From positions 17,051 to 81,050 of the forward strand of contig CAZBPS010000010.1 in assembly GCA_964493865.1 (NCBI GenBank): 64,000 nucleotides of DNA. The letters are read 5' to 3'. The DNA comes from an uncultured Flavipsychrobacter sp. (lineage in GTDB: Bacteria > Bacteroidota > Bacteroidia > Chitinophagales > Chitinophagaceae). The notes below the pieces were generated by a model, which was not told the origin of the DNA, did not search any database, and saw only the letters and a list, made by a program, of their open reading frames with translations. The translations under genes were made by a program, and so were the position numbers. Below are positions 1 through 64,000 of this stretch, piece by piece. Positions within the stretch are counted from its first letter, which is position 1. Each line of letters begins with the position of its first letter.

Positions 1-1
1 C

Positions 2-1216
2 CATCCTCCCGATACGCCTAGCCAGCTTAAAGATGTGCAGGATGCCATTAAGTTCTGGTCTGTACACCCTGACCTGTGGCCGAAGATAATATCAAACGGC
101 ACACTGGTGATGCTGGAGAAATTTTTCGAATCGGCTGATAATGTCCCTACGCCACCAACAGGTTTTGCACTGTTGCTGAACTCATTTTTGCAGCGGGTGC
201 TGAACAAGCAAGAGTATTTCCTTACAAAATTTTCACTGTCGCACCTGTCTGATTTTTTGAAAGGCTGCACCCAACTGGCCAAAATAACCGAACAGGTACA
301 AGTACCGACCTTATTGCTACGAGAACTGAATGCCATTAAAGATGAATTGAAACACAATCTCACAAACGAGATCATTGGCGTAACAAAGGATACAAAGTAC
401 ACAACGCTTGCACACCTGAACTACTGCGCCCGCCGCGAAATGAAGAACATGGTGCAGCGGCTGATAAACAGTTATGCCCGGCTGGATGCGTGGCAATCAA
501 TGGCGCGGGCCACTATTGACCGCAAATGGGTATTCCCGGAATTGCTGCCGGCGCTGCCAGTTTGTTTTGAAACGACCGGGCTAAAACATCCATTGCTGAG
601 AAAACCAATTGCTTACGACATCAGCTTTGATAACAACAAGAACTTTCTGCTACTGACGGGAGCGAATATGTCGGGCAAAACAACATTCATGAGGGCTCTG
701 GGGGTATCAGCGCTGCTGGCCCACCTGGGTATGGGTGTTCCGGCCAATTCCTTGCGTATCAGCTTTTTGCAGGGCATCATTACCAATATGCAGGTAGAGG
801 ATAATATCCTGAAAGGAGAAAGTTACTTCTTTGCCGAAGTGCAGCGGATGAAGCAGACCGCGACAAAATTAAAGCAGCAGGAGCCTCACCTTGTGCTGAT
901 GGATGAGCTGTTCAAAGGCACGAATGTGCATGATGCGTATGAATGCACACGGGCGGTGATGGGCGGACTGCTGCACCATCAAAACCATATGATGATACTT
1001 TCCACGCATTTGTACGAGGTTGCCCAGCAATTCAGCAGCAATAAGGATATTTTGTTTTCTTACTTTGTAACTAATATGTCGGACAACGGGGGATATGAGT
1101 TTACTTATGAGCTGAAGAAAGGAATATCCAATGACCGTATAGGTTATCGTATATTGCAGAAGGAAGGAGTTATTGATCTGCTGCAAAAGCAAGTGGCTCC
1201 TGACAAAGCAGATTAA
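2..1216 (+). CDS. MutS-related ATPase (MutS domain V family), 5'-truncated by the window edge
   Basis: Walker A LTGANMSGKT, ESYFFAEV, Walker B VLMDELFKGT, ILSTH. The frame is open from base 2, upstream of the track's GTG at 35. Confidence 0.85.
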   Translation, partial: HPPDTPSQLKDVQDAIKFWSVHPDLWPKIISNGTLVMLEKFFESADNVPTPPTGFALLLNSFLQRVLNKQEYFLTKFSLSHLSDFLKGCTQLAKITEQVQVPTLLLRELNAIKDELKHNLTNEIIGVTKDTKYTTLAHLNYCARREMKNMVQRLINSYARLDAWQSMARATIDRKWVFPELLPALPVCFETTGLKHPLLRKPIAYDISFDNNKNFLLLTGANMSGKTTFMRALGVSALLAHLGMGVPANSLRISFLQGIITNMQVEDNILKGESYFFAEVQRMKQTATKLKQQEPHLVLMDELFKGTNVHDAYECTRAVMGGLLHHQNHMMILSTHLYEVAQQFSSNKDILFSYFVTNMSDNGGYEFTYELKKGISNDRIGYRILQKEGVIDLLQKQVAPDKAD

Positions 1217-1237
1217 TCCGGGACATAAATTAATAAA

Positions 1238-2500
1238 ATGCAGTTTACGTTAAGATTAAAGGGATTCCTGAGGATCACATTGTTTTTCATTATTATCGCA
1301 TCAGCGATTGCATTTGTGTCTTACAGGGCGTGGTTATACTTTTCGTACCGGGATATCATGCGCAAAACTGCGGAAAAACGGGTAAGGAATTTTGAGCCAA
1401 AGCCCTTTGAATATAAAATTGCCATTAGCGATACGTCGCAAAAGGGCTACCTGCTGATAGCGCCTTATGTGCGTTTTAATTTAAAGTATGGCAGGCCGGT
1501 GATAATGGATACAAGGGGCAACAAAATACTGGAAAAACAGTGTAAAGGTGCCGTCATAGATTTCAGGCAGTGGGAAATTAACGGGCGCATCTATTATACT
1601 TATGGCGTAGATGATTCCGCCGCGCATCACGTAACACTTTCGGCGGGGCATGTGGTAATCCTTGATTCTGCATTAAACGAAATAAAGGAAGTGCACCTGA
1701 TACCTCACAAAGACATTACGACCAACAGGCATGAAGACCTTGACCTGCATGACTTTATCATGCTGTCGGAAAACCACTTTATAACCATGACAACATATAG
1801 TAAGCATGTTGACAATATCCCAGCATTCCTTACCCCGTCACCTGCAAACAAAGTGGCAACAACTATCATACAGGAAATAAAAGACAGTGCCGTGGTATGG
1901 CAATGGGACGGCAGCAATTATCCCGAATTTTATGTAAACAGCGAAATAGGAAATAAATTTTATGACACGGTAGCCCAGGACTACATGCATATAAATTCAA
2001 TGACGATAGACCCTGTTGACAGTAACCTGATCATATCACTACGCCAGTTGAACCAGATCATAAAAATAAGCCGAAAAACGGGGGATATCATCTGGCGCCT
2101 TGGCGGGCGGAACTCTGATTTTCCACTCACCTCAGACCAGATATTCCTTCGCCAGCACAACGCGACACTAACAAACGACGGGAGCTTGCTGATATTTGAT
2201 AACGGAGAAAAAGCACAGCGCCCTTATTCGAGGATACTGGAATTCAAACTGGATGAGAGAAAGAAAACGGTCGTATCGTTCAAGCCATACAGGATACAGG
2301 AGCCCCTTACAGAGTCACTTGGATCAGTTCAGAAAATAGGTGCCGATTACCTTATTTGTGGTGGATCGGCAAATTATGTTCTTTTGGTAAACAGCATAAC
2401 AGGTGAACGTAAAATGAGGCTGGTTGCAAACCAGTCGATGTATCGGGCATATCTGGTAGATAATATTAAAGGCATCATGCAAAACAAGACAGGAAATTAG
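1238..2500 (+). CDS. Arylsulfotransferase (ASST)-like beta-propeller with N-terminal membrane anchor, paralogue 1
   Basis: Motifs DLHDF, YMHINS, ISLRQ, WRLGGRNSDF, LRQHNA, FDNG; hydrophobic N-terminal segment. Confidence 0.8.
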   Translation: MQFTLRLKGFLRITLFFIIIASAIAFVSYRAWLYFSYRDIMRKTAEKRVRNFEPKPFEYKIAISDTSQKGYLLIAPYVRFNLKYGRPVIMDTRGNKILEKQCKGAVIDFRQWEINGRIYYTYGVDDSAAHHVTLSAGHVVILDSALNEIKEVHLIPHKDITTNRHEDLDLHDFIMLSENHFITMTTYSKHVDNIPAFLTPSPANKVATTIIQEIKDSAVVWQWDGSNYPEFYVNSEIGNKFYDTVAQDYMHINSMTIDPVDSNLIISLRQLNQIIKISRKTGDIIWRLGGRNSDFPLTSDQIFLRQHNATLTNDGSLLIFDNGEKAQRPYSRILEFKLDERKKTVVSFKPYRIQEPLTESLGSVQKIGADYLICGGSANYVLLVNSITGERKMRLVANQSMYRAYLVDNIKGIMQNKTGN

Positions 2501-2504
2501 CGGA

Positions 2505-3752
2505 ATGCAGGTTACCATAAAAATAAGAGGGCTACTCAAGATCATTGTCTTTTTTGGCATCGTATTGCCATCGGTGCTGTATTTCTTTTACAAGTCTTTC
2601 CTATATGTGCGCCGCGAGGCAATCATTTATCTGAAAACAAACAAGGTATTTAAATACACTTTCGAAACAAAAGATACATCGGCACAGGGGTACATATTAC
2701 TGACACCTTCGCTGCCTGTGAACCTTGATTATGGAAAAATAGTCATAGTAAACCTTAAAGGAGATTTAGTGCTGGAACGCAGAATAGAAGGGGTAGTTTC
2801 TGATTTCCGTCAATGGAACGTAAACGGGCGGTTACGCTATTCTTACATGGTGCACGACACAAGTGCCGACCAGCGTTTAGCACTCGCGGGCTCTGCAAGA
2901 AAAGCGGTAATACTTGACTCCGCACTGAATGTAATAAAAGAGATTAAACTGCTGCCCTATAAGGACATAGTAACCTACAACAGGCCGGGACTCGACCATC
3001 ACGACTTTATTATGCTGTCTGATGACCATTATATCACTATGTCATTGTATATAAAAACCGTAACCAATATTCCCGTTTACCTGATACAATCACCAAAGAC
3101 AAGGATAGCAGCGCCACTGATACAGGAAATAAAAAATGACTCGGTAGTGTGGCAATGGGATGGCAGTCACTATCCCGAGTTGTATGTGAACAGTACAATG
3201 GGAAATAAATTCTATGATACAATCGAACCTCAGGACTATGCGCATATGAATTCCATGTTCATAGATTCCCGTGATAGTAACCTTATTCTTTCCCTACATA
3301 ATAATAATCAGATAATAAAAGTGAGTCGGCGCACCGGCGCCATCATATGGCGGTTGGGCGGCAGGAACTCTGATTTCGAACTGACCGTTGAGCAGGTATT
3401 CCTGCGCCAACACCACGCAACACTAATTGACAGTGGCCGAACGCTCCTGCTATTCGACAATGGTGAAAAATCCGCAAGGCCCTACTCACGTATACTTGAG
3501 TTCGGGCTGGACGAATTGAATAAACGAATAAGCTCATTTAAGGCCTATAAGGTACCGGGCCCTTTTGCAGGTACACGCGGATCTGTTCAAAAGGTCGGCA
3601 ATAATTATTACATCTGCGGCGGGTCTGCCAATTATGTGCTGGAGATAGATGGCAGAAGCGGCGAAAAAGTAATGGAACTGAAAACAAATCAACCACTGTA
3701 CCGTGCGCATATAGTGCAAAACATTGATGGAATGCCTGCCGATAAAAAGTAA
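2505..3752 (+). CDS. Arylsulfotransferase (ASST)-like protein, paralogue 2
   Basis: Motifs DHHDF, YAHMNS, LSLHNN, WRLGGRNSDF, LRQHHA; collinear with paralogue 1 over its length. Confidence 0.8.
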   Translation: MQVTIKIRGLLKIIVFFGIVLPSVLYFFYKSFLYVRREAIIYLKTNKVFKYTFETKDTSAQGYILLTPSLPVNLDYGKIVIVNLKGDLVLERRIEGVVSDFRQWNVNGRLRYSYMVHDTSADQRLALAGSARKAVILDSALNVIKEIKLLPYKDIVTYNRPGLDHHDFIMLSDDHYITMSLYIKTVTNIPVYLIQSPKTRIAAPLIQEIKNDSVVWQWDGSHYPELYVNSTMGNKFYDTIEPQDYAHMNSMFIDSRDSNLILSLHNNNQIIKVSRRTGAIIWRLGGRNSDFELTVEQVFLRQHHATLIDSGRTLLLFDNGEKSARPYSRILEFGLDELNKRISSFKAYKVPGPFAGTRGSVQKVGNNYYICGGSANYVLEIDGRSGEKVMELKTNQPLYRAHIVQNIDGMPADKK

Positions 3753-3767
3753 AGTCGTCTTTAAATA

Positions 3768-4988
3768 ATGAGACCAAAACGCATATTGCAACTTTTTTTC
3801 GTACTGCTTGCAATGACAACTGCCGCGCTGGTTGTGTACAAAACTATCAGGCGTATCAAAGCGCATGATAATCTTATGTTCAGGTACGAATTCCGGAAAA
3901 CAGATACTTCCGAAAGAGGCTATATATTGATGGCACCTTATGTTACTTCACCGGAATGGGAAAGCTGGCTTACAATATTGGATCTTTCCGGGAACATAAT
4001 ATTTCAGAAGAAAGTAGCCGGCATAGTTTGTGACTTCAGGCAGTGGCTGGTACAGGGCCATATCCGGTATTCTTACGCCGTATACGACCCAACGGACATT
4101 CTTCAGCATTACCGGAATGGTTCGGTAGCGCATATTGTCATACTTGATTCTGCATTAAATGAATTAAGACAAGTACACCTCCATAGCTTCAAGGAGGTTA
4201 TTGCAGAAGGTAAACGAAACCTTGATCACAGGGATTTTATAATGCTGTCTGACGAGCATTTTATTACAATGGCATCATACGTAATGCAGGTAACAAATAT
4301 CCCTGATTCTCTGCAACCGGCAAAGGGTGTAAGGCTGGCAGTGCCCGTGATACAGGAAATAATTAATGATACTGTTGCCTGGCAATGGAATGCATCCGCT
4401 TTCCCTGAATTTTATTCGGCGAGCATGAAAGGCAACAACTATGCCGACAGCAGCACTGTACAAGACTATCTGCACATAGATGGTATGGCCCTAGACCCCA
4501 GGGACAGCAACTTGGTCATTTCGTTTCATAACAGCAACCAGGTCATCAAAGTAAAAAGGACTACAGGTGAAGTGCTTTGGCGACTTGGTGGGAAATATTC
4601 GGATTTCACACTCTCTCCGGAACAGATATTCTGCAAACAACAGGATCCTTCATTCATCAACAATGGACATACATTGCTGTTGTTAGAGAATGGAGACAGT
4701 ATAATAGGAAGGGTTTCCCGTATTCTTGAATTTACCCTGGATGAAGTGAACAAGAAAGTAATACAATTCAAATCGTATAATATACCGGCGGCATTTGCCC
4801 TGAACAAAGGAAATGTGCAGCTTGTAGGGGATGATTATTTTATATGCGGGGGTTCAGCAAATTATATTTTGAAGGTAAACAGGCAGACGGGCATTGTTAA
4901 TACAGAACTGCTATATAACCAGACATCTTTCCGTGCTTACCTTGTCAATGACATAACAGGTATCCCCGGTTACACAAAACATCATTAA
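3768..4988 (+). CDS. Arylsulfotransferase (ASST)-like protein, paralogue 3 (catalytic residues substituted)
   Basis: Motifs DHRDF, YLHIDG, ISFHNS, WRLGGKYSDF, CKQQDP; collinear with paralogues 1 and 2. Confidence 0.75.
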   Translation: MRPKRILQLFFVLLAMTTAALVVYKTIRRIKAHDNLMFRYEFRKTDTSERGYILMAPYVTSPEWESWLTILDLSGNIIFQKKVAGIVCDFRQWLVQGHIRYSYAVYDPTDILQHYRNGSVAHIVILDSALNELRQVHLHSFKEVIAEGKRNLDHRDFIMLSDEHFITMASYVMQVTNIPDSLQPAKGVRLAVPVIQEIINDTVAWQWNASAFPEFYSASMKGNNYADSSTVQDYLHIDGMALDPRDSNLVISFHNSNQVIKVKRTTGEVLWRLGGKYSDFTLSPEQIFCKQQDPSFINNGHTLLLLENGDSIIGRVSRILEFTLDEVNKKVIQFKSYNIPAAFALNKGNVQLVGDDYFICGGSANYILKVNRQTGIVNTELLYNQTSFRAYLVNDITGIPGYTKHH

Positions 4989-5012
4989 ATTTGCCGGGTT
5001 AAATAATTGATT

Positions 5013-5174
5013 GTGGAAACCAGCTCTCCGAAAACAGGCAAGATAGCCGCCATCGTATTCATCGCCATCCTTGTGCTGCCGGTATGTTATGCCCTCATAA
5101 AGGAACTAATCATCAACCGGGCTAAACAGCCTAAAGCAGAAACAACCCAGCCACGCACTGATTCCCTGAAATAA
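5013..5174 (+). CDS. Small single-pass membrane protein (53 aa), not in the ORF track
   Basis: Manual translation from GTG 5013: METSSPKTGKIAAIVFIAILVLPVCYALIKELIINRAKQPKAETTQPRTDSLK, stop TAA 5172-5174. Fills the gap between ASST-3 and the convergent aldolase stop. Confidence 0.6.
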   Translation: METSSPKTGKIAAIVFIAILVLPVCYALIKELIINRAKQPKAETTQPRTDSLK

Positions 5175-5176
5175 AC

Positions 5177-6202
5177 CTACGCCGGCAAGGCATTTACTAC
5201 GCCGGCAAATGTGTTAATTTCCTCTTCTTTAGTATCCCACGCACACATCAGCCTTACTTCGTGTGTGTTGTCTTTCCACACATAAAAAGGATAATGCTCC
5301 TGTAGTGGTTCATACCAGTTCCGGGGTATTTCGGCAAATACCGCATTGGCCTGCACCGGCTTTGTTATTTTTATTCTCCTGTTTGGTGCAAGCGCCCGGC
5401 AAAGCAGTTCTGCCATTTTATTTGCATGACCGGCCGTTTTGCGCCACAGGTCATTTTGCAACATGGCTTCAAACTGGGCCGCGATAAAGCGCGTTTTAGA
5501 CGCCAGTTGTATTATTTGCTTGTGCTTGTATGAAATATGTTTAGACAATTCTTTATTGAAAACTACCACAGCTTCACCAAACATCATTCCTGCTTTTGTG
5601 CCACCGAGCGAAAGAATATCCACCCCTACTTTCCCGCTTATGTCTTTCAGGTCACAACCCAATGAGGCCGCCGCATTGAAAAACCTGGAACCATCCATGT
5701 GCAGGTACAGGCCATGCTCTTTTGTGAGCGCAGAGATTGATTTTATTTCTTCGGGAGAATAAACCGTGCCATATTCTGTGGCTTGTGTAATGGACAGCAT
5801 AGCCGTTTGCGGATAATGCACATCCCCTTTCCTAATGAGGCGCTCACTGATTGTTTCCACATCCAGTTTTCCGAGGTCATTCGCCTTTAACGGAAAGAAA
5901 CGGCAGCCGGTAAATGTTTCCGGTGCCGATGATTCATCATTATATATATGGGAGGTATCGGCGCAGAGTACGGAATTATAAGAATGTGTTCCACTGCTGA
6001 TGCTCAGCAGGTTGGCACCCGTGCCGTTAAAAACGAAGTAGACATCCACCTCTGCATCAAACAATTCTCTGAAAAGAGATACTGTGCGCTTGGTCACCTC
6101 ATCTGCACCATAAGAGCGGGCATGCAATGTGTTTGCCTTTTCCAACGCTTCCATAATTTCCGGCAACACCCCGGCATAGTTATCGCTTGCAAAGCTTTTC
6201 AT
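5177..6202 (-). CDS. Low-specificity L-threonine aldolase (PLP-dependent)
   Basis: MKSFASDNYAG N-terminus, NGTGAN, HMDGSRF, LSLGGTK (PLP lysine). Start moved from 6454 to ATG 6202. Confidence 0.9.
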   Translation of the reverse strand: MKSFASDNYAGVLPEIMEALEKANTLHARSYGADEVTKRTVSLFRELFDAEVDVYFVFNGTGANLLSISSGTHSYNSVLCADTSHIYNDESSAPETFTGCRFFPLKANDLGKLDVETISERLIRKGDVHYPQTAMLSITQATEYGTVYSPEEIKSISALTKEHGLYLHMDGSRFFNAAASLGCDLKDISGKVGVDILSLGGTKAGMMFGEAVVVFNKELSKHISYKHKQIIQLASKTRFIAAQFEAMLQNDLWRKTAGHANKMAELLCRALAPNRRIKITKPVQANAVFAEIPRNWYEPLQEHYPFYVWKDNTHEVRLMCAWDTKEEEINTFAGVVNALPA

Positions 6203-6269
6203 CAAAATACTGTTTAGGATGGTAAAATTAACCGTTTTCCGTACTTTAGTATCCTTAAAAATTTGCACG

Positions 6270-6782
6270 ATGAAACAGTTCTTGTTGCTTTTTGCAGTTT
6301 TTATTCTTCCTTTTTCTTCGTTTTCGCAAAAAACGGTGGAACTGCGCAACCTGTGGGCGCAACCACAGGTACACATTCTGTTTGAAGGGTACACCATATC
6401 CTTTACTATCAGGGACATAGACCGAGCGCTGGTACTGCTATCCGAAAGAGGCATAAATACTTACGGCAACGCTTCGGGCCTCGATACTACCCGGCAACAT
6501 CATACAGAGCTTTATCCCGGCTTCCGGCAGCAGTACAGGAACACCCTCCAACCTATCGTACAAAACGGCGTAGGTGTTTTTCTGCTTTCAAAAGGGCGCG
6601 CGGTAGTCAGGAACCCAAAGCGGAAAAAACTAAAGAGTATTATTATGGATGTGAGCCCTTTTACAGAAGGCATGCGTTCAACTGACGTGAAGTTTTATGA
6701 CCCAAAAAACGACCAGCTCCTTTTCTCTGGCCGACTGGCCGAATCTATGCGCAATGCCGACCTGGGTATCGATTATTGGTAA
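6270..6782 (+). CDS. Hypothetical exported protein
   Basis: Signal peptide MKQFLLLFAVFILPFSSFSQ from ATG 6270; no recognised domain. Confidence 0.65.
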   Translation: MKQFLLLFAVFILPFSSFSQKTVELRNLWAQPQVHILFEGYTISFTIRDIDRALVLLSERGINTYGNASGLDTTRQHHTELYPGFRQQYRNTLQPIVQNGVGVFLLSKGRAVVRNPKRKKLKSIIMDVSPFTEGMRSTDVKFYDPKNDQLLFSGRLAESMRNADLGIDYW

Positions 6783-6799
6783 AGCCATACCTTTGCCCT

Positions 6800-7387
6800 A
6801 TGTCAAACAATACATTCGAACTGCTGCAAACTGTAATTAAAGGCAGGCGCTCGGTAGGTTGGTCTAAAATGAATGGCCGGACCATACCCAATGAAACCGT
6901 GAACCAATTGCTGGCACTTGCCGACTGGGCACCCACACATGGCCGCACTGAACCCTGGCGTTTTTTCGTTTATGGCGGCGAAGCGTTAAAAAAATTCGGC
7001 AAGGCGCATGGCGAACTCTATTGGAACCATACTGCCGAAGACAAAAGGCAGGAAGCCACCCGCGAGAAGCTGGAGCACAATGTGGACAAAGTATCGCACC
7101 TCGTTGTGGCGGTGATGAAACGCGGCGAAAATGTGAAGATACCACAGGTGGAAGAGGTTGCTGCGGCATCGGCGGCTGTGCAGAACATACTGCTGGGTGC
7201 TACGGCACTGGGCATAGCCTCGTTCTGGAGTACAGGTGGTATGACCCACACACATGCGCTTAAAGAATATCTGGAACTGGGAGAGCATGATATTGTTATG
7301 GGCCTCATTTTTCTGGGATATAGCGATGAACCGGCGAAAGAGGGCGTGCGAAATACACCCTTATCTGAAAAAATAATATGGAAATAA
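6800..7387 (+). CDS. Nitroreductase family protein (YdjA-like)
   Basis: IKGRRS, WAPTHGRTEPWRF, AAVQNILLGATALGIASFWSTG. Confidence 0.9.
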   Translation: MSNNTFELLQTVIKGRRSVGWSKMNGRTIPNETVNQLLALADWAPTHGRTEPWRFFVYGGEALKKFGKAHGELYWNHTAEDKRQEATREKLEHNVDKVSHLVVAVMKRGENVKIPQVEEVAAASAAVQNILLGATALGIASFWSTGGMTHTHALKEYLELGEHDIVMGLIFLGYSDEPAKEGVRNTPLSEKIIWK

Positions 7388-7519
7388 AAATATGACTGCC
7401 TGTAACTTGGTAAAACAATTGCTCACTCAACCTAATCGGGCAAAGTGCAGGGTAAAAAACAAACTATTTTCAGTCAAATTTTAATATTATGAAGTATCTT
7501 TCGGCTTTAAAATAGTTAT

Positions 7520-8242
7520 ATGCAAAAGATTGTTTTGTTCTTTCTGGCTACCCTTTTTGCAGCATCCTGTGCTAAACAGGTAAAACAGCCATTGAGCTAT
7601 GCTGTTACTAATGATGCGAAAGACAGCGTAATGGGAGATGTGTACATACCCGATACCGGAGACTATGCCATGAAGGTGCGGGTACGGTTCCTCAGTGGCT
7701 ATCAGGGCGATAATGTGAAACTGGTGATAACCGGTATGCCGGCCAATGTGACCGTTACGCCCGATACATTTGTTTCTACCCCCACCTTCGATAAGGAATT
7801 TATTTTCCGCAGCAACGGTGCTACGGCAGGCAGTGTCTTCCCTGTTACAATTACCGCCTACACCGAAACGGTTATTCCGAAGAGCTATAATTTCAATATC
7901 AGGGTAATACCTGCCGATTGCGCTGCACTCTTCTGGGGAAACCTTACAGGCTATAATGTATGCACCGGCCGCGCATTCGACCACCCTTCTACCGGTATTT
8001 CTACCGGCACACTGAATACACTGGTGATGAACAACTTTGGCGGCTATGGCACTAATTGCAATGTAGATGTGACACTCCATTGCATTAATAATACTGTAAC
8101 TATTCCCAAGGCATACTACGGCAATGGAGTAATACTTTCGGGAAGCGGAACATTTACTTCCGATAGTATGATCATTGACTACTTTGCAGAGTCTGTGCCT
8201 ACGGGTGGCAGCGAAAACTGCAGGGTGGTATATAAGCGATAA
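7520..8242 (+). CDS. Hypothetical lipoprotein
   Basis: Signal II with lipobox LFAASC; beta-rich sequence with cysteine pairs. Confidence 0.7.
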
Positions 8243-8280
8243 TATTTGCCGGTAACCCGGTGCTTCAAAAATTCAATATC

Positions 8281-9483
8281 ATGTCTAGTCCATCATTTTA
8301 TACACGGCTGCAGAAAGAACTGCAGGAGATTAAAGACGCGGGATTATATAAGCAGGAACGTATCATAGAATCACCGCAGGGTGCAGAGATAAAGGTGAAC
8401 GGCAGGACAGTGCTGAACTTTTGCGCCAACAATTACCTCGGCCTTTCATCACACCCCAAAGTGGTGGAGGCAGCACATAAGGCAATAGACCACCGTGGAT
8501 ATGGTATGAGCTCCGTGCGTTTCATATGCGGCACACAGGATATACATAAGGAGCTGGAAGAAAAGCTGTCGAAGTTCCTCGGGGCTGAAGACTCCATACT
8601 CTACGTGGCTTGCTTTGATGCCAATGGTGGTGTGTTTGAGCCGTTGCTGGGCGAGAACGATGCCATCATATCAGACGAGCTGAACCACGCCTCAATAATA
8701 GACGGAGTGCGCCTGTGCAAAGCCCGCCGCGGCAGGTACCTGCATAACGATATGGCAGACCTGGAAGCGCAACTGAAGGCAAACATGGATTGCCGTACAC
8801 GCCTCATCGTTACCGATTCGGTATTCTCGATGGATGGCACCATAGCGCAATTAGATAAGATATGCGACCTCGCCGATAAGTATGATGCGCTGGTGATGAT
8901 AGACGAGAGCCACTCATCAGGTTTTATGGGCGCTACGGGACGTGGTGTTCATGAGCTTTGTGGTGTGATGGACCGCATAGACATCATAACCGGAACAATG
9001 GGTAAGGCGCTGGGTGGTGCATCGGGTGGATTTACGAGCGGAAAAAAAGAAATAATAGAGATGCTGCGCCAGCGCAGCAGGCCATACCTGTTCTCCAATT
9101 CACTGGCACCATCAATAGTTGGCGCATCGATAGCGGTACTGGATATGCTGAGCGAGACTACCGCGCTGCGCGATAAGCTCGAAGACAATACACTGTACTT
9201 CCGCAACCAAATGACGGAAGCAGGCTTTGATATAAAACCTGGCACACACCCCATCACCCCCATCATGCTGTACGATGCGGTAGTGGCACAAAAGTTTGCT
9301 GCGCGTATGCTCGAAGAAGGCATATATGTGGTAGGGTTCTTCTTCCCGGTAGTGGCCAAGGGCAAGGCACGCATAAGGGTGCAGATATCGGCAGGGCATG
9401 AGCGCCACCACCTGGATAAAGCCATAGAGGCATTTATTAAAGTGGGCAAGGAGCTGGGTGTGCTGAAGGAGGCAACTGCGTAA
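8281..9483 (+). CDS. kbl: Glycine C-acetyltransferase (2-amino-3-ketobutyrate CoA ligase)
   Basis: [46 protein letters not shown]. Confidence 0.95.
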
Positions 9484-9510
9484 TTCAATACTCAAGATTT
9501 TTTTTAAGTT

Positions 9511-9537
9511 AAAGTGCTCCTTATGGAGCACTTTTTT
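9511..9537 (+). terminator. Intrinsic terminator after kbl, possibly bidirectional
   Basis: AAAGTGCTCC-TTAT-GGAGCACTTT followed by a T-tract. Confidence 0.8.
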
Positions 9538-9580
9538 GCGATGCCATTGGCAGACTTGGTGCAAAAAGACAGCAGTAGCA

Positions 9581-10276
9581 TTATTGAGTTTGATATTTTT
9601 TCATCCCTATCTCAGCTCGGGCTTTGTTTGTCTCGTCCAAATTCAATGGTAATTGATAAGTGCTTTTACCGGTAATTTTATCGAGATGAGGCTGCACATA
9701 ATAGAGTTTTGGCAAGTTTTTACCGGTTTGTCTGCGATCGTAAATCATCGCAAATACTTCTGCAGATACCTTCCCTTTCTTAATAAGGTCTTTCACCATG
9801 TTCAAATGGCTATCCTCCAGCAATTCAGGTAAATGCAAAAAGAAGGTAGTCACCTCCCATGGTTCAATATAAGTGGGAAAACCGTAGTTGTTTATTATGG
9901 CAATAATCTTACGCATATTTGCAGTGTCAATATGCTGCTGTAGGTTGTCAAGTGAATCTTTCTGGTTTTTTGATATACCTGTTTTGTTCATCTGCACATC
10001 TTTCATACGCTGCCATTTATCCTTTTCAGGCATCATCCGGAGAGCAGCCAGTTTTGCGGAATCTATTTCGCCCAGCATTACCATCCACCTGTATTTCTGG
10101 TCTTCAGCCATCATACCTTTTATCTCCTGTTTCAGGCTGTCTTACTGATGCCTGGTGAGCTTGGGGTATTTTACTTCCTGTGCATATGAAAATGTTGATG
10201 CCAGTAGTAACAGGCATAACAGGGGCTGAAATTTTCCAGCCCTTATTAAAAATTTTCTGAAATATCTGTTACTCAT
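9581..10276 (-). pseudogene. Secreted helical protein (DUF6624-like) interrupted by one in-frame TAA at 10142-10144
   Basis: Upstream of the track ORF (10114) the same frame reads MSNRYFRKFLIRAGKFQPLLCLLLLASTFSYAQEVKYPKLTRHQ*DSLKQEIKGMMAEDQKYR, i.e. a signal peptide, then a single stop. The downstream part has NNYGFP, MIYDR and TNKARAEIGM. Confidence 0.65.
10221..10244. repeat. Degenerate REP copy
   Basis: AGGGGCTGAAATTTTCCAGCCCTT compared with the consensus GTAGGGGCTGAAAATTTTCAGCCCCTAC. Confidence 0.75.
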
Positions 10277-10345
10277 AAAATGGGCATCTAATCATGTTAA
10301 ACATCACCTCGTCATATGTATCTGTTTTATTATTGCATCTGTATT

Positions 10346-10373
10346 GTAGGGGCTGAAAATTTTCAGCCCCTGC
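10346..10373. repeat. GTAG-REP palindrome downstream of RAYT
   Basis: GTAGGGGCTGAAAATTTTCAGCCCCTGC, one mismatch to the perfect palindrome. Confidence 0.9.
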
Positions 10374-10447
10374 ATGCGAACATTATTGATAACGACTGGA
10401 AATTTTTATCCTTGCATTTTCTAAATATTCTTACCCCATTTTTATAC

Positions 10448-11077
10448 TTATTGTTTCCACAATCTATCGTCATTCCAGCTTTTAGCATTGTTGGTTATGT
10501 ACGTGGCAATTCGCAGATATGACTGTTCATCCCGAATAATATGATCATGGTAATTCCGCTGCCATATTTTTCTCTCCTGCGAAAATTCTGCCGGAATCTC
10601 GTTACGAAACCATTTTGTAACGCCGATTTTAAAACCCTTTACAATTGAACCGATTGAGCGTGGGATCATTTTTTGAAATTCGTGTTGTTTTGATTGTATT
10701 GGTGTTGTGTTCTTGCGTTGTACGAGGTGAAAATCTTCATGTAGGGGCTGAAAATTTTCAGCCCCTACATTGTTTATATCATTTATACCTGAATTAGCGG
10801 CCTGGCCCGATTGCAACTCGATAATGCCATGCACATGATTGGGCATTATGGTATGTTCATGCAATACTGCATTAGGGAAATGCTTCGGTATATCCAGCCA
10901 AAATTTCTCTGCAATGATACCTGCATCATTTAAAATCATTTCATCGTTTACAACTTCCCCAAACAAACATTCTCTATTGTGCGTGCAGACTGTAATAAAA
11001 TACAGCCCTTCCTTCGAATAGTCGTATCCTTTCAGACGGATAGATTTTCGATGATGATGTTTTTGATTATCGGTCAT
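10448..11077 (-). mobile_element. REP-associated tyrosine transposase (RAYT / TnpA-REP, Y1 HUH family)
   Basis: RKSIRLKGYDYS, YFITVCT, HUH motif MPNHVHGII, WQRNYHDHIIR, catalytic-Tyr helix YITNN; flanked by GTAG palindromes. Confidence 0.9.
10739..10770. repeat. Perfect 32-bp REP palindrome inside the RAYT CDS
   Basis: ATGTAGGGGCTGAAAATTTTCAGCCCCTACAT; encodes NVGAENFQPLH in frame. Confidence 0.9.
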
Positions 11078-11136
11078 TGTTCAATATTACAATTATTATT
11101 TTGGGGTGTGGTGTTGTAGGAACTGGAAAATGTTAC

Positions 11137-11164
11137 GTAGGGGCTGAAAATTTTCAGCCCCTAC
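11137..11164. repeat. GTAG-REP palindrome upstream of RAYT
   Basis: GTAGGGGCTGAAAATTTTCAGCCCCTAC, perfect 28-bp palindrome. Confidence 0.9.
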
Positions 11165-11240
11165 ATACCAAAAAAAATTCTGCCAATACCCCACCAAAAT
11201 AAAAACACCCTAATCTCACCAAACGCTTGCTGGGCGCAAC

Positions 11241-11279
11241 AACTATTTTCCGTCACGGTACAGTTACTGTACTGTGATG
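11241..11279. repeat. Dispersed hairpin element A, copy 1
   Basis: AACTATTTTC-CGTCACGGTACAG-TTA-CTGTACTGTGATG; similar to the reverse complement of 42313-42351. Confidence 0.7.
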
Positions 11280-11412
11280 CTTTTTTTATTTGGCTGGCAA
11301 AACCGTGTTTGCGAACTTTACATCGTTTCAGCTCCCGCTGCCTTACAAGTGGTAGTTGATACCTGTTCTTTGAATGATTGTATGAAAATTAGCACTGCAA
11401 CCGCCAAAAAAA

Positions 11413-11524
11413 GTGAGCAAGTATAGTGAGCAACGTTTGAGCAAGAAGTGAGCAACATTTTGAGTATAATTGTTTAATTATGAGTTGATTATGATTTTTT
11501 AGAGTTTTTTTCAAAAGTGAGCAA
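11413..11524 (+). repeat. Five-box GTGAGCAA element B, copy 1
   Basis: Boxes at 11413, 11426, 11437 (TTGAGCAA), 11448 and 11517, the last immediately before ATG 11526. Confidence 0.85.
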
Positions 11525-11525
11525 T

Positions 11526-11945
11526 ATGCAAAAACGGGTAACAGGTATAGGCGGCATCTTTTTCAAATGCGAAGACCCGGCAGCAGTGCGCGAATGGTAT
11601 GCCACGCACCTCGGCTTCAATACCGACCAGTATGGCACCTCCTTCGAGTGGCGTCATGCTGAGAAACCGGAAAGAAAAGGCCACACTGTATGGAGTACCT
11701 TCCCCATGGATACCAATTACTTTGCGCCCTCCGGCAAAGACTTTATGATAAACCTGCGCGTAGAAAACCTGGAATGGCTATTGGCAGAACTGAAAAAAGA
11801 AGGTATTGAACAAATCGGTGAAATGCAGGTGTATGAATATGGCAAGTTCGCCCATATTACTGACCCCGAGGGAAATAAGATAGAACTATGGGAACCAAAC
11901 GATGATGAATATGAAAAAATGGTGGAAGATAATGTGACAAAGTAG
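11526..11945 (+). CDS. VOC/glyoxalase family protein
   Basis: RVTGIGGIFFK, MINLRVENL, YGKFAHITDPEGNKIELWEP. Confidence 0.85.
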   Translation: MQKRVTGIGGIFFKCEDPAAVREWYATHLGFNTDQYGTSFEWRHAEKPERKGHTVWSTFPMDTNYFAPSGKDFMINLRVENLEWLLAELKKEGIEQIGEMQVYEYGKFAHITDPEGNKIELWEPNDDEYEKMVEDNVTK

Positions 11946-11948
11946 GTG

Positions 11949-12004
11949 ATTAACCCCGCATTCCACCACATTAACCCCACATTCCATCACATTAACCCCA
12001 CATT
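11949..12004. repeat. 21-bp tandem repeat, about 2.7 copies
   Basis: ATTAACCCCGCATTCCACCAC / ATTAACCCCACATTCCATCAC / ATTAACCCCACATT. Confidence 0.9.
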
Positions 12005-12034
12005 TTATTACTTTTACGGCTCAACTAGATCAGA

Positions 12035-13033
12035 GTGAAAGCTATTATTCCGGTTGCAGGGGCAGGTACTAAGCTACGGCCACTTACATATACCCAACCC
12101 AAAGCGCTTATCCCTATAGCAGGCAAAACTATCCTCGGGGTTATTATAGACCAGTTATTGGATGCCGGTGTTACCGAATTCGTATTTGTCATCGGCTACC
12201 TCGGCGAAAAGATACAACGCTATATAGATAAGGCATACCCCGACCTGAAGTACACTATAGTGACACAAAACGACCGTCGTGGCACCGGCCACGCCATATG
12301 GCTCACCCGCGATGCTGTAAATGATGACGAAGTGATGATAGTGCTGGGCGATACCGTATGCGACTATAATGTAAAAGAGATACTCAATAGCGACGTGTCG
12401 CAGATAGGGGTGCGTAAGGTAGATGACCCCCGCAGTTTTGGCGTAGCAGAGCTCAATGATGATGATATGGTCATCCGTATGGTGGAGAAACCGCTTATCC
12501 CCAAATCGAATATGGCCATGGTGGGCATATACTATATAAAAGAAACTGCCGCCATGTTTGCCGCGCTCGATGCCCATTTGCACAATACCGCCGATGAGAA
12601 CGGGGAATACCACCTCACCAATGCCCTGCAGCATATGGTGGAAGGCGGCCTTAAAATGCATGCCTTTCGTGTAAATAACTGGTTCGACTGTGGTAAAAAA
12701 GAGAGCCTGCTGTCCACAAACGCCACCCTGCTCAGAAAGATGGAAGAGGAGCATCCTGAAAAGCAGCAACAAGCATATGATACTACTGTTATCATACACC
12801 CTGTAAGCATAGCCGAAGGCTGCGTGATACGGCACTCCATCATAGGCCCTAATGTGACCATAGGCGAGCACACTAAGGTAGAGTCTTCCATTATCAAGGA
12901 CTCTATCATCGGCTCTTATGCCGAGCTTCAGCAGGTGGTACTCACATCGTCAATCATTGGCAATGATGCCTTTGTGCGCGGGCTAAACCAAAGCCTCAAT
13001 ATAGGCGACAATACAGAGATAGACCTGGGGTAG
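12035..13033 (+). CDS. Sugar-phosphate nucleotidyltransferase (long-form glucose-1-phosphate thymidylyltransferase-like)
   Basis: IPVAGAGTKLRP, PKALIPIAGK, EKP, WFDCG, C-terminal left-handed beta-helix repeats; GTG start. Confidence 0.9.
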   Translation: MKAIIPVAGAGTKLRPLTYTQPKALIPIAGKTILGVIIDQLLDAGVTEFVFVIGYLGEKIQRYIDKAYPDLKYTIVTQNDRRGTGHAIWLTRDAVNDDEVMIVLGDTVCDYNVKEILNSDVSQIGVRKVDDPRSFGVAELNDDDMVIRMVEKPLIPKSNMAMVGIYYIKETAAMFAALDAHLHNTADENGEYHLTNALQHMVEGGLKMHAFRVNNWFDCGKKESLLSTNATLLRKMEEEHPEKQQQAYDTTVIIHPVSIAEGCVIRHSIIGPNVTIGEHTKVESSIIKDSIIGSYAELQQVVLTSSIIGNDAFVRGLNQSLNIGDNTEIDLG

Positions 13034-13075
13034 GCATTTTACACCGCATTTTAAGTTTTACCTTATCTTAGCGGT

Positions 13076-15916
13076 ATGCCGGAAAAGAAACTGTTTTTGC
13101 TTGATGCCTTTGCGCTCATATTTCGCGCCTACTATGCCCTGATACGTAACCCCAGGGTGACCAGTAAAGGAAAAAATACCAATGCCCAGTTCGGGTTTAC
13201 CTCTACCCTGCTCGACCTTATCAATAAGGAAAAGCCCACACACCTGGCAGTTGTGTTCGACACCTCTGCCCCTACCGAAAGGCATACTGACTTTGAAGCC
13301 TATAAAGCCAACCGCCAGGAAACCCCGGAAGACCTTTCGGCAGCAGTGCCCGATATAAAACGCATTATCAAAGGCTTTAACCTGCCCTGCCTTGAGCTGG
13401 ACGGATATGAGGCTGATGACATAATTGGCTCGCTGGCACTGGAAGCGGCGGACCTTGGCTACACCGTATATATGGTTACCCCCGATAAGGACTACGGGCA
13501 GATAGTGCGTGAGAAAGTGTTTATCTACAAACCCGCATCAGGCTTCAGCAACCTGGAGATACTGGGTGAAAAAGAGGTTTGCGCTAAGTGGGGTATCAAG
13601 CGTGTGGACCAAGTGGTAGATATGCTTGGCCTGATGGGGGATGCGGTAGATAATATACCCGGCATACCGGGAGTGGGTGAAAAGACCGCCGCCAAACTGC
13701 TTGCAGAGTATGACAACATAGAAAATATTCTTGCCAATGCCGACAAGATCAAGGGTGCGTTAGGCGAAAAGGTGCGTAACGGAAAAGACATGGCCCTGTT
13801 ATCCAAAAAACTGGCAACCATCATTACCAATGTGCCTGTGCCGTTCCATGAAGAGGATTTTAGGGTGAAAGAAAAGAATGTAGAAGCATTGACGGAAGTA
13901 TTCAATGAACTGGAGTTTAAAACTTTGGGCAAGAGAGTGCTTGGTGATAATGGCGTAGCGGCACCTGTCGCTACCGACCTCTTTGGTAATGCCATTGCAC
14001 AAAAGAGAGGGGCTACCACACAGCAACCTGCGGCCACCACCAATAACGAAACCACCACCTTGCCTGAAGAGCAGGCCGAACCAATACCGTCTAATGTTGC
14101 GACCATAGATCAGGTGCCTCATACCTATACTTTAGTGACGACGGAAACAGAAATTGATAACCTGCTGAGTGAACTTAGTAAGTATAAAGAAATTGCCTTT
14201 GATACAGAGACAACAGATATTGATCCGAACCTTGCCGACCTGGTAGGCATGAGCTTTAGTTTTGAAAAAGGCACCGGTTACTTTGTTTCGGTGCCAGCTG
14301 TAAGGGAGGCTGTAATCAAGGTACTGGAGCGGTTCCGGCCACTATTTGAAGACCCTGCAATACTGTGGGTTGGCCAGAATATAAAGTATGACATGATCAT
14401 GCTGAAATGGTATGGTTTCCGGCTGGCAGGCGATATTTATGATACCATGCTTGCCAATTATGTAATCGACCCTGATGGCAAGCGCAGCATGGATATGCTG
14501 AGCGTAAAATACCTTAATTATGAACCGGTATCTATTGAAACACTGATAGGAAAAAAAGGAAAGGGGCAGCTATCTATGCGGGACGCCCCGCTGGAGCAGG
14601 TGAAAGAATATGCCGCGGAAGATGCCGATGTAACACTGCAACTAAAAAAGGCTTTCGACCCGCTGCTTATTGAAAAGGAAGTAAACCGTGTATTTGAAGA
14701 AGTGGAGAACCCACTTGTACCTGTGCTCCTTGATATGGAGTACGAAGGTGTGGGCCTTGATGTAGATTTCTTACGGGAATATTCAAAAGAACTGGAAAAA
14801 GATATACGCCAGGCAGAAGAGAACATATACCGTCATGCGGGCGTAAATTTCAATATTGGGTCACCTAAGCAATTAGGCGAGGTATTGTTTGAAGTAATGA
14901 AAATAGATGCCGGGCAAAAGAAAACAAAGACCGGACAATATGCCACCGGGGAAGATATACTGCAAAAGCTACGCCACAAACACCAGGTAGTGGAGGATAT
15001 ACTTGCCTACCGGGAGCTGACGAAGCTGAAGAGTACTTACGTAGATTCATTACCGGGACTTATTAACCCGCGCACAGGGCGACTGCACACCAGCTACAAC
15101 CAGGCTGTAGCTGTAACAGGACGGCTGAGCAGCAATAACCCTAACCTGCAGAATATACCTATACGCACAGACCGCGGCCGCGAGATACGCAAAGCCTTCA
15201 TACCAAGAAATAAAGACTACCGCATTATCTCAGCCGACTATTCGCAAATAGAACTGCGCATAGTAGCAGCGATAAGCGGAGATGAGGCCATGATAGCGGC
15301 CTTTAAAGAAAATAAAGACATACATACAGCTACTGCTGCCAAAGTATATGGAGTAGAAGAAAAAGATGTAACAAAAGATATGAGGCGGGCCGCGAAGGCC
15401 GTGAACTTCGGTATCATATACGGGCAATCAGCATTCGGGCTGGCGGAGAATATCGGTGTAAGCCGCACGGAAGCAAAAACCATCATTGACAACTATTTTA
15501 CCCAATACCCGTCTATAAAGAAATACATGGATGGCTCTATAAATTTTGCCAAAGAGCATGGCTATGTGCAAACCGTTATGGGCCGGAAACGCTGGCTGAA
15601 GGATATATACTCGGCGAATTTCACCGTACGCGGATATGCAGAACGAAATGCCATCAATATGCCGATACAAGGCACAGCGGCTGATATGATAAAGCTGGCC
15701 ATGATAGCGATACACCGCGAACTGAAAGCGCAGAATTTTGGTACTAAAATGATTTTGCAGGTACATGACGAATTGGTATTTGACGTACCAGTAGGCGAAG
15801 AAGACAGAGTAAGGCCACTTATCAAAACGTGTATGGAAAATGCGATGAAGCTTCCCCACGATGTGCCCTCCAGTGTGGAGACAGGCATGGGTAATAACTG
15901 GCTGGAAGCCCATTGA
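13076..15916 (+). CDS. polA: DNA polymerase I
   Basis: 5'-3' exonuclease (YEADDIIG, GDAVDNIPG), 3'-5' exonuclease (FDTETT), polymerase motifs ADYSQIELR, KAVNFGIIYG, QVHDELVF. Confidence 0.99.
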   Translation: MPEKKLFLLDAFALIFRAYYALIRNPRVTSKGKNTNAQFGFTSTLLDLINKEKPTHLAVVFDTSAPTERHTDFEAYKANRQETPEDLSAAVPDIKRIIKGFNLPCLELDGYEADDIIGSLALEAADLGYTVYMVTPDKDYGQIVREKVFIYKPASGFSNLEILGEKEVCAKWGIKRVDQVVDMLGLMGDAVDNIPGIPGVGEKTAAKLLAEYDNIENILANADKIKGALGEKVRNGKDMALLSKKLATIITNVPVPFHEEDFRVKEKNVEALTEVFNELEFKTLGKRVLGDNGVAAPVATDLFGNAIAQKRGATTQQPAATTNNETTTLPEEQAEPIPSNVATIDQVPHTYTLVTTETEIDNLLSELSKYKEIAFDTETTDIDPNLADLVGMSFSFEKGTGYFVSVPAVREAVIKVLERFRPLFEDPAILWVGQNIKYDMIMLKWYGFRLAGDIYDTMLANYVIDPDGKRSMDMLSVKYLNYEPVSIETLIGKKGKGQLSMRDAPLEQVKEYAAEDADVTLQLKKAFDPLLIEKEVNRVFEEVENPLVPVLLDMEYEGVGLDVDFLREYSKELEKDIRQAEENIYRHAGVNFNIGSPKQLGEVLFEVMKIDAGQKKTKTGQYATGEDILQKLRHKHQVVEDILAYRELTKLKSTYVDSLPGLINPRTGRLHTSYNQAVAVTGRLSSNNPNLQNIPIRTDRGREIRKAFIPRNKDYRIISADYSQIELRIVAAISGDEAMIAAFKENKDIHTATAAKVYGVEEKDVTKDMRRAAKAVNFGIIYGQSAFGLAENIGVSRTEAKTIIDNYFTQYPSIKKYMDGSINFAKEHGYVQTVMGRKRWLKDIYSANFTVRGYAERNAINMPIQGTAADMIKLAMIAIHRELKAQNFGTKMILQVHDELVFDVPVGEEDRVRPLIKTCMENAMKLPHDVPSSVETGMGNNWLEAH

Positions 15917-15940
15917 TATGATGCTATAAGGTAAATGCTA

Positions 15941-15979
15941 TACAGAGAAAGCCCCGCGATTTGCGGGGCTTTCTCTGTA
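15941..15979. terminator. Bidirectional intrinsic terminator between convergent polA and the T9SS cargo gene
   Basis: Perfect 17-bp stem TACAGAGAAAGCCCCGC-GATTT-GCGGGGCTTTCTCTGTA. Confidence 0.85.
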
Positions 15980-15997
15980 TGCAATCTCAAGTTCAGC

Positions 15998-18900
15998 TTA
16001 TTGTTCTACTACGAAGTGGAACACAGCTTTCTGAGTGCCTGAACGGAGGTTAAGTAAATACATACCATTAGCAAGGTTGTTGCTTAACTGTATTTGCTCT
16101 TCAATATTTCCGTTGCGGCTCATTATTTTGTTATTGTAGATAACCTGACCAATCATGTTAGTTATCTCAACTGACATTTCTTCGTCTGCAGCATTGCCAA
16201 ATGCACCCTTGATAGTGAATGTGCCTTTGTTCGGGTTCGGCACAAGTACTACAGTATTGTTTGCATTAACCTGATCAACACCTACACCTGAAGCACGAAG
16301 TGTAAGGGTCAGAGATTTTTTAAGTGAGTTTCCACCACATGGGCCGCTGGCAGTAACGATAACTGCTATTGAATCCCTGTTGAAGAACTCCTGGCGTACG
16401 AATGTAGCGTTAGTTGCACCGGCAATCTCATGACCGTTGATATACCACTGGTATGTTGGGTTGCTGCCGCCATTGGTAACAAATGCGTGCAAAGAATCAA
16501 CCTGCCATACATCGATACCAATGCCAGGGAACGCACGCAATACAACAGAAGGAGTAAGTATTGCTTCATGAGCAACTACCGCAGTACCTAACATTGTGTT
16601 AGGGCAATAAGTAATCTGGCTTGTTGCTTCGATAGTATAATTACCGGTCATATTCTGCAAACCAAAATCAAGTGGTGCGCCGGTAGCGTCAAGAGAACCA
16701 AGTGTAGCAGAACCATTACGCAGATAGTAACGGATGCCTGGCTCTGAACCGTCGAGGCCAACAACAACACCTGCACCACCAGGGCAGAATGTTCCGCCGC
16801 CGGTTACGTTATGTACATCAGGTAATGGAATGATATTAACAGTAACACTACCCAACATATCGTTGCTACAATTTGGCAAAGCAGATGTTTCAGTAGCTCT
16901 AACTGTATAAGTACCTGCAACGTTCTGCAAGCCAAGGTCGATTGCCGCACCTGTACCATCAGCACTGTCAACGAGAATTGCACCTCTCCATAATTTATAT
17001 CTCACGTCGACATCAGAATTAGGCAGGTAAACATGCACACCTGAATCTGTAGCGCAGAAATAACCCGGATATAGTGGATTAGGACCTGTGATAGATGTGA
17101 GGTAAGCAGTGGGCAATGATTTTACATTAATGGTTGCACTGCCTGCCATGTCGCTTTCACAGCCGGTTGAAGCGTTAACTGCATGAACAGTATAAGTTCC
17201 GGTAGTTGCTATCGCACCGAAATCAAGTGCTGCATCTGCACCACCTACAACAGCGCCCACAGGGGTAGTGCCATTCAATAATTGGTAGTTAACACCTGTA
17301 TTACCCATATCAAGACCAACATGTGCACCGGCAGTACCGGCACAGAATGTTCCACCGCCGGTAACACTATGTACCGTAGGAAGCGGATTTACACCTACTG
17401 TAACATCACCTGTCATAGAGCCTGTGCATAGATAAAGATCATTAGTAGCTACCACGCTGTATACATCAGGAGAAGTCATCAGCCCAAAGTCGAGTGATGA
17501 GCCTGTACCCGGCAGAATAGTACCTGTTGGTAACCCACCAGCGTGCAATTCGTAAGTCCATCCTATTTGTGAGCCACCAAGCATTACCGGTACACCAGTA
17601 CCACCCACACAATAATTACCACCACCTGTAACAGAATATAGGGTAGGTAGTATATTATTGATAATAGAGCTTCCTGACATGTACCTGGAGCAACCGCTAA
17701 GCAGGTCATTAGCTTTTACTGTATAAACACCATTCGTCTGGAAACCGAAAGTGATTGGCATTCCGGCAGCCCCCGGCATAGCAGGACCTACAGGAATCAA
17801 GCCACTGTAAAGCTGGTATTCTACATTGTCGTCGGAACCGGTTAGAGAAACTTCTACACCTATACCGCCATCGCAATAATCGCCACCAACTGAAACCACG
17901 TAGCTTGTTGGCAATGGCTTAACAAATATTGAAGCGCTGGAGTTCATTGCATTCGAGCAACCTGTAAGTGGGTTTGTAGCCACAACAGTGTATGTGCCGC
18001 CAGCAGTTTTTAAACCGAAATTAATAGCCGAGCCACTACCTGCAACCGGAACACCAACCGCACTTGTATTGTATAGCTGGTAACGGATCCCGCTTGTAGA
18101 GCCTGTAATGCCAACATTCACCCCTGTGCCACCGGAGCAATATTCACCACCGCCGATAACATCAAACGCAATAGGTAATGAATTGATAGTGATAACAGCA
18201 CTGCCTGACATTGCTTTTGAACAAAGGGTTGCGCCGTCAGTTGCGTATACTGTATAAGTGCCTGCAAGTACCTGAGGACCGAAATCCAAGGCAGCGCCTG
18301 TACCCGCTAATGTAACAGGTATTGACAATGGCAAACCGTTATGGTATAAATCATAGTTAACGCCAACTGTAGAGTTGCTGAGGCCTACGTTAACACCGGC
18401 ACCACCAGCGCAATAGCTGCCACCGCCAGTCACGGTGCGTACAACAGGCAACGGGTTGATACCCACTGTTGCCGGATTGAGCATGCTCACCGAGCAGTTT
18501 GTAGTAGTATTCTTAGCCACTACTGTATAGGTTCCGGCAGGGGTAATCAAACCAAAATCTATTGGTCCGCCACCGCTACCCGGTAAAGCGGTGCCTACCG
18601 GAGTAGCACCTTTATATAACTGGTAAGATACGCCGGCATCAGAATTAGAAGTACCGACAGGAACTCCCACACCTCCAAAGCAATAATTACCGCCACCTGT
18701 TACCATATACTGCGCCGGCAACGGATTGTTAGAGACATTTGTGCTGCCGTTCATATTGTTAACACAACCTGTAGCAGTGTTCTCGGCACTAACAGTATAA
18801 TTACCCGAAGCTGTTACCAGGCCAAAGTCAAGGCTAGTACCAGAACCGGAAACAGTGGTAACAGGTATTCCATATTGCTTTAGTGTATAATTAACACCCG

Positions 18901-21745
18901 TGCTTGAGAAATTCAATCCTATATGCACACCTGATGTGCCATCACAATATTGTCCGCCACCAGTCACATTGTATGCTACAGGTAATGGGCTGATAATAAT
19001 TGTTGCGCTGCCGGTCATATTGTTTGTACAGCCGGTTAATGGGTCTGTGGCAACAACAGTATATGCACCCGGTGTAGTGAAAGTTCCGAAATCAAGTGCG
19101 CCACCTACGCTTGTAACAGGTAAGCCCACATCGCTTGTTCCTAACCTAGCCTGATAAGTAACACCAAAGTCAGAATTCGGCAATATAATGTTTTGTCCTG
19201 TTCCGCCTGCGCAATAGCTACCTCCGCCGGATACATTGTAAGCAGTTGGTAATGGGTTCACTGTAATTATCGCAGAGCCGCTCATGAGTTGTTCACATCC
19301 TGTTACAGGATTTGATGCTACAACTGTATAAGTTCCCGGAGCAGTAAATGTGCCAAAAGTTATTGGTAAACCGGTACCGGACACAAGTCCGCCTATTGCT
19401 GTAGTGCCGTTATATAATTGGTATTTCGTACCAACGTCAGAAAGATCAATTCCAATCGCATTACCGGTACCACCCACACATACGTTACCACCACCTGTAA
19501 CACTATACATGGTAGGCAGAGAGTTAATTACCACTGTTACCGAACCCGTCATGTTATTACTACAGCCAGTCAGCGGGTTGTTAGCTGAAACAGTATATAT
19601 GCCCGCACCAATCTGAGAACCGAAATCGAGGCCGGAGTTTGAACCGCCAACCGGCGACCCAATCGCTGAACCACCTAATTTTAATTGGTAATTAACGCCG
19701 GAATTTGAATAAGAGAGGCCTACATTAATGCCTGCTCCACCCGAGCAATACCCACCTCCACCGCTTACAGCATATGCTGAAGGAAGCGGATTAACATACA
19801 TTGTCGTGTTGGTGTTACACCCCGTTGACAAGGTGTAGGTAATAGAGGTAGAACCTGCAGATACACCTGTTACCACGCCTGTACCTGCGCCTACAGTAGC
19901 AACACCCGGAGTAGAACTGCTCCATGTACCACCACCCGAGTTAGTCAAAGTTGTTAAAGCGCCTACACAAACATTTGAAGCGCCTGTGATAGCTGACGGC
20001 TGCGGATGTACCTGGAAAAGTGTAGTAGACCTACAGCCTGTTGTACCTAATGTATAGGTAAGATTTGCTGTACCGGCAGTAACACCGGTTACAATACCTG
20101 TTCCTACGCCAATTGTTGCTACCGATGGGTTGCTGGTACTCCATGTGCCACCCGGGGTTGCATCGGTGACAAGCGCAGTCAGGCCGGCACAAACGCTTGT
20201 AGCGCCGCCGGGAACTGCTGGATTCGGATTTAAACCTACGGTTACTGAGCCTGACATATTTTTAACACAACCGGTGCTTACGTTTGTAGCTACAGCGGTG
20301 TAGGAACCAACAGTAGTAAACAAACCAAAATCAACTGATCCTCCTGTACCTGCCACAGTTCCCATTGGGCTGCCACCGGTAAATAATTCGTAGCTTACTC
20401 CTGAAGATGAATTATTCATGCCGATGTTAACACCTGTTCCGCCAGAGCAATAGTTGCCACCACCAGTAACACTAAAGACCAGTGGCAAAGGATTTACAAC
20501 GAAATTAGTTGTTCTTGCACAGCCTGTAGGTAAAGTATATGTGATTGTAGCAGTAGCAGGTGCACCACCGGCCGAAACTCCCGTTACCAAACCGCTGGTA
20601 GCGCCGATAGTTGCAATGCCCGGATTGCCGCTAGTCCATGTTCCACCGGGCGTAGCATCAAATAATGTTGCTGTTCCGCCATTTTCACATGTACTGAGCG
20701 TACCTGTTATAGGAGCAGGATTAGGATTAACAGTTAAAGAATAGGTAGATATTGCGCTTCCGCAAGCATTCGAGCCGTTATATGTAATGGTAACTACCCC
20801 TGCTGCAACGCCGGTTACAGTACCTGTTGAAGAACCAATAGTTGCTATACCTGTACTGCTGCTGCTCCATACACCGGCAGATCCGGTTTGGGTAAGTACG
20901 CTCGTTCCGCCAATGCATATTGAGTTTGTTCCTGAAATAACTCCGGGTACAGGATATATGCATAAAGTGATATAGCCATTACCAGACTGGTAGTTACCAG
21001 TAGCAGTAGCACCGCTAACACCTGCGCCGCCATAATAAGAAGAGCCACCGCCGCCGCCGCCGTATGCGCCCGAACCACCACCATAATAACCACCACCGCC
21101 ACCACCGGCGTAACAATAACTTGTTGAAGCATTACCGCCTTGTCCTTGTGAACCAGCTGGAGTTCCGTAGCATGTTGCGCCAACCCCACCTGCAGATTGT
21201 GTACCACCCTGACCACCCTGACAGGTAGTAGGACCGCCACAGTTCATGCCTGTACCGCCTGTAGGATAGTCTCCTGCACCACCCATCTCACCATTAGTGC
21301 TTCCGCAGTTATATCCGGCGCCACCGCCACCGGCTGCCACTAACACCCTATTACTTAATCCGGTACCGGATCTCCTGATATCAGATGCGCCGCCGCCGCC
21401 GCCGCCGTAACCATAGCCATTACCCCCACCGTTGAAACCTCCTGCTCTGGAAACACAATACTGGTAGTTCGTACCCGAACCTCCAACATTTAATTGTAGA
21501 ACCTCACCGGGAACCACGGTTAAAGTGGCTTGTACGCGACCACCTTTACCTCCCGGACTACTCAAGGAAGTACCGCCCTGCGCACCGGCCATATCTACGC
21601 CAATCTGAGTAACACCGGCAGGTACGGTATAGCTAAATGTGCCTGACGTTGAGTACGGTGTAAGAAGCTGCGCTAATGAATTGAAATTACATCCCAATAA
21701 AACTACGATAGGGAGAGCTAATTTTAAAAGGTAGAATCGTTTCAT
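15998..21745 (-). CDS. Large T9SS-secreted repeat protein: glycine-rich N-domain, 4 Big_2-like Ig repeats, 13 Cys-paired ~85-aa repeats, T9SS C-terminal domain
   Basis: Signal peptide; GGxGG-rich region; GGTWSSS.P.VATI Ig repeats; repeated V.GGG.YC.GG.G...FG....GTYTV.A.N..TGC...M.GS; C-terminal LVPNPNKG...GMYLL...FVVEQ. Confidence 0.9.
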   Translation of the reverse strand: MKRFYLLKLALPIVVLLGCNFNSLAQLLTPYSTSGTFSYTVPAGVTQIGVDMAGAQGGTSLSSPGGKGGRVQATLTVVPGEVLQLNVGGSGTNYQYCVSRAGGFNGGGNGYGYGGGGGGASDIRRSGTGLSNRVLVAAGGGGAGYNCGSTNGEMGGAGDYPTGGTGMNCGGPTTCQGGQGGTQSAGGVGATCYGTPAGSQGQGGNASTSYCYAGGGGGGYYGGGSGAYGGGGGGSSYYGGAGVSGATATGNYQSGNGYITLCIYPVPGVISGTNSICIGGTSVLTQTGSAGVWSSSSTGIATIGSSTGTVTGVAAGVVTITYNGSNACGSAISTYSLTVNPNPAPITGTLSTCENGGTATLFDATPGGTWTSGNPGIATIGATSGLVTGVSAGGAPATATITYTLPTGCARTTNFVVNPLPLVFSVTGGGNYCSGGTGVNIGMNNSSSGVSYELFTGGSPMGTVAGTGGSVDFGLFTTVGSYTAVATNVSTGCVKNMSGSVTVGLNPNPAVPGGATSVCAGLTALVTDATPGGTWSTSNPSVATIGVGTGIVTGVTAGTANLTYTLGTTGCRSTTLFQVHPQPSAITGASNVCVGALTTLTNSGGGTWSSSTPGVATVGAGTGVVTGVSAGSTSITYTLSTGCNTNTTMYVNPLPSAYAVSGGGGYCSGGAGINVGLSYSNSGVNYQLKLGGSAIGSPVGGSNSGLDFGSQIGAGIYTVSANNPLTGCSNNMTGSVTVVINSLPTMYSVTGGGNVCVGGTGNAIGIDLSDVGTKYQLYNGTTAIGGLVSGTGLPITFGTFTAPGTYTVVASNPVTGCEQLMSGSAIITVNPLPTAYNVSGGGSYCAGGTGQNIILPNSDFGVTYQARLGTSDVGLPVTSVGGALDFGTFTTPGAYTVVATDPLTGCTNNMTGSATIIISPLPVAYNVTGGGQYCDGTSGVHIGLNFSSTGVNYTLKQYGIPVTTVSGSGTSLDFGLVTASGNYTVSAENTATGCVNNMNGSTNVSNNPLPAQYMVTGGGNYCFGGVGVPVGTSNSDAGVSYQLYKGATPVGTALPGSGGGPIDFGLITPAGTYTVVAKNTTTNCSVSMLNPATVGINPLPVVRTVTGGGSYCAGGAGVNVGLSNSTVGVNYDLYHNGLPLSIPVTLAGTGAALDFGPQVLAGTYTVYATDGATLCSKAMSGSAVITINSLPIAFDVIGGGEYCSGGTGVNVGITGSTSGIRYQLYNTSAVGVPVAGSGSAINFGLKTAGGTYTVVATNPLTGCSNAMNSSASIFVKPLPTSYVVSVGGDYCDGGIGVEVSLTGSDDNVEYQLYSGLIPVGPAMPGAAGMPITFGFQTNGVYTVKANDLLSGCSRYMSGSSIINNILPTLYSVTGGGNYCVGGTGVPVMLGGSQIGWTYELHAGGLPTGTILPGTGSSLDFGLMTSPDVYSVVATNDLYLCTGSMTGDVTVGVNPLPTVHSVTGGGTFCAGTAGAHVGLDMGNTGVNYQLLNGTTPVGAVVGGADAALDFGAIATTGTYTVHAVNASTGCESDMAGSATINVKSLPTAYLTSITGPNPLYPGYFCATDSGVHVYLPNSDVDVRYKLWRGAILVDSADGTGAAIDLGLQNVAGTYTVRATETSALPNCSNDMLGSVTVNIIPLPDVHNVTGGGTFCPGGAGVVVGLDGSEPGIRYYLRNGSATLGSLDATGAPLDFGLQNMTGNYTIEATSQITYCPNTMLGTAVVAHEAILTPSVVLRAFPGIGIDVWQVDSLHAFVTNGGSNPTYQWYINGHEIAGATNATFVRQEFFNRDSIAVIVTASGPCGGNSLKKSLTLTLRASGVGVDQVNANNTVVLVPNPNKGTFTIKGAFGNAADEEMSVEITNMIGQVIYNNKIMSRNGNIEEQIQLSNNLANGMYLLNLRSGTQKAVFHFVVEQ

Positions 21746-21986
21746 ACTGTAATTTTTAGAATGGTCAAAAAATTATGATAAAGTTAAAGAATCCACAACA
21801 ATATTAACATTGAATTCGGAACAATTTTTTCTTTTAGGAAAAAACGCTATGCAAAATATGAGAATTCTGTTGGAAAACAAAATTAATTATCTGCTAAAAG
21901 TAAAAATTAATTTTTTTCATACGGATTATTTTATTTTGTCATGAAATTACATAAATACATATTTATGCAGGCTATATGCGTTACTT

Positions 21987-22442
21987 TTACTGCTTTAAAG
22001 GGGTAAAAAGGTCTTTTTTCATGGCATAATGGGCTATGCCAACTTCCATAAATTCGTCGCCAAACGACAAATAACCTAAAGTTGTGTAAAAACCCATAGC
22101 TCCTTTGCGTGCATGCAGCACAACCTGACCATAACCATTTTGTGCTGCATATTTTTCGGCTGCTTCCACCAGCATTCTCCCGATGCCCCTACCTTGCCAG
22201 CTATCATAAACCGCCATCTGGCGCAATTTTACGGTTTTATTGCCCACATCATGCAGCATCAGGCACCCTACCACATTTTCACTTTGTTCTGCTATGAAGA
22301 TAATGTCCTCATTGTCCCAGGAGAGGTCTTCATTTTTTAACGTAAGGCCCAACGGCTTGCGCAGTACCTCTTCACGCAGGTCCCATACCTGCCGGTATTT
22401 GGGCGACGATATGTTTATGTATGAAATGTTTATGCCCTCCAT
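21987..22442 (-). CDS. GNAT family N-acetyltransferase (ElaA/YjcF-like)
   Basis: LREEVLRKPLG, LRQMAV...QGRGIGRMLV, FMEVGIAHYAM. Confidence 0.9.
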   Translation of the reverse strand: MEGINISYINISSPKYRQVWDLREEVLRKPLGLTLKNEDLSWDNEDIIFIAEQSENVVGCLMLHDVGNKTVKLRQMAVYDSWQGRGIGRMLVEAAEKYAAQNGYGQVVLHARKGAMGFYTTLGYLSFGDEFMEVGIAHYAMKKDLFTPLKQ

Positions 22443-22443
22443 C

Positions 22444-24414
22444 TTAGTCCAATTCTACTGTCAGTTCTTCTGTAGCTTTAATTTTGAATAACTTCACTTT
22501 AGCGACTGAACTACCTCCGGGGCCTGACTGGTAATGTACCTGGTATTCGCCGGGCTGCAACTGCAGATGCTGGCTCCTTGGGTCACTAAGGCTTAATGTT
22601 GTAAGCCTCACAAACCTTTCCCCATTCCTGTTCCACAGATTGACAGTGGCTATTTTGCCATCACTAACAAACTTTGCAAAGCCGGGCTGCGGGATAGCAA
22701 TTACTATTTCAGCGTCAAATAAGAGGTCAACATTTCTTATATCCAGCGGAAACGTATTGATAGTGATATGATAATTACCCGGCTCATACTGCAATTTTTC
22801 TGTGCCCTTTTGTATTTGGACCCTGCCGTGCGCTTTATTCCGCTCTATCACTTCGGCACTGAATTCGGTAACAGGCCGTGGAACAGCCCTCCCAGACCCA
22901 TCCACATATACGAAACTGAGACTGGCTGTAGATACTTTTACATAATATTTTTTCTTTTTATCCTGCTCCACAGTTATCCCTCCCACTATAAAATCACGTT
23001 TCTCGACCAAAGTAAGGTCATAAGTTCCCGGAGGAATACCGGTCTGTGGGTCCGGATTGCCGGAAGGATCAACCGTACGGAAGAATTTTTTTACAACTTG
23101 TTTTGTCTTTGGGTCAATAAGCATTACTTGCGGAGTAGAGGTGTAGAAGGTACCTGCACCATTAGTAAAATATATTTCGAGCGATGTTTCCCTGTCATTT
23201 GATGTTTCTACCCTGACCTCACGCTTTCCGGGGTCTGGTTTTGTGACAATAAGGTCTGCAGGGTCAATCTTTGCAGGCGGCAGCACCGGTACCCTGCGGT
23301 AAGGGTAACTTCTGTCTTCTAATACAAAGATGACATTGAAAGGCCGCAAAGATGCAGGCTTTAACCTTGCAATATTATCAATGGCGCGTGGCGTATCTAT
23401 TTTTACCTCAGGTAATACAAAAGGTCCTTGGACGGGACTTAACCTGATACCGGCCACAGGTGTATTGAAAACCTTAAGCCTTGCAGGGGCAAGACCCGCA
23501 ATTGTAACGGGTTTGGGAATGTCAGCGGTATCGATTTTAACGATTGGTGTTTTTACATTTATTTCAACAGGTTTTGGCACGTAGCCCGTCGGTCTGAATA
23601 TTGCTATCATTCTCAGTCCGGATTCAGTGATTACCGGCAAGCTGTCGATCTTATGCACCGCCACTTTTTTCTTTACGGGAGTTTTTACCGGGGTGCTGCC
23701 TGAAATCACCTGCATTTCGTTATAGTCAACTTTTTTGATTTTTATGGCCGGGCGCAGCGCATCTACTATTTTCTTCACAGCAGCAGGTATTTCGCCGTCG
23801 CTGGTGACTTGCAGATAATCCCCCATGCACGAATAGGTAGACCTGAGTCCGGGATCATTCTCAAGGCTTACGATATATGGTTTGAAATATACTTTACTGG
23901 CAAGAAGTTTTTTCATTACATCGCATATATCTCCTCCACAGCTTTCGCCACCATCGGTTATCAGTATTATGCTGTATGCGTAATGTACTTCATCAACTAT
24001 GTCCTTGTTTGCGGCCTCGGTAAGGGCGAATGCAATCGGCGTAATGCCAACAGGCTGTATGTCCTGTAGGCGCAAAGACATTTGCGTGCGGTTATCTGGG
24101 CTAAAAAACACCTCCATTCGGGTATCATAGCAGTTGTGCTCCGGAACCGGGTGCTGGTGACCAAACATCCGCAGCCCGAACTGTACCTGGTCATTTACAG
24201 CATATACACTATCAATAATCCGCAGAATTACTTCTTGCGCTGCACTGTATTTGACCCGGCCACTCACCCACTTCTGGGTCATACTCGATGAACCATCAAG
24301 CAATATGAGTATACGGGATTGCATCAACTCTCCCGCTATCTGGCCCGACGAGCAATAAGTAAAGAAGACGAATAATAAAAGTAATATGGACCGCTTTCGC
24401 CGCATGAAAAACAC
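22444..24414 (-). CDS. Exported von Willebrand factor A domain protein
   Basis: MIDAS motif LLDGSSSM, GITPIA, ILITDGGESC; Pro-rich middle region; beta-rich C-terminus. Confidence 0.8.
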   Translation of the reverse strand: MFFMRRKRSILLLLFVFFTYCSSGQIAGELMQSRILILLDGSSSMTQKWVSGRVKYSAAQEVILRIIDSVYAVNDQVQFGLRMFGHQHPVPEHNCYDTRMEVFFSPDNRTQMSLRLQDIQPVGITPIAFALTEAANKDIVDEVHYAYSIILITDGGESCGGDICDVMKKLLASKVYFKPYIVSLENDPGLRSTYSCMGDYLQVTSDGEIPAAVKKIVDALRPAIKIKKVDYNEMQVISGSTPVKTPVKKKVAVHKIDSLPVITESGLRMIAIFRPTGYVPKPVEINVKTPIVKIDTADIPKPVTIAGLAPARLKVFNTPVAGIRLSPVQGPFVLPEVKIDTPRAIDNIARLKPASLRPFNVIFVLEDRSYPYRRVPVLPPAKIDPADLIVTKPDPGKREVRVETSNDRETSLEIYFTNGAGTFYTSTPQVMLIDPKTKQVVKKFFRTVDPSGNPDPQTGIPPGTYDLTLVEKRDFIVGGITVEQDKKKKYYVKVSTASLSFVYVDGSGRAVPRPVTEFSAEVIERNKAHGRVQIQKGTEKLQYEPGNYHITINTFPLDIRNVDLLFDAEIVIAIPQPGFAKFVSDGKIATVNLWNRNGERFVRLTTLSLSDPRSQHLQLQPGEYQVHYQSGPGGSSVAKVKLFKIKATEELTVELD

Positions 24415-24491
24415 TTCGTCACAAACCTACATTAAAATCAATGATTATAAAAAACAAAAACACCACAGAACCAGACAATAAATTAATGCGT

Positions 24492-24791
24492 TTATATATC
24501 AAGGATTATATAACCGGCCATCAGATAATAAAAAACAGCAAGGGAGATAATATATCCAAGTCCGATATAAAATGCTTCACTCTTGAGGATACGCATAAGG
24601 TGAATACGTATCTTGTCCGGCATTTGAGTATCCTTCAGTTTTGTATGAGCAAGAAATAACACAAGAATGGTTATCATCGCCCCGGTGTATGATATGCCAA
24701 ATGCAGGTGGGGCAATGTTGCCTTGGCTAAATAACGGAACTAGGGCAAAAGAGCATATTGCTAATATGCCCAAACAGATACTAAACGGCAT
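24492..24791 (-). CDS. Small hypothetical membrane protein
   Basis: Three hydrophobic segments; co-oriented upstream of the VWA gene. Confidence 0.5.
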   Translation of the reverse strand: MPFSICLGILAICSFALVPLFSQGNIAPPAFGISYTGAMITILVLFLAHTKLKDTQMPDKIRIHLMRILKSEAFYIGLGYIISLAVFYYLMAGYIILDI

Positions 24792-24900
24792 AGGATATAA
24801 ATTAAGGTTTCTTAGTATACCGTTCTTATCGCATAGGCCGTTTTTTATTAACAGTTAAAAAAAGAGTTAGTATTGTTAATTATTTTATAAAACAAATATC

Positions 24901-26202
24901 ATGCCATTCTCTGTCTCTGTATTCTGGTTTCGCCGCGACCTGAGGCTTGATGACAATGCCGGACTGTACCACGCGCTTGCTTCCGGCCAGCCGGTATTGC
25001 CCGTATTCATTTTTGATACCAACATACTGGACACGTTAGAAAACAAAAAAGACAGCCGTGTACACTTCATACATGACGCGCTCACTGCCATCCAGAAAGA
25101 ACTGGTAAAAGCAGGCAGCTCGCTCTTGGTATTGCATGGCACCCCTAAAGATTGCTTTAAAAAACTACTACGTGAATACAGCATTTCTTCTGTTTATACC
25201 AACCACGATTATGAGCCATTTGCCAGCGGACGAGATGAAGCAATAAAGAACCTGTTAAATGAAAACGGCGCAGGCTTCTATACTTATAAAGACCAGGTGA
25301 TTTTTGAAAAAAGCGAAGTGGTAAAAGAGAATGGTGAGCCCTATACTATATATACGCCCTACAGCCGCCGGTGGAAAGAAAAAGTGGGCGCACGGGTGCC
25401 TGTTTTCGAAACAAAAAAACTCTTTGGCAATTTTCATAAACAGGCAGCACAACCTCTCATATCTTTAGCGGACATAGGCTTTGAACATGCTCCGCCGGTT
25501 ACTGTATCAGCAAAACTGAATGAAGATATAGCAAGGCACTATGACAAAACACGGGACATACCAGCCATGGCCGGAACAACAAAAATGGGCGTGCACCTGC
25601 GATTTGGCACTGTGAGTATCCGCACTCTGGTGAACAAAGCGCTACAGCTAAACGCTACCTATCTTAATGAACTTATATGGCGTGAATTCTATCAGATGAT
25701 CTTATGGCATTTCCCATATGTTGTCAATCATTCTTTCAGAAAAGAATACGACAAAATAACGTGGCGAAATAATGAACATGAATTTTCGTTATGGTGTGCC
25801 GGCCAAACGGGTTTCCCTATTGTGGATGCCGGCATGCGTGAACTGAACGAAACCGGGTTCATGCACAATCGTGTAAGAATGATAGTGGCCAGCTTTCTTA
25901 CCAAAGACCTGTTGGTAGATTGGCGATGGGGGGAAGCGTACTTTGCAGAAAAGCTCCTCGACTATGACCTGGCGGCCAATAACGGAAACTGGCAATGGGC
26001 GGCAGGCACCGGATGTGATGCTGCTCCTTATTTCAGGGTTTTTAATCCGGAACTGCAAACAAAAAAATTCGATCCCGGGCTCGAATATATAAAGAAATGG
26101 GTGCCGGAATTCGAGGGCTTGTCCTACGCTCGCCCCATTGTGGACCACAGCCATGCTCGCGACAGATGCCTTATGGCTTATAAAAAAGCCCTCGGCAAAT
26201 AA
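24901..26202 (+). CDS. phrB: Deoxyribodipyrimidine photolyase (class I)
   Basis: WFRRDLRLDDN, ELIWREFY, GFPIVDAGMREL, MHNRVRMI, NNGNWQW, FRVFNP. Confidence 0.95.
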   Translation: MPFSVSVFWFRRDLRLDDNAGLYHALASGQPVLPVFIFDTNILDTLENKKDSRVHFIHDALTAIQKELVKAGSSLLVLHGTPKDCFKKLLREYSISSVYTNHDYEPFASGRDEAIKNLLNENGAGFYTYKDQVIFEKSEVVKENGEPYTIYTPYSRRWKEKVGARVPVFETKKLFGNFHKQAAQPLISLADIGFEHAPPVTVSAKLNEDIARHYDKTRDIPAMAGTTKMGVHLRFGTVSIRTLVNKALQLNATYLNELIWREFYQMILWHFPYVVNHSFRKEYDKITWRNNEHEFSLWCAGQTGFPIVDAGMRELNETGFMHNRVRMIVASFLTKDLLVDWRWGEAYFAEKLLDYDLAANNGNWQWAAGTGCDAAPYFRVFNPELQTKKFDPGLEYIKKWVPEFEGLSYARPIVDHSHARDRCLMAYKKALGK

Positions 26203-26282
26203 GCTCAACCAAAAAAGAACGGTGCACATTTTTTATCATGTACACCGTCTCATCTTATCACACACACAAAATCGTTGTATTG

Positions 26283-26576
26283 TTAGTGGTAAACCACTTC
26301 CATGCCTAATCTGATTGCAATATCCCGTTCCAGCATAGCATCGCGGCTTTCCTGCCAATCGGGAAGCAGGTGTACCTCATCACACTCCAGCATTTTTTTT
26401 ATTTCCGAACGGACAGACTCATCCCAGCTTTTCTGGTCATTATGATCTGCCATTTTCAAAGGGTTAATAATGTGATACCCTTTCTGAATAAGTTTATTGG
26501 CAACATAATTGAATTTTTCCTTCACATTATCGATGGGAAGCCCCGACATTTTTCCTGCCACATATGCTGTTCTCAT
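26283..26576 (-). CDS. DUF4406 family protein (nucleoside 2-deoxyribosyltransferase-like fold)
   Basis: YVAGKMSGL, IINP, MLECDEVHLLPDWQESRDAMLERDIA. Confidence 0.85.
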   Translation of the reverse strand: MRTAYVAGKMSGLPIDNVKEKFNYVANKLIQKGYHIINPLKMADHNDQKSWDESVRSEIKKMLECDEVHLLPDWQESRDAMLERDIAIRLGMEVVYH

Positions 26577-26666
26577 AACATCTGGTTTTATGGTTAGTTT
26601 TCAACAGTTTTTACGTGCGAAATATCACGAAAACCATGCCATGACCAGAGTGTCTTGTTGTTTTTC

Positions 26667-26798
26667 TTATAAGAAAAATGAAAAGAGTGTGTTCAGCAGT
26701 TTTGGCCTTGATACTCTTTTACGCATCTTATTTTGTCTTTTCGCATTTTCTATGAAGGTGAGCAGTAGTTCATGCTTTAACTCTTTCCTGGTTTTCAT
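26667..26798 (-). CDS. Small basic protein (43 aa), not in the ORF track
   Basis: Manual translation MKTRKELKHELLLTFIENAKRQNKMRKRVSRPKLLNTLFSFFL; lies co-oriented between the DnaA-C gene and DUF4406. Confidence 0.4.
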   Translation of the reverse strand: MKTRKELKHELLLTFIENAKRQNKMRKRVSRPKLLNTLFSFFL

Positions 26799-26857
26799 AA
26801 AAGCCGTTTATAAAGTTTCCATGAGTTTTTTTCGCTTGTTATTATTTACTACAAACA

Positions 26858-27319
26858 TTATGCCGTAGCCGCCAATGGATAAACAGACGCTTCGTTCTTC
26901 AGCCAGAGGTCTATCGCTTTCTCCGCTGCTGCGTATTTTTCAAGAAACCTTGAATCCTCTATGTGAATGAGCTCATATGCCCTCATCAGGCCGCTGATGA
27001 CCGATGAATGGTCTTGCCCGCCAAAAAAAGCCGCGATTTGCTGCAACCTCACTTCGGGGAAATACATGCGTATAAAATGGGCTCCTATAAACCTCAGTTC
27101 TACCACATCGCGGGCCCTTGTTTTCATTTTATAACACATGGGGTCCATTCCGAGCGCAATGGCTATTTTATAAAGCATATGCTCCGGTGTTTTGATTGTG
27201 CCGTAGGTGGGGTACAGCATCACTGATACATTGATACCGGTTTTGTTCTTTATCGTCTGTTGTGCCGAGCGGGCTATGTGGCGCGCTGTTTTGATTCCTG
27301 TTTCCTGCCTGTTTTTCAT
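26858..27319 (-). CDS. Stand-alone DnaA C-terminal (domain IV) helix-turn-helix protein
   Basis: KTRARDVVELRFIGAHFIRMYFPEVRLQQIAAFFGGQDHSSVISGL resembles the DnaA domain IV signature (...[20 protein letters not shown]); no AAA+ domain. Confidence 0.8.
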   Translation of the reverse strand: MKNRQETGIKTARHIARSAQQTIKNKTGINVSVMLYPTYGTIKTPEHMLYKIAIALGMDPMCYKMKTRARDVVELRFIGAHFIRMYFPEVRLQQIAAFFGGQDHSSVISGLMRAYELIHIEDSRFLEKYAAAEKAIDLWLKNEASVYPLAATA

Positions 27320-27363
27320 ATCCTTTCTTTTTACGGTTAATTATGTATTTTTGAATTATTCAA

Positions 27364-27396
27364 CAAATATATTCCAAATTATTTGACAAATCCAAA
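27364..27396 (-). promoter_or_regulatory. Consensus Bacteroidota primary-sigma promoter for the DnaA-C operon
   Basis: On the minus strand: TTTG (27396-27393), 21-nt spacer, TATATTTG (27371-27364), matching TTTG-N19-21-TAnnTTTG. Confidence 0.75.
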
Positions 27397-27405
27397 TAAT
27401 TTGGA
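27373..27405. promoter_or_regulatory. Tandem operator pair TCCAAAT-W-ATTTGGA
   Basis: TCCAAATTATTTGAC (27373-27387) and the perfect palindrome TCCAAATAATTTGGA (27391-27405). Confidence 0.75.
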
Positions 27406-27427
27406 AAAATAATTTTACTTTTGTGGT

Positions 27428-28240
27428 ATGTTCTTATCGGGAAATCTGAAATTTTTACGAAAAAAAGCAGGCAAAACGCAGGATGCGCTTAGCACAGAGC
27501 TTAAAATAGGCCGCACCACGATAGCCAACTATGAGGCCGGTATCAGCGAGCCAAGTGTGGAGAATTTACTGGCTCTTGCCAATTTTTATGGCGTGTCGCT
27601 CGACAATCTTTTGTCAAAAAATATGGAGGACATTGTCAAGTCCAATGAAAAAGACATTATGCTCAGGAGCGCAATGCCGGGCCAGGCGGCAGGGTACAGC
27701 AATATGCCACGAGTAATAACAGTGGACAATAGCGGGAATGATAATATTATATATGTGCCTGTGAAAGCAAGGGCAGGGTACCTGATAGGATATGGGGATA
27801 CGGAATTTATTGAAACACTGCCCACGTTCCGCTTACCGGGACTAAGCAATTCTACTTATAGAATGTTTGAAGTAGAGGGGCCGTCAATGGCGCCGAATGT
27901 GCTGCACGGCGACCGTATAATTGGCGAATGGGTAGAAGGGCTGGAGAATATACGCGACAACAGGGTGCATGTGGTGGTGCATTCGGAAGGGGTGGCCGTG
28001 AAGCGTGTAGTGAACCGCCTGAAAGAGCGTGGCAAACTTTACCTGAAATCTGATACCATTGTTCACCGCCATGAATTTCCCACAATAGAAATAGACCCCG
28101 CAGATGTGCGCGAAGTGTGGTACGGCCGTATGAAGATAAGCAGCGACTTCAGCGAGCCTGCCGAAGTGTACCATCGACTCGCCGACCTGGAAATGGATAT
28201 GATGGAAATGAAACGCGAGAGGAAGGAGGGGGAGAAATAG
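27428..28240 (+). CDS. XRE-HTH + peptidase S24 (CI/LexA-like) self-cleaving repressor
   Basis: N-terminal HTH (LKFLRKKAGKTQDALSTELKIGRTTIANYEAG), Ala-Gly site KARAGY, catalytic Ser (EGPSM) and Lys (AVKRV). A TACTTTTG -7 box at 27416-27423 lies 4 nt before the ATG. Confidence 0.92.
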   Translation: MFLSGNLKFLRKKAGKTQDALSTELKIGRTTIANYEAGISEPSVENLLALANFYGVSLDNLLSKNMEDIVKSNEKDIMLRSAMPGQAAGYSNMPRVITVDNSGNDNIIYVPVKARAGYLIGYGDTEFIETLPTFRLPGLSNSTYRMFEVEGPSMAPNVLHGDRIIGEWVEGLENIRDNRVHVVVHSEGVAVKRVVNRLKERGKLYLKSDTIVHRHEFPTIEIDPADVREVWYGRMKISSDFSEPAEVYHRLADLEMDMMEMKRERKEGEK

Positions 28241-28528
28241 TTATTTGCCTTGGGAATTGTCTATCAAATCCTGATACTCCGGGTGTTTTTTAATATACAT
28301 TGTCACAAAGGGGCAATATACAATTACTTTTAGGTTGTGCGCCCGGGCATGGTCAAGCACATGCTGCGCCAGTTTATCGCCTATGCCTTTGCCACGCTCT
28401 GATACGGGCACCAGCGTGTGCATGATGACCATGCTGCCACGCAACCATCGGTATTCCATGGTCGCAATTTCTCCTGAAGGAAATGTTATCTCAAACCTGA
28501 ACTGCCTTTTATTGTTTATTATCTCCAT
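28241..28528 (-). CDS. Small GNAT acetyltransferase (YjdJ-like)
   Basis: HTLVPVSERGKGIG, VIVYCPFV. Confidence 0.85.
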   Translation of the reverse strand: MEIINNKRQFRFEITFPSGEIATMEYRWLRGSMVIMHTLVPVSERGKGIGDKLAQHVLDHARAHNLKVIVYCPFVTMYIKKHPEYQDLIDNSQGK

Positions 28529-28582
28529 TGTATATCACAGCTGAGTAGAGAGCCATCCAAAGCGCCTTTACGATTACCACAC

Positions 28583-28614
28583 AAAAATACGGCATGGTTT
28601 TCACCATACCGTAT
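28583..28614 (-). terminator. Probable intrinsic terminator after the YceI gene
   Basis: Bulged stem ATACGGCATGGT/ACCATACCGTAT preceded by an A-tract on the + strand. Confidence 0.5.
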
Positions 28615-28639
28615 ATATAAACACACACCCTATACTTTT

Positions 28640-29233
28640 TTATGCCTTTTGCTTACCAAACTCCATATGCAGTATGATGTTCACCTGGTCGCCTACTACT
28701 GCCCCTCCTGCTTCTGTGAGCGTATTCCATTTCAGGCCATATTCTTTGCGACTTACCTTGCTGCTGGCGTTAAAACCTGCTTTAACGTTGCCCCATGGGT
28801 CTGTAACTGTACCACCATATACCACAGCAAATCTTACTTTTTTGGTTACATCACGAATGGTAAGGTTGCCTTCCAGTGAGTAAATGTTTCCTTTCACTTT
28901 TTTAAATGAAGTGCTTGTAAAGGTCATTTGCGGATATTTCTCGGCATTGAAGAAATCATCGCTTTTCAGGTGCTTGTCGCGGGTTTCTTCATCTGTAGTA
29001 ATCGAGTTTACGTCTGCCGTGAAGTTGATTTTGGCATCAGTAAAATCGGGTGTTGACGACTCAATGTTGCCCTTGAAAGATTTAAACCTTCCCTCTACCT
29101 CCGATACCGTAAGGTGAGAAACCGTGAATTTTATTGATGAGTGGCTGGCGTCATTCGCCCATTTTGTTGCCTGTGCATTTGCTGCTGTAACAAAAAGCAG
29201 AGCTGCGATAAAAATTGAGAACGTTTTTTTCAT
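28640..29233 (-). CDS. YceI family lipid/polyisoprenoid-binding protein
   Basis: Signal peptide from ATG 29233; DASHSSIKF, RDKHLKSDDFF, GNLTIRDVTK, DPWG. Confidence 0.93.
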   Translation of the reverse strand: MKKTFSIFIAALLFVTAANAQATKWANDASHSSIKFTVSHLTVSEVEGRFKSFKGNIESSTPDFTDAKINFTADVNSITTDEETRDKHLKSDDFFNAEKYPQMTFTSTSFKKVKGNIYSLEGNLTIRDVTKKVRFAVVYGGTVTDPWGNVKAGFNASSKVSRKEYGLKWNTLTEAGGAVVGDQVNIILHMEFGKQKA

Positions 29234-29424
29234 AACTAAATTATTGTTTTGGTGAAATTCTGCACAAATGTATGTATCTACATGCATGTTTGTACATAGT
29301 TATTGCTTATGGCTGAATAAATTCTTGCTAAAGAGCTTGATTATTAGTGAATTATGTAAACTGTTAGTATTGGCCAACTCAAACATTTTGACATAAATAG
29401 TAGTATTCACTAACTTCACTTCAA

Positions 29425-32400
29425 ATGATAATAGACGAAAACCTCTTTTTAGAACGGTATAATAAGCTGAATGACCGCCAGAAAGAGGCAGTGGACCATA
29501 TTTATGGCCCGGTAATGGTGATAGCGGGACCCGGCACCGGTAAAACCGAAGTGCTTTCTATGCGTATAGCCAACCTGCTACGCAGCGAAGCCCAGGTGCA
29601 ACCGCATGAGATACTCTGCGTGACCTATACCGAGGAGGCCACAAACTCTATGCGCCGCAGGCTGGTGCAGGTGATAGGCCCAGCCGCCCATAAGGTGAAC
29701 ATACATACCTTTCACGCGTTTTGTAATAATGTTATTCAGAACAACAGTGAGCTGTTCAGCTTCCGGGCATTGCAGACGGTTACAGACCTGGAGCGCACTG
29801 AAATGTTGTATAAGCTATTGGAAGAATTGCCTTCGGGCCATCCGTTGCGTAAACTGAGCGGCAATATCTACTTCGATGCAAGTAAAATAAGCCGACTATT
29901 TGACCTGATGAAGCGGGAATATCTTTCTCCTGAATACATTTCTGAATCTATTGACATATATGTGAAGAGCCTGCCCGAACGCGATGAATACATTTACAAG
30001 CGCGCTGGTAAGGGATTCCAGAAAGGCGACCTGAAGCTGGATAAAATAGAAAGTGAGATAAAAAAGATGGAAGGTACCCGTGCCGCAGCATTATTGTTCA
30101 CGCAATATGAAACAATGATGAAGGAAGCCGGCAGGTATGATTTCAATGATATGATCATTTGGGTACTGGAAGCATTCAAGCAAAACCCGGCGCTGCTGCA
30201 AAGCTACCAGGAGCGCTACCAGTTCATACTGGTAGATGAATTTCAGGATACCAATGGTGCACAGAATGAACTTATTAACCTGCTTACCTCCTACTGGGAC
30301 GACCCAAATATATTTGTAGTAGGCGATGATGACCAGGGGGTATATGAATTTCAGGGGGCACGAATTAAAAACATTGTTGAGTTTTACGAACGGTATAAAG
30401 AGCATATAGAAATAGTGGTGCTGCCGCACAACTACCGCTCATCTCAGCCAATACTGGATAAGGCAATGTCGTCTATACAGTACAATAAGCAACGCCTGAT
30501 AAACCAATTGCATGAGCTGGAACTGGATAAAAATATCATCGCAGCATCGGAGCGGTTTAAAGACGGTTCTGATACCGTGAAGCCAGTAATAAAAGCATAC
30601 AACAATACACTACAGGAAGAAGCAGATATTGTATTGCAGGTGGAACAATTGCAACGAATGGGTGTGGCGCTTAACCAGGTAGCTATAATCTACGCACAAC
30701 ATAAACAGGCTACAAACATTATAGACATTATGCAGCGCAGGGGCATCCCCTACAATGTGAAAAAGCCTGTCGATATACTGAAACTGCCACTGATATGGCA
30801 GATACTCAACATTCTGGAATACTTAGAGATAGAACGGAAAAAGACGTTTGATGGTGAAGAGCTTTTATTCGAGCTGATGCACTCTCCGTACTTCGGTATT
30901 GCAGCCACAGATATTGCGCAACTGGCCCTTTATATGCAGCACAGCAGAAAGGACAAAGGCCCTGTACGCTGGCGACTGCTGCTGGCCAATGTATTACTGC
31001 TGGAAAGTTTGGGGTTGAAATCAGCCAAAGCAATGGCACGCTTAGGAAACCGACTGGAGGAATGGGAAACATTGCAATTGTCATTGCCTTTGCCTTTGCT
31101 TCTTGAAAAAATAATTTATGAAAGCGGCATCGTTGCGCACATGATGCGCACACCAGACCACGTATGGGGCATACAGGTGCTATACACGTTCTTTGAATTT
31201 ATAAAAGACACTTATAGCCGCAACCCAAAAATAAAACCGGAAGGCCTGCTGCAGATGATAAAGCGCATGAATGATGAGCAGATAGTCCTGCCCATACAAC
31301 GCGTAATACAGAATGAGAACGGCGTTCACTTTTATACCGCTCACAGCTCTAAAGGAAATGAGTTTGAATATGTATTCCTCATTGGTTGCACTAAAACCTT
31401 CTGGGAAGAAAAAAGAGGCGGTAACAATGAATACCGAATGCCGGATACAATTACAGCAACGGAAGAAGACACTCAGAAAACAAATAAAACAGAAGTAGCC
31501 CGCAGGCTCTTTTACGTCGCAATGACCAGGGCGAAAAAGCACCTGCACATTTCATTTGCTACCAGCGAGAACTCCGGTAAGCCTTTGGAAACGTCGGTAT
31601 TCGTTGACGAGATATGCCCACCGGAAGAACGAATTGTGGAAACTGTGCCTACCTCGGAATTGGTAAAATTCATGGCCGAAGCCATTGAGCCGGTTCCCGA
31701 GGTTCGTATAAAAACAGCAAATGCCCAATGGATAGACCGCGAGCTACAGCAAATTGCCATCAGCGCAACTTCTTTATCGAAGTTTTTGCAATGTCCGCTC
31801 ACTTTTTATTATGAGAACATACTGAAAGTACCTTTCCAGAAAAATGACGCACTGGCATTTGGCAGCGCGGTACATACAGCTCTGGAAAAGATGTTTCTGG
31901 ATATGAAAGCAAAGAACGGTGAGTTCCCCACAAAAGAAGATGTGCTGGGCATATTCCGGTCGGCATTGTTTTCAGAAGTCTCCTGCTTTACCCCAGTCCA
32001 GTTTGACCGCAGAATGGAACAGGGAACAACATTGCTATCGGAATATTACGACCACTATATAAGTTCCTTCCATAAGGATGTGGAAATAGAACTTAAAATA
32101 CCACGCTATTCCTTAGACGGCGTACCTATTACCGGTAAAATAGATAAAATGGAACTGAGCGGTGATAGCTGCAAAGTTGTGGATTACAAAACCGGCGACC
32201 CGGATAAATATGCAAGCAGTATGATACTGGCACCCAACGAAAAACAGCCGATGGGCGGCGACTATTGGCGGCAGATGGTATTCTACAAAATACTGATAGA
32301 GAACTACGAAGAAAAAAAGCGGAATGTATCTGAAGGCATGTTTGATTTTATTCAGAAAGGGAAGAACGGTGAATACAAGCAGGTTAAAATACCTATGTTC

Positions 32401-32574
32401 CCCCAGGATGAAGAAATAGTGCGCGGACAGATTAAGGATGTTTACACCCGTATCATGAACCATGAGTTTGACCGTGGCTGCGGCGAGGAAAGCTGCCACT
32501 GGTGCAACTTCGCAAAACGCTATGAACTGATACGCCCCGCTAAAGACGAGGTTGTTGAAATGGATGATGTATAA
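29425..32574 (+). CDS. UvrD/PcrA-family helicase fused to a C-terminal PD-(D/E)XK nuclease
   Basis: AGPGTGKT, LVDEFQDTN, VGDDDQ, NYRS, LFYVAMTRAK; C-terminal CPLTFYYE, GKIDK, VVDYKTG, C..C..C cysteine cluster. Confidence 0.93.
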   Translation: MIIDENLFLERYNKLNDRQKEAVDHIYGPVMVIAGPGTGKTEVLSMRIANLLRSEAQVQPHEILCVTYTEEATNSMRRRLVQVIGPAAHKVNIHTFHAFCNNVIQNNSELFSFRALQTVTDLERTEMLYKLLEELPSGHPLRKLSGNIYFDASKISRLFDLMKREYLSPEYISESIDIYVKSLPERDEYIYKRAGKGFQKGDLKLDKIESEIKKMEGTRAAALLFTQYETMMKEAGRYDFNDMIIWVLEAFKQNPALLQSYQERYQFILVDEFQDTNGAQNELINLLTSYWDDPNIFVVGDDDQGVYEFQGARIKNIVEFYERYKEHIEIVVLPHNYRSSQPILDKAMSSIQYNKQRLINQLHELELDKNIIAASERFKDGSDTVKPVIKAYNNTLQEEADIVLQVEQLQRMGVALNQVAIIYAQHKQATNIIDIMQRRGIPYNVKKPVDILKLPLIWQILNILEYLEIERKKTFDGEELLFELMHSPYFGIAATDIAQLALYMQHSRKDKGPVRWRLLLANVLLLESLGLKSAKAMARLGNRLEEWETLQLSLPLPLLLEKIIYESGIVAHMMRTPDHVWGIQVLYTFFEFIKDTYSRNPKIKPEGLLQMIKRMNDEQIVLPIQRVIQNENGVHFYTAHSSKGNEFEYVFLIGCTKTFWEEKRGGNNEYRMPDTITATEEDTQKTNKTEVARRLFYVAMTRAKKHLHISFATSENSGKPLETSVFVDEICPPEERIVETVPTSELVKFMAEAIEPVPEVRIKTANAQWIDRELQQIAISATSLSKFLQCPLTFYYENILKVPFQKNDALAFGSAVHTALEKMFLDMKAKNGEFPTKEDVLGIFRSALFSEVSCFTPVQFDRRMEQGTTLLSEYYDHYISSFHKDVEIELKIPRYSLDGVPITGKIDKMELSGDSCKVVDYKTGDPDKYASSMILAPNEKQPMGGDYWRQMVFYKILIENYEEKKRNVSEGMFDFIQKGKNGEYKQVKIPMFPQDEEIVRGQIKDVYTRIMNHEFDRGCGEESCHWCNFAKRYELIRPAKDEVVEMDDV

Positions 32575-32623
32575 ATGAATAACGGGGACATTATGCCCCG
32601 TTATTCATTCACCTATGATAATC

Positions 32624-33355
32624 TCACAACTTTATTTCCTGCTGCAACTGCTTTTCTTCAATTTCTTTATCGTGCTTCCATACAAGCTTGCCATTCTCGT
32701 ATAGTTCCAGATATGGCACTCCGTTTATTCCTTTTTCTTTCAGCAGGGCTTTATGCTCGTCGGCATCTATCCGCACCAGGGCCATTTTGTCTTTTCTCTT
32801 TGCCGTATATGCTTCCAGCATTGGCAGCATTTTTTTACATGGGGCGCACCATTTTGCGTTGTAGTCTACCAGCACATATTTTTTTTGCATGAGCAGCTTG
32901 CTAAATTCTGCACTGGTCATACCTGCAGGCGGAGGTGGTGCGTTGCCCGTTACCACAGATTTACCTGCACCTTCCCATTTCATAATACCTCCGTCCATAT
33001 TATAGACTTCCTTGAAGCCCATACCTTGCATAATCTTTGCCGCATTACCACTGCGTCCGCCAGACAAGCAATATACAAACACAGGCTTTGACTTGTCGAG
33101 TGTATTGAACTGCTGCTCATAGTCATCCCCTTTCACATTCATATTCACGGCCCCTTTCAAATGGCCATTACTGTATTCACCGGGTGTCCTTACATCCACC
33201 AGTTGTGCTCCGGGTGTTTGTGCCAGTTTTTTCTCAAATTGCTCTACCGGTATCGTTTCCTTTATAGAGCCCGTTTGCGCGTTGCTGTTAGAATTCTGAC
33301 ATGCAGCAAGGCCTATCATTAACACTAAAGTCGCTATTGAAAATAATTTTCTCAT
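32624..33355 (-). CDS. Lipoprotein with rhodanese and thioredoxin domains
   Basis: Lipobox LAAC, DVRTPGEY, YCLSGGRS, WCAPC. Confidence 0.9.
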   Translation of the reverse strand: MRKLFSIATLVLMIGLAACQNSNSNAQTGSIKETIPVEQFEKKLAQTPGAQLVDVRTPGEYSNGHLKGAVNMNVKGDDYEQQFNTLDKSKPVFVYCLSGGRSGNAAKIMQGMGFKEVYNMDGGIMKWEGAGKSVVTGNAPPPPAGMTSAEFSKLLMQKKYVLVDYNAKWCAPCKKMLPMLEAYTAKRKDKMALVRIDADEHKALLKEKGINGVPYLELYENGKLVWKHDKEIEEKQLQQEIKL

Positions 33356-33428
33356 GTGCTTATTTATTTAAAAAACAAATTTATAAATTGTATCTACTAT
33401 TGTTTATGATTCTTGTCAGTCTATGGGA

Positions 33429-33731
33429 TCATGCATTTTGCTCAATCACCTGCTTTAAGTGGTTTGCCGGTACCACTCCTGATTGCCGCCACAATACACG
33501 CCCTTCTTTAAACAACATCAAAGTTGGCACTCCAGATATGCTGTATTGTCTCGCAGCATCGGGATTCTTATCTACATCCACTTTAATAATAGTGGCCTTG
33601 TCGCCAATGTTCTTTTTTAGTTCAGAAAGTATGGGCGCCATCATTTTGCATGGGCCGCACCATTCAGCCGAAAAGTCAACCAGTACCGGCTTTGGATCAT
33701 TTATGATCTCTGAGAATTTTTTTGCTTCCAT
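33429..33731 (-). CDS. trxA: Thioredoxin
   Basis: [18 protein letters not shown]. Confidence 0.92.
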
Positions 33732-33740
33732 AGTTGTTTG

Positions 33741-33995
33741 TTATTTTACTTCTTCATATTCTATATCTTCAGTCCCTTCCTTTTTAGCAGCAGTTTTACC
33801 GGATGGTGTGTAGCACCCCTGAGTGCCACAGCAACCTGTATCTGTAACTGCCTGGTAAAGAAAAAATATACTGAACAATCCTACGGCCCAATCGTGGGTC
33901 TGTATACCTACTACCAAAAGCCATACACCTATAGCTAGCCTCATGATGCGCATCAGGTGCCAATTGGTAAGTAATCTTTGTTTTATCGAATCCAT
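33741..33995 (-). CDS. Small membrane protein with GCCG..C motif (DUF2892-like)
   Basis: Two hydrophobic helices followed by TGCCGTQGC; embedded in the operon. Confidence 0.7.
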   Translation of the reverse strand: MDSIKQRLLTNWHLMRIMRLAIGVWLLVVGIQTHDWAVGLFSIFFLYQAVTDTGCCGTQGCYTPSGKTAAKKEGTEDIEYEEVK

Positions 33996-34009
33996 TTTTA
34001 TGCGATTTA

Positions 34010-35689
34010 TTATGCTAAAACTCTTTCTTCAGTTAAGGCCCTTTCTTTATTAATTGCTTTCCACAGTGCAAAACCTCCTGAAATATTGCTCACATGCTCA
34101 TATCCGTTTTGTACAAGTATTCTTTGGGCCAGATATCCCCTTAATCCTATCTGGCAGAATATGTAAATGTTTTTTTCTTTTGGTAGCTCATTCATTCGCC
34201 CGCGCAATTCATCTATGGGTATGTTTATTGCCCCCGGCATTGTATCTTCTTTATACTCTTCCTGTGACCTTACATCAACTAATATGCCATCCTCACCAAG
34301 GCTTTTAATATCATGCCAGTAAATGACTTTAAGTCTGTTCTGCATTATATTCTCTGCTACAAAACCAGCCATATTTACCGGATCCTTCGCAGATGAATAG
34401 GGCGGAGCATAAGCATGTTCAAATTCGGTAAGGTCATAAATGGTGCCATTGCCTTTAATAACTGATGCCAGAATATCTGCACGCTTATCAGCGCCATCAT
34501 ATCCCGCCACCTGTGCGCCAAGCAGCCTGCCGTCCTTCGGTGAAAATGTAATCTGTATGGTCATTTGCTTTGCATCCGGATAATAACCTGCATGGGAACC
34601 ACTATGTGTTGTAGATACCAAGTGATCGATATTTGCCCGCTTCAGATGTTTGGATGCCATACCTGTAGTAGCAATGGTCATATCGAACAACTTCACAATG
34701 GCTGTGTTTATCGCACCATTATATTTTTGCGTATTCCCAAGCACTATATTATTGGCGCAGATGCGGCCTTGCTTATTTGCCGGCCCAGCCAGGTAGGTGT
34801 TCATCGCCTGTCCGGTAATGGGATTGGTAAACTCTATTGCATCACCTACCGCATATATATCAGGATCGGATGTCTGGAGATACTCATTTACAAATATTCC
34901 TTTAGCGCTGCCCAGTTTTAACCCGGCCTGCTCTGCCAGCCTGGTGTCTGGCCTTACACCTATGGAAAGGATGACAACGTCTGCTGCTAAAACACTCCCG
35001 TTTTTCAAAAGCACATCTAAGCCGCCCCCGTTTTGCTCAAAGCCGGAGACTGTCGTATTCAATTTCAGGTCTACCCCTTTTGAACGCAGATGCTGTTGCG
35101 CCAGCGCAGCTATCGGAAAATCAACCGGTGCCAGTATCTGCTCTCCCATCTCTATGACCGTAACATCCATGCCTATACCATGCAGGCTTTCCGCCATCTC
35201 CAAACCTATGAACCCGGCACCCACTATCACCGCTTTGCCCGACCTGTTCCTGTCAACATAGGCTTTTATATAATCAGTATCCGTTACATTCCGCAGAGTG
35301 AAGATACCCGGCAGCGAGATACCCGGCAGCGGTGGACGTATAGGCTCTGCACCCGGAGATAACACTAACTTATCGTATCGCTCCTCATAGCTCTCTCCCG
35401 TCTCCAGGTTTATAGCCTTTATCATCTTTGCTGCCGGGTCTATAGCGGTCACCTCTGTTCTTACCCGCACATCTATATTGAACCGCTTATTAAATGCTGC
35501 CGCTGTTTGTACAAAAAGTTTGTTCCGGTCTTTTATTACCTCTCCTATATAATAAGGTAAGCCACAGTTGGCATAAGAGATGTAAGCCCCTTTTTCGAAA
35601 ATCACTATTTCCGCATGTTCATCCAGCCTGCGCAATCTTGCCGCCGTACTTGCCCCTCCCGCAACTGCTCCAACTATTACGTATTTCAT
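34010..35689 (-). CDS. CoA-disulfide reductase with C-terminal rhodanese domain (CoADR-RHD)
   Basis: GAVAGG FAD motif, SYANCGLPY redox Cys, GAGFIG, YAPPYS, rhodanese FCQIGLRG. Confidence 0.93.
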   Translation of the reverse strand: MKYVIVGAVAGGASTAARLRRLDEHAEIVIFEKGAYISYANCGLPYYIGEVIKDRNKLFVQTAAAFNKRFNIDVRVRTEVTAIDPAAKMIKAINLETGESYEERYDKLVLSPGAEPIRPPLPGISLPGIFTLRNVTDTDYIKAYVDRNRSGKAVIVGAGFIGLEMAESLHGIGMDVTVIEMGEQILAPVDFPIAALAQQHLRSKGVDLKLNTTVSGFEQNGGGLDVLLKNGSVLAADVVILSIGVRPDTRLAEQAGLKLGSAKGIFVNEYLQTSDPDIYAVGDAIEFTNPITGQAMNTYLAGPANKQGRICANNIVLGNTQKYNGAINTAIVKLFDMTIATTGMASKHLKRANIDHLVSTTHSGSHAGYYPDAKQMTIQITFSPKDGRLLGAQVAGYDGADKRADILASVIKGNGTIYDLTEFEHAYAPPYSSAKDPVNMAGFVAENIMQNRLKVIYWHDIKSLGEDGILVDVRSQEEYKEDTMPGAINIPIDELRGRMNELPKEKNIYIFCQIGLRGYLAQRILVQNGYEHVSNISGGFALWKAINKERALTEERVLA

Positions 35690-35692
35690 ATC

Positions 35693-36301
35693 CTATTTTT
35701 TCCTCCCGGTAAATCTTACCACATTGGCTACGCCTTGATGGTAACTACCCTCATCCAATATTATTTCTGTTTCTTCGTTTATAAGTATATCCAACATACC
35801 CAACTCTCTCTCAAGGTCTTTATCAGTAGCTAACAAACTTGAATCCTTGGGCCCACCTGATGTGTTTTGCAATTGGGCCGGCGTAAACAACTCTGTTATA
35901 TAGTGGCCTCCGGGCTTCAGCCATTTCATAGCATTTGCATAAAAGGTCTTCCTGACATCCTCAGGCAGGTGAAAAAATACAGCACCTACTGCATCAAAGT
36001 ATTTCTCGGGGTAAACGGCCTCAGTTATATTTTTGCAATCATAGACTATATTCACTCCTTTCTCATCAGCCAGCCTTAACGCCTTTGTTCTCCCTTCTTC
36101 ACTCAGGTCCAGACAATACACTTCCCACCCTTTAGTAGCAGCATATATAGCATCCCGTCCTTCTCCTGCTCCCGGTATCAAAATCCTGCCGGAGCTGAGT
36201 TTATCTATCTCTGATTTGAAAAAGCTATTGGGCTCTTTCCCGTAAGCATATTCGGATGCTGAAAATCGTTTGTCCCAGAAAGCCTTAATGTCTTGATCCA
36301 T
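35693..36301 (-). CDS. Class I SAM-dependent methyltransferase
   Basis: FWDKRF, YGKEPN, PGAGEGRDA, LKPGG. Confidence 0.88.
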   Translation of the reverse strand: MDQDIKAFWDKRFSASEYAYGKEPNSFFKSEIDKLSSGRILIPGAGEGRDAIYAATKGWEVYCLDLSEEGRTKALRLADEKGVNIVYDCKNITEAVYPEKYFDAVGAVFFHLPEDVRKTFYANAMKWLKPGGHYITELFTPAQLQNTSGGPKDSSLLATDKDLERELGMLDILINEETEIILDEGSYHQGVANVVRFTGRKK

Positions 36302-36310
36302 GTCTAAAAG

Positions 36311-36622
36311 TTATCTTTCATACTTTTTGAGGTTATACCAGCTACCGCCATTATAGACAGTAAAACCATTAGACTGTAGTATAGACCTCGCCGAACCACT
36401 CCTCATGCCTGATGCACAACAGGTGATAATCGGTTTATCTTTTTTCAATTTTGACATTTGTGACGAGAGGGCCTGCAGCGGAATATTTACTGAATTCTTC
36501 AGGTGCCCTCCGGCATATTCTCCGGTTGTCCTCACGTCAATAATTACGGCACCCTTAGCTATCACCTCGCCCAGGTCCACCTTGGGGCCTATGCCCAGCA
36601 ATTTTTTAATTGTCTCTATCAT
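36311..36622 (-). CDS. Single-domain rhodanese
   Basis: IDVRTTGEY, GHLKNSVNIPL, CCASGMRS. Confidence 0.9.
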   Translation of the reverse strand: MIETIKKLLGIGPKVDLGEVIAKGAVIIDVRTTGEYAGGHLKNSVNIPLQALSSQMSKLKKDKPIITCCASGMRSGSARSILQSNGFTVYNGGSWYNLKKYER

Positions 36623-36623
36623 A

Positions 36624-36905
36624 TCAGTTGTTGTTTACGTAAAAGTTTACATCTGTCCACGGACCTCCGTTATAGCAGTCTATTCCATTCTGTTTCAGAA
36701 AAACTGCGGCATTTCCGCTTCTCATTCCCGATGCGCAGCAAAGCACAATGTTCTTCTTATCTTTCAATTCGCCTATACGAATGGGCAGTTCATTGAGTGG
36801 AATGTTAATGCTGCCGGCCACATGGCCCCCCATAAATTCTGCTGGTGTCCTCACGTCTACTACTGTAGCGTTTCCTGTTTTCAATAAATCTGTGATGTTG
36901 TTCAT
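36624..36905 (-). CDS. Single-domain rhodanese
   Basis: VDVRTPAEF, GHVAGSINIPL, CCASGMRS. Confidence 0.9.
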   Translation of the reverse strand: MNNITDLLKTGNATVVDVRTPAEFMGGHVAGSINIPLNELPIRIGELKDKKNIVLCCASGMRSGNAAVFLKQNGIDCYNGGPWTDVNFYVNNN

Positions 36906-36917
36906 ATTTGTTTTTGT

Positions 36918-37109
36918 TTATTTTTTCTTTAGTGAGCTGAACAGCAGTCCGCCAAGTAGTGAACCGTATATCGTGCTGTTCAAAGGTTTTGAGGTGATCA
37001 TGCATTGCCCGGATGCGCAGCCGATAAAATACCAGTAGCACCAGCCGGCTATTGCCCCAACAATAACACCCGCTATCTCCAGCTTGTATTTAAGAATTCT
37101 TGTTTTCAT
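36918..37109 (-). CDS. DUF6132-like small membrane protein
   Basis: GAIAGWCYWYFIGCASGQCMITSKP...YG. Confidence 0.75.
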   Translation of the reverse strand: MKTRILKYKLEIAGVIVGAIAGWCYWYFIGCASGQCMITSKPLNSTIYGSLLGGLLFSSLKKK

Positions 37110-37308
37110 CTTTTTTGCAGGTATTAATTCCGAAAGGAAGGTATAACGGACAGAACCTTATAAAGCCAGTCAGAATAAATACTATCGCCAGGGCGAATAA
37201 TACTATCGCCATTGTGCCGGTGATAACATTGGTTACATAAAGTGTAATGATAACAGCAGCAATAAGGATGCGAATTATGCTATCAACTGTACCCATATTC
37301 TTTTTCAT
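37090..37308 (-). CDS. DUF2892 (YgaP-like) membrane protein
   Basis: MKKNMGTVDSIIRI...FCPLYLPFGINTC. Confidence 0.88.
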   Translation of the reverse strand: MKKNMGTVDSIIRILIAAVIITLYVTNVITGTMAIVLFALAIVFILTGFIRFCPLYLPFGINTCKKDENKNS

Positions 37309-37332
37309 AAGAAGTAGTTTTTAAATTTAAGG

Positions 37333-37376
37333 CAAAGCTACTTCCTATAAAAAACGTGGTAGGGAACAATTGTTCC
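37333..37376 (-). promoter_or_regulatory. Promoter of the rhodanese operon with a Crp/Fnr-type palindrome
   Basis: Minus-strand TAGCTTTG -7 box at 37340-37333; perfect palindrome GGAACAATTGTTCC at 37363-37376. Confidence 0.6.
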
Positions 37377-37377
37377 A

Positions 37378-37989
37378 TTAATCTGTTAAAAGTTCTATGG
37401 TATTCCGGCCCAGTTTCACCAGCTCCTTTTGCTCCATGGTGCGCAAAAGTCGGCTTATGGCTTCGCGATGAGTGTGCAGCTCGTCTGCTATCTGCTGGTG
37501 GGTGATATATAGTGCCTTAGTATTGGAGGCTTTGGCGCGCTCTTCGAGGTAATGCAATACCTGTTTGTCCATACTGCTGAATGCTATCAGGTCTATCACC
37601 TCTATCAGTTCGGCAAACCTGGTGCTGTAAGTATTATTTACATAGGCTTTCCATTCGGGATACTTGAACCACTCTTCTATCTGGTTTACGGGTACCTGCA
37701 TTATTTCCGTATCATCTTCGGCTATTGCCTTTACCATGCTTTTTTTGTGTGCCTGGCAGCAGTTTATAGCCATGGCGCAGGTTTGCCCCGGATAAAGGTG
37801 ATATAAGAATATGTCGCGGCCATCGCTACCCTGCCTCACAATCCTTAACACTCCCTTCCTGACAATGGGCAAAAAGACGATTTCATCACCCGGCCTTATC
37901 AAGGTGAAATCTTTCGGTACACTTTTGATGCGCGTGTACCGGTTAATCTCATCCAACAGTTTTTTGTCGGAAAAAATTTCATTATTCAT
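37378..37989 (-). CDS. Crp/Fnr family transcriptional regulator
   Basis: Cyclic-nucleotide-binding-like domain (LYHLYPGQTC) and C-terminal HTH THQQIADELHTHREAISRLL. Confidence 0.92.
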   Translation of the reverse strand: MNNEIFSDKKLLDEINRYTRIKSVPKDFTLIRPGDEIVFLPIVRKGVLRIVRQGSDGRDIFLYHLYPGQTCAMAINCCQAHKKSMVKAIAEDDTEIMQVPVNQIEEWFKYPEWKAYVNNTYSTRFAELIEVIDLIAFSSMDKQVLHYLEERAKASNTKALYITHQQIADELHTHREAISRLLRTMEQKELVKLGRNTIELLTD

Positions 37990-38005
37990 AGGTCAGCCTG
38001 AGCCT

Positions 38006-39649
38006 TTAGTCTTTCATATCCATTTCCATCCTCATGTACCTGCTTCTGCCGGTTGAAGTAGCCTCCTGATGTATAGAAGACGTGCGTTCTTCGGGAGCAG
38101 GTTGCTCTCCGCTGCGCTTGGCCGGTTTGGATGGGGCCGGTTCATCTTCGCTGTCGGGGGTGCCACCATGCTCGTAGTCGGGCTCAAGGTTAGTATCTGT
38201 TGTATCTGATTCGTGATAGTGATGCCCGTGGTCTTTAGTGCCACGCCTATTGATTGGTATGAACCCGCCAAAGTAAATGTTGGCACCGGATTGATTGCCC
38301 GAAACAAAAGCCAGCATATCATCGCTGCCTATATAAAAGCCTGTAACCCTTATGCCCAATCCTACTTTAACCGTATTGGACAATACACCATAAGTAATAG
38401 GTGTGCCTATGCTGAGTATCCTTGAATCGTAGCGGGGAGTTATTGTAAGCTGGTTATAAAAAGAGTTGCCGAAATTCTGGCGGTTGGCCAGGTTGGCCAC
38501 AAACATTGCATTTACATAAAAGCGCTTGTAAGCGTGCAGGTCTAGACCGAGGTTCAGCCTGGTAGGCATATATACCCGTGTATCGCGGTGAAATGTATCG
38601 GCGGTGAACCCATGCGATACGGCATAATCGCGAAACTCATCATAGTTGCTCACCTTATCACTGAAGTCTTTGCCGGAAACAACACCATCGCCGGTCACGC
38701 GTGCGTTCGAGTTTTTGTTGCGGCCATAATTTATTGAGCCAATATCCATCACCGATGCAGAGAAGCGCAGCAGGTAGCGGTTATTTGCATTGCTGCTATG
38801 TCTTTCTTCCTCGTGTCCATCACGGCCGGGCGTGTATTCATAGACTACTCCTATATCTCCGCCAAAACCGTAACCATCTTTAGAGCCAAAGAAATCGTTG
38901 AAGATGTTGCGGCTGTCAAGCCCGCCCAACACTGCGTTGCGCGTACTTAAAGCATTACTCGCAAATTCCATGTCAGACTTTGATACAAAAAGGGAATCGC
39001 TGGTGCCATTGTAGCGTGCGTCAAGATTGTTTCCCCTGAGACCGAGGTAACCTATACCTCCGAGGTAGCGAAGAGTTACCCCTAGCTTCAACTCGTGCTG
39101 CATATTATCAACGAGCACGGCAGCATAAGATAAACCTATCTCACTCCACACATGGGCTGTATAGTTAAACCTGTTTGATGTCACATCCAGATTGTTATCG
39201 GGCTGGTAATTGGGGTCTGTAAGTGTACCGTACAATGACCTGTCGAAATTATTGAACTGGTTCATTCCGCGCACGCCGGTAGTAAGCGCAACACTATGTT
39301 TGCTGTTGATGCTTACCATCACACCGGGCAGGCGCACCTGTGCATATGGTGCCAGCAAGCTGAATTTATTGTTGCTTCCGTATTTAAAAACGTTGTTGGT
39401 AGTACCGTCGTTTACGAGGTCAAATAATCCGCCACGGGTGTTTATGGTGCCGAGGTTATTATCGAGCCCGGCATTGATGCCTACTAAATCAATAGCAAAA
39501 CGGTGGCGGCTGTCTGCAATATTTGCAGGGTTCAGGTACAGGCTGTTCAATCCGCTCCAGTTGCTTGTGGCAATACCTAAATTATACTGCGCCTTTACCG
39601 TGGTTGAAAAGAAAACAGCTACCGCAAGTGTATATAATGAATATTTCAT
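38006..39649 (-). CDS. DUF5723-like outer-membrane protein with an acidic/His-rich disordered tail
   Basis: Signal peptide, LGIATSNWSGLNSLYLNPA, GVTLRYLGG, FYIGSDD, IYFGGFIPI. Confidence 0.72.
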   Translation of the reverse strand: MKYSLYTLAVAVFFSTTVKAQYNLGIATSNWSGLNSLYLNPANIADSRHRFAIDLVGINAGLDNNLGTINTRGGLFDLVNDGTTNNVFKYGSNNKFSLLAPYAQVRLPGVMVSINSKHSVALTTGVRGMNQFNNFDRSLYGTLTDPNYQPDNNLDVTSNRFNYTAHVWSEIGLSYAAVLVDNMQHELKLGVTLRYLGGIGYLGLRGNNLDARYNGTSDSLFVSKSDMEFASNALSTRNAVLGGLDSRNIFNDFFGSKDGYGFGGDIGVVYEYTPGRDGHEEERHSSNANNRYLLRFSASVMDIGSINYGRNKNSNARVTGDGVVSGKDFSDKVSNYDEFRDYAVSHGFTADTFHRDTRVYMPTRLNLGLDLHAYKRFYVNAMFVANLANRQNFGNSFYNQLTITPRYDSRILSIGTPITYGVLSNTVKVGLGIRVTGFYIGSDDMLAFVSGNQSGANIYFGGFIPINRRGTKDHGHHYHESDTTDTNLEPDYEHGGTPDSEDEPAPSKPAKRSGEQPAPEERTSSIHQEATSTGRSRYMRMEMDMKD

Positions 39650-39737
39650 TCAAAACGAGTTTACCGCTAACGTATCAGCGTATACGCCTCTAAAGTAATA
39701 CAATCATTTTGAATTTGAAGCAAACACATAGGTGGAA

Positions 39738-41177
39738 TTATATTTTATTCTTTTTGTTCTTCTTAAAAATTGGCACATACCCGCCGAAATAGAAGTTAAG
39801 GCCATGCTGGTTGCTGCTCATAAGTGCGAGCATATCATCGCTGCCGAAGAAGAAACCGGAAATACGGATGCCAAGGCCCATTTTCACATCCTTGGCCAGA
39901 CCGCTATAGCTGATTGGCACACCTATGGTGAAAAATTTATTCTCGAAGCGGGGTACGATGGATATTGTATTGTAATAAGAATTTCCGTAATTTAATCTGT
40001 TGGCCACATTTGCTATGTAGGTGGCATTTACATACAGACTTTTATATATCTGGTAATCAACACCTAATACCATGGCCGTAGGCATATACACTTTTGTGGC
40101 AAAAGAGCCGGTATCTACGGTAAAACCCTGTGATTTTACATAACTCCTGAATTCGTTATAGTCACCGAGGTGGTCTTCAAGACCTTTGCCGGTAAGATGC
40201 CCGTTTCCGGTAACATTTACCACAAAGTTATTCCCGGTTTTATATTTAATAGAACCAATATCTATAATGGCAGCAGATGCAGTAAGTCTATGCACATCTC
40301 CCGAGTTAGTTTTTTCACCATTCACAAGATTATCGCCACCTATCATGTAGGTATAGGTGAAACCGATATCCATACCAAAACCTGCGCCTGATTTAGCACC
40401 AAAGAGAGAATTGAGCACGCTGGAGGCATTGACGCCATCAGAGAATGCATTATCTGCGCTTACCGCATTGCTGGCAAATTGTATATCGGAATTGGTTGTG
40501 AATACGGTATCATTGCCCTGCTTGTAAGATACATCGAGATTTTTGCCCTTGAGGCCAAGATAATTGACCCCTGCCAGATAGCGTAATGTGATCCCACCCT
40601 TCAAGCTGTGAGGACCGCTCTCGAATATCTGCATTGCATAGCTAAGCCCTACTTCGCTCCATACATGCGCCGTCCAGTTAAAATTGCTGGTCACAAAATG
40701 ATAGTCCTGATCCACGTGATCATCCGACTTAACGGTATTATACAATGAGGGGTCAAAATGATTGAATTGGTTGATAGCCCTTACACGCGTGGTGAGCGCA
40801 AATGTTTGCTTCAGTTCATTGTTAAGGCTCACCATCACGGCGGGTAACCGCAATTGAATAGATGGCAACACCATGCTGAATGGTTCTTTACCCGCCATAT
40901 TGAATGTACCACCATCGGCACTACCGAGATCGCCCAGCTTGGAGAAAGAGCCAAGACTGTTGTCGAAGGCGGCATTGAGCGAAAAGAGGTTCACCACAAT
41001 CTTCTCCTTACAATCCGACAGGCTGGCGGGGTTGAGGTAGAGATTATTGATAGCGCTGTACTGGCCGGTAGCTATGCCTAAATACTGCTGGGCATTGCTG
41101 TGCAAACTGATGCCGCAGCATAAAACGAAAGAAAGAAGCGTGCCTTTATACATCATCTTGTGGGTATTAATATGCAT
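39738..41177 (-). CDS. DUF5723-like outer-membrane protein (tandem paralogue)
   Basis: YLGIATGQYSAINNLYLNPA, GITLRYLAG, FFFGSDD, FYFGGYVPI; collinear with the neighbour. Confidence 0.72.
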   Translation of the reverse strand: MHINTHKMMYKGTLLSFVLCCGISLHSNAQQYLGIATGQYSAINNLYLNPASLSDCKEKIVVNLFSLNAAFDNSLGSFSKLGDLGSADGGTFNMAGKEPFSMVLPSIQLRLPAVMVSLNNELKQTFALTTRVRAINQFNHFDPSLYNTVKSDDHVDQDYHFVTSNFNWTAHVWSEVGLSYAMQIFESGPHSLKGGITLRYLAGVNYLGLKGKNLDVSYKQGNDTVFTTNSDIQFASNAVSADNAFSDGVNASSVLNSLFGAKSGAGFGMDIGFTYTYMIGGDNLVNGEKTNSGDVHRLTASAAIIDIGSIKYKTGNNFVVNVTGNGHLTGKGLEDHLGDYNEFRSYVKSQGFTVDTGSFATKVYMPTAMVLGVDYQIYKSLYVNATYIANVANRLNYGNSYYNTISIVPRFENKFFTIGVPISYSGLAKDVKMGLGIRISGFFFGSDDMLALMSSNQHGLNFYFGGYVPIFKKNKKNKI

Positions 41178-41267
41178 TAATGAATGAGGTTAAACAAATG
41201 ATGGGGAAGTAGGACAAATATATATACAAAAAGCATTTTTTCTATGCATGGCAGAAATATATTTCGG

Positions 41268-41996
41268 TTACATCAAACACCGCTTATACAACTGCACCAC
41301 ATTCTCCAATCCATAATATAGTGCATCGGCAATGAGGGCGTGGCCTATGGACACTTCAAGCAAATTCGGGATTGATTGTTTGAAAAATTTCAGGTTGTCC
41401 CTATCGAGGTCGTGGCCGGCATTGAGACCAAGGCCGTGATGCATGGCCACTTGTGCGGCCCTTACGTAGGGCGCTACAGCCACGTCTTTATCGGTGTGGT
41501 AATTGCGGGCATAATCTTCGGTGTAGAGTTCCACCCTGTCGGTGCCTGTATCGGCGGCGGCGGCCACCATACGTTCCACGGGATCGGTGAAGATGGAAAC
41601 ACGGATGCCTGCATTTTTAAATACCTCTATTATACCGCGCAGATAGTTTTGTTCTGCAACGGTATCCCAGCCATGATCGGAGGTGAGCTGGCCTTGTGCA
41701 TCCGGCACCAGCGTTACTTGGGCGGGCTTCACATCGAGCACCAGTTGCACAAATTTATCCTCTTTGGGGTTGCCTTCTATGTTGAATTCAGTCCCGATAG
41801 CTATCGGGATTATTCTACTGATTTCCCTTACATCGCTGTACCTGATATGCCTTTCATCGGGGCGGGGATGAACGGTGATGCCATCAGCGCCGAACTTCTG
41901 GCAGTCTATAGCAGCCTGCAGCACATTGGGGTTATTGCCGCCGCGGCTGTTGCGCAGGGTGGCTATTTTGTTGATGTTTACAGAGAGTTTGGTCAT
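41268..41996 (-). CDS. pdxJ: Pyridoxine 5'-phosphate synthase
   Basis: LSVNINKIATLRN, ITVHPRPDERHI, EFNIEG, VTLVP, VELYT, NAGHDL, EVSIGHALI. Confidence 0.97.
   Translation of the reverse strand: MTKLSVNINKIATLRNSRGGNNPNVLQAAIDCQKFGADGITVHPRPDERHIRYSDVREISRIIPIAIGTEFNIEGNPKEDKFVQLVLDVKPAQVTLVPDAQGQLTSDHGWDTVAEQNYLRGIIEVFKNAGIRVSIFTDPVERMVAAAADTGTDRVELYTEDYARNYHTDKDVAVAPYVRAAQVAMHHGLGLNAGHDLDRDNLKFFKQSIPNLLEVSIGHALIADALYYGLENVVQLYKRCLM
41792..41809. repeat. Perfect 18-bp palindrome within pdxJ
   Basis: TCCCGATAGCTATCGGGA; encodes part of IPIAIG in frame. Confidence 0.85.
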
Positions 41997-42001
41997 GGTT
42001 A

Positions 42002-42116
42002 TTGCTCACTTTTTTGAAAAAAAACGTTGTTTTTTTATAATCTCCTGATAATTAGTGAGTTGCGCGAAAAACATTGCTCACTTCTTGCTCAAACGCTGCT
42101 CACTAAACTTGCTCAC
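42002..42116 (-). repeat. Five-box GTGAGCAA element B, copy 2
   Basis: + strand boxes: TTGCTCAC at 42002, 42074 and 42109; TTGCTCAA at 42085; CTGCTCAC at 42096. Spacing in the four-box block is the same as in copy 1. Confidence 0.85.
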
Positions 42117-42295
42117 TTCTTTCGTGAGCTGTGTTACCCAGAACATCCCCCTACCCCCTTCGCCAATTCACAAGGCCAACGCTTAAGGGGGAATACGCCG
42201 GTACGCTACTTCGCCTGTATACCTCTTTGGCAAACTTTCTGTAACGGTGTAAAGTTCTGTATTGCAGGGGTGAACGCAAAATATTTATGACATGG

Positions 42296-42351
42296 CGGTA
42301 CAGTTAGTGTACCGTCGTGGTACAGTAACTGTACCATGATGGAAAATGGTT
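42296..42351. repeat. Dispersed hairpin element A, copy 2 (with an extra half copy)
   Basis: CGGTACAGTTAGTGTACCG overlapping CGTCGTGGTACAG-TAA-CTGTACCATGATG-GAAAATGGTT. Confidence 0.7.
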
Positions 42352-42512
42352 CGGCAAGCTCACCATGGGCGGGGCGCGGGTTTGGGGGGAAATGCGTACG
42401 ATTTAGCCAAGATTTTTCTGATTATGTTGATGCAAAAAAGGATAGCAACGGTTTTTTTAGTTTAATCTGAGTTTCAGACATTTTTTATTAATTTTATACA
42501 AACTATATACCT

Positions 42513-43844
42513 ATGAAAAAGCTCTGGTTACTGCTGTTTGTTTTGCTGCCTGTATTCAGCATTGGACAGAATATCACTACTGTTGCTGGTGGTGGCACTA
42601 CAATAGGGGATGGCGGACCTGCTACTGCTGCAAACTTGTTGGTGTTTGGGCAAATAGCGTTTAACTCCCATGGTGATTTAATAATAGCTGCAAATAATGA
42701 TAAACGCGTTAGAAAAGTAGATGCTGTAACTGGTATAATTTCCACAATTGGAGGAACGGGAACATCCGGATACAGTGGCGACGGAGGGCCCGCAACAGCG
42801 GCAGCATTTAATTGGCCAAATCATGTTATTTGTGATCAATATGATAACATATATGTAGCAGATCATTCTAACAGAATTCGGAAGATAGATGCTCTTTCTG
42901 GAATAGTTACAACAATAGCAGGGAATGGTTTAGCAGCATTTGTTGGTGATGGTGGAACAGCCACGGCAGCATCTATAAATGGACCCGAAGGAATGGTGTT
43001 TGATGCTCTTGGCAATATGTTCTTTGTTGATGTAACCAATGCCAGGATTAGAAAAATAAGCACAGCAGGAATAATCACAACGGTGGCAGGCAGCGGAATC
43101 TCTGGATATAGTGGAGATGGGGGTGCTGCTACCGCAGCCAAAATTAATCCTTGGGATATTTGCTTCGATAATTTTGGTAAATTATACATTACTGACAACG
43201 ATCTCTATGTACGCAAAATAGATCTATCAACCGGAATAATTACTACGGTGGTCGGATATGGGTCTATTGTATATAATGGTGAGGGAATAGCTGCAACTGC
43301 TGCTGGGATAGGGCCTTCTGGGATATTCTTTGATGCAAGCAATAATATGTTTGTTGCTGATGCTTCCAACAATAGGGTGCGAATAGTAAACAGTTCAGGA
43401 ATTATATCAACCGCTGCAGGCACCGGTGTAAATGGATTTAGTGGAGATGGGGGTCCAGCTACAGCAGCGCAACTATACGGTCCATACGGACTGAAAATGT
43501 ATTGTGGTAATTTATACATAGCTGATGGACAAAATAGGAGAGTTAGGAAAGTGGCATACCATTCTGGATCCGGTTGCCCTGAATTGAATGCAGAGAATGT
43601 CTTTTCAGAAAAAGAAATTTCCATCTACCCCAACCCCGCCACTACGGAGCTTACTATCTCTGCGCCGGGTAAGATAAAGGAGGTGGGGGTGTACAATTTG
43701 CTGGGGCAAATTGGAGAGCAGGGTGTGGGGAGCGGAGAGCGGGAGTTACGTATCTCTGTCGCGGGTTTATCTCCGGGTATTTATTTTGTAAGGATAGTGA
43801 ATGAAGATGGCGGTGTGGTGGTGAGGAGGTTTGTGAAGGAGTAA
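42513..43844 (+). CDS. NHL-repeat beta-propeller T9SS cargo protein
   Basis: Repeated TVAG.G..G.SGDGG.ATAA and NRVRKI; C-terminal IYPNPA...PGIYFV...RRFVKE. Confidence 0.9.
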   Translation: MKKLWLLLFVLLPVFSIGQNITTVAGGGTTIGDGGPATAANLLVFGQIAFNSHGDLIIAANNDKRVRKVDAVTGIISTIGGTGTSGYSGDGGPATAAAFNWPNHVICDQYDNIYVADHSNRIRKIDALSGIVTTIAGNGLAAFVGDGGTATAASINGPEGMVFDALGNMFFVDVTNARIRKISTAGIITTVAGSGISGYSGDGGAATAAKINPWDICFDNFGKLYITDNDLYVRKIDLSTGIITTVVGYGSIVYNGEGIAATAAGIGPSGIFFDASNNMFVADASNNRVRIVNSSGIISTAAGTGVNGFSGDGGPATAAQLYGPYGLKMYCGNLYIADGQNRRVRKVAYHSGSGCPELNAENVFSEKEISIYPNPATTELTISAPGKIKEVGVYNLLGQIGEQGVGSGERELRISVAGLSPGIYFVRIVNEDGGVVVRRFVKE

Positions 43845-43977
43845 TCAGGATTCGAAGATTTAAGAATAGTTCGACTAAGCTCACTACAGGATACGCGAGT
43901 GGGTTGTCTTAATCACGGAATGTGATGCAACAACACCCAATAATTTATTTTTAGTAAATTTGTAATAAACAACCTAA

Positions 43978-44229
43978 ATGGGCACGGCTGCTATCAAGGA
44001 TATTAGAAATGAAATAAAAAAGAGCATTGACCTTGCTGATGATAAAACAGTGAAGATGATATATGCCATACTTGAAGTGGAGCAAAAAGAGGATGCCTGG
44101 ACAGATGCCGCATTTATAGCAGAAATGGACAAGCGGACAAAAGAATACGAAGCCGACACAGCAAAATTATTCAGCCTTGAAGAGATGGAAGATAATGCGC
44201 GCAGTTCTTATAAAGCCCGCAAAAAATGA
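43978..44229 (+). CDS. Putative antitoxin (addiction-module component type)
   Basis: 83-aa charged protein overlapping the toxin start (ATGA at 44226-44229). Confidence 0.7.
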   Translation: MGTAAIKDIRNEIKKSIDLADDKTVKMIYAILEVEQKEDAWTDAAFIAEMDKRTKEYEADTAKLFSLEEMEDNARSSYKARKK

Positions 44230-44531
44230 AAAGCTATACCATCGTTTTTCATGAAGATGTAGCCATTGATTATAACGAGGCCTACGCTTGGTATGAAGAA
44301 CAACAAAAAGGGCTTGGCGAAAAGTTTCTGGCTGAGGTTAACAACAAAATTCAAGAAATAAAAAACAACCCTGATTCCTATGCAATAAAATCAAGGCCAG
44401 GCTACCATGAGGCAGTAATCATAAAATTCCCTTATTCAATAGTTTTCAGGATATACAAGAAACAAAAAGTAATCCTAATAACGTCGGTTCACCACCACAA
44501 GAAACATCCCCGTAAAAAATACCGTAAGTGA
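44226..44531 (+). CDS. RelE/ParE family type II toxin
   Basis: YTIVFHEDVAIDYNEAYAWYEEQQKGLGEKFL, KFPYSIVF, VHHHKKHP. Confidence 0.85.
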   Translation: MKSYTIVFHEDVAIDYNEAYAWYEEQQKGLGEKFLAEVNNKIQEIKNNPDSYAIKSRPGYHEAVIIKFPYSIVFRIYKKQKVILITSVHHHKKHPRKKYRK

Positions 44532-44559
44532 AGAACGCGGTATTTCAGTAATTTTACCC

Positions 44560-46386
44560 ATGCCTGAAACTGTTGCCGTAGCAGAAGTTATTGACACCTC
44601 CAATTCTATTTTTCAGAAAGCGGTTTCGTTTGTAAAAGACACGAATGAAAATCTTTTCCTGACTGGCAGAGCCGGGACGGGGAAGACCACTTTTCTTAAA
44701 TATATACGGGAACATTGCGGCAAGCAATGCGCAGTTGTTGCCCCCACCGGCGTAGCAGCAATAAATGCCGGAGGCGAAACGATACACTCCTTCCTTCAAC
44801 TGCCGTTTGGTCCCTTCGTGCCGGGGAGTGCGGGAGGCTTTGGCAGACAATCGGAAGGCTCGAATGATAAACACTCGCTGTTGGCCAACCTGCGTCTGCG
44901 TGAAACAAAACTGAAACTGCTGCGCAAGCTGGAGCTGCTGATAATAGATGAGGTGAGCATGGTGCGCTGCGACCTGCTGGACTCTATGGACCTGGTGCTG
45001 CGCCACGTGCGCAAAAATTGGGCACAGCCGTTTGGCGGGGTGCAGGTACTTTTTATAGGCGACCTATTCCAGCTACCACCAGTAGCGCCGGAACAAGACT
45101 GGGATATATTGCGACACTATTACCAAAGCCCTTATTTCTTTGATTCAGTGGTGCTGCGCGACAATCCGCCCATCTATATAGAACTGAAGAAGATATACCG
45201 TCAAAAGGAACAGACGTTTATAGATATACTCAACCGCATACGCAACGGCAAAGTACTGCAGCAGGATGTGGACACCCTGAACCTTCAGTACGACCCGCTG
45301 CCACAAAAAGAAAAGGGATACATCATCCTATCCACGCACAACCACATAGCCGATAAAATAAACCTGCAATCGCTGGAAGAACTGCCGGGGAAACTACATT
45401 CGTTTACCGGCACGATAACAAATGAATTCAACCCGAAGAACCTGCCCACCGAAGAGGTGCTGCACCTGAAGGAAGGCGCACAGATAATGTTTGTAAAGAA
45501 TGACCTGCAAACACCAAGGCGATATTATAACGGAAAAATAGCACTGGTAAGCAAAATTGACAGTGATGGTATATGGGCTGCTTTTCCGGGAGAAGAAGAA
45601 AACACGCTGCTGCTGGAAAAGGAGACGTGGAAGAATATGCGCTATACATTGAACACGCAAAAAGGAGAAATAGAAGAAGAAGAATCGGGCAGCTTCACGC
45701 AATACCCAATAAGGCTGGCATGGGCCGTGACGGTGCACAAGAGCCAAGGACTTACGTTACAAAAAGCTGTGGTGGACCTGAACCAGTCGTTTGCGCCCGG
45801 GCAGGTGTATGTGGCGCTGAGCCGCTGCACTACCATGGAAGGATTAGTGCTGCGCAGCAAGCTGCAAACAAGCAACATAATTGTAGATGACCGGGTGGTG
45901 GATTTTGCCCGCTCAGAAAATGAGGAAGATGAACTGGAAGAACTGCTCCTACACAGCCGCCGCAAAGCCCATGAAGCACAATTGTGCAAAATATTTTCTT
46001 TTACGGAGCTGATAACCTACCTGGAACAAATGCTGCCTGATATTATGAAAAGAAAGACAGGGCCAAGGGAAAAAAACATGCACCTGATTGAAGAAATTAT
46101 CCATACGCTGGACAAGGCGCAAAAGCACGCTGGCGGCTTTCATAAACAGATACGCATACTTATTAATGACAATGAAGACAGTCTTCTCGCGGCAAGGAAA
46201 AGAGCAGGTATCACCTATTTTACGGAGCAGGTGCTGGAGCCGATGATAGCAAAAGTAGATGAACATATTGGTACCCTAGGCACACTCACCAAAGTAGCCA
46301 AGCAGGTGAAACAATGGAAGGAACTGAACAATGAACTGAAACTGAAAGTGGCTGAATTACGCTCTGCGCAAGGGCTTCAGCCGTGA
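44560..46386 (+). CDS. PIF1/RecD-like SF1B helicase
   Basis: LTGRAGTGKTT, APTGVAA, IIDEVSMV, GDLFQLPPV, TVHKSQG, YVALSR. Confidence 0.9.
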   Translation: MPETVAVAEVIDTSNSIFQKAVSFVKDTNENLFLTGRAGTGKTTFLKYIREHCGKQCAVVAPTGVAAINAGGETIHSFLQLPFGPFVPGSAGGFGRQSEGSNDKHSLLANLRLRETKLKLLRKLELLIIDEVSMVRCDLLDSMDLVLRHVRKNWAQPFGGVQVLFIGDLFQLPPVAPEQDWDILRHYYQSPYFFDSVVLRDNPPIYIELKKIYRQKEQTFIDILNRIRNGKVLQQDVDTLNLQYDPLPQKEKGYIILSTHNHIADKINLQSLEELPGKLHSFTGTITNEFNPKNLPTEEVLHLKEGAQIMFVKNDLQTPRRYYNGKIALVSKIDSDGIWAAFPGEEENTLLLEKETWKNMRYTLNTQKGEIEEEESGSFTQYPIRLAWAVTVHKSQGLTLQKAVVDLNQSFAPGQVYVALSRCTTMEGLVLRSKLQTSNIIVDDRVVDFARSENEEDELEELLLHSRRKAHEAQLCKIFSFTELITYLEQMLPDIMKRKTGPREKNMHLIEEIIHTLDKAQKHAGGFHKQIRILINDNEDSLLAARKRAGITYFTEQVLEPMIAKVDEHIGTLGTLTKVAKQVKQWKELNNELKLKVAELRSAQGLQP

Positions 46387-46739
46387 TAAACTCTTGAGGC
46401 TATAATCAACCCGTTCTTTATTTCCAGCACTTCTGCCACCAGCATATCCGGCTCATGTTCCACGTGGCGTATGTATTCCATGAATACACGTTCATTATTT
46501 GCTGTAAGTGTTGTGTACCTGTAATTGAGCGTTGGCAATCTATCGAATGCATCCTGCCACCACTCGCGCAGCGCAGGTTTTCCGCTTACCATGCCATTAG
46601 TTTCAGGTTGTCTTATTTTTAATTTGGGGCTGTAATGCTGTGCATTATCATCATACAGGCTCAATAATTTTTCCAGGTCATGCTCATTAAAAGCATCAAA
46701 CCATTTCTGTGCAATGGAAATATTATCGTGCTGCTGCAT
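46377..46739 (-). CDS. SnoaL-like / NTF2 family protein
   Basis: WFDAFNEHDLEKLLSLY, GKPALREWW, SRVYHG. Confidence 0.85.
   Translation of the reverse strand: MQQHDNISIAQKWFDAFNEHDLEKLLSLYDDNAQHYSPKLKIRQPETNGMVSGKPALREWWQDAFDRLPTLNYRYTTLTANNERVFMEYIRHVEHEPDMLVAEVLEIKNGLIIASRVYHG
46456..46471. promoter_or_regulatory. Degenerate parS-like site within the SnoaL-like CDS
   Basis: TGTTCCACGTGGCGTA, 13/16 identity to TGTTCCACGTGGAACA. Confidence 0.4.
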
Positions 46740-46748
46740 TAATGTCTC

Positions 46749-47135
46749 TTAATTCAATTTGGCGGGCGCCACAAGCTGGAATTCAGGAATGGCAACGCTT
46801 ATTTTTCTTTTGTGAAAAAGATTTTCCATCAGGTATGAGCCATACATTTTGCCAATATCGCTGCTGAGGTTACATGCCGATGTGTATTGGTAGCTATCGC
46901 CAGGCGAAACAATAGGCTGCTGGCCTACCACTCCATCTCCTTCCACCTCGCGATGCGTGCCATTGCTATCAAGTATATGCCAATGACGGCTGAGCAGTTT
47001 TACGGGATGTGAAGAGAGGTTCTCAATGGTGATACGGTAGGCAAAAAGGTATTCCGATTTCAGTGGGTTAGAATGAGCAGGCTGGTAGAAAGTCTCTACC
47101 ATTATGCTTACTCCTTCTGTTATTTGTTGTACCAT
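46749..47135 (-). CDS. apaG: ApaG protein
   Basis: FAYRITIEN, LLSRHWHI, VEGDGVVGQQP, YQYTSAC. Confidence 0.95.
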   Translation of the reverse strand: MVQQITEGVSIMVETFYQPAHSNPLKSEYLFAYRITIENLSSHPVKLLSRHWHILDSNGTHREVEGDGVVGQQPIVSPGDSYQYTSACNLSSDIGKMYGSYLMENLFHKRKISVAIPEFQLVAPAKLN

Positions 47136-47172
47136 AAAGCGGATTAATTCATCAAAGATATGGAAAAAGTTA

Positions 47173-47628
47173 TTACTTATCTCTATTCATACATTCGTTT
47201 ATGGCATCCATCACCAGGTCCCGCTCATAACCCTTCTGTATCAGATAACGATATAATTTCGCTTTTTTCATTGGCAAACTACGAATACTTCCGACCTCTT
47301 TATATTTGTTATTTGCTAATTTGTTTAATGTATTGCTGTATTCTTCCTCATTTATTTCAGAAAATGCCTTTTTTATGCAATAATCTGATACTTTTTTCAG
47401 TTTCAGGTGCTGTTTTATCTTTTCCCTGCCCCAATGCAGCATCCTGAACTTGCCCCGGGCAAACGAGCGAGCGAACCGCTCTTCGTTTAAAACCCCGTTC
47501 TGTATCAGTTCGGTCAGTTGCAGTTCCACGGTATCAGTGGTGAAACCCAGCTCGTATAGTTTGTTGCGCACCTCCATATGGCAGCGCTCCTGGTATTTAC
47601 AATAATGAAGAATGGCCGGCTCAATCAT
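47173..47628 (-). CDS. recX: RecX regulatory protein
   Basis: YCKYQERC, LNEERFARSF, WGREKI, YLIQKGY. Confidence 0.9.
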   Translation of the reverse strand: MIEPAILHYCKYQERCHMEVRNKLYELGFTTDTVELQLTELIQNGVLNEERFARSFARGKFRMLHWGREKIKQHLKLKKVSDYCIKKAFSEINEEEYSNTLNKLANNKYKEVGSIRSLPMKKAKLYRYLIQKGYERDLVMDAINECMNRDK

Positions 47629-47629
47629 A

Positions 47630-49498
47630 TCACCTTCCCATAAACACCATTAGTATCTGCACATCGCTGGGGTTCACCCCGCTTATACGGCTCGCCTGGC
47701 CAAGCGTACGGGGTTTTATCTTGCTCAGCTTCTGTCGCGCCTCAGTGGAAATTGCGGACAGTTTATCGTAATTGAAGTTCTCCGGGATTGCTAAGCCCTC
47801 TAATGCGCTCATTTTTTGCACCAATTCCTGCTCCTTTTCTATATACACGTCATATTTCACCTGTATCTCCACCTGTTCCAGTATCAGCGGATCATCAGTT
47901 CCCACCGCTTCTTTTAATCCGGGCATCTCGGCTATCATCTCTTTTAGCCTAATTCCCGGCCTTAATAATAGCTTACCGGCCCTTATCTTCTCGGTAAGTG
48001 GGGCAAAGTTGTTATCGGCCAAGAGTTTATCGGCCATTTCCTTGTCTACAGGAAAATCAGCTAAAACCTTCTTGATTTGGGCAACTTTTTCCTTCTTTTC
48101 TGTCATTAACCGCATCCTTTCATCAGAAGCTAGGCCTATACTATGCCCAAGCCCTGTGAGGCGGAGATCTGCATTGTCTTGCCGAAGCAGTGTGCGGTAT
48201 TCTGCCCTGCTGGTAAACATGCGGTAAGGTTCGTCGGTACCTTTATTTATCAGATCATCAATCAGCACCCCTATGTAGGCGTCACTGCGTTCTAATACTA
48301 CAGGTGCCTGCTCATGTGCATTCCTGCTGGCATTAATTCCCGCCATCAGGCCCTGGCAGGCAGCCTCTTCATAGCCTGTTGTGCCATTTATCTGCCCGGC
48401 AAAGAAGAGATTCCTTATTAATTTGGTCTCCAAGGTGAATTTAAGCTGCGTCGGGGGAAAATAATCGTATTCTATTGCATATCCCGGCCTGAAAAACTTA
48501 CAATTTTCAAAGCCCGGCACCATTTTCAGGGCTTTATACTGCACATCCTCGGGCAAAGAGGTGCTGAAACCGTTCACATATATCTCTACAGTGCTCCATC
48601 CTTCCGGTTCTACAAACAGCTGATGGCGGTCTCTTTCGGCAAAACGGTTTATTTTATCCTCAATACTTGGGCAATATCGTGGCCCGCTACCCTTTATTCT
48701 CCCCTGATACATGGGAGATTGCTCAAAACCTGTGCGGAGTATTTCATGAACCTCGGGGCTGGTATAGGTAATCCAGCAGCAGCGCTGTTCCTGGGGTGTT
48801 ATCTTCTTTACCGGCAAATATGAGAACCCAACCACCTCATCGTCCCCGTTCTGTATCTCCATTTTGGTATAGTCAAGGCTCCTTCCATCTATTCTTGGGG
48901 GTGTACCTGTCTTTAGGCGTGCGCTTTCAAAACCCATTTCCACCAGTTGCTCTGTGATGCCTGTTGCGCCCTTTTCCCCTATCCTGCCGCCTCCAAATTG
49001 CTTCTCTCCTATATGAATTACCCCGTTTAAGAAGGTTCCGTTGGTTAAAACCACGCTTTTTGCCCTGATTTCCTGCCCCATGCCCGTAATTACCCCCTGC
49101 ACTGTTCCACGTGAAACAATGAGACCCTTCACCATATCTTGCCAGAAATCTATGTTTGGAGTATTTTCCAGCATCTCCCGCCATGTGGCTGCAAAGAGCA
49201 TCCTGTCGTTCTGGGAGCGAGGACTCCACATACCCGGTCCTTTAGACCTGTTCAGCATACGGAACTGGATAGTACTCTTGTCGCTCACGATACCACTGTA
49301 ACCACCAAGAGCATCAATTTCTCTCACAATCTGTCCTTTAGCAATGCCCCCCATAGCCGGGTTACAGCTCATTTGGGCTATGGTCTGCATATTCATGGTA
49401 ACCAATAAGACCTTTGAACCCATATTTGCAGCAGCAGTAGCAGCCTCACAGCCTGCATGACCGGCACCAACAACTATAACATCATACTCAGGAAACAT
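47630..49498 (-). CDS. mnmG: tRNA uridine-5-carboxymethylaminomethyl modification enzyme MnmG (GidA)
   Basis: VVGAGHAGCEAA, SCNPAMGG, LKTGTPPR, RYCPSIEDK, AGQINGTTGYEEAA; start taken at MFPEY. Confidence 0.98.
   Translation of the reverse strand: MFPEYDVIVVGAGHAGCEAATAAANMGSKVLLVTMNMQTIAQMSCNPAMGGIAKGQIVREIDALGGYSGIVSDKSTIQFRMLNRSKGPGMWSPRSQNDRMLFAATWREMLENTPNIDFWQDMVKGLIVSRGTVQGVITGMGQEIRAKSVVLTNGTFLNGVIHIGEKQFGGGRIGEKGATGITEQLVEMGFESARLKTGTPPRIDGRSLDYTKMEIQNGDDEVVGFSYLPVKKITPQEQRCCWITYTSPEVHEILRTGFEQSPMYQGRIKGSGPRYCPSIEDKINRFAERDRHQLFVEPEGWSTVEIYVNGFSTSLPEDVQYKALKMVPGFENCKFFRPGYAIEYDYFPPTQLKFTLETKLIRNLFFAGQINGTTGYEEAACQGLMAGINASRNAHEQAPVVLERSDAYIGVLIDDLINKGTDEPYRMFTSRAEYRTLLRQDNADLRLTGLGHSIGLASDERMRLMTEKKEKVAQIKKVLADFPVDKEMADKLLADNNFAPLTEKIRAGKLLLRPGIRLKEMIAEMPGLKEAVGTDDPLILEQVEIQVKYDVYIEKEQELVQKMSALEGLAIPENFNYDKLSAISTEARQKLSKIKPRTLGQASRISGVNPSDVQILMVFMGR
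49103..49118. promoter_or_regulatory. parS site inside mnmG
   Basis: TGTTCCACGTGAAACA matches the bacterial parS consensus; encodes VSRGT. Confidence 0.85.
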
Positions 49499-49577
49499 AT
49501 CGTGCAAAGGTACGAATGCAGGATAAATTTCCCTACAATATATTCAAATATACCTATTAGGGCTATCGTAAAAAGCT

Positions 49578-49593
49578 TGTTCCACGTGGAACA
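49578..49593. promoter_or_regulatory. parS site upstream of mnmG
   Basis: Perfect palindrome TGTTCCACGTGGAACA. Confidence 0.9.
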
Positions 49594-49623
49594 TAATAAT
49601 AGCAACAACTTTTACAATATTTT

Positions 49624-50277
49624 ATGATATTGTGCGTTATATTTATCGTGGTGAAACGTTTGCATAGATTAGGCTTAATATTGGTAGGGGCAGCAATAGC
49701 CTTTACACCTACGCTCTATGTATATGGGCAAACACAGACTAAACTCTCAAACAAAGCATCTATTGGCTTTAGAACAGGCACATCTGCATGGATCAATCCG
49801 GCTGAAAGAAACAATACCCCCGGCTATTCGGTAAAGAACAGCCTGGCAATAACAAAACCATTAAGCACACATTTCAGGGCTGAGGCATTGATTAACTTAA
49901 ACATCTTTCAGAACCAATGCTGCATAGACAAAATTCTCAAGGGTAACCCTAAAGAATACCTTACACCAGCAAAGATGACATTACCTGTTACAATTCAATA
50001 CTTCCCGCTGCGCCCTAAGAGCAAAGTGCAGCCTTATATCGGGGCTGGCTTTCAGTACAATCCCAGTGGATCATCAATAATAGCTAACTCAAATAATAAT
50101 GACATTCCCGTAAAGAATGGAAATCTTTCAGGTACAAAATACATAAGCATCATTTTTACACAGGGCGTAACTTACAAAGTAAGTACTGACATACAGGTCA
50201 TCCAGTCGTTTCACTTCATTCCCGGCAGTGATAGACAAATCGGTATTGACCTGAGTATAGGCTATACAATACCATAG
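49624..50277 (+). CDS. Hypothetical exported, probably beta-barrel, protein
   Basis: Signal-like N-terminus; alternating beta pattern (PYIGAGFQY, GIDLSIGY). True start uncertain. Confidence 0.6.
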   Translation: MILCVIFIVVKRLHRLGLILVGAAIAFTPTLYVYGQTQTKLSNKASIGFRTGTSAWINPAERNNTPGYSVKNSLAITKPLSTHFRAEALINLNIFQNQCCIDKILKGNPKEYLTPAKMTLPVTIQYFPLRPKSKVQPYIGAGFQYNPSGSSIIANSNNNDIPVKNGNLSGTKYISIIFTQGVTYKVSTDIQVIQSFHFIPGSDRQIGIDLSIGYTIP

Positions 50278-50281
50278 CTTC

Positions 50282-50297
50282 ATTTTCATGTGGAACA
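50282..50297. promoter_or_regulatory. Degenerate parS-like site
   Basis: ATTTTCATGTGGAACA; the right half is perfect. Confidence 0.55.
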
Positions 50298-50440
50298 TTA
50301 TAGTCCAGCACGACCACTCGAAAAAGTTAGCTGTGTAAACTATTAGCCTCTATACCGTAGCTTCTCCCAAACAACCACAGAATTCTACTAAACATTCACA
50401 AAAAGGTTTTGGAATAACAGCACCCCTAAAAGCACATCAT

Positions 50441-50470
50441 AAAAAAAGGCCGCCAAAAATGGCGGCCTTT
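50441..50470 (-). terminator. Intrinsic terminator after the PA-domain T9SS gene
   Basis: Stem AAAGGCCGCCA/TGGCGGCCTTT with an A7 run on the + strand (U-tract on the minus strand). Confidence 0.8.
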
Positions 50471-50488
50471 ACATATTATGAAAAATAA

Positions 50489-52552
50489 TTATTTTGCAAT
50501 CGTGAATTGTTTGGCAATCATTGCACCATCTGCTGATACTATAAGGTAGTAGAAACCTGCTTTGAATGAAGATGTGTTTATCCTGTGTGTTTCCTTTGTC
50601 ACATCATTTACTGTTTCCTGACCAACATAACGACCTAAGCCATCGAGAATCCTGTACGTAACCTTTTTTACCGGCTTGTCGAACTCAACAGCAACATCAA
50701 GGTGATCTGAAGCAGGGTTGGGGTATACAGTAACATTCGCCTTGGGCTTGCCAACTTCGTGTACACCTATACCAGGGCCAGGGCCAGGACCAGGGCTAAC
50801 GGTAGTAGTGCGTGTAATAAGCGCAACTGAAGGAACCATTCCTTTGATGTTCGGGAAACTGAAAGAATCTACGTTATTAACAAAAGAAGTCTGAGTTCCG
50901 GGTATTGGTGCAAAGTTCCCTGCTGCTGAAGTAGCCGTGTCGTCAGAAGAACCTAATACAAGACTTTGATACTCCATATTGCGTGGGTTAATCTTACCGC
51001 GTCCGTAAACACGTACTAAAGGATTTGTTACACCATCACAACCCAAAAACTGAGTTTGTGACGAAGAACTTCCTACACCGATAGCTACATAATACCAAGA
51101 ATTCGCCTCTAAAGCAAAATTAAGTAAGTCAGTACCATCCGGGTTAGTTACAGTACTAATTGCGAAATCAGCGCCTGAAGTGTCTCCGCCTGATCCTGAA
51201 TATGTGTACTGACCCATTGCCTTCAACATAAGCTCGCCTCCTTGAAGAATACTATCTACCGGCTGTCCGTTTGCACCATCTTCCCATTTGAATACCAATA
51301 ATTCGCTCTTATCAGACAACAAGGTGCCAGTACCTGTACCATTTGCAGATATTGAATACTGAACTTTTGATAAGTAACTTCCACCCGCTGCTACATAATA
51401 AAACGGCCCCCAAACGAATGGCGTACCAGACCCAAATGTGTAACCTATATTCCTTATAGGCTTTTGTGCACCAAAATCATATCTGGCTTTAGAAAAGACA
51501 CTATCTGTAAGGTAGAAAGAGCTTGTTGTGCTATTATCCGCCGAAAAACCTTCAGTAACAAAATCAGAACTAATGGTATAGTTGACGTCAAAGCGGCCGG
51601 GGCCTGTAGCTGTCATGCTATACTCATCTGTGATCATAGCCAAGATAGAATCCCTGGTATCATCGCCTGCCGCACTTACCACACCAACAAATGGACCAGC
51701 GTAGTCGGTTGTATCCCTATGTTGTTCTGTGGCTGTGCCACCTGTAGGTGTAAATGATGTGGCGGAGATAACTCGTACGTTTGTTGCAGATGCAGAACCA
51801 TAGTTTGCAATAAATGCAACGTCTATTCCTTTATATGCATTTGCAGTTGCAGCACCCGCCATAAACTGCGCTGCGGGAGTTGCATAGTTGTGCCAACCTG
51901 CTACGCCACCCGGAATAAAACCAAGGTCATTGGCGTGGCCCTGGCCCCAGGGGGTAATAGATACTTTTACAGTACCTGGTGTACCGGTAGCTGCAGAGCC
52001 ATATTGCCCCGACATTGCAATACCATCAAGATTACCAACCATGAAAACAGGAATAGTTACAGACGCACCTGAAGCACCTGCGCCCATACCCACAGGACCA
52101 GCACCGGCATACTGATTGATGATGATGATAGCTACAGCACCTGCATTCTGCGCCTGCAATGCCTTAGCACCGAATTCGCAGTTACCGCGCCATATAAGTG
52201 CAACCTTACCGGTCATAGATGCAGGCGGAATTGAACAACCTAAACTGTCTGAAGCGCACATAACAACATCTGTATTAACAATTGGTGTTGTAATGGCCCC
52301 ACCCCAGACACCTGTGCCACCACCACCATCGTTAGATGTAGTATAAAGTTTCTCACCGGCTATCAGCGAAGGCGCTGTAACCATAAACCTTGCACCCACA
52401 TAGTTGATGTAATACATGGGGTCGCTTGATGTTGTGCTGCCAGCAATGCCATGCGGCCCGAATGCTAATGGATTAATCTGTGCGGATGCGGAACCCCCAA
52501 TGCCAAAAAGCACGATAATTAATAGAACCTTCACAAAGTTGAAATGCTTCAT
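50489..52552 (-). CDS. T9SS cargo protein with an N-terminal protease-associated (PA) domain
   Basis: GKVALIWRGNCEFGAKALQAQNAGAVAIIIIN...IPVFMV; PGPGPG linker; C-terminal VYPNPA...GFYYL...FTIAK. Confidence 0.88.
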   Translation of the reverse strand: MKHFNFVKVLLIIVLFGIGGSASAQINPLAFGPHGIAGSTTSSDPMYYINYVGARFMVTAPSLIAGEKLYTTSNDGGGGTGVWGGAITTPIVNTDVVMCASDSLGCSIPPASMTGKVALIWRGNCEFGAKALQAQNAGAVAIIIINQYAGAGPVGMGAGASGASVTIPVFMVGNLDGIAMSGQYGSAATGTPGTVKVSITPWGQGHANDLGFIPGGVAGWHNYATPAAQFMAGAATANAYKGIDVAFIANYGSASATNVRVISATSFTPTGGTATEQHRDTTDYAGPFVGVVSAAGDDTRDSILAMITDEYSMTATGPGRFDVNYTISSDFVTEGFSADNSTTSSFYLTDSVFSKARYDFGAQKPIRNIGYTFGSGTPFVWGPFYYVAAGGSYLSKVQYSISANGTGTGTLLSDKSELLVFKWEDGANGQPVDSILQGGELMLKAMGQYTYSGSGGDTSGADFAISTVTNPDGTDLLNFALEANSWYYVAIGVGSSSSQTQFLGCDGVTNPLVRVYGRGKINPRNMEYQSLVLGSSDDTATSAAGNFAPIPGTQTSFVNNVDSFSFPNIKGMVPSVALITRTTTVSPGPGPGPGIGVHEVGKPKANVTVYPNPASDHLDVAVEFDKPVKKVTYRILDGLGRYVGQETVNDVTKETHRINTSSFKAGFYYLIVSADGAMIAKQFTIAK

Positions 52553-52651
52553 AAAAATATAATTTTGATTTTGTAGCTAAGTTATAGATAATCTGCCTAA
52601 TAATAAAAAAAATGTTCCGTCTCGGGGTGAATATTTAATATGTTGGGACGT

Positions 52652-53647
52652 TTACCCTTCCAAACCAAGCTGCCTGCTCATTTGCATCATCCTGTCAATG
52701 GGCTTCTTTGCGGCAACCCTCAGCGCTTCATCCATAACAATTTCCGGTTGTTCATATTTCATACACAGGTATAGTTTCTCCAGGGTATTCAACTTCATAT
52801 GCGGACAATCATTACATGCACAGGCATTATTTGGGGGGGCCGCGATAAATGTTTTTTTAAGTGCGCCCTGCTGCATTTTATGTAATATACCGGCTTCCGT
52901 GGCCACAATAAAAATGTTATCCCTGCTTTGCTGAGTATATTTCAATAATTGTGTAGTAGAACCGATAAAATCTGCCAATTGCAATACGGCTTCCTCACAT
53001 TCGGGATGAGCAATTAATTTAGCCTCGGGATGTCGTGTTTTGAGCTTTACAATTTTCTCTAAAGAAAATATCTCATGTACCATGCAAGCACCATCCCAGA
53101 GCAACATGTTCCTCCCCGTCTTTTTATTTATATAACCGCCCAGATTCTTATCCGGCGCAAATATTATCTTCTGGTCAGCAGGGAGGCTTTCTACAATAAG
53201 TTGCGCATTTGAAGAGGTACAAATTATATCACTCAGAGCCTTGATACCTGCAGAACAATTAATGTACGAAATAACTAAATGATCAGGATGTTTTTCTTTG
53301 AATGCCTTAAAAAGATGTGGCGGACAACTGTCGCTCAGCGAGCATCCCGCACGCAAATCAGGCAGGAGTACCTTTTTATTCGGATTAAGAATTTTAGCTG
53401 TCTCAGCCATAAAATGCACTCCTGCAAAAACAATTACATCGGCACTCGTTTTTTCAGCTTTCTGCGCCAAACCCAGACTATCACCTATATAATCGGCAAC
53501 ATCCTGAATATCAGGCTCCTGATAATAATGCGCTAAGATTGCCGCATTCTTCTCTTTCTTTAACGTATCTATTTCCTGAAAAATATCGAGCGATGGATCT
53601 ATATCCACATCCAGAAAACCAACTTCATTTATTTTACTTAAATTCAT
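52652..53647 (-). CDS. nadA: Quinolinate synthase A
   Basis: [49 protein letters not shown]. Confidence 0.97.
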
Positions 53648-53649
53648 AT

Positions 53650-54470
53650 ATGTGATAAGTTATACAAAGGTACTCAAATAAAACAGCCCGAATTATGAGC
53701 TAAGCCATATTTCACAAACCCTTTTAATCCACCAATCCACATTCCTAATAAATACTTTTAAAATTTTAAAAAATCTTTACCATTACTATTAGGGCGTGGA
53801 ATATGGGGAAAGAAAAAAGTTATCCTTCTTGCAAAATTAAAAACAGCATTTTATCAACACCCCAACTAAAGTATATAACACAAGAAATTGCGGAAAATAC
53901 TGCAAACTCACACAAATTATGTGGATTGTGGAAAAGCAAACGTGTGAAAAAGTAACCGAGCCTTAATATCGTAGATGGGTGTGAACAAAGGGTAAAGGAA
54001 AAAGGAAAACAACGCTATTCACACGACAGTTAATTAGTTATGAGATAAAAAAGAAAGATTTACAGGAGAAAAACCAAGTTATCAACACCTAAAAACCTAA
54101 AGCGAAGTACAGAACCACCATATGTGAAAACAAAGGAAATAAAATATTAATATTATCGGTTGGCTACCCACATATTATTAAGGTACCAACATGGATTTTG
54201 GGTTTTGTACATATTATGATACTATATAAACAGAATATCTACATAAAATCTATGTTTTACACACAGAATGCACAACAACTGTTAATAGCAGTATATAAAT
54301 GGAATTGGCAGTAAAAAGCAATAAATAAATATTTATATCACCGAAAACTAAAAATAAAACAATACGAAGTTTTATATTTAAAAATAAACCGTCAAAACCG
54401 CTAATAACGCTACAAAATCTCATTTTTTCCCATAAATTTGCCGTCCTTAATATTAAACATAACACAAACC
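53650..54470. other. Candidate chromosomal replication origin (oriC)
   Basis: AT-rich gap between divergent genes. Exact TTWTNCACA matches at 53927, 53943 (both reverse) and 54255. One-mismatch boxes at 53660, 53708, 53851, 53889, 53980, 54015, 54079 and 54123. parS sites and mnmG lie within 4-7 kb. Confidence 0.6.
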
Positions 54471-54474
54471 TACA

Positions 54475-56670
54475 ATGTCTGTAATACAAACAATCAGGAA
54501 TAAGTACGGAAAAATTGCCGGTGGACTTATTGCCGTTGCGCTCGTCGGATTTATTATATCAGATGCGAATAACGGGTCTATCGGAAATTTTTTCAGGGGA
54601 ACGGATAATACCGTGATGAAAATAGACGGTGAAAAAATAGAACCCAAAGAATACCAAGTGCGCCTTAAAGAATATGAGACCCTCTATTCTATGTTCAACA
54701 AGAACCGGCCGCTTGATGATGCTACCCGTTCTCAGATGAATGAGCAGGTGGTGCAAATGATGGTGTACGAAACACTTGCAAATGAGCAGTGCGATAAACT
54801 GGGTATAACAGTATCGGCTGACGAAATCAAGGAAATGATTTACGGTGAGAATGCCGACCAACTGATCAGGCAGTTCCAGATAGAGGGGCAGCCACTCTTC
54901 ATGAACCCGCAGACTAACCAGTTTGATCCGGGCATGATAAAACAATTTGAAACAGCAGTATCAACAGACCCGCAGCAGTATGACCCAACGGGCAAGTTGC
55001 GTGATCAGTGGGAAATTGTCAAATCATACGTGACACGTATGGCGCGTGTAAATAAATTCAATGCTATGTTTGCCGGATCTGTTTACGCAACATCAGCAAT
55101 GGTGAAGAAGAATGTAGGAGAGCAGAACAGCATGGCGGGCATCAGGTATGTGAAAGTGCCGTACTCCGCTATATCCGACAACGATGTGAAAGTAACTGAC
55201 GAAGAAATAAAAGCATATATGCAGGCACATGCCGCACAATACAGCACGGAGCAGGAAACGCGGACTATAGAGTATGTGTCGTTTGAAATTATACCTGCGT
55301 CGGCAGATACTTTCCGTCAGGTGAGCGCACTGGAAGAAATAAAGGCAGAATTTGCGGCAGCAAAAGACAATAAAACTTTTGTGAACAGCAAGTCGGACGA
55401 AGTAAACGCTTATTCAGATGCCTATATGAATAAAAGGACGTTTATGTCAAGGTATGCTGATACTATATTTACATTACCTGTTGGCGAGATATACGGGCCA
55501 TACTACGAGAGCGGTGCATACAGGATGACGAAAGTAATAGACCGTAAAACGTTGCCGGACTCCGTGCAGTGTAAACACATACTTGTGCGCACGAAAGAGC
55601 GCGGACAGGAACTGAGGTCTGACTCTGCAGCAAAGCAAAAATTGGATAGCGCTATTGCGCTGATAAACAGCGGTGCGAAATTCGATTCTGTTGTGCGTAT
55701 CTATTCTGAAGATGAAGGAAGTAAGGACAATGGAGGCGAATACTGGTTTACACTACAGCAGCGGCCCACGATATCAAAAGAATTCGGTGATGTTATTTTT
55801 GAAGGAAAGACAGGTGACAGCAAAACAGTAAATGTAAGCAACGACAACTATGCCGGATACCATTATATAGTAGTTATGGATCAGAAAGGTATAGCTTCGT
55901 CTGTACAGTTGGGTACTATTTCAAAAATGCTTACCCCAAGCGACAGCACAGACAAGGCAATATATGGTGCTGCAAATGAGTTTTCGGGTAAGAACACAAC
56001 CACAGAGGCTTTCGAAGCGGCGATAAAGAAACAGAACTTTGACAAGCGCATAGGTGATAACATTAAAATAAACAACTTCAGCATCAACGGCCTTGGCTCG
56101 TCCAGGGAAATTGTGCGCTGGGTGTATAAGAGTAAAGTGGGAGATATCTCAGGTGTTTTCCAACAGGGCGACCAGCGCTATGTGGTTGCTAAGCTGGCCG
56201 CAATAAACGAAAAAGGCCTCCCTCCCATCACAGCAGCAAACCGCACCATGCTTGAGCTGAAAGTGAAAGACGAGAAGAAAGCGGATATGATAGCTAAAAA
56301 ATTCGGCAGTTCAGGTTCGCTTGATGGCATAGCAGCAGCAGCAGGCCAGGCAGTGCAGCAGGCAGATACAGTGACCCTTGGCGGTGGTTATATTCCCGGC
56401 CTGGGCCAGGAGCCTAAAGTAGTGGGTTACGTTTTCAACAAAAATTTCCAGCCTAATACTGTTTCCCCGGCTATAAAGGGAATGGGTGGCGTGTACTTTA
56501 TAACGGTGTTGAACCGCAATGAACCACAAATGGATGCCAACTTCCTGAATATGATCATACCACAGCAGCGCCAGCAAATGGAAGGACAGTTGAAAAACAC
56601 CATTTCACAGATGCTGCAACAATCTGTTACCAGGAAGGCGGATGTGAAATACAACGCAGAAAATTTCTAA
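54475..56670 (+). CDS. PpiD/SurA-like peptidyl-prolyl isomerase chaperone
   Basis: MSVIQTIRNK plus membrane anchor, SurA-N region, parvulin motif CKHILV...SED.GS...GG. Confidence 0.9.
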   Translation: MSVIQTIRNKYGKIAGGLIAVALVGFIISDANNGSIGNFFRGTDNTVMKIDGEKIEPKEYQVRLKEYETLYSMFNKNRPLDDATRSQMNEQVVQMMVYETLANEQCDKLGITVSADEIKEMIYGENADQLIRQFQIEGQPLFMNPQTNQFDPGMIKQFETAVSTDPQQYDPTGKLRDQWEIVKSYVTRMARVNKFNAMFAGSVYATSAMVKKNVGEQNSMAGIRYVKVPYSAISDNDVKVTDEEIKAYMQAHAAQYSTEQETRTIEYVSFEIIPASADTFRQVSALEEIKAEFAAAKDNKTFVNSKSDEVNAYSDAYMNKRTFMSRYADTIFTLPVGEIYGPYYESGAYRMTKVIDRKTLPDSVQCKHILVRTKERGQELRSDSAAKQKLDSAIALINSGAKFDSVVRIYSEDEGSKDNGGEYWFTLQQRPTISKEFGDVIFEGKTGDSKTVNVSNDNYAGYHYIVVMDQKGIASSVQLGTISKMLTPSDSTDKAIYGAANEFSGKNTTTEAFEAAIKKQNFDKRIGDNIKINNFSINGLGSSREIVRWVYKSKVGDISGVFQQGDQRYVVAKLAAINEKGLPPITAANRTMLELKVKDEKKADMIAKKFGSSGSLDGIAAAAGQAVQQADTVTLGGGYIPGLGQEPKVVGYVFNKNFQPNTVSPAIKGMGGVYFITVLNRNEPQMDANFLNMIIPQQRQQMEGQLKNTISQMLQQSVTRKADVKYNAENF

Positions 56671-56703
56671 GTTCCGGGTCAAACGGGGATTATAATAAAT
56701 ACT

Positions 56704-56741
56704 GAGAGGTTGCTTCCATAAAGAAGTGACCTCTTTTATTT
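56704..56741 (+). terminator. Probable intrinsic terminator
   Basis: Stem GAGAGGTTGCTTC/GAAGTGACCTCT followed by a T-rich tract. Confidence 0.55.
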
Positions 56742-56810
56742 TGATCGGAAAATGGGCAAAAAAGTCCCAAATTTGCAGTTGTTAAAAAAGTATTTTGTAA
56801 TTTGTAGGAG

Positions 56811-57329
56811 ATGAGTGAACGTATTTTAACGCTTTTTGGAGAAGAGATAATACCGGAGCAGCAGAAAGCTGCGCCCAGAAGCCGTGCGAAGAAAAAAGAG
56901 GAAGAAAAACGACCCGAGGTACCTGCTTTGCCTGTAGAAAAAGCAATAGAGCAACCGGCTACGGGAATACCCGCTGCCGCAGAAAAAAACTTCGAATTGC
57001 CGGAAGACTGGGAGGGCGACAAAAAATATTATGCGATAGGCGAGGTGGCCACCCTCTTTAAAGTGAAGACATCGCACATACGCTTCTGGACAAATGAATT
57101 CAAATTGAAAGTGCGAACTACCCGTAAGGGCGACCGGCTGTTTACACCTGACCAGGTGCGTGAGCTACGCGCCATACACCATCTGGTGAAGGAAAGGGGC
57201 TTTACACTGAACGGCGCGAAAGCAAAACTGAAAGCGCAGAATAAAAAGGATGTGGAAACGATAGACCTGAAACAATCTTTGCTGCAATTGAGAAATAAGC
57301 TCGTAATCATCAGGAACCAAATAGGGTAA
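56811..57329 (+). CDS. MerR family transcriptional regulator with an N-terminal low-complexity extension
   Basis: KYYAIGEVATLFKVKTSHIRFW, KGDRLFT, LVKERGFTLNGAK. Confidence 0.88.
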   Translation: MSERILTLFGEEIIPEQQKAAPRSRAKKKEEEKRPEVPALPVEKAIEQPATGIPAAAEKNFELPEDWEGDKKYYAIGEVATLFKVKTSHIRFWTNEFKLKVRTTRKGDRLFTPDQVRELRAIHHLVKERGFTLNGAKAKLKAQNKKDVETIDLKQSLLQLRNKLVIIRNQIG

Positions 57330-57363
57330 TGTGGGAGAAATGCGATGGAATGCAGAATAAGCC

Positions 57364-57870
57364 ATGAAAATAATTTCAACAGTTTTTTTACTATTAACGG
57401 GTATCGTCGCAATGGCGCAAAGTACCTATGAGGTATTAAAAGACCCAAAAAACGGGCAGGTGGTTTTTAAAGGCCCGGTTACATTTGATGACCTGCAAAA
57501 GGAACTATCATTCGACTGGCTGAAAAGCGGCTGCGATAGCTATAAGCCAAATCAGAAAAAAATAAAAAATCTGCGTGCGCAGTTACCTGTTTGTTCTATT
57601 ATAGTATTTATGGGAACCTGGTGCAGCGATACGCATGAGTTACTGCCAAAGTTTTATAAAGTGCTGCAAGAAACGGGATTCCCGATGGATGAGGTAGCTA
57701 TGTATGGCGTGGAGCGGGAAAAAACGACCCGAAGCGAACTGCTACAAAAGTATGCCATCACTAACCTGCCAACAATAATAGTAATGAAGGGTGGGGCAGA
57801 AGCAGGCCGCATAACAGAGACCGTGAAAAAGAGTGTAGAAAGTGATTTGTTAAAGATAGTGGGAAAGTGA
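57364..57870 (+). CDS. Exported thioredoxin-fold protein
   Basis: Signal peptide; VFMGTWCSDT, ITNLPTIIV, GRITE. Confidence 0.82.
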   Translation: MKIISTVFLLLTGIVAMAQSTYEVLKDPKNGQVVFKGPVTFDDLQKELSFDWLKSGCDSYKPNQKKIKNLRAQLPVCSIIVFMGTWCSDTHELLPKFYKVLQETGFPMDEVAMYGVEREKTTRSELLQKYAITNLPTIIVMKGGAEAGRITETVKKSVESDLLKIVGK

Positions 57871-57937
57871 CCGCACGATGGCGGCCTGCGTAGCAGCGTC
57901 TACTCTGAGGTTCAGACTAAATAACTACTTTTGTTTT

Positions 57938-59410
57938 ATGGAATTACCGGAGCATTTATCCATTGATTTTTTTAAAAAAGAAATCATGGGCGACCTCGAC
58001 TTGTCAGTTGGGGCAATAAGCCGCATTACACACAACAGGCAATACCTTGATAACATACTGAAGGATGGCAAAACGTATTATGGCATTAATACGGGTTTTG
58101 GCTCGCTGTGCCATGTGCAGGTGAAAGACCATGAGCTGGAGCAACTGCAGGAAAACCTTGTTTGTTCACATGCCTGCGGTATGGGCAATGAAGTGCCGCA
58201 AGAGATAGTGCGCCTGATGCTGCTGCTGAAAGTACACGGGCTTAGCCAGGGATATAGCGGCGTGCGCCCGGAGATAGTGCAGCGTCTGGTAGACTTTTAT
58301 AACCTCGGTATATTACCGGTAGTGTATGAGCTGGGCTCATTGGGTGCATCCGGAGACCTGGCACCGCTGGCACATTTGTGTTTGCCGATACTTGGAAAAG
58401 GAGAGGTGAATTACAAAGGAGAGCGAGTAGCAGCAGCGGTGGCCTTGCAGCGTGAGGGGTTAAAGCCGATGTCGCTGGCGGCGAAAGAGGGTCTTGCATT
58501 GCTGAATGGCACACAGTTCATGAGCTCCTATATAACATGGAGCCTGGTGGAGGCTAAGAGGTTGCTGGTGTGGGCGGATGTGATAGGGGCACTATCGGCA
58601 GACGGGTTTATGGCAAAGGATGAGCCTTTCAAATCGCCGATACACAGGGTGCGCCCACATAAGGGGCAAATAGACACTGCCGCAAGGATACTGGAACTAT
58701 TAAAAGGCAGCGAGATACAAAAGTTGCACAAAGCACAGGTGCAGGACCCGTATTCGTTCAGGTGTATGCCGCAGGTGCATGGCGCAACAAAGGATGTGGT
58801 GGATACCGTGAATAAGGTTGTTGAAACAGAAATAAACTCTGTGACCGACAACCCGATCGTTTTTCATGATGAGGGCGAGATAATGAGCGGGGGCAACTTT
58901 CATGGGCAAACGCTGGCGCTACATGCCGATTTTCTTGCGATAGCTATGGCAGAGCTGGCAAATATATCGGAGCGCAGAACGTACTTGCTCGTGAGCGGAC
59001 AGCGGGGGCTGCCACCATTTCTGGCACCCAATGCCGGATTGAACAGCGGTTTCATGATTGCGCAATATACGGCCGCGGCCATTGTGAGCCAGAACAAACA
59101 ATTGTGCACACCGGCATCTGTGGATAGCATAGTGAGCAGCAACGGGCAGGAAGACCACGTGAGCATGGGTGCTAATGCTGCTACCAAATTACGACAGGTG
59201 ATTATGAATGTGCGGCGGGTACTGGCAATTGAGCTGCTTACAGCAGCACAGGCGCTGGAGTTGAGAAGGCCGCATAAGTCTTCTCCTGTGCTGGAAGAGG
59301 TGTATAGTGCATTGCGTAAGGAGGCTACTTTTATGGCGGAAGATGAAGTGCTGCATGATAAACTGATAGCGGCTGAAAAATATTTATCAAATGAACCACC
59401 AATAAAATAA
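57938..59410 (+). CDS. hutH: Histidine ammonia-lyase
   Basis: YYGINTGFG, MIO tripeptide SLGASGDLAPLAH, KEGLALLNG, QDPYSFRC, SGGNFHG, EDHVSMG; start set to ATG 57938. Confidence 0.96.
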   Translation: MELPEHLSIDFFKKEIMGDLDLSVGAISRITHNRQYLDNILKDGKTYYGINTGFGSLCHVQVKDHELEQLQENLVCSHACGMGNEVPQEIVRLMLLLKVHGLSQGYSGVRPEIVQRLVDFYNLGILPVVYELGSLGASGDLAPLAHLCLPILGKGEVNYKGERVAAAVALQREGLKPMSLAAKEGLALLNGTQFMSSYITWSLVEAKRLLVWADVIGALSADGFMAKDEPFKSPIHRVRPHKGQIDTAARILELLKGSEIQKLHKAQVQDPYSFRCMPQVHGATKDVVDTVNKVVETEINSVTDNPIVFHDEGEIMSGGNFHGQTLALHADFLAIAMAELANISERRTYLLVSGQRGLPPFLAPNAGLNSGFMIAQYTAAAIVSQNKQLCTPASVDSIVSSNGQEDHVSMGANAATKLRQVIMNVRRVLAIELLTAAQALELRRPHKSSPVLEEVYSALRKEATFMAEDEVLHDKLIAAEKYLSNEPPIK

Positions 59411-59434
59411 GTAGCCCCTTAAGGGGTTTGGGGT

Positions 59435-60328
59435 ATGAACTACATCGTTTTTCTGTGTTATGGTTATGAAAGGGTGTTTCATGAGTGTGCGTATGCTTTG
59501 CTGTCGCTATCTAGGCTGTATGCGTCATCAGCTTTAAAGAATACGGAATTATGGATATACACCGATAATGCAGACTGGTTCCGTTCGTTCAAAGATTGTC
59601 CGTTACCACTAAACTATAGGGAGGTAGATAGCGCCACCATAAAACAATGGCGGGGACAGATAGACTTTGTGCACAGGGTGAAGATAGAAGTGCTGAAAGA
59701 CATGGTACAAAATAAACAAGGCAATATATTTTATGCAGATACAGATGTGGTATTTACCCGAGGTATTGACAAAGTATTTGCTGACATAGCAGATGGAAAA
59801 TTGTACATGCATATAAGGGAAGGGAGGGTGAGCGACAAGGGCAACCCTATTCTCAGAAAACTGAATGACCACCTGGTTAGTGCTGATTTAAAGCTGAATG
59901 GGAAACCACTGAATGAAATGGCTATGTGGAACGCCGGCGTTTTAGGGTTTAATACCGCTAATACCCATTTATTGAATGAGGTACTTGCATTTACAGACAG
60001 GCAATATCCCAAATTTCCGAAACATGTGGTGGAACAGTTTGCGTTCTCCGCATATTTTCAGGATAAAGACAGCATAAAAGCGGCGGCCCCATACATCTTT
60101 CATTATTGGAACCTGAAGGAAGCAGGAATAGTGCTGGCATCTTTTTTCAACTATTTTAAAGATAAAGGCTGGGCGGAACTTGTAAAATACAGTGCGCTGA
60201 TACAGATGGAAAACCTGATGCAGGAAAAACTTGTTTTCTATAATAACCGTGGCGTGGCCGGTATTATTGCCGGGAAGAAATGGGAAGCTACAGGCTATGA
60301 CTGGGTAGAAATGCTTACCCAGCTATAA
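59435..60328 (+). CDS. Hypothetical GT-A-fold (nucleotide-diphospho-sugar transferase-like) protein
   Basis: IYTD, HRVKIEVL, YADTDV (DxD), WNAGVLG, VEQFAFS, HYW. Confidence 0.6.
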   Translation: MNYIVFLCYGYERVFHECAYALLSLSRLYASSALKNTELWIYTDNADWFRSFKDCPLPLNYREVDSATIKQWRGQIDFVHRVKIEVLKDMVQNKQGNIFYADTDVVFTRGIDKVFADIADGKLYMHIREGRVSDKGNPILRKLNDHLVSADLKLNGKPLNEMAMWNAGVLGFNTANTHLLNEVLAFTDRQYPKFPKHVVEQFAFSAYFQDKDSIKAAAPYIFHYWNLKEAGIVLASFFNYFKDKGWAELVKYSALIQMENLMQEKLVFYNNRGVAGIIAGKKWEATGYDWVEMLTQL

Positions 60329-62557
60329 TCAGCGGAGCATACGCACCAGCGCATCAACTGCCGCATTGTTCTCCGGCATATTTATTGATTCGTAAATATC
60401 GTCCTTCTCTTTTTGGGTGAGGTGGAAATTGAGTGCAGCAGCTTTTTTCGATTCCTTGGGCACGTACTGCAGTGTTATATACTTCAGCTTGCCATTCATG
60501 GCCGCCGGTGCAAGGTCTTTCAGATAATTGTAAGAGTACGATTGCATGGCCTCCCATTTGTTCTGTATAATAAAAACCGGGTCAATGAACATATCTGCGA
60601 GCGATGTTTCCTCTGATGCGTGGCCTACGTCACTTTCGCGCGTATCGCGTATTTGCAGAAGGATTACTTCGCGTGTGTTTTTTAGAATCCATTCCCTCAT
60701 GGTGTAAATGTATCTGGAGGCCAGTTCAGCCCCGAAATTATCAGTAAGCCCGGCATCCATTATATTCATCAGTGGTTGGCTGGGCAATTTTACAATGGGT
60801 AGTACAAAAGGGAATGTAGCGTTCATCCGCAATGCGGAGGTAAGACGAAGGTTATACGGGTTCTGCCGGGCAAAAAGCGTGGCAAAATCTACAGCATCAA
60901 TAGAAGGCAGCCGTTCTACGGTTGCATATTCAGGTTGTGTCAGGTATCCCACAGGCTGGTTGGAGATAAGAAGCTTTCTTCCATCATTCATTATGGTACT
61001 GCTGATAAGCAGTAAGGGTATTTGTCCGGTAGCCTCCCTTGTTTTAAAAAACCCGATATTTCTGTCCAGCAGGCCATCAGTGTTCCGGGCCATTTCACGC
61101 TCCATGGCATAGCCCCTGTCGCGGGTATAAGTATAGCCGGCAACGGATATTTTGTTGAAAGGCGAAATTAGGTCAACGCTGGCAAGAGAGAATACAATAG
61201 GGTTAAGCAGGTCTTTGCCTATGTTCTCCTGATACTCCAGCGCATACGGGTTTTTTATTACGCCCTGCTGCCACGCATCGTGCAGGCTGCGCCAGTATGC
61301 TGCACCCATCATGCCCCCCGATGCCCCGGTAATCAATACGGTATTACTGAACAGGTGACCGTTGGTAGCGCTGTCGATATATTGCAATGTGCGGAATGTC
61401 CAGTATGCGGAGCGGGAACCGCCGCCGCTTACGGATACCACCACAAGCGGGGGCAGGCCAGGCTCTGATACCGATTTGTTCTTCCATAATTGCAGGCGGG
61501 CTTCTTCCAGGCTTCGGTCATTGATAAATCGCTGCGGAGTGAATGTCTTCCGGAGTTTATCGTAATTATAATCCGGCTGTTTGCCTTCTTCCTGCCGGTA
61601 GTTAAGCCCGTAGGCGATGCTCCTGAGGTCGAATAATTTATACTTTACCATTGCCGAAAGCAGCAGGACGAAAACCACCCAACCTATAGTTTCCCAGCTT
61701 TTCAGGAAATATTTGAACGCGCCCACCACGCCCATAAGTATGGCGAACAATAAAAGGAAGCCCGCGCCGGCAGGTACTCGCAGCAAGGGCTTTTCCATAA
61801 ACACACCCATGAGCAACAGCAGCACATAGGATATCAGTGCGGCAAAAATCACATTGCGGTGGTGGCGGCGAAGCACGGTGTTCATCACCCTGGGATGGTA
61901 GGGCTCTATATCTGATATTTCTTCTACCCTTAGTTTTACGGAGATATAAGAACGGGCGGGCAGTATATCAATTTCGTAATCTAGGGAATCGTATGGGATA
62001 AGTCCCCGTATGCGCGACGGGTTGGTGATGGTGGTGAGTACGGTTTTAAAAAAGTCGCGGCTCACCCGGAAAAAATATATGAACGAGATAAGCACAATGA
62101 CCAGGATACCGAGGTAGAACCCAAGCTGCAGCAGCAATATTTGTTTCAAAGGGGTCTGCTCATCATACCACTGGAATTTGATGGCCACGACAGAATAAAA
62201 AACCAGGAAAGCAACGGGAATGATAGCGTTATTGAACGTGTACACAACAAATGCCAGCCGTGTGGCGCCCATATAGGGTATGCGCTTGCTGTGTATAATG
62301 AATGTGGTGATGTGCCACGTCATTATGAACACACACATGGCGCAGCCCAGCAAAAAGGAACTGACGAAATTGATACCACCTAAATATTCGGGAGCGAGAA
62401 ACAAAGATGACGCGCCGAAGTGTGATGCGAAATTGCCCGTAATGGTGAGCAGTAACACCAGCCAGAAAAATAACAGCAACTGGTATTTACGGAAGTGAAG
62501 CAGCAAAAGCTGTACCGGTAAAAAATAATATATACCCTTCAGCAACCTCTTCATCAA
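60329..62557 (-). CDS. Multi-pass membrane protein with a C-terminal patatin-like phospholipase domain
   Basis: SGGGSRSA, nucleophile motif GASGG, catalytic-Asp region MDAG. Confidence 0.85.
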   Translation of the reverse strand: MMKRLLKGIYYFLPVQLLLLHFRKYQLLLFFWLVLLLTITGNFASHFGASSLFLAPEYLGGINFVSSFLLGCAMCVFIMTWHITTFIIHSKRIPYMGATRLAFVVYTFNNAIIPVAFLVFYSVVAIKFQWYDEQTPLKQILLLQLGFYLGILVIVLISFIYFFRVSRDFFKTVLTTITNPSRIRGLIPYDSLDYEIDILPARSYISVKLRVEEISDIEPYHPRVMNTVLRRHHRNVIFAALISYVLLLLMGVFMEKPLLRVPAGAGFLLLFAILMGVVGAFKYFLKSWETIGWVVFVLLLSAMVKYKLFDLRSIAYGLNYRQEEGKQPDYNYDKLRKTFTPQRFINDRSLEEARLQLWKNKSVSEPGLPPLVVVSVSGGGSRSAYWTFRTLQYIDSATNGHLFSNTVLITGASGGMMGAAYWRSLHDAWQQGVIKNPYALEYQENIGKDLLNPIVFSLASVDLISPFNKISVAGYTYTRDRGYAMEREMARNTDGLLDRNIGFFKTREATGQIPLLLISSTIMNDGRKLLISNQPVGYLTQPEYATVERLPSIDAVDFATLFARQNPYNLRLTSALRMNATFPFVLPIVKLPSQPLMNIMDAGLTDNFGAELASRYIYTMREWILKNTREVILLQIRDTRESDVGHASEETSLADMFIDPVFIIQNKWEAMQSYSYNYLKDLAPAAMNGKLKYITLQYVPKESKKAAALNFHLTQKEKDDIYESINMPENNAAVDALVRMLR

Positions 62558-62627
62558 TCGGTTCGTTTAATTATCAAGCTACGGAAAATATAGAATACAA
62601 ATGATTCTTTATTGTTTTTTAACTAGG

Positions 62628-63410
62628 CTACAGGAGAAGGAACTTATCCGCATCATTCAGGAATGGCAACTTCATCCTTACTTTTTGTAGCACATCTTTT
62701 TCAAGGGTCACAGTATGGCATGCCCTTTCATTTGCTTTTTGCCATAGCTGTTCGCCCAACGGGCCAAACACACTGCTCTCTCCTATATAGTTAAAACCCT
62801 TGCCGTCTTTGCCCACCCGGTTCACGCCCACCACATAGCTCTGGTTTTCTATAGCCCGGGCTTGCAGCAGGGTGCGCCAGGCAAGGCTGCGTGGTTCGGG
62901 CCAGTTGGCTACATACAGCAGCATATCGTATTCATCGCCTTGGTTGCGCGCCCATACCGGGAACCGGAGGTCGTAGCAGACCATTAGGTTTATGCGCCAG
63001 CCGTTCACGCTGGTTATCAGCCGCTTACTGCCGGGGGTATAGTGCTTGTCCTCATCGGCATAGGCAAACAAGTGGCGTTTATCGTAGGTGCCAATGCGCC
63101 CATCCGGCTGCACCCACAACATCCGGTTATAAAATTTTCCATCCTCTTCTATCATCAGGCTGCCCGTGAGTATGCAGCGGTAACGGACAGCCATATCGGC
63201 CATCCACTTTACGGAGGGTCCCCCCATAGGCTCTGCCAGCCGCTCGGGTGCCATACTGAAACCCGTACTGAACATTTCAGGCAGCACCACCACATGCTTA
63301 TTACCGGCAATGCCTGCTATCATTTCTTCATATTGCTGCAGGTTGGCCTCTTTGTTCTCCCATACTATATCGGACTGTATGAGCGTTATATGTAATTGTT
63401 CTCCGGGCAT
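62628..63410 (-). CDS. Carbon-nitrogen hydrolase (omega-amidase, YafV-like)
   Basis: LPEMFSTGF, YDKRHLF, VCYDLRFP, ARAIENQ. Confidence 0.93.
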   Translation of the reverse strand: MPGEQLHITLIQSDIVWENKEANLQQYEEMIAGIAGNKHVVVLPEMFSTGFSMAPERLAEPMGGPSVKWMADMAVRYRCILTGSLMIEEDGKFYNRMLWVQPDGRIGTYDKRHLFAYADEDKHYTPGSKRLITSVNGWRINLMVCYDLRFPVWARNQGDEYDMLLYVANWPEPRSLAWRTLLQARAIENQSYVVGVNRVGKDGKGFNYIGESSVFGPLGEQLWQKANERACHTVTLEKDVLQKVRMKLPFLNDADKFLLL

Positions 63411-63529
63411 AAGCTGATGCGTTGGGGAAATTTCAATGAAATTAAAGAAATAGCATCAATTTACAATTGATATAACGTATTGTTCGATTAAATTTGTCAG
63501 AAATCAATAGGCATATCCTTGGGCGGGTA

Positions 63530-64000
63530 ATGAATATGAATAAGATACTTTTTTTCTTTATGCTGCTGATACCCATATCTGCGCAATGTGTTGACAAACG
63601 CAAACCTAAGCCTATGCCCGTGAGCAGGTGGCGGGAAATACAGCGGATGAAAGCAGATTCTACCATTGTGCCTTTTAATGATACCATGTTCATTTGGTTC
63701 AAAAGGAAAGACACTTTTCAGTATAACGTGAAGAACGGGTTTATATACAAGGGTGTTTACACAATAAACGAAGACAGCATACTTGATTTCGGTACTGCAA
63801 GGTATAAGATAGCTGAAAGAATGCCATTAAAACTGGTGCTTACCAGCGTAGAAGGTATTTTTCATTTCATCAGGGATTCATCGGATACCGCAAAAGTTAT
63901 TGTGCTGGATAAGGAAGAGAAACTGCTGCCCGTGACGCATATAGACCAGATGATAGGGAAATGGTCGGTGTACAGGAGGGAGGTAAAGGAAAAGGCATCC
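63530..64000 (+). CDS. Exported hypothetical protein, 3'-truncated by the window edge
   Basis: Manual translation MNMNKILFFFMLLIPISAQCVDKRKPKP...; the frame is open to base 64000. Confidence 0.7.
   Translation, partial: MNMNKILFFFMLLIPISAQCVDKRKPKPMPVSRWREIQRMKADSTIVPFNDTMFIWFKRKDTFQYNVKNGFIYKGVYTINEDSILDFGTARYKIAERMPLKLVLTSVEGIFHFIRDSSDTAKVIVLDKEEKLLPVTHIDQMIGKWSVYRREVKEKAS

Follow-up and report, generated by a model that had tools for sequence, protein, structure and literature searches.

Pho boxes (PhoB/OmpR-type) are built from a 22-bp unit of two 11-bp direct repeats, with 7–8 conserved bases and an A/T-rich linker, and one to three tandem units lie beside the core promoter with no known distal site at +70. 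In ParR-parC of plasmid R1 and in iteron/RHH-type arrays, 11-bp direct repeats are bound cooperatively, the array being the operator, and two repeat groups flank a promoter-bearing AT-rich segment. Pneumococcal BOX elements have a boxA-boxB(n)-boxC build, are predicted to form stable RNA structures and can alter the expression of neighbouring genes. The nearest described element to the one presented here is the BrickBuilt MITE of Porphyromonas gingivalis, which is strictly intergenic, consists of a leader, a variable number of 23-nt tandem repeats and a tail, and is present in about 19 copies, with partial forms, beside unrelated housekeeping genes; it has promoter activity (PMC4596501). Sets of two to six direct repeats of the heptamer TAACTGA have been described in Beggiatoaceae, Cyanobacteria and Bacteroidetes, with a patchy distribution across lineages (PMC4679880). 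Finally, highly similar upstream regions before non-homologous genes have been reported as putative mobile promoters or promoter reuse, suggesting regulatory rewiring (PMC3575422).

The element analysed here was found in a 64 000-nucleotide stretch of the genome of an uncultured Flavipsychrobacter sp. (hereafter the window). It recalls pho boxes in that one of its module types, T1, carries a double box directly upstream of the −7-like box TAATTTTG. ParR-parC-type systems are single loci beside the gene for their own binder, whereas the element here has dozens of chromosomal copies and no adjacent binder, partition or replication genes. What it shares with both kinds of array is the use of 11-bp direct repeats beside or around a promoter. 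With BOX it shares a three-part build, variable internal units and a dispersed intergenic distribution, although its T3 modules show no folding signal (z about 0) and BOX is not known for matching between array and distal word. Like BrickBuilt, it is intergenic and modular, belongs to Bacteroidota and lies near housekeeping genes. BrickBuilt, however, carries small terminal inverted repeats, and its tandem units are contiguous, without a fixed-distance distal copy (PMC4596501); compared by description only, the element here has no terminal inverted repeats, uses 8-mers on an 11-bp period with a distal word at about 71 bp, and comes in several word classes. The TAACTGA sets likewise lie just before the starts of unrelated genes, essential ones among them, and have no known binder; they differ in sequence and are contiguous, without a spacer, a distal copy or a common 5′ promoter/leader (PMC4679880). 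Putative mobile promoters are a statistical category without anatomy (PMC3575422), whereas the family here has a defined modular anatomy and is swapped at orthologous loci. The cassette family is a concrete example of promoter reuse. It belongs with the modular repeats dispersed between genes, as a variant whose anatomy is unusual and well defined.

A five-box pattern upstream of the VOC gene and pdxJ

A sequence-only reading of the window had described four phased 8-mers and a fifth abutting the start codon of a VOC gene, with an inverted copy upstream of pdxJ. Both copies are present as described, and Pfam assigns the genes behind them to Glyoxalase and PdxJ, respectively. On the + strand, the VOC array (11413–11455) consists of four boxes starting at 11413, 11426, 11437 and 11448, 13, 11 and 11 bp apart, which read GTGAGCAA, GTGAGCAA, TTGAGCAA (one mismatch) and GTGAGCAA. 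An AT-rich spacer follows (11456–11516), with TTGATTATGA at about 11485–11494 and a T7 run at 11505–11511, and then the distal box GTGAGCAA (11517–11524), 1 base 5′ of the ATG (11526). The pdxJ array lies on the − strand (42074–42116), where boxes starting at 42116, 42103, 42092 and 42081 (GTGAGCAA, GTGAGCAG, TTGAGCAA and GTGAGCAA) keep identical 13/11/11-bp spacings. Its AT-rich spacer (42010–42073) contains TAATTATCAG and a T8 run (42024–42017), and its distal GTGAGCAA (42002–42009) is 5 bases 5′ of the ATG (41996). The distal box is 69 bp from the last array box at VOC and 72 bp from it at pdxJ. The near-identity claimed for the two four-box blocks amounts to 43/45 nt (95.6%).

The likeness of the two copies continues for about 200 bp further upstream, into a common unit of hairpin and promoter. 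At VOC, all on the + strand, an inverted-repeat search located a hairpin with a 13-bp stem around GGTACAGTTACTGTAC, followed by a T7 run (11251–11288); behind it come a promoter-like TTTG-N20-GAACTTTA (11289–11320), which resembles the Bacteroidota −33/−7 layout, and a leader (11327–11373) made of the small hairpin CAGC-tccc-GCTG and the boxA-like GTTCTTTGA. At pdxJ, on the − strand, the 5′ unit is a doublet of GGTACAGTnACTGTACC hairpins (42291–42342), followed by a promoter-like TTTG-N19-GAACTTTA (42250–42280) that is conserved in two relatives, G240 and G013.

The 8-mer itself, allowing up to one mismatch, is not enriched across the window (65 observed versus 54.7 expected), and clusters of at least two exact boxes number only six in the 5.05-Mb genome. 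It is the clustering of boxes, not the abundance of the 8-mer, that exceeds chance. The lone TTGCTCAC that had been pointed out at 7419 is there, but at chance level (three isolated exact 8-mers in the window, about two expected from its length).

The earlier reading had considered that the block might prove to be the end of a known MITE or REP. It did not prove to be either: we found no terminal inverted repeats, no Rfam match and no similarity to plasmids, and the palindrome of the RAYT gene is a different one. More specifically, no inverted repeats enclose block or cassette in both of the window's copies, where the search returned only internal hairpins and an A-run/T-run pair confined to one copy; like a MITE, the element is short, non-coding, multi-copy and intergenic. 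Rfam models gave no match anywhere in the window at gathering thresholds, and only spurious miRNA-model matches on palindromes when relaxed to E up to 1. A literature search for the box words found none. Membership in a REP/REPIN family was rejected: the single RAYT (window 10448–11077) has another palindrome, GTAGGGGCTGAAAATTTTCAGCCCCTAC (6 copies), at its flanks, and the box array is non-palindromic. As for the GGTACAGTnACTGTACC hairpins of the 5′ unit, only their form is REP-like. A presumed likeness of AGTGCGCAAAT to the XerC arm of E. coli dif was likewise set aside, as the arrays are direct repeats without the 11-6-11 inverted layout.

T3 is one module type of a family of intergenic cassettes

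Genome-wide searches confirmed the ordered pattern but not its restriction to two unrelated genes. The VOC and pdxJ copies belong to a set of about 10–11 in this genome (a fuzzy search gave eight further loci, a later search an eleventh), which makes the pattern a dispersed family and not a private two-gene operator. We call this module T3; it is one module type of a repeated intergenic cassette family that stands before many housekeeping genes in one genus. A three-box pattern has 15 matches in this genome, and its reversed-order control has 0 matches in 31 genomes; in three other species of the genus there are 9–22 T3 arrays per genome. The architecture recovered by the fuzzy search is an array, a spacer of about 63 bp, a T-run and AAAGTGnGCAAT. 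Further T3 loci precede atpD, metK, nnr and genes for a Metallophos_2 phosphoesterase, a PAP2-like membrane protein, an ABC ATPase and a NadB-type oxidase, while a copy with 8 boxes is located between convergent uvrC and a TIR-domain gene.

The geometry was measured on 48 T3 copies from four genomes. Arrays hold 2–8 boxes, spaced by 11 bp in 112/133 intervals, and the distal box lies 71 bp (11 copies), 72 bp (5), 73 bp (3) or 69 bp (VOC) from the last array box, longer distance classes being accounted for by a degenerate last box. The word GTGAGCAA is non-palindromic, and every box ends in an A-tract that recurs every 11 bp. Spacers are highly divergent in sequence, with small blocks kept (cACAAC, a central TGAttATCA, aTTAyGa and the T7 run). 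Between the last array box and the distal box, 41 modules gave no folding signal (mean z = −0.04 versus shuffled controls). Nor did an anchored alignment, inspected by eye, show a consistent canonical promoter (TTTG-N19-TAnnTTTG) inside T3 spacers, and that candidate was rejected: a T-rich −7-like stretch follows the array directly in about half of the copies and an A-run in the rest, and the T7 run plus G fits 7/8 positions in only some. Mini-ORFs in the array (GTG AGC AAC nnn TGA) are an automatic result of the 11-nt period and absent in other word classes. Pairing of self-complementary boxes in RNA would be possible for TGCGCA and not for T3 or T4.

Other 3′ modules, told apart by BLAST coverage, use other words. 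T1, with about 60 copies in this genome, has AGTGCGCAAATAGTGCGCAAAAA, often directly followed by TAATTTTG, and 70 bp on CCCAAAAAAGTGTGCAAAAA; its double box sits immediately upstream of a −7-like sequence. T2 (about 23 copies here) combines ATGCGCAA boxes, three or four in number, with a C-run and AAAATGCGCAAAA. T4, found in G013 at the orthologous pdxJ locus and before ribB, consists of three TGTTCAGTAA boxes with a distal TGTTCAGTAA, and T5 of GGTATAAnTATACC palindromes repeated every 21 bp, the distal TATACC lying at 94–95 bp. Common to the family are a short word arrayed with 11-bp phasing, then an AT-rich spacer whose length is fixed, then one more copy of that word close to the gene start. 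In each of the word classes besides T3 (TGCGCAA, TGTTCAGTAA and TATACC) the distal word is the array word. This matching is specific: a distal TATACC at 94–95 bp accompanies 14/21 TATACC arrays versus 10/131 TGnGCAA arrays (p = 6e-9), and a distal TGnGCAA, with a peak near 70 bp, accompanies 41/131 TGnGCAA arrays versus 0/21 TATACC arrays (p = 0.001). The fourth base of the TGnGCAA class is loose. TATACC boxes are perfect 14-bp palindromes phased at 21 bp, or two turns, which is the usual form of a dimer operator. In two further genomes, G001 and G004, 9–10 of the 18 modules carry a DnaA box (up to one mismatch) against a chance expectation of 0.008 per copy, at a fixed offset after the array of 11 in forward and 13 in reverse orientation; none was present in the 30 copies of this genome and G013.

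In all, this genome has about 90 modules, which nearly always follow a far more abundant 5′ unit; both window copies, and 77 modules in a count of 93, lie 100–300 bp downstream of it, the 77 being those with the common hairpin at most 800 bp upstream. The unit reads CTCAAACCCGCGCCC, one or two GGTACAGTnACTGTACC hairpins with a T-run, and TTTG-N19/20-GAACTTTA. Its hairpin palindrome has about 95–117 copies in the genome; hairpin and T-run score as terminator-like, and the hairpin and T7 run at VOC look like an intrinsic terminator. The TTTG-GAACTTTA motif is found at 19–20-bp spacing in 69 oriented copies, with TACCTTTG at the position equivalent to GAACTTTA in G001 and G004, and fits the Bacteroidota −33/−7 promoter layout. 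In 48 of these 69 units a hairpin with a covarying stem and an A-rich loop follows, then G[CT]TCTTTGA and TTGCTTTGTG, an order that resembles boxB-boxA-boxC of rRNA operons, judged against a general GCTCTTTAACAA-like boxA consensus. The likeness suggests that dozens of protein-coding leaders may use rrn-style antitermination. The stretch between leader and modules often holds tandem repeats of heptamers (CTTACGA, CTACTTT) and REP-like hairpins, and modules themselves also form trains (T5-T3, T2-T1 and T1-T3).

Most modules face the next gene

The neighbours of the modules are housekeeping genes. The nearest long downstream ORF is co-oriented with 61 of 84 modules and opposite to 23 (p = 4e-5), and for T3 alone co-orientation holds in 9/10, at odds with the possibility, raised in the earlier reading, that the block occurs at random positions with no relation to start codons. 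About a quarter of modules face no gene. The distal word is often 0–10 nt from the start codon (VOC, pdxJ, the G013 pdxJ, and several G013 and T1 copies), and words that abut it are known for both T1 and T3, for example at ruvB, pdxJ and VOC. In many copies the distal word is 25–200 nt from the ATG, and module and gene are set apart by a distinct TAnnTTTG-like box at metK, atpD and nnr.

Boxes are conserved while modules turn over

For a reference comparison we used the closest relative, G240, whose contig C3 is syntenic with the window and carries the orthologous pdxJ T3 module. The five pdxJ boxes, array and distal, are 39/40 identical between the two genomes, compared with 10/16 for the inter-box and tail bases, 52/64 for the spacer and 157/239 (66%) for pdxJ third codon positions (boxes versus third positions, p = 7.5e-6). 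The VOC gene of G240 is reduced to a 77-nt remnant with a stop codon. The array before it has lost one 11-bp unit and is 20/32 identical (p = 0.001 versus the pdxJ array), with the T-run and distal box intact. On this evidence the words matter while a gene is alive: they are conserved at the live gene, and the array has decayed before the dead one.

The search of relatives upstream of pdxJ and VOC, proposed with the original observation, otherwise gave a mixed outcome: the pdxJ T3 module is kept in G240, but G013 has T4 there, and in twelve congeners the region is without an array and has a plain TAnnTTTG box 4–25 bp before the ATG. Conservation at orthologous genes is mixed elsewhere too, nnr retaining its T3 module in four species and other loci having another word class or none. 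No module is present in G240 at atpD, metK or the ABC gene, despite 90–98% identical coding sequence; at yfcE, G240 has kept only the T-run and distal box; and at nadB, T3 in this genome is T5 in G240 behind a conserved 5′ unit. Conversely, G240 T3 loci correspond here to T2, T5, T1 or nothing, and of about 17 T3-bearing genes in G013 about eight have some module here, usually of another type. Presence and absence also differ from G013 at fabI and ffh; at these two loci, as at atpD, metK and the ABC gene in G240, the compared flanks are too diverged or rearranged for junctions or target-site duplications to be defined. Modules are thus exchanged between loci even in close relatives, and turnover is fast. 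The T1 double box is present in 15/41 genomes of the genus, in 1 to 113 copies, with wide differences between closest relatives; different subtypes have expanded in different species, from one to another of which copy number runs between 0 and 113.

Possible function of the cassettes

We postulate, tentatively and at somewhat less than even confidence, that these are exchangeable promoter/operator cassettes bound cooperatively by DNA-binding proteins. From 5′ to 3′ such a cassette comprises the terminator-like hairpin and T-run, a Bacteroidota-type promoter, a leader with a covarying hairpin and the boxA-like GYTCTTTGA, one or more T modules and the gene, each T module providing 2–8 short words with 11-bp phasing, an AT-rich spacer that is constant in length and a matching word about 71 bp downstream. 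Each word class would have its own specificity, its words serving as operators for a sequence-specific DNA-binding protein. The protein could load cooperatively along the phased words and touch, in addition, the distal word where the gene begins; between these contacts the AT-rich spacer, with the TTGATnATCAA palindrome at its centre, would be bent, and the complex may set the amount of transcription that starts at, or passes into, the gene. Whole-module swaps would rewire housekeeping genes among a few regulators, the family having multiplied and been exchanged between loci in a subclade of this Flavipsychrobacter-like genus of Bacteroidota. Protein binding, action on DNA and the direction of the effect are what we infer here. 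Action at the DNA level is favoured because DnaA boxes are fixed in either orientation, T5 boxes are palindromic and the distal distance is fixed.

Cooperative binding to helically phased boxes had been suggested in the sequence-only reading. It finds some support in the 11-bp intervals (112/133), the distal box at 71–73 bp, boxes that outlast inter-box bases at pdxJ and the fixed-offset DnaA boxes; the context, a family of swapped cassettes, had been missed. A more specific proposal, that each T module ties its gene to one of several word-specific regulators (TGnGCAA, TGTTCAGTAA, TATACC), that modules are swapped in place among very close relatives, rewiring pdxJ, nadB, metF and nnr wholesale, and that about 50 leaders use boxB/boxA antitermination, we hold to be unlikely. 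Against operators, the 11-bp phasing and the identity of words within arrays could come from tandem duplication alone, box identity between species could mean gene conversion among copies and not selection, and a range of 0–113 copies is what one would sooner expect of a selfish repeat than of a regulon. The quarter or so of modules that face no gene and the non-palindromic form of GTGAGCAA also count against them. Moreover, as no canonical promoter was found in T3 spacers, transcription may start only upstream, which would place the module in the 5′ UTR and favour control at the RNA level.

Under such control, which the sequence-only reading had named as its alternative, the array and distal word would lie in a long unstructured 5′ UTR and be bound by an RNA-binding protein or an anti-word sRNA that covers the start codon, in the manner of TRAP or CsrA sites overlapping initiation regions. 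We regard this as unlikely. The upstream promoter and the boxA-like antitermination leader imply that transcription runs on through a long untranslated leader, modules are strand-specific with respect to the genes, the region is unstructured, as expected of a single-strand binding platform, and the distal word can be as close as 0–10 nt to the ATG (VOC, pdxJ, the G013 pdxJ, several G013 and T1 copies); TAACTGA repeat sets upstream of start codons have been interpreted likewise (PMC4679880). DnaA boxes at fixed offsets in either orientation and palindromic TATACC boxes phased at 21 bp are, however, DNA-type features, and flexible RNA needs no fixed distance of 71 ± 1 nt. Many distal words, besides, are 25–200 nt away from the ATG and have a distinct TAnnTTTG-like box between them and the gene (metK, atpD, nnr), and no anti-word cluster able to form an sRNA was found, every cluster in the genome being itself an element. 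Rather unlikely, in our estimation, is a selfish or neutral modular repeat without a dedicated binder, like BrickBuilt or BOX, in which the array is a minisatellite within a proliferating cassette, words are kept alike by slippage and gene conversion, and gene effects are incidental (a carried promoter, an A-rich leader or DNA bending by phased A-tracts). It would account for the 0 to 113 copies and the expansion of different subtypes in different species, for orthologous loci that differ in presence and type despite 90–98% coding identity, for arrays of 2–8 boxes with one 11-bp unit gained or lost between this genome and G240, for copies between convergent genes and for the A-tract that ends every box at 11-bp intervals, and BrickBuilt is a precedent in Bacteroidota (PMC4596501). 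It fits less well with a distal word that stands outside the tandem array and yet matches it, in each of three unrelated word classes and at a fixed distance particular to the class. Inter-box bases diverge in a neutral-like manner but boxes do not, the array decays where the gene is dead, orientation bias is strong and abutment to start codons frequent, and the nnr module has been retained across four species.

The in-place swaps, with 5′ unit and gene unchanged on either side (nadB, pdxJ and metF loci), could also mean that the words are recombinase or transposase sites that move T modules, array and distal word being the borders of a mobile unit. Module trains (T5-T3, T2-T1, T1-T3) and the presence of the word at both borders agree with this, and the central AT-rich palindrome could be the site of a bending protein. 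We nonetheless consider it quite improbable: terminal inverted repeats were not found, target-site duplications were not definable at the compared loci, no gene for a transposase or integrase accompanies the modules (the genome's one Y1/RAYT has a different REP sequence), and G240 yfcE, with only T-run and distal word, fits promoter-proximal retention better than border loss. Very improbable is an origin-like role, in which iteron-type sites bind or titrate a Rep/DnaA-like initiator, as decoys or as relics of a plasmid or phage replicon. It draws on the 11/22-bp iteron-like array, the AT-rich spacer, the genuine DnaA boxes of G001 and G004 and similar TGTGCAATTAA arrays that occur in two further families of the order, and is opposed by dozens of chromosomal copies aimed at gene starts, the absence of a rep gene nearby, the failure to find similarity to plasmids and the lack of DnaA boxes in all 30 copies from this genome and G013.

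If the words are operators, as we tentatively favour, the cassettes offer a view of natural regulatory evolution by cassette exchange, in which one housekeeping gene has different arrays in sister species while promoter unit and gene stay put; promoter mobility would then be experimentally tractable, and new DNA- (or RNA-) binding specificities would be expected in Bacteroidota, whose promoter and translation signals are atypical. Exchangeable cassettes specific for individual regulators would amount to a mobile regulatory layer not known to have been described in bacteria. If the cassettes are only selfish repeats, they would still serve as markers of strain differences, and as a warning that upstream motifs can be identical before unrelated genes without defining a regulon.

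Candidate binders and similar arrays

A stand-alone DnaA domain IV protein was considered as the binder and rejected, since it is encoded in 39/41 genomes irrespective of the presence of the element. One OmpR-family gene lies behind a T1 module, which could be chance. In the two other families of the order, the TGTGCAATTAA arrays consist of three boxes, an AT-rich stretch and two boxes, and are located at the 3′ ends of AlbA_2/HTH-type genes.

Architecture of the cassettes

The cassettes are built from recurring parts, and nearly all of them open with the same hairpin-promoter unit, which is dispersed and abundant in the genome at about 70-117 copies. In the window it occupies positions 11251-11320 and 42250-42342. 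Its first part is terminator-like, consisting of a GGTACAGTnACTGTACC hairpin, single or double, and a T-run, and is followed by a promoter-like TTTG-N19/20-GAACTTTA arrangement; the gene upstream of the unit has the same orientation in about two thirds of cases.

Downstream lies a leader (11327-11373 in the window) in which a hairpin, its stem varying by compensatory changes and its loop rich in A, precedes G[CT]TCTTTGA and TTGCTTTGTG, a combination found in 48 of 69 units genome-wide. We take this leader to resemble the boxB-boxA-boxC antitermination leader of rRNA operons; here, an rRNA-type-looking leader is positioned ahead of about 50 protein-coding genes.

In many cassettes, tandem heptamers, CTTACGA/CTTATGA and CTACTTT, additionally separate the leader from the T modules (phased word arrays, each with an AT-rich spacer and a matching distal word). 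These runs reach about 20 units, for example at 206758 on contig C7 (plus strand) and at 390024 on contig C1 (minus strand) of the genome.

A full cassette upstream of a regulator pair

A full cassette, comprising hairpin, promoter, leader, CTTACGA heptamer repeats and a module of word subtype T1, is present on the minus strand of contig C1 at about 630,000-631,500, 81 nt upstream of genes for an OmpR-family response regulator and a histidine kinase. Because of this placement, the response regulator is a possible candidate for a protein that would bind 11-bp direct repeats.

DnaA boxes and the DnaA domain IV protein

In two other array-bearing species of the genus, G001 and G004 (loci L054-L070), genuine DnaA boxes that match TTATCCACA or TGTGGATAA with no more than one mismatch directly follow the box array at a fixed offset; they can point either way and occur in half of the copies. 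No copy in the genome of the window or in G013, a further array-bearing species, has a DnaA box after the array. The window also encodes a stand-alone DnaA domain IV protein (26858-27319, minus strand). Across the genus, 39 of 41 genomes keep it, with identities of 44-90%, and it is therefore a stable host gene and not a prophage leftover confined to one strain.

The VOC locus and its RAYT neighbour

The closest relative, G240, retains a 77-nt VOC remnant with an in-frame stop (contig C3, about 15045-15125; 7045-7121 of locus L153). The cassette upstream is still present, its array decayed. The gene upstream of this remnant matches the VOC neighbour in G013 and G018, and the kbl and RAYT genes beside the window VOC thus reflect a local rearrangement. 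The RAYT/IS200-like Y1 transposase (Pfam Y1_Tnp; 10448-11077, minus strand) is the only RAYT in the genome. A palindrome, GTAGGGGCTGAAAATTTTCAGCCCCTAC, flanks its gene on both sides and lies within it (near 10346, 10740 and 11131-11170), with only 6 copies genome-wide.

Similar arrays in other families

Arrays of a comparable layout occur in G020 (loci L149 and L150) and G039 (locus L151), genomes from two further families within the order: three copies of TGTGCAATTAA, then about 80 bp of AT-rich sequence, then two more copies of TGTGCAATTAA. These arrays lie directly beyond the 3' ends of AlbA_2/HTH-type genes, and L150 additionally has four TTCCGAATTTG repeats.

Follow-up and report, generated by a model that had tools for sequence, protein, structure and literature searches.

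A 2-kb cassette at positions 26283 to 28240 of the 64,000-nucleotide stretch of DNA analysed here (the window), from an uncultured Flavipsychrobacter sp., looks like a phage repressor caught turning into a LexA-like DNA-damage regulator. The reading we prefer, with a probability of about 0.72, is that the cassette is the remnant of a Mu-like early region that became fixed in the ancestor of the clade, and that its c repressor was retained by the host as a LexA-like regulator. The predicted binding sites are best read as a mini-SOS regulon of two operons run by this co-opted phage repressor.

Four intact genes were read from the window, with a repressor gene divergent from a leftward operon of three genes, and all four were located where the preliminary description of this DNA had put them. 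The repressor (27428..28240, plus strand, 270 aa), identified by Pfam, orthologue alignment and tree, combines an HTH_XRE domain with a peptidase S24 domain. The operon encodes a DnaA-domain-IV-only protein of 153 aa (DnaA-C; 26858..27319, minus strand), a basic 43-aa peptide (26667..26798, minus strand) and, as its last gene, a 97-aa DUF4406 protein resembling nucleoside 2-deoxyribosyltransferases (26283..26576, minus strand). The domains claimed for these proteins (DUF4406, Bac_DnaA_C, HTH_3 and Peptidase_S24) all scored above the curated Pfam cut-offs. The cassette is flanked by a photolyase gene (24901-26202) and a GNAT gene (28241-28528); no Mu portal, Mu F or terminase gene was found beside it, and the flanks are host genes in conserved synteny. 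With Mu-type queries, Mu transposase and virion genes were absent within about 8 kb in 50 of 51 loci from the clade.

In the repressor, HTH_3 was matched at residues 7-59 (57.9 bits, 1e-15) and Peptidase_S24 at residues 141-224 (26.5 bits against a cut-off of 23.3). The Ala116-Gly117 cleavage site and the Ser153 and Lys192 dyad, previously noted as intact, did not vary at all among 47 orthologues. These residues also align with their counterparts in the alignment (Supplementary Data S5) of the Bacteroidetes non-canonical LexAs described by Sanchez-Osuna et al. (NAR 2021, PMC8565304), a data set in which the Flavipsychrobacter clade is not represented. The C-terminal half of the repressor shared 34-43% identity with published Bacteroidetes LexAs of the CTAA group and 29-31% with those of the GGA group, while its identity to LexA, UmuD and CI was 16-22%. 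The family-typical C-terminal helix and the motif KAxAGYLxGYxDxEFxExLPxFRLP were both present. When family placement was tested by IQ-TREE with the C-terminal half only and a subset of the published sequences, the Bacteroidetes non-canonical LexA clade including the repressor received 96/96 support. Judged by its domains, residues, identities and tree position, the repressor is a member of the Bacteroidetes non-canonical LexA family, to which the preliminary description had referred, and is probably of Mu-like phage c-repressor descent. The label "undescribed" was too strong, as published work already covers the regulator family (PMC8565304) and also the idea of a phage repressor co-opted to control a divergent unit (FddR, PMC13148647). 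From family knowledge and the conservation of these residues, we infer that the repressor cleaves itself and responds to DNA damage. The genome encodes RecA on contig C12. It also carries five other LexA-family paralogues beside ImuA-like genes, so that the repressor is not the only DNA-damage regulator, and perhaps not the principal one.

The predicted operators are contained in a conserved block of about 60 bp, kept across 47 species with saturated synonymous sites. Operator O1 (TTCCAAATTATTTGACAA, 27372..27389, 18 bp), which is conserved in 47 species, occupies the spacer of the leftward promoter and was the highest-scoring PWM match in its own genome. Operator O2 (ATCCAAATAATTTGGAAA, 27390..27407, 18 bp) contains the perfect palindrome TCCAAAT-A-ATTTGGA and is unique in its own genome; it adjoins O1 with a centre spacing of 18 bp and is closely followed by the repressor's own -7 box. 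The proposal that operators cover the operon promoter was thus confirmed in the form of two 18-bp sites within the conserved block, with TAnnTTTG boxes in both directions. The leftward -7 box (TATATTTG, 27364..27371, minus strand) is of the TAnnTTTG type and would serve the DnaA-C/peptide/DUF4406 operon; its role as a promoter element is deduced from the known Bacteroidetes -7 consensus, and orthologues keep CAAAGATA as its equivalent. The rightward -7 box (TACTTTTG, 27416..27423, plus strand) is located 4 nt upstream of the repressor ATG, and TAnnTTTG was found at this position in most, but not all, of the 47 species. Because the box lies so close to the ATG, the repressor mRNA is predicted to be leaderless or near-leaderless, with the start site deduced from the box. 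No convincing placement was obtained for a -33 element of the repressor's own promoter. A second TATTTTTG box (27346..27353, plus strand) upstream of the operators is conserved, with GTATTTTTGA kept in most orthologous intergenic regions; it may act as a distal promoter for rightward transcription or form part of the leftward 5' UTR. A probable third operator, O3 (CTCCATATTTTTTGACAA, 27611..27628, minus strand), is located inside the repressor coding sequence, about 221 bp from O2. Its PWM score of 21.8 ranked fourth in the genome, and within its TTGTCAA the Ser codon was TCA in 38 of 38 orthologues and the Leu codon TTG in about 33 of 38, though synonymous divergence is saturated.

The published motifs of the family are GGA-N5-TCC (extended TTGGA-N5-TCCAA) and CTAA-N5-TTAG, and diverged palindromes have been documented in family paralogues (PMC8565304). 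Neither CTAA-N5-TTAG nor GGA-N5-TCC was found upstream of the repressor or its paralogues. The conserved sites upstream of the repressor were instead TTCCAA-N5-TTGACAA and TCCAA-N5-TTGGA, which are not published family motifs. A DnaA box hidden in O2 (TTTTCCACA, reverse strand, in most species) was also considered, and was rejected because its critical C varies (G, T, C or A on the top strand) while the palindromic half-sites are fixed.

The PWM scan revealed only one other tandem operator pair in the genome, at C19:3513/3532, upstream of a Y-family polymerase gene; the other matches were mostly intragenic or not placed at promoters. Across the genus the operator, often in tandem, overlaps the promoter of this distant operon, which encodes a pol IV-like Y-family polymerase and a PA0069-family radical-SAM protein. 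The site was kept upstream of the orthologous polymerase gene in about 20 genomes and was absent in outgroup families. The exact operator pattern gave 42 matches in 41 genomes, where the reversed control produced 9 and the control with N6 spacing 6; across the genus the N6-spaced pattern itself, a negative control, gave 6 matches against 5 for its own reversed pattern. Thirty operator matches were inspected, of which 22 were at the S24 locus and 8 at the polymerase locus, with none at any other location. Across the genus the predicted operator therefore occurs almost only at the repressor promoter and at the polymerase/PA0069 radical-SAM operon, and recA, uvrA and similar genes were not in the predicted regulon at the stringency used. 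PA0069 radical-SAM genes belong to the published Bacteroidetes SOS regulon (PMC8565304). The predicted operator at this operon lends new support to a DNA-damage role of the repressor, and control of the translesion polymerase and repair genes by the repressor is a computational prediction.

The origin of the cassette was traced through its relatives. In sister loci a MuB-like gene (PHROG 296, 2e-32) and Mu Gam (PF07352, 1e-23) are located between or after the S24 and DnaA-C genes. A prophage on contig C1 of the same genome, with Portal_Mu, Mu_F and MuA transposase, keeps the same order of MuB, DnaA-C, a p105-like gene and DUF4406, and its repressor is unrelated to that of the cassette. In Mu-like UViGs of about 37 kb, the end of the contig is taken up by an S24 homologue, after which come Ner-like, MuA, MuB, DnaA_C and Gam genes. 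The DnaA-C homologue follows MuB in the C1 prophage, and in a Mu-like viral contig it is located at a greater distance downstream of MuB; viral contigs probed with the DnaA-C alignment gave no match, whereas the repressor alignment did match. In the tree, the S24 proteins of the clade nest within Mu-like viral repressors. The order shared by sister loci and Mu-like viral contigs indicates that the cassette is a reduced Mu-like early region, and gene order together with a moderately supported tree (87/91 and 93/81) suggests that transfer went from phage to host. No MuA-like gene was found within about 8 kb of the 51 cassette loci, and a Portal_Mu match was detected at one locus of the clade, L077. 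MuB, p105 and Gam end in -AA, which was evaluated as a degron specific to domestication; the specificity was rejected, since MuB in related free phage contigs has the same ending.

All 51 loci from species-level Flavipsychrobacter-clade genomes had the repressor/DnaA-C pair at one shared chromosomal site, and these two were the only universal components of the module. Most species carry a fuller set consisting of a MuB-like ATPase, DnaA-C, a 105-aa protein, Mu Gam, the peptide and DUF4406. MuB, Gam, p105 and DUF4406 are each missing in some lineages, and the lineage of the window is without MuB and Gam. The cassette is thus not the self-contained 2-kb unit it had been taken for, but a deletion derivative of a module that measures 4.5 kb in most sister species. 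The dN/dS values were 0.016 for the repressor, 0.070 for DnaA-C, 0.069 for the 43-aa peptide and 0.134 for DUF4406, with 0.079 for the photolyase and 0.037 for a UvrD-like helicase as comparison. All four cassette genes are under purifying selection, and on these values the relic genes are retained by selection. The preliminary description had left room for the cassette being absent from sister strains and decaying, but in sister species it is present and under selection. It had also left room for homologous gene sets being confined to intact prophages; such sets do occur in the C1 prophage and in Mu-like viral contigs. As for the choice it had offered between a prophage relic and a domesticated module, both descriptions apply, given the Mu-like origin, a chromosomal position that is fixed throughout the genus and purifying selection on the genes.

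The DnaA-C protein has one extra N-terminal helix followed by the DnaA DNA-binding fold, and neither the AAA+ domain III nor domain I. Bac_DnaA_C (PF08299) was matched with 34.5 bits against a cut-off of 31.5, while the NCBIfam DnaA models gave 23-26 bits against cut-offs of 344-410, and a PDB profile search returned DnaA alone. The best match of the AlphaFold model (pLDDT 79) was 1j1v_A, DnaA domain IV on a DnaA box (TM 0.82), and the TM range was 0.82-0.84 with an rmsd of 2.2 for 1j1v_A and 3pvp. The protein keeps the equivalents of E. coli R399, R401, R407, P423, D433 and H434; at the position of T435 it has Ser, and the equivalent of H439 is not kept. Numbered in DnaA-C itself, R68, P88, D103 and H104 are conserved. 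From the 1j1v literature, we take E. coli R399, P423, D433, H434, T435 and H439 to be the base contacts to the DnaA box. By its fold DnaA-C is a predicted DNA binder, and it may act at DnaA-box-like sites.

Conservation of the 43-aa peptide, which has a hydrophobic C-terminus (KHELLLTF...RPKLLxTLxSFFL), extends to more than 30 species, where it is often longer at the N-terminus; together with its dN/dS this upholds the earlier call of a real gene. No family match to it was found in Pfam, PHROG or NCBIfam. The last protein of the operon matched DUF4406 (PF14359) with 71.4 bits against a cut-off of 22 (8.6e-20, Pfam) and PHROG 355 at 1.6e-24, while its score against PF05014, the true NDT family, was below the cut-off (15.1 vs 28.8). 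Roughly half of the orthologous loci have the DUF4406 gene, as does the C1 Mu-like prophage, and no functional literature on DUF4406 was found.

According to the model we favour, a Mu-like transposable prophage would have become fixed in the ancestor of the Flavipsychrobacter clade and its early region would then have been trimmed. In an undamaged cell, repressor dimers would sit on the operators, keep the polymerase operon and the leftward relic operon off and, through the operators at the repressor's own promoter, regulate its own synthesis. DNA damage would give rise to RecA filaments, which would stimulate self-cleavage at Ala116-Gly117 by Ser153/Lys192, and both operons would be derepressed.

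A different role for the operon, put forward in the preliminary description, would be a replication checkpoint or abortive response. In the checkpoint, DnaA-C made upon damage would fill the DnaA boxes of oriC and block initiation while DUF4406 acts on nucleotides; a phage host-takeover factor would here be re-used as an SOS brake. DnaA-C is the sole cargo gene found in 51 of 51 loci, whereas MuB was lost independently several times. The modelled domain IV fold appears to be a true one with most box-contact equivalents conserved, and since domains I-III are lacking the protein could bind DNA without initiating. The H439 equivalent is nevertheless not conserved, the DnaA-box look-alike in O2 varies between species at its critical position, and the Mu-like phage homologues of DnaA-C could equally be transcription factors. 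Closeness to the predicted origin, which the preliminary description had mentioned, gives little help. The best DnaA-box cluster and the minimum of the cumulative skew are found at about 53.9 kb in the window, some 26 kb from the cassette; with a noisy skew and the true dnaA on a different contig (C16), proximity is uninformative. We consider such a checkpoint a minority possibility. The joint proposal that the captured Mu-like c repressor is a genus-wide SOS regulator and that DnaA-C competes with DnaA at oriC as a damage brake is unlikely.

Defective prophage repressors are known to confer immunity, and the module is of phage origin in a clade that carries Mu-like prophages (C1 and the Portal_Mu match at L077). 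The repressor, elsewhere with MuB and Gam, might on these grounds hinder superinfecting Mu-like phages, the operator at the polymerase operon being secondary. This is quite improbable, as the operators of Mu-like viral relatives are all different from that of the cassette, the resident C1 prophage has an unrelated repressor, and the repressor and its operator are frozen across 47 species, unlike an arms-race locus; moreover, the lineage of the window is without MuB and Gam and has still retained the switch. Nor does the cassette resemble an inert, decaying prophage scar in which the repressor merely silences leftover phage genes and has no role for the host. Gene content does differ by species through losses of MuB, Gam, p105 and DUF4406, and the window version is itself a deletion derivative, as such a scar might be. 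Against this, the four genes have dN/dS of 0.02-0.13, like their housekeeping neighbours, none of the 51 loci, from species with saturated dS, has lost the S24/DnaA-C pair, and a host operon far from the cassette has the operator conserved as well. The scar reading is strongly disfavoured and has very little probability.

The favoured model, a retained Mu-like c repressor, can be compared with known systems. Like the non-canonical LexAs, the repressor joins an HTH_XRE (CI-like) N-terminus to an S24 C-terminus that contains Ala-Gly and Ser/Lys. It also shares with them a predicted palindrome for autoregulation in its own promoter and, as predicted targets, a DinB-type polymerase gene and a PA0069/SplB-type radical-SAM gene. 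It differs from them in its operator, TCCAA-N5-TTGGA/TTGACAA, whose half-sites are opposite in order to TTGGA-N5-TCCAA, and in branching as a lineage of its own together with Mu-like phage repressors. Unlike them, it also remains in a prophage early region whose genes it is predicted to control, and its predicted regulon consists of two operons only. In phage Mu (c, ner, A, B, kil, gam), the repressor is likewise located at the end and divergent from the early operon, and sister species and related viral contigs share with Mu the MuB-like ATPase and Gam in the same order. The cassette differs from Mu in being without MuA, Ner, phage ends and virion genes, and its repressor is S24/CI-like rather than Mu Rep-like. 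E. coli Mu is not known to have a DnaA-domain-IV gene or DUF4406, both of which are present in the cassette. As with Lambda CI and OR, the repressor belongs to the self-cleaving S24 family, its predicted operators lie side by side over divergent promoters, its mRNA is likely to be leaderless, and a distant third site may allow looping. In contrast to Lambda, the sites are abutting 18-bp units, identity to CI in the S24 domain is 22% and the window has no Cro equivalent. FddR (PMC13148647) is similar in concept, as a genus-conserved, autoregulated, phage-derived S24 repressor with a divergent unit and a proposed seed for rebuilding SOS, but it belongs to another phylum and its motif is GTG-N11-CAC. 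The cassette differs from FddR in that its Mu-like donor type and retained cargo can be identified and a distal translesion-polymerase operon has, by prediction, already been recruited.

It has been argued that SOS networks can be rebuilt when the S24 repressor of a disabled prophage captures host repair genes (PMC8565304 Figure 9; PMC13148647). The cassette would be an unusually clear intermediate in this process, with the donor type identifiable and the early operon still partly attached and under selection, while the repressor's predicted operator has been gained by exactly one host operon, which encodes a translesion polymerase and a radical-SAM repair protein. It adds a new predicted operator class to the Bacteroidetes LexA family, and its clade-wide stand-alone DnaA domain IV protein is a candidate damage-controlled DNA-binding effector. 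If the oriC brake by DnaA-C were true, it would represent a type of SOS replication checkpoint with no described bacterial precedent. The mini-SOS model could be tested in a cultivable relative. The cassette locus was also found in cultured members of the clade, among them Flavipsychrobacter stenotrophus and Nemorincola caseinilytica JCM 32105 (L077).

The cassette lies between the photolyase gene and a small GNAT gene and comprises four intact open reading frames. Genes for a DUF4406 protein (26283-26576), a 43-aa basic peptide (26667-26798) and a 153-aa protein consisting of DnaA domain IV only (DnaA-C; 26858-27319) are on the minus strand, and the divergent gene for a 270-aa HTH-S24 repressor (27428-28240) is on the plus strand. 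The DUF4406, DnaA-C and repressor assignments were confirmed by Pfam, with all calls exceeding the curated cut-offs; the reading frames and domains of the preliminary description were borne out. In PHROGs, the S24 protein grouped with phage repressors and the DUF4406 protein with nucleoside 2-deoxyribosyltransferase-like phage proteins. No characterised function of DUF4406 was found in a literature search. The small peptide was conserved and had a hydrophobic C-terminus.

When 40 related genomes were searched, the DnaA-C gene was found in 23 of the 24 belonging to the same genus; genomes from other families of the order yielded true DnaA only. About 16 kb was then fetched around 20 DnaA-C matches, and after that 51 named loci of the collection of species representatives, whose record titles included Flavipsychrobacter, Nemorincola caseinilytica, 'Taibaiella sp.' and Chitinophagaceae MAGs. 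In every sufficiently long locus the genes for the repressor and DnaA-C stood side by side in divergent orientation, and in many the chromosomal flanks recurred, GNAT/YceI on one side and photolyase on the other. The leftward operon was larger in most species, encoding a MuB-like protein (283 aa, AAA_22; PHROG 296 'DNA transposition protein', 2e-32), DnaA-C, a 105-aa protein (p105) without assigned family, a 170-aa homologue of Mu Gam (PF07352, 1e-23), the peptide (often longer in sister species, 66-83 aa) and DUF4406. MuB, p105 and Gam were gone from the lineage of the window and a few others. Among the surveyed loci, MuB had been lost independently several times, and neither the repressor nor DnaA-C was ever lost. 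In the cultured N. caseinilytica JCM 32105, a Mu-type portal gene was located at a distance of some 7 kb from the relic (L077, ~15.7-16.4 kb); it may be part of a neighbouring prophage or of a relic that has been trimmed less.

The dN/dS ratios against the closest species (dS 0.5-1.0) were 0.016, 0.070, 0.069 and 0.134 for the repressor, DnaA-C, peptide and DUF4406 genes, respectively, and 0.079 and 0.037 for the photolyase and a UvrD-like helicase. Repressor identity across the clade was 64-98%, a conservation above that of the adjacent photolyase. Judged by these comparisons, the cassette genes are not decaying.

A Mu-like prophage was identified on contig C1 of the same genome, with Portal_Mu, Mu F, a 737-aa rve-like transposase and MuB, and 3' of MuB came DnaA_C-like, p105-like, DUF3164 and DUF4406 genes in the same order as in the module. 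Full-length repressor homologues (38-53% identity) were encoded at the extreme end of ~37-38-kb IMG/VR contigs, divergent from genes for a Ner-like protein, a 650-700-aa transposase (Mu-transpos_C) and MuB; on one contig, Bac_DnaA_C and Gam genes followed MuB. Based on the gene order of the prophage and of the viral contigs, the module is a Mu-like early region from which Ner and MuA, both phage ends and every late gene have been lost. The C1 prophage was apparently complete (~478-499 kb, L040) and also had a terminase-like gene; its gene at the repressor position encoded 245 aa, had no Pfam match and was not related to the S24 repressor. In the relics (L043-L093), most MuB-like, p105 and Gam proteins terminated in -AA, an ending found in 0.35% of long ORFs of the genome, and DnaA-C often in -SA, -TA or -EA. 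MuB of related free Mu-like contigs (L162, L166, L168) likewise ended in -AA; the ending may have come from the phage and serve as a C-terminal degron of the ClpXP type.

A block of ~60 bp 5' of the repressor gene was almost invariant in 47 species and contained two abutting 18-bp sites, the predicted operators O1 (TTCCAA-N5-TTGACAA, 27372-27389) and O2 (ATCCAA-N5-TTGGAAA, 27390-27407). TAnnTTTG boxes were present at 27364-27371 (leftward, minus strand) and 27416-27423 (rightward, plus strand, 4 nt before the repressor ATG). Neither of the two published LexA motifs was found upstream of the repressor gene. When the 5.05-Mb genome was scanned with a weight matrix built from 86 orthologous sites, the top two hits were O1 and O2, in that order, and a candidate site inside the repressor gene (27611-27628) ranked fourth. 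Since TTGTCAA, with its TCA serine codon, was kept there in 38 of 38 orthologues, a third operator ~221 bp from O2 is suggested.

The sole other tandem pair of matrix hits in the genome (C19:3513 and 3532) was directly 5' of a gene for a 480-aa, pol IV-like Y-family polymerase (IMS plus IMS_C); a PA0069-family radical-SAM gene (NCBIfam, 486.8 bits vs a cut-off of 360) came next. In ~20 genomes of the genus this site stood at a constant spacing from the polymerase gene, and another copy was often present 19-28 bp further upstream; the site was absent 5' of orthologous polymerase genes in three other families. The exact pattern TTCCAA-N5-TTGACAA occurred 42 times in 41 genus genomes, compared with 9 for the reversed pattern and 6 for an N6 spacer. 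Of the 30 occurrences that were fetched, 22 fell at the repressor locus and 8 at the polymerase locus; coordinates place at least 8 of the other 12 at these two loci as well. The published Bacteroidetes SOS regulon (PMC8565304) includes PA0069 radical-SAM and DinB-type genes. RecA was encoded in the genome. A DUF5131 gene and a 365-aa GMT-like wHTH gene (C19:1631-3461, L094) adjoined the polymerase operon upstream and divergently; this phage- or defence-like pair may mark a variable island.

Ala116-Gly117, Ser153 and Lys192 of the repressor were invariant in 47 orthologues. Its C-terminal half was aligned with the non-canonical LexA proteins of Bacteroidetes published in PMC8565304 (Supplementary Data S5). 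Both the signature of that family, VPxKAxAGYLxGYxDxEFxExLPxFRLP ... RxFEV.G.SM.P ... KR, and its C-terminal helix were present. In IQ-TREE analysis, this family was separated from LexA/UmuD/CI (support 96/96). The Flavipsychrobacter repressors formed their own group (100/100), nested among Mu-like viral repressors (clade support 87/91, inner node 93/81) and not with the published cellular groups. From sequence, the locus adds to the Bacteroidetes LexA family both a new lineage and a new class of operator; its Mu-like descent is demonstrable, and the phage cargo is still attached. Five further HTH-S24 paralogues, ~30% identical to the repressor, were found at C36 ~11.9-12.7 kb, C20 ~21.5-22.2 kb, C17 ~1.9-2.6 kb, C37 ~13.0-13.7 kb and C2 ~15.5-16.1 kb (L003, L005-L007); the genome thus has several regulators of the damage type, of which the repressor of the window is one. 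Four of the five, on four contigs, were near-identical including their upstream DNA, each divergent from a 246-aa ImuA-like gene (NCBIfam ImuA 1e-18, under cut-off); the C2 paralogue had the palindrome-type sequence TGGAAACAT-N-ATGTTTCCA. These loci resemble LexA-type/imuA mutagenesis cassettes in multiple copies, with palindromes of their own.

From what is known of the family, the repressor would bind the operators and cleave itself, and the switch would be inducible by DNA damage. On the favoured reading, the locus is a case of a phage S24 repressor turned SOS regulator, a course of events depicted in PMC8565304 (Figure 9) and reported for FddR of Francisella (PMC13148647).

The AlphaFold model of DnaA-C (pLDDT 79) best matched 1j1v_A (TM 0.82), the structure of DnaA domain IV in complex with a DnaA box; nothing else was convincing, and a profile search of PDB sequences returned DnaA only. 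Equivalents of E. coli R399, R401, R407, P423, D433 and H434 were kept, T435 was replaced by Ser and H439 was not conserved. Given this fold and these residues, DnaA-C is a predicted DNA binder, possibly with DnaA-box-like specificity. The observation in the preliminary description was correct and its interpretation held in part: a damage switch is retained as the probable reading, and a replication checkpoint is a possible but less likely function. Its argument from origin proximity was weak, as dnaA is on C16 and the candidate DnaA-box cluster is at ~53900-54300 of the window. This cluster of three DnaA-box-like 9-mers (C10:70977-71305), tied for the densest in the genome, lies where the cumulative GC skew of the contig, a noisy curve, is lowest and is a possible oriC.
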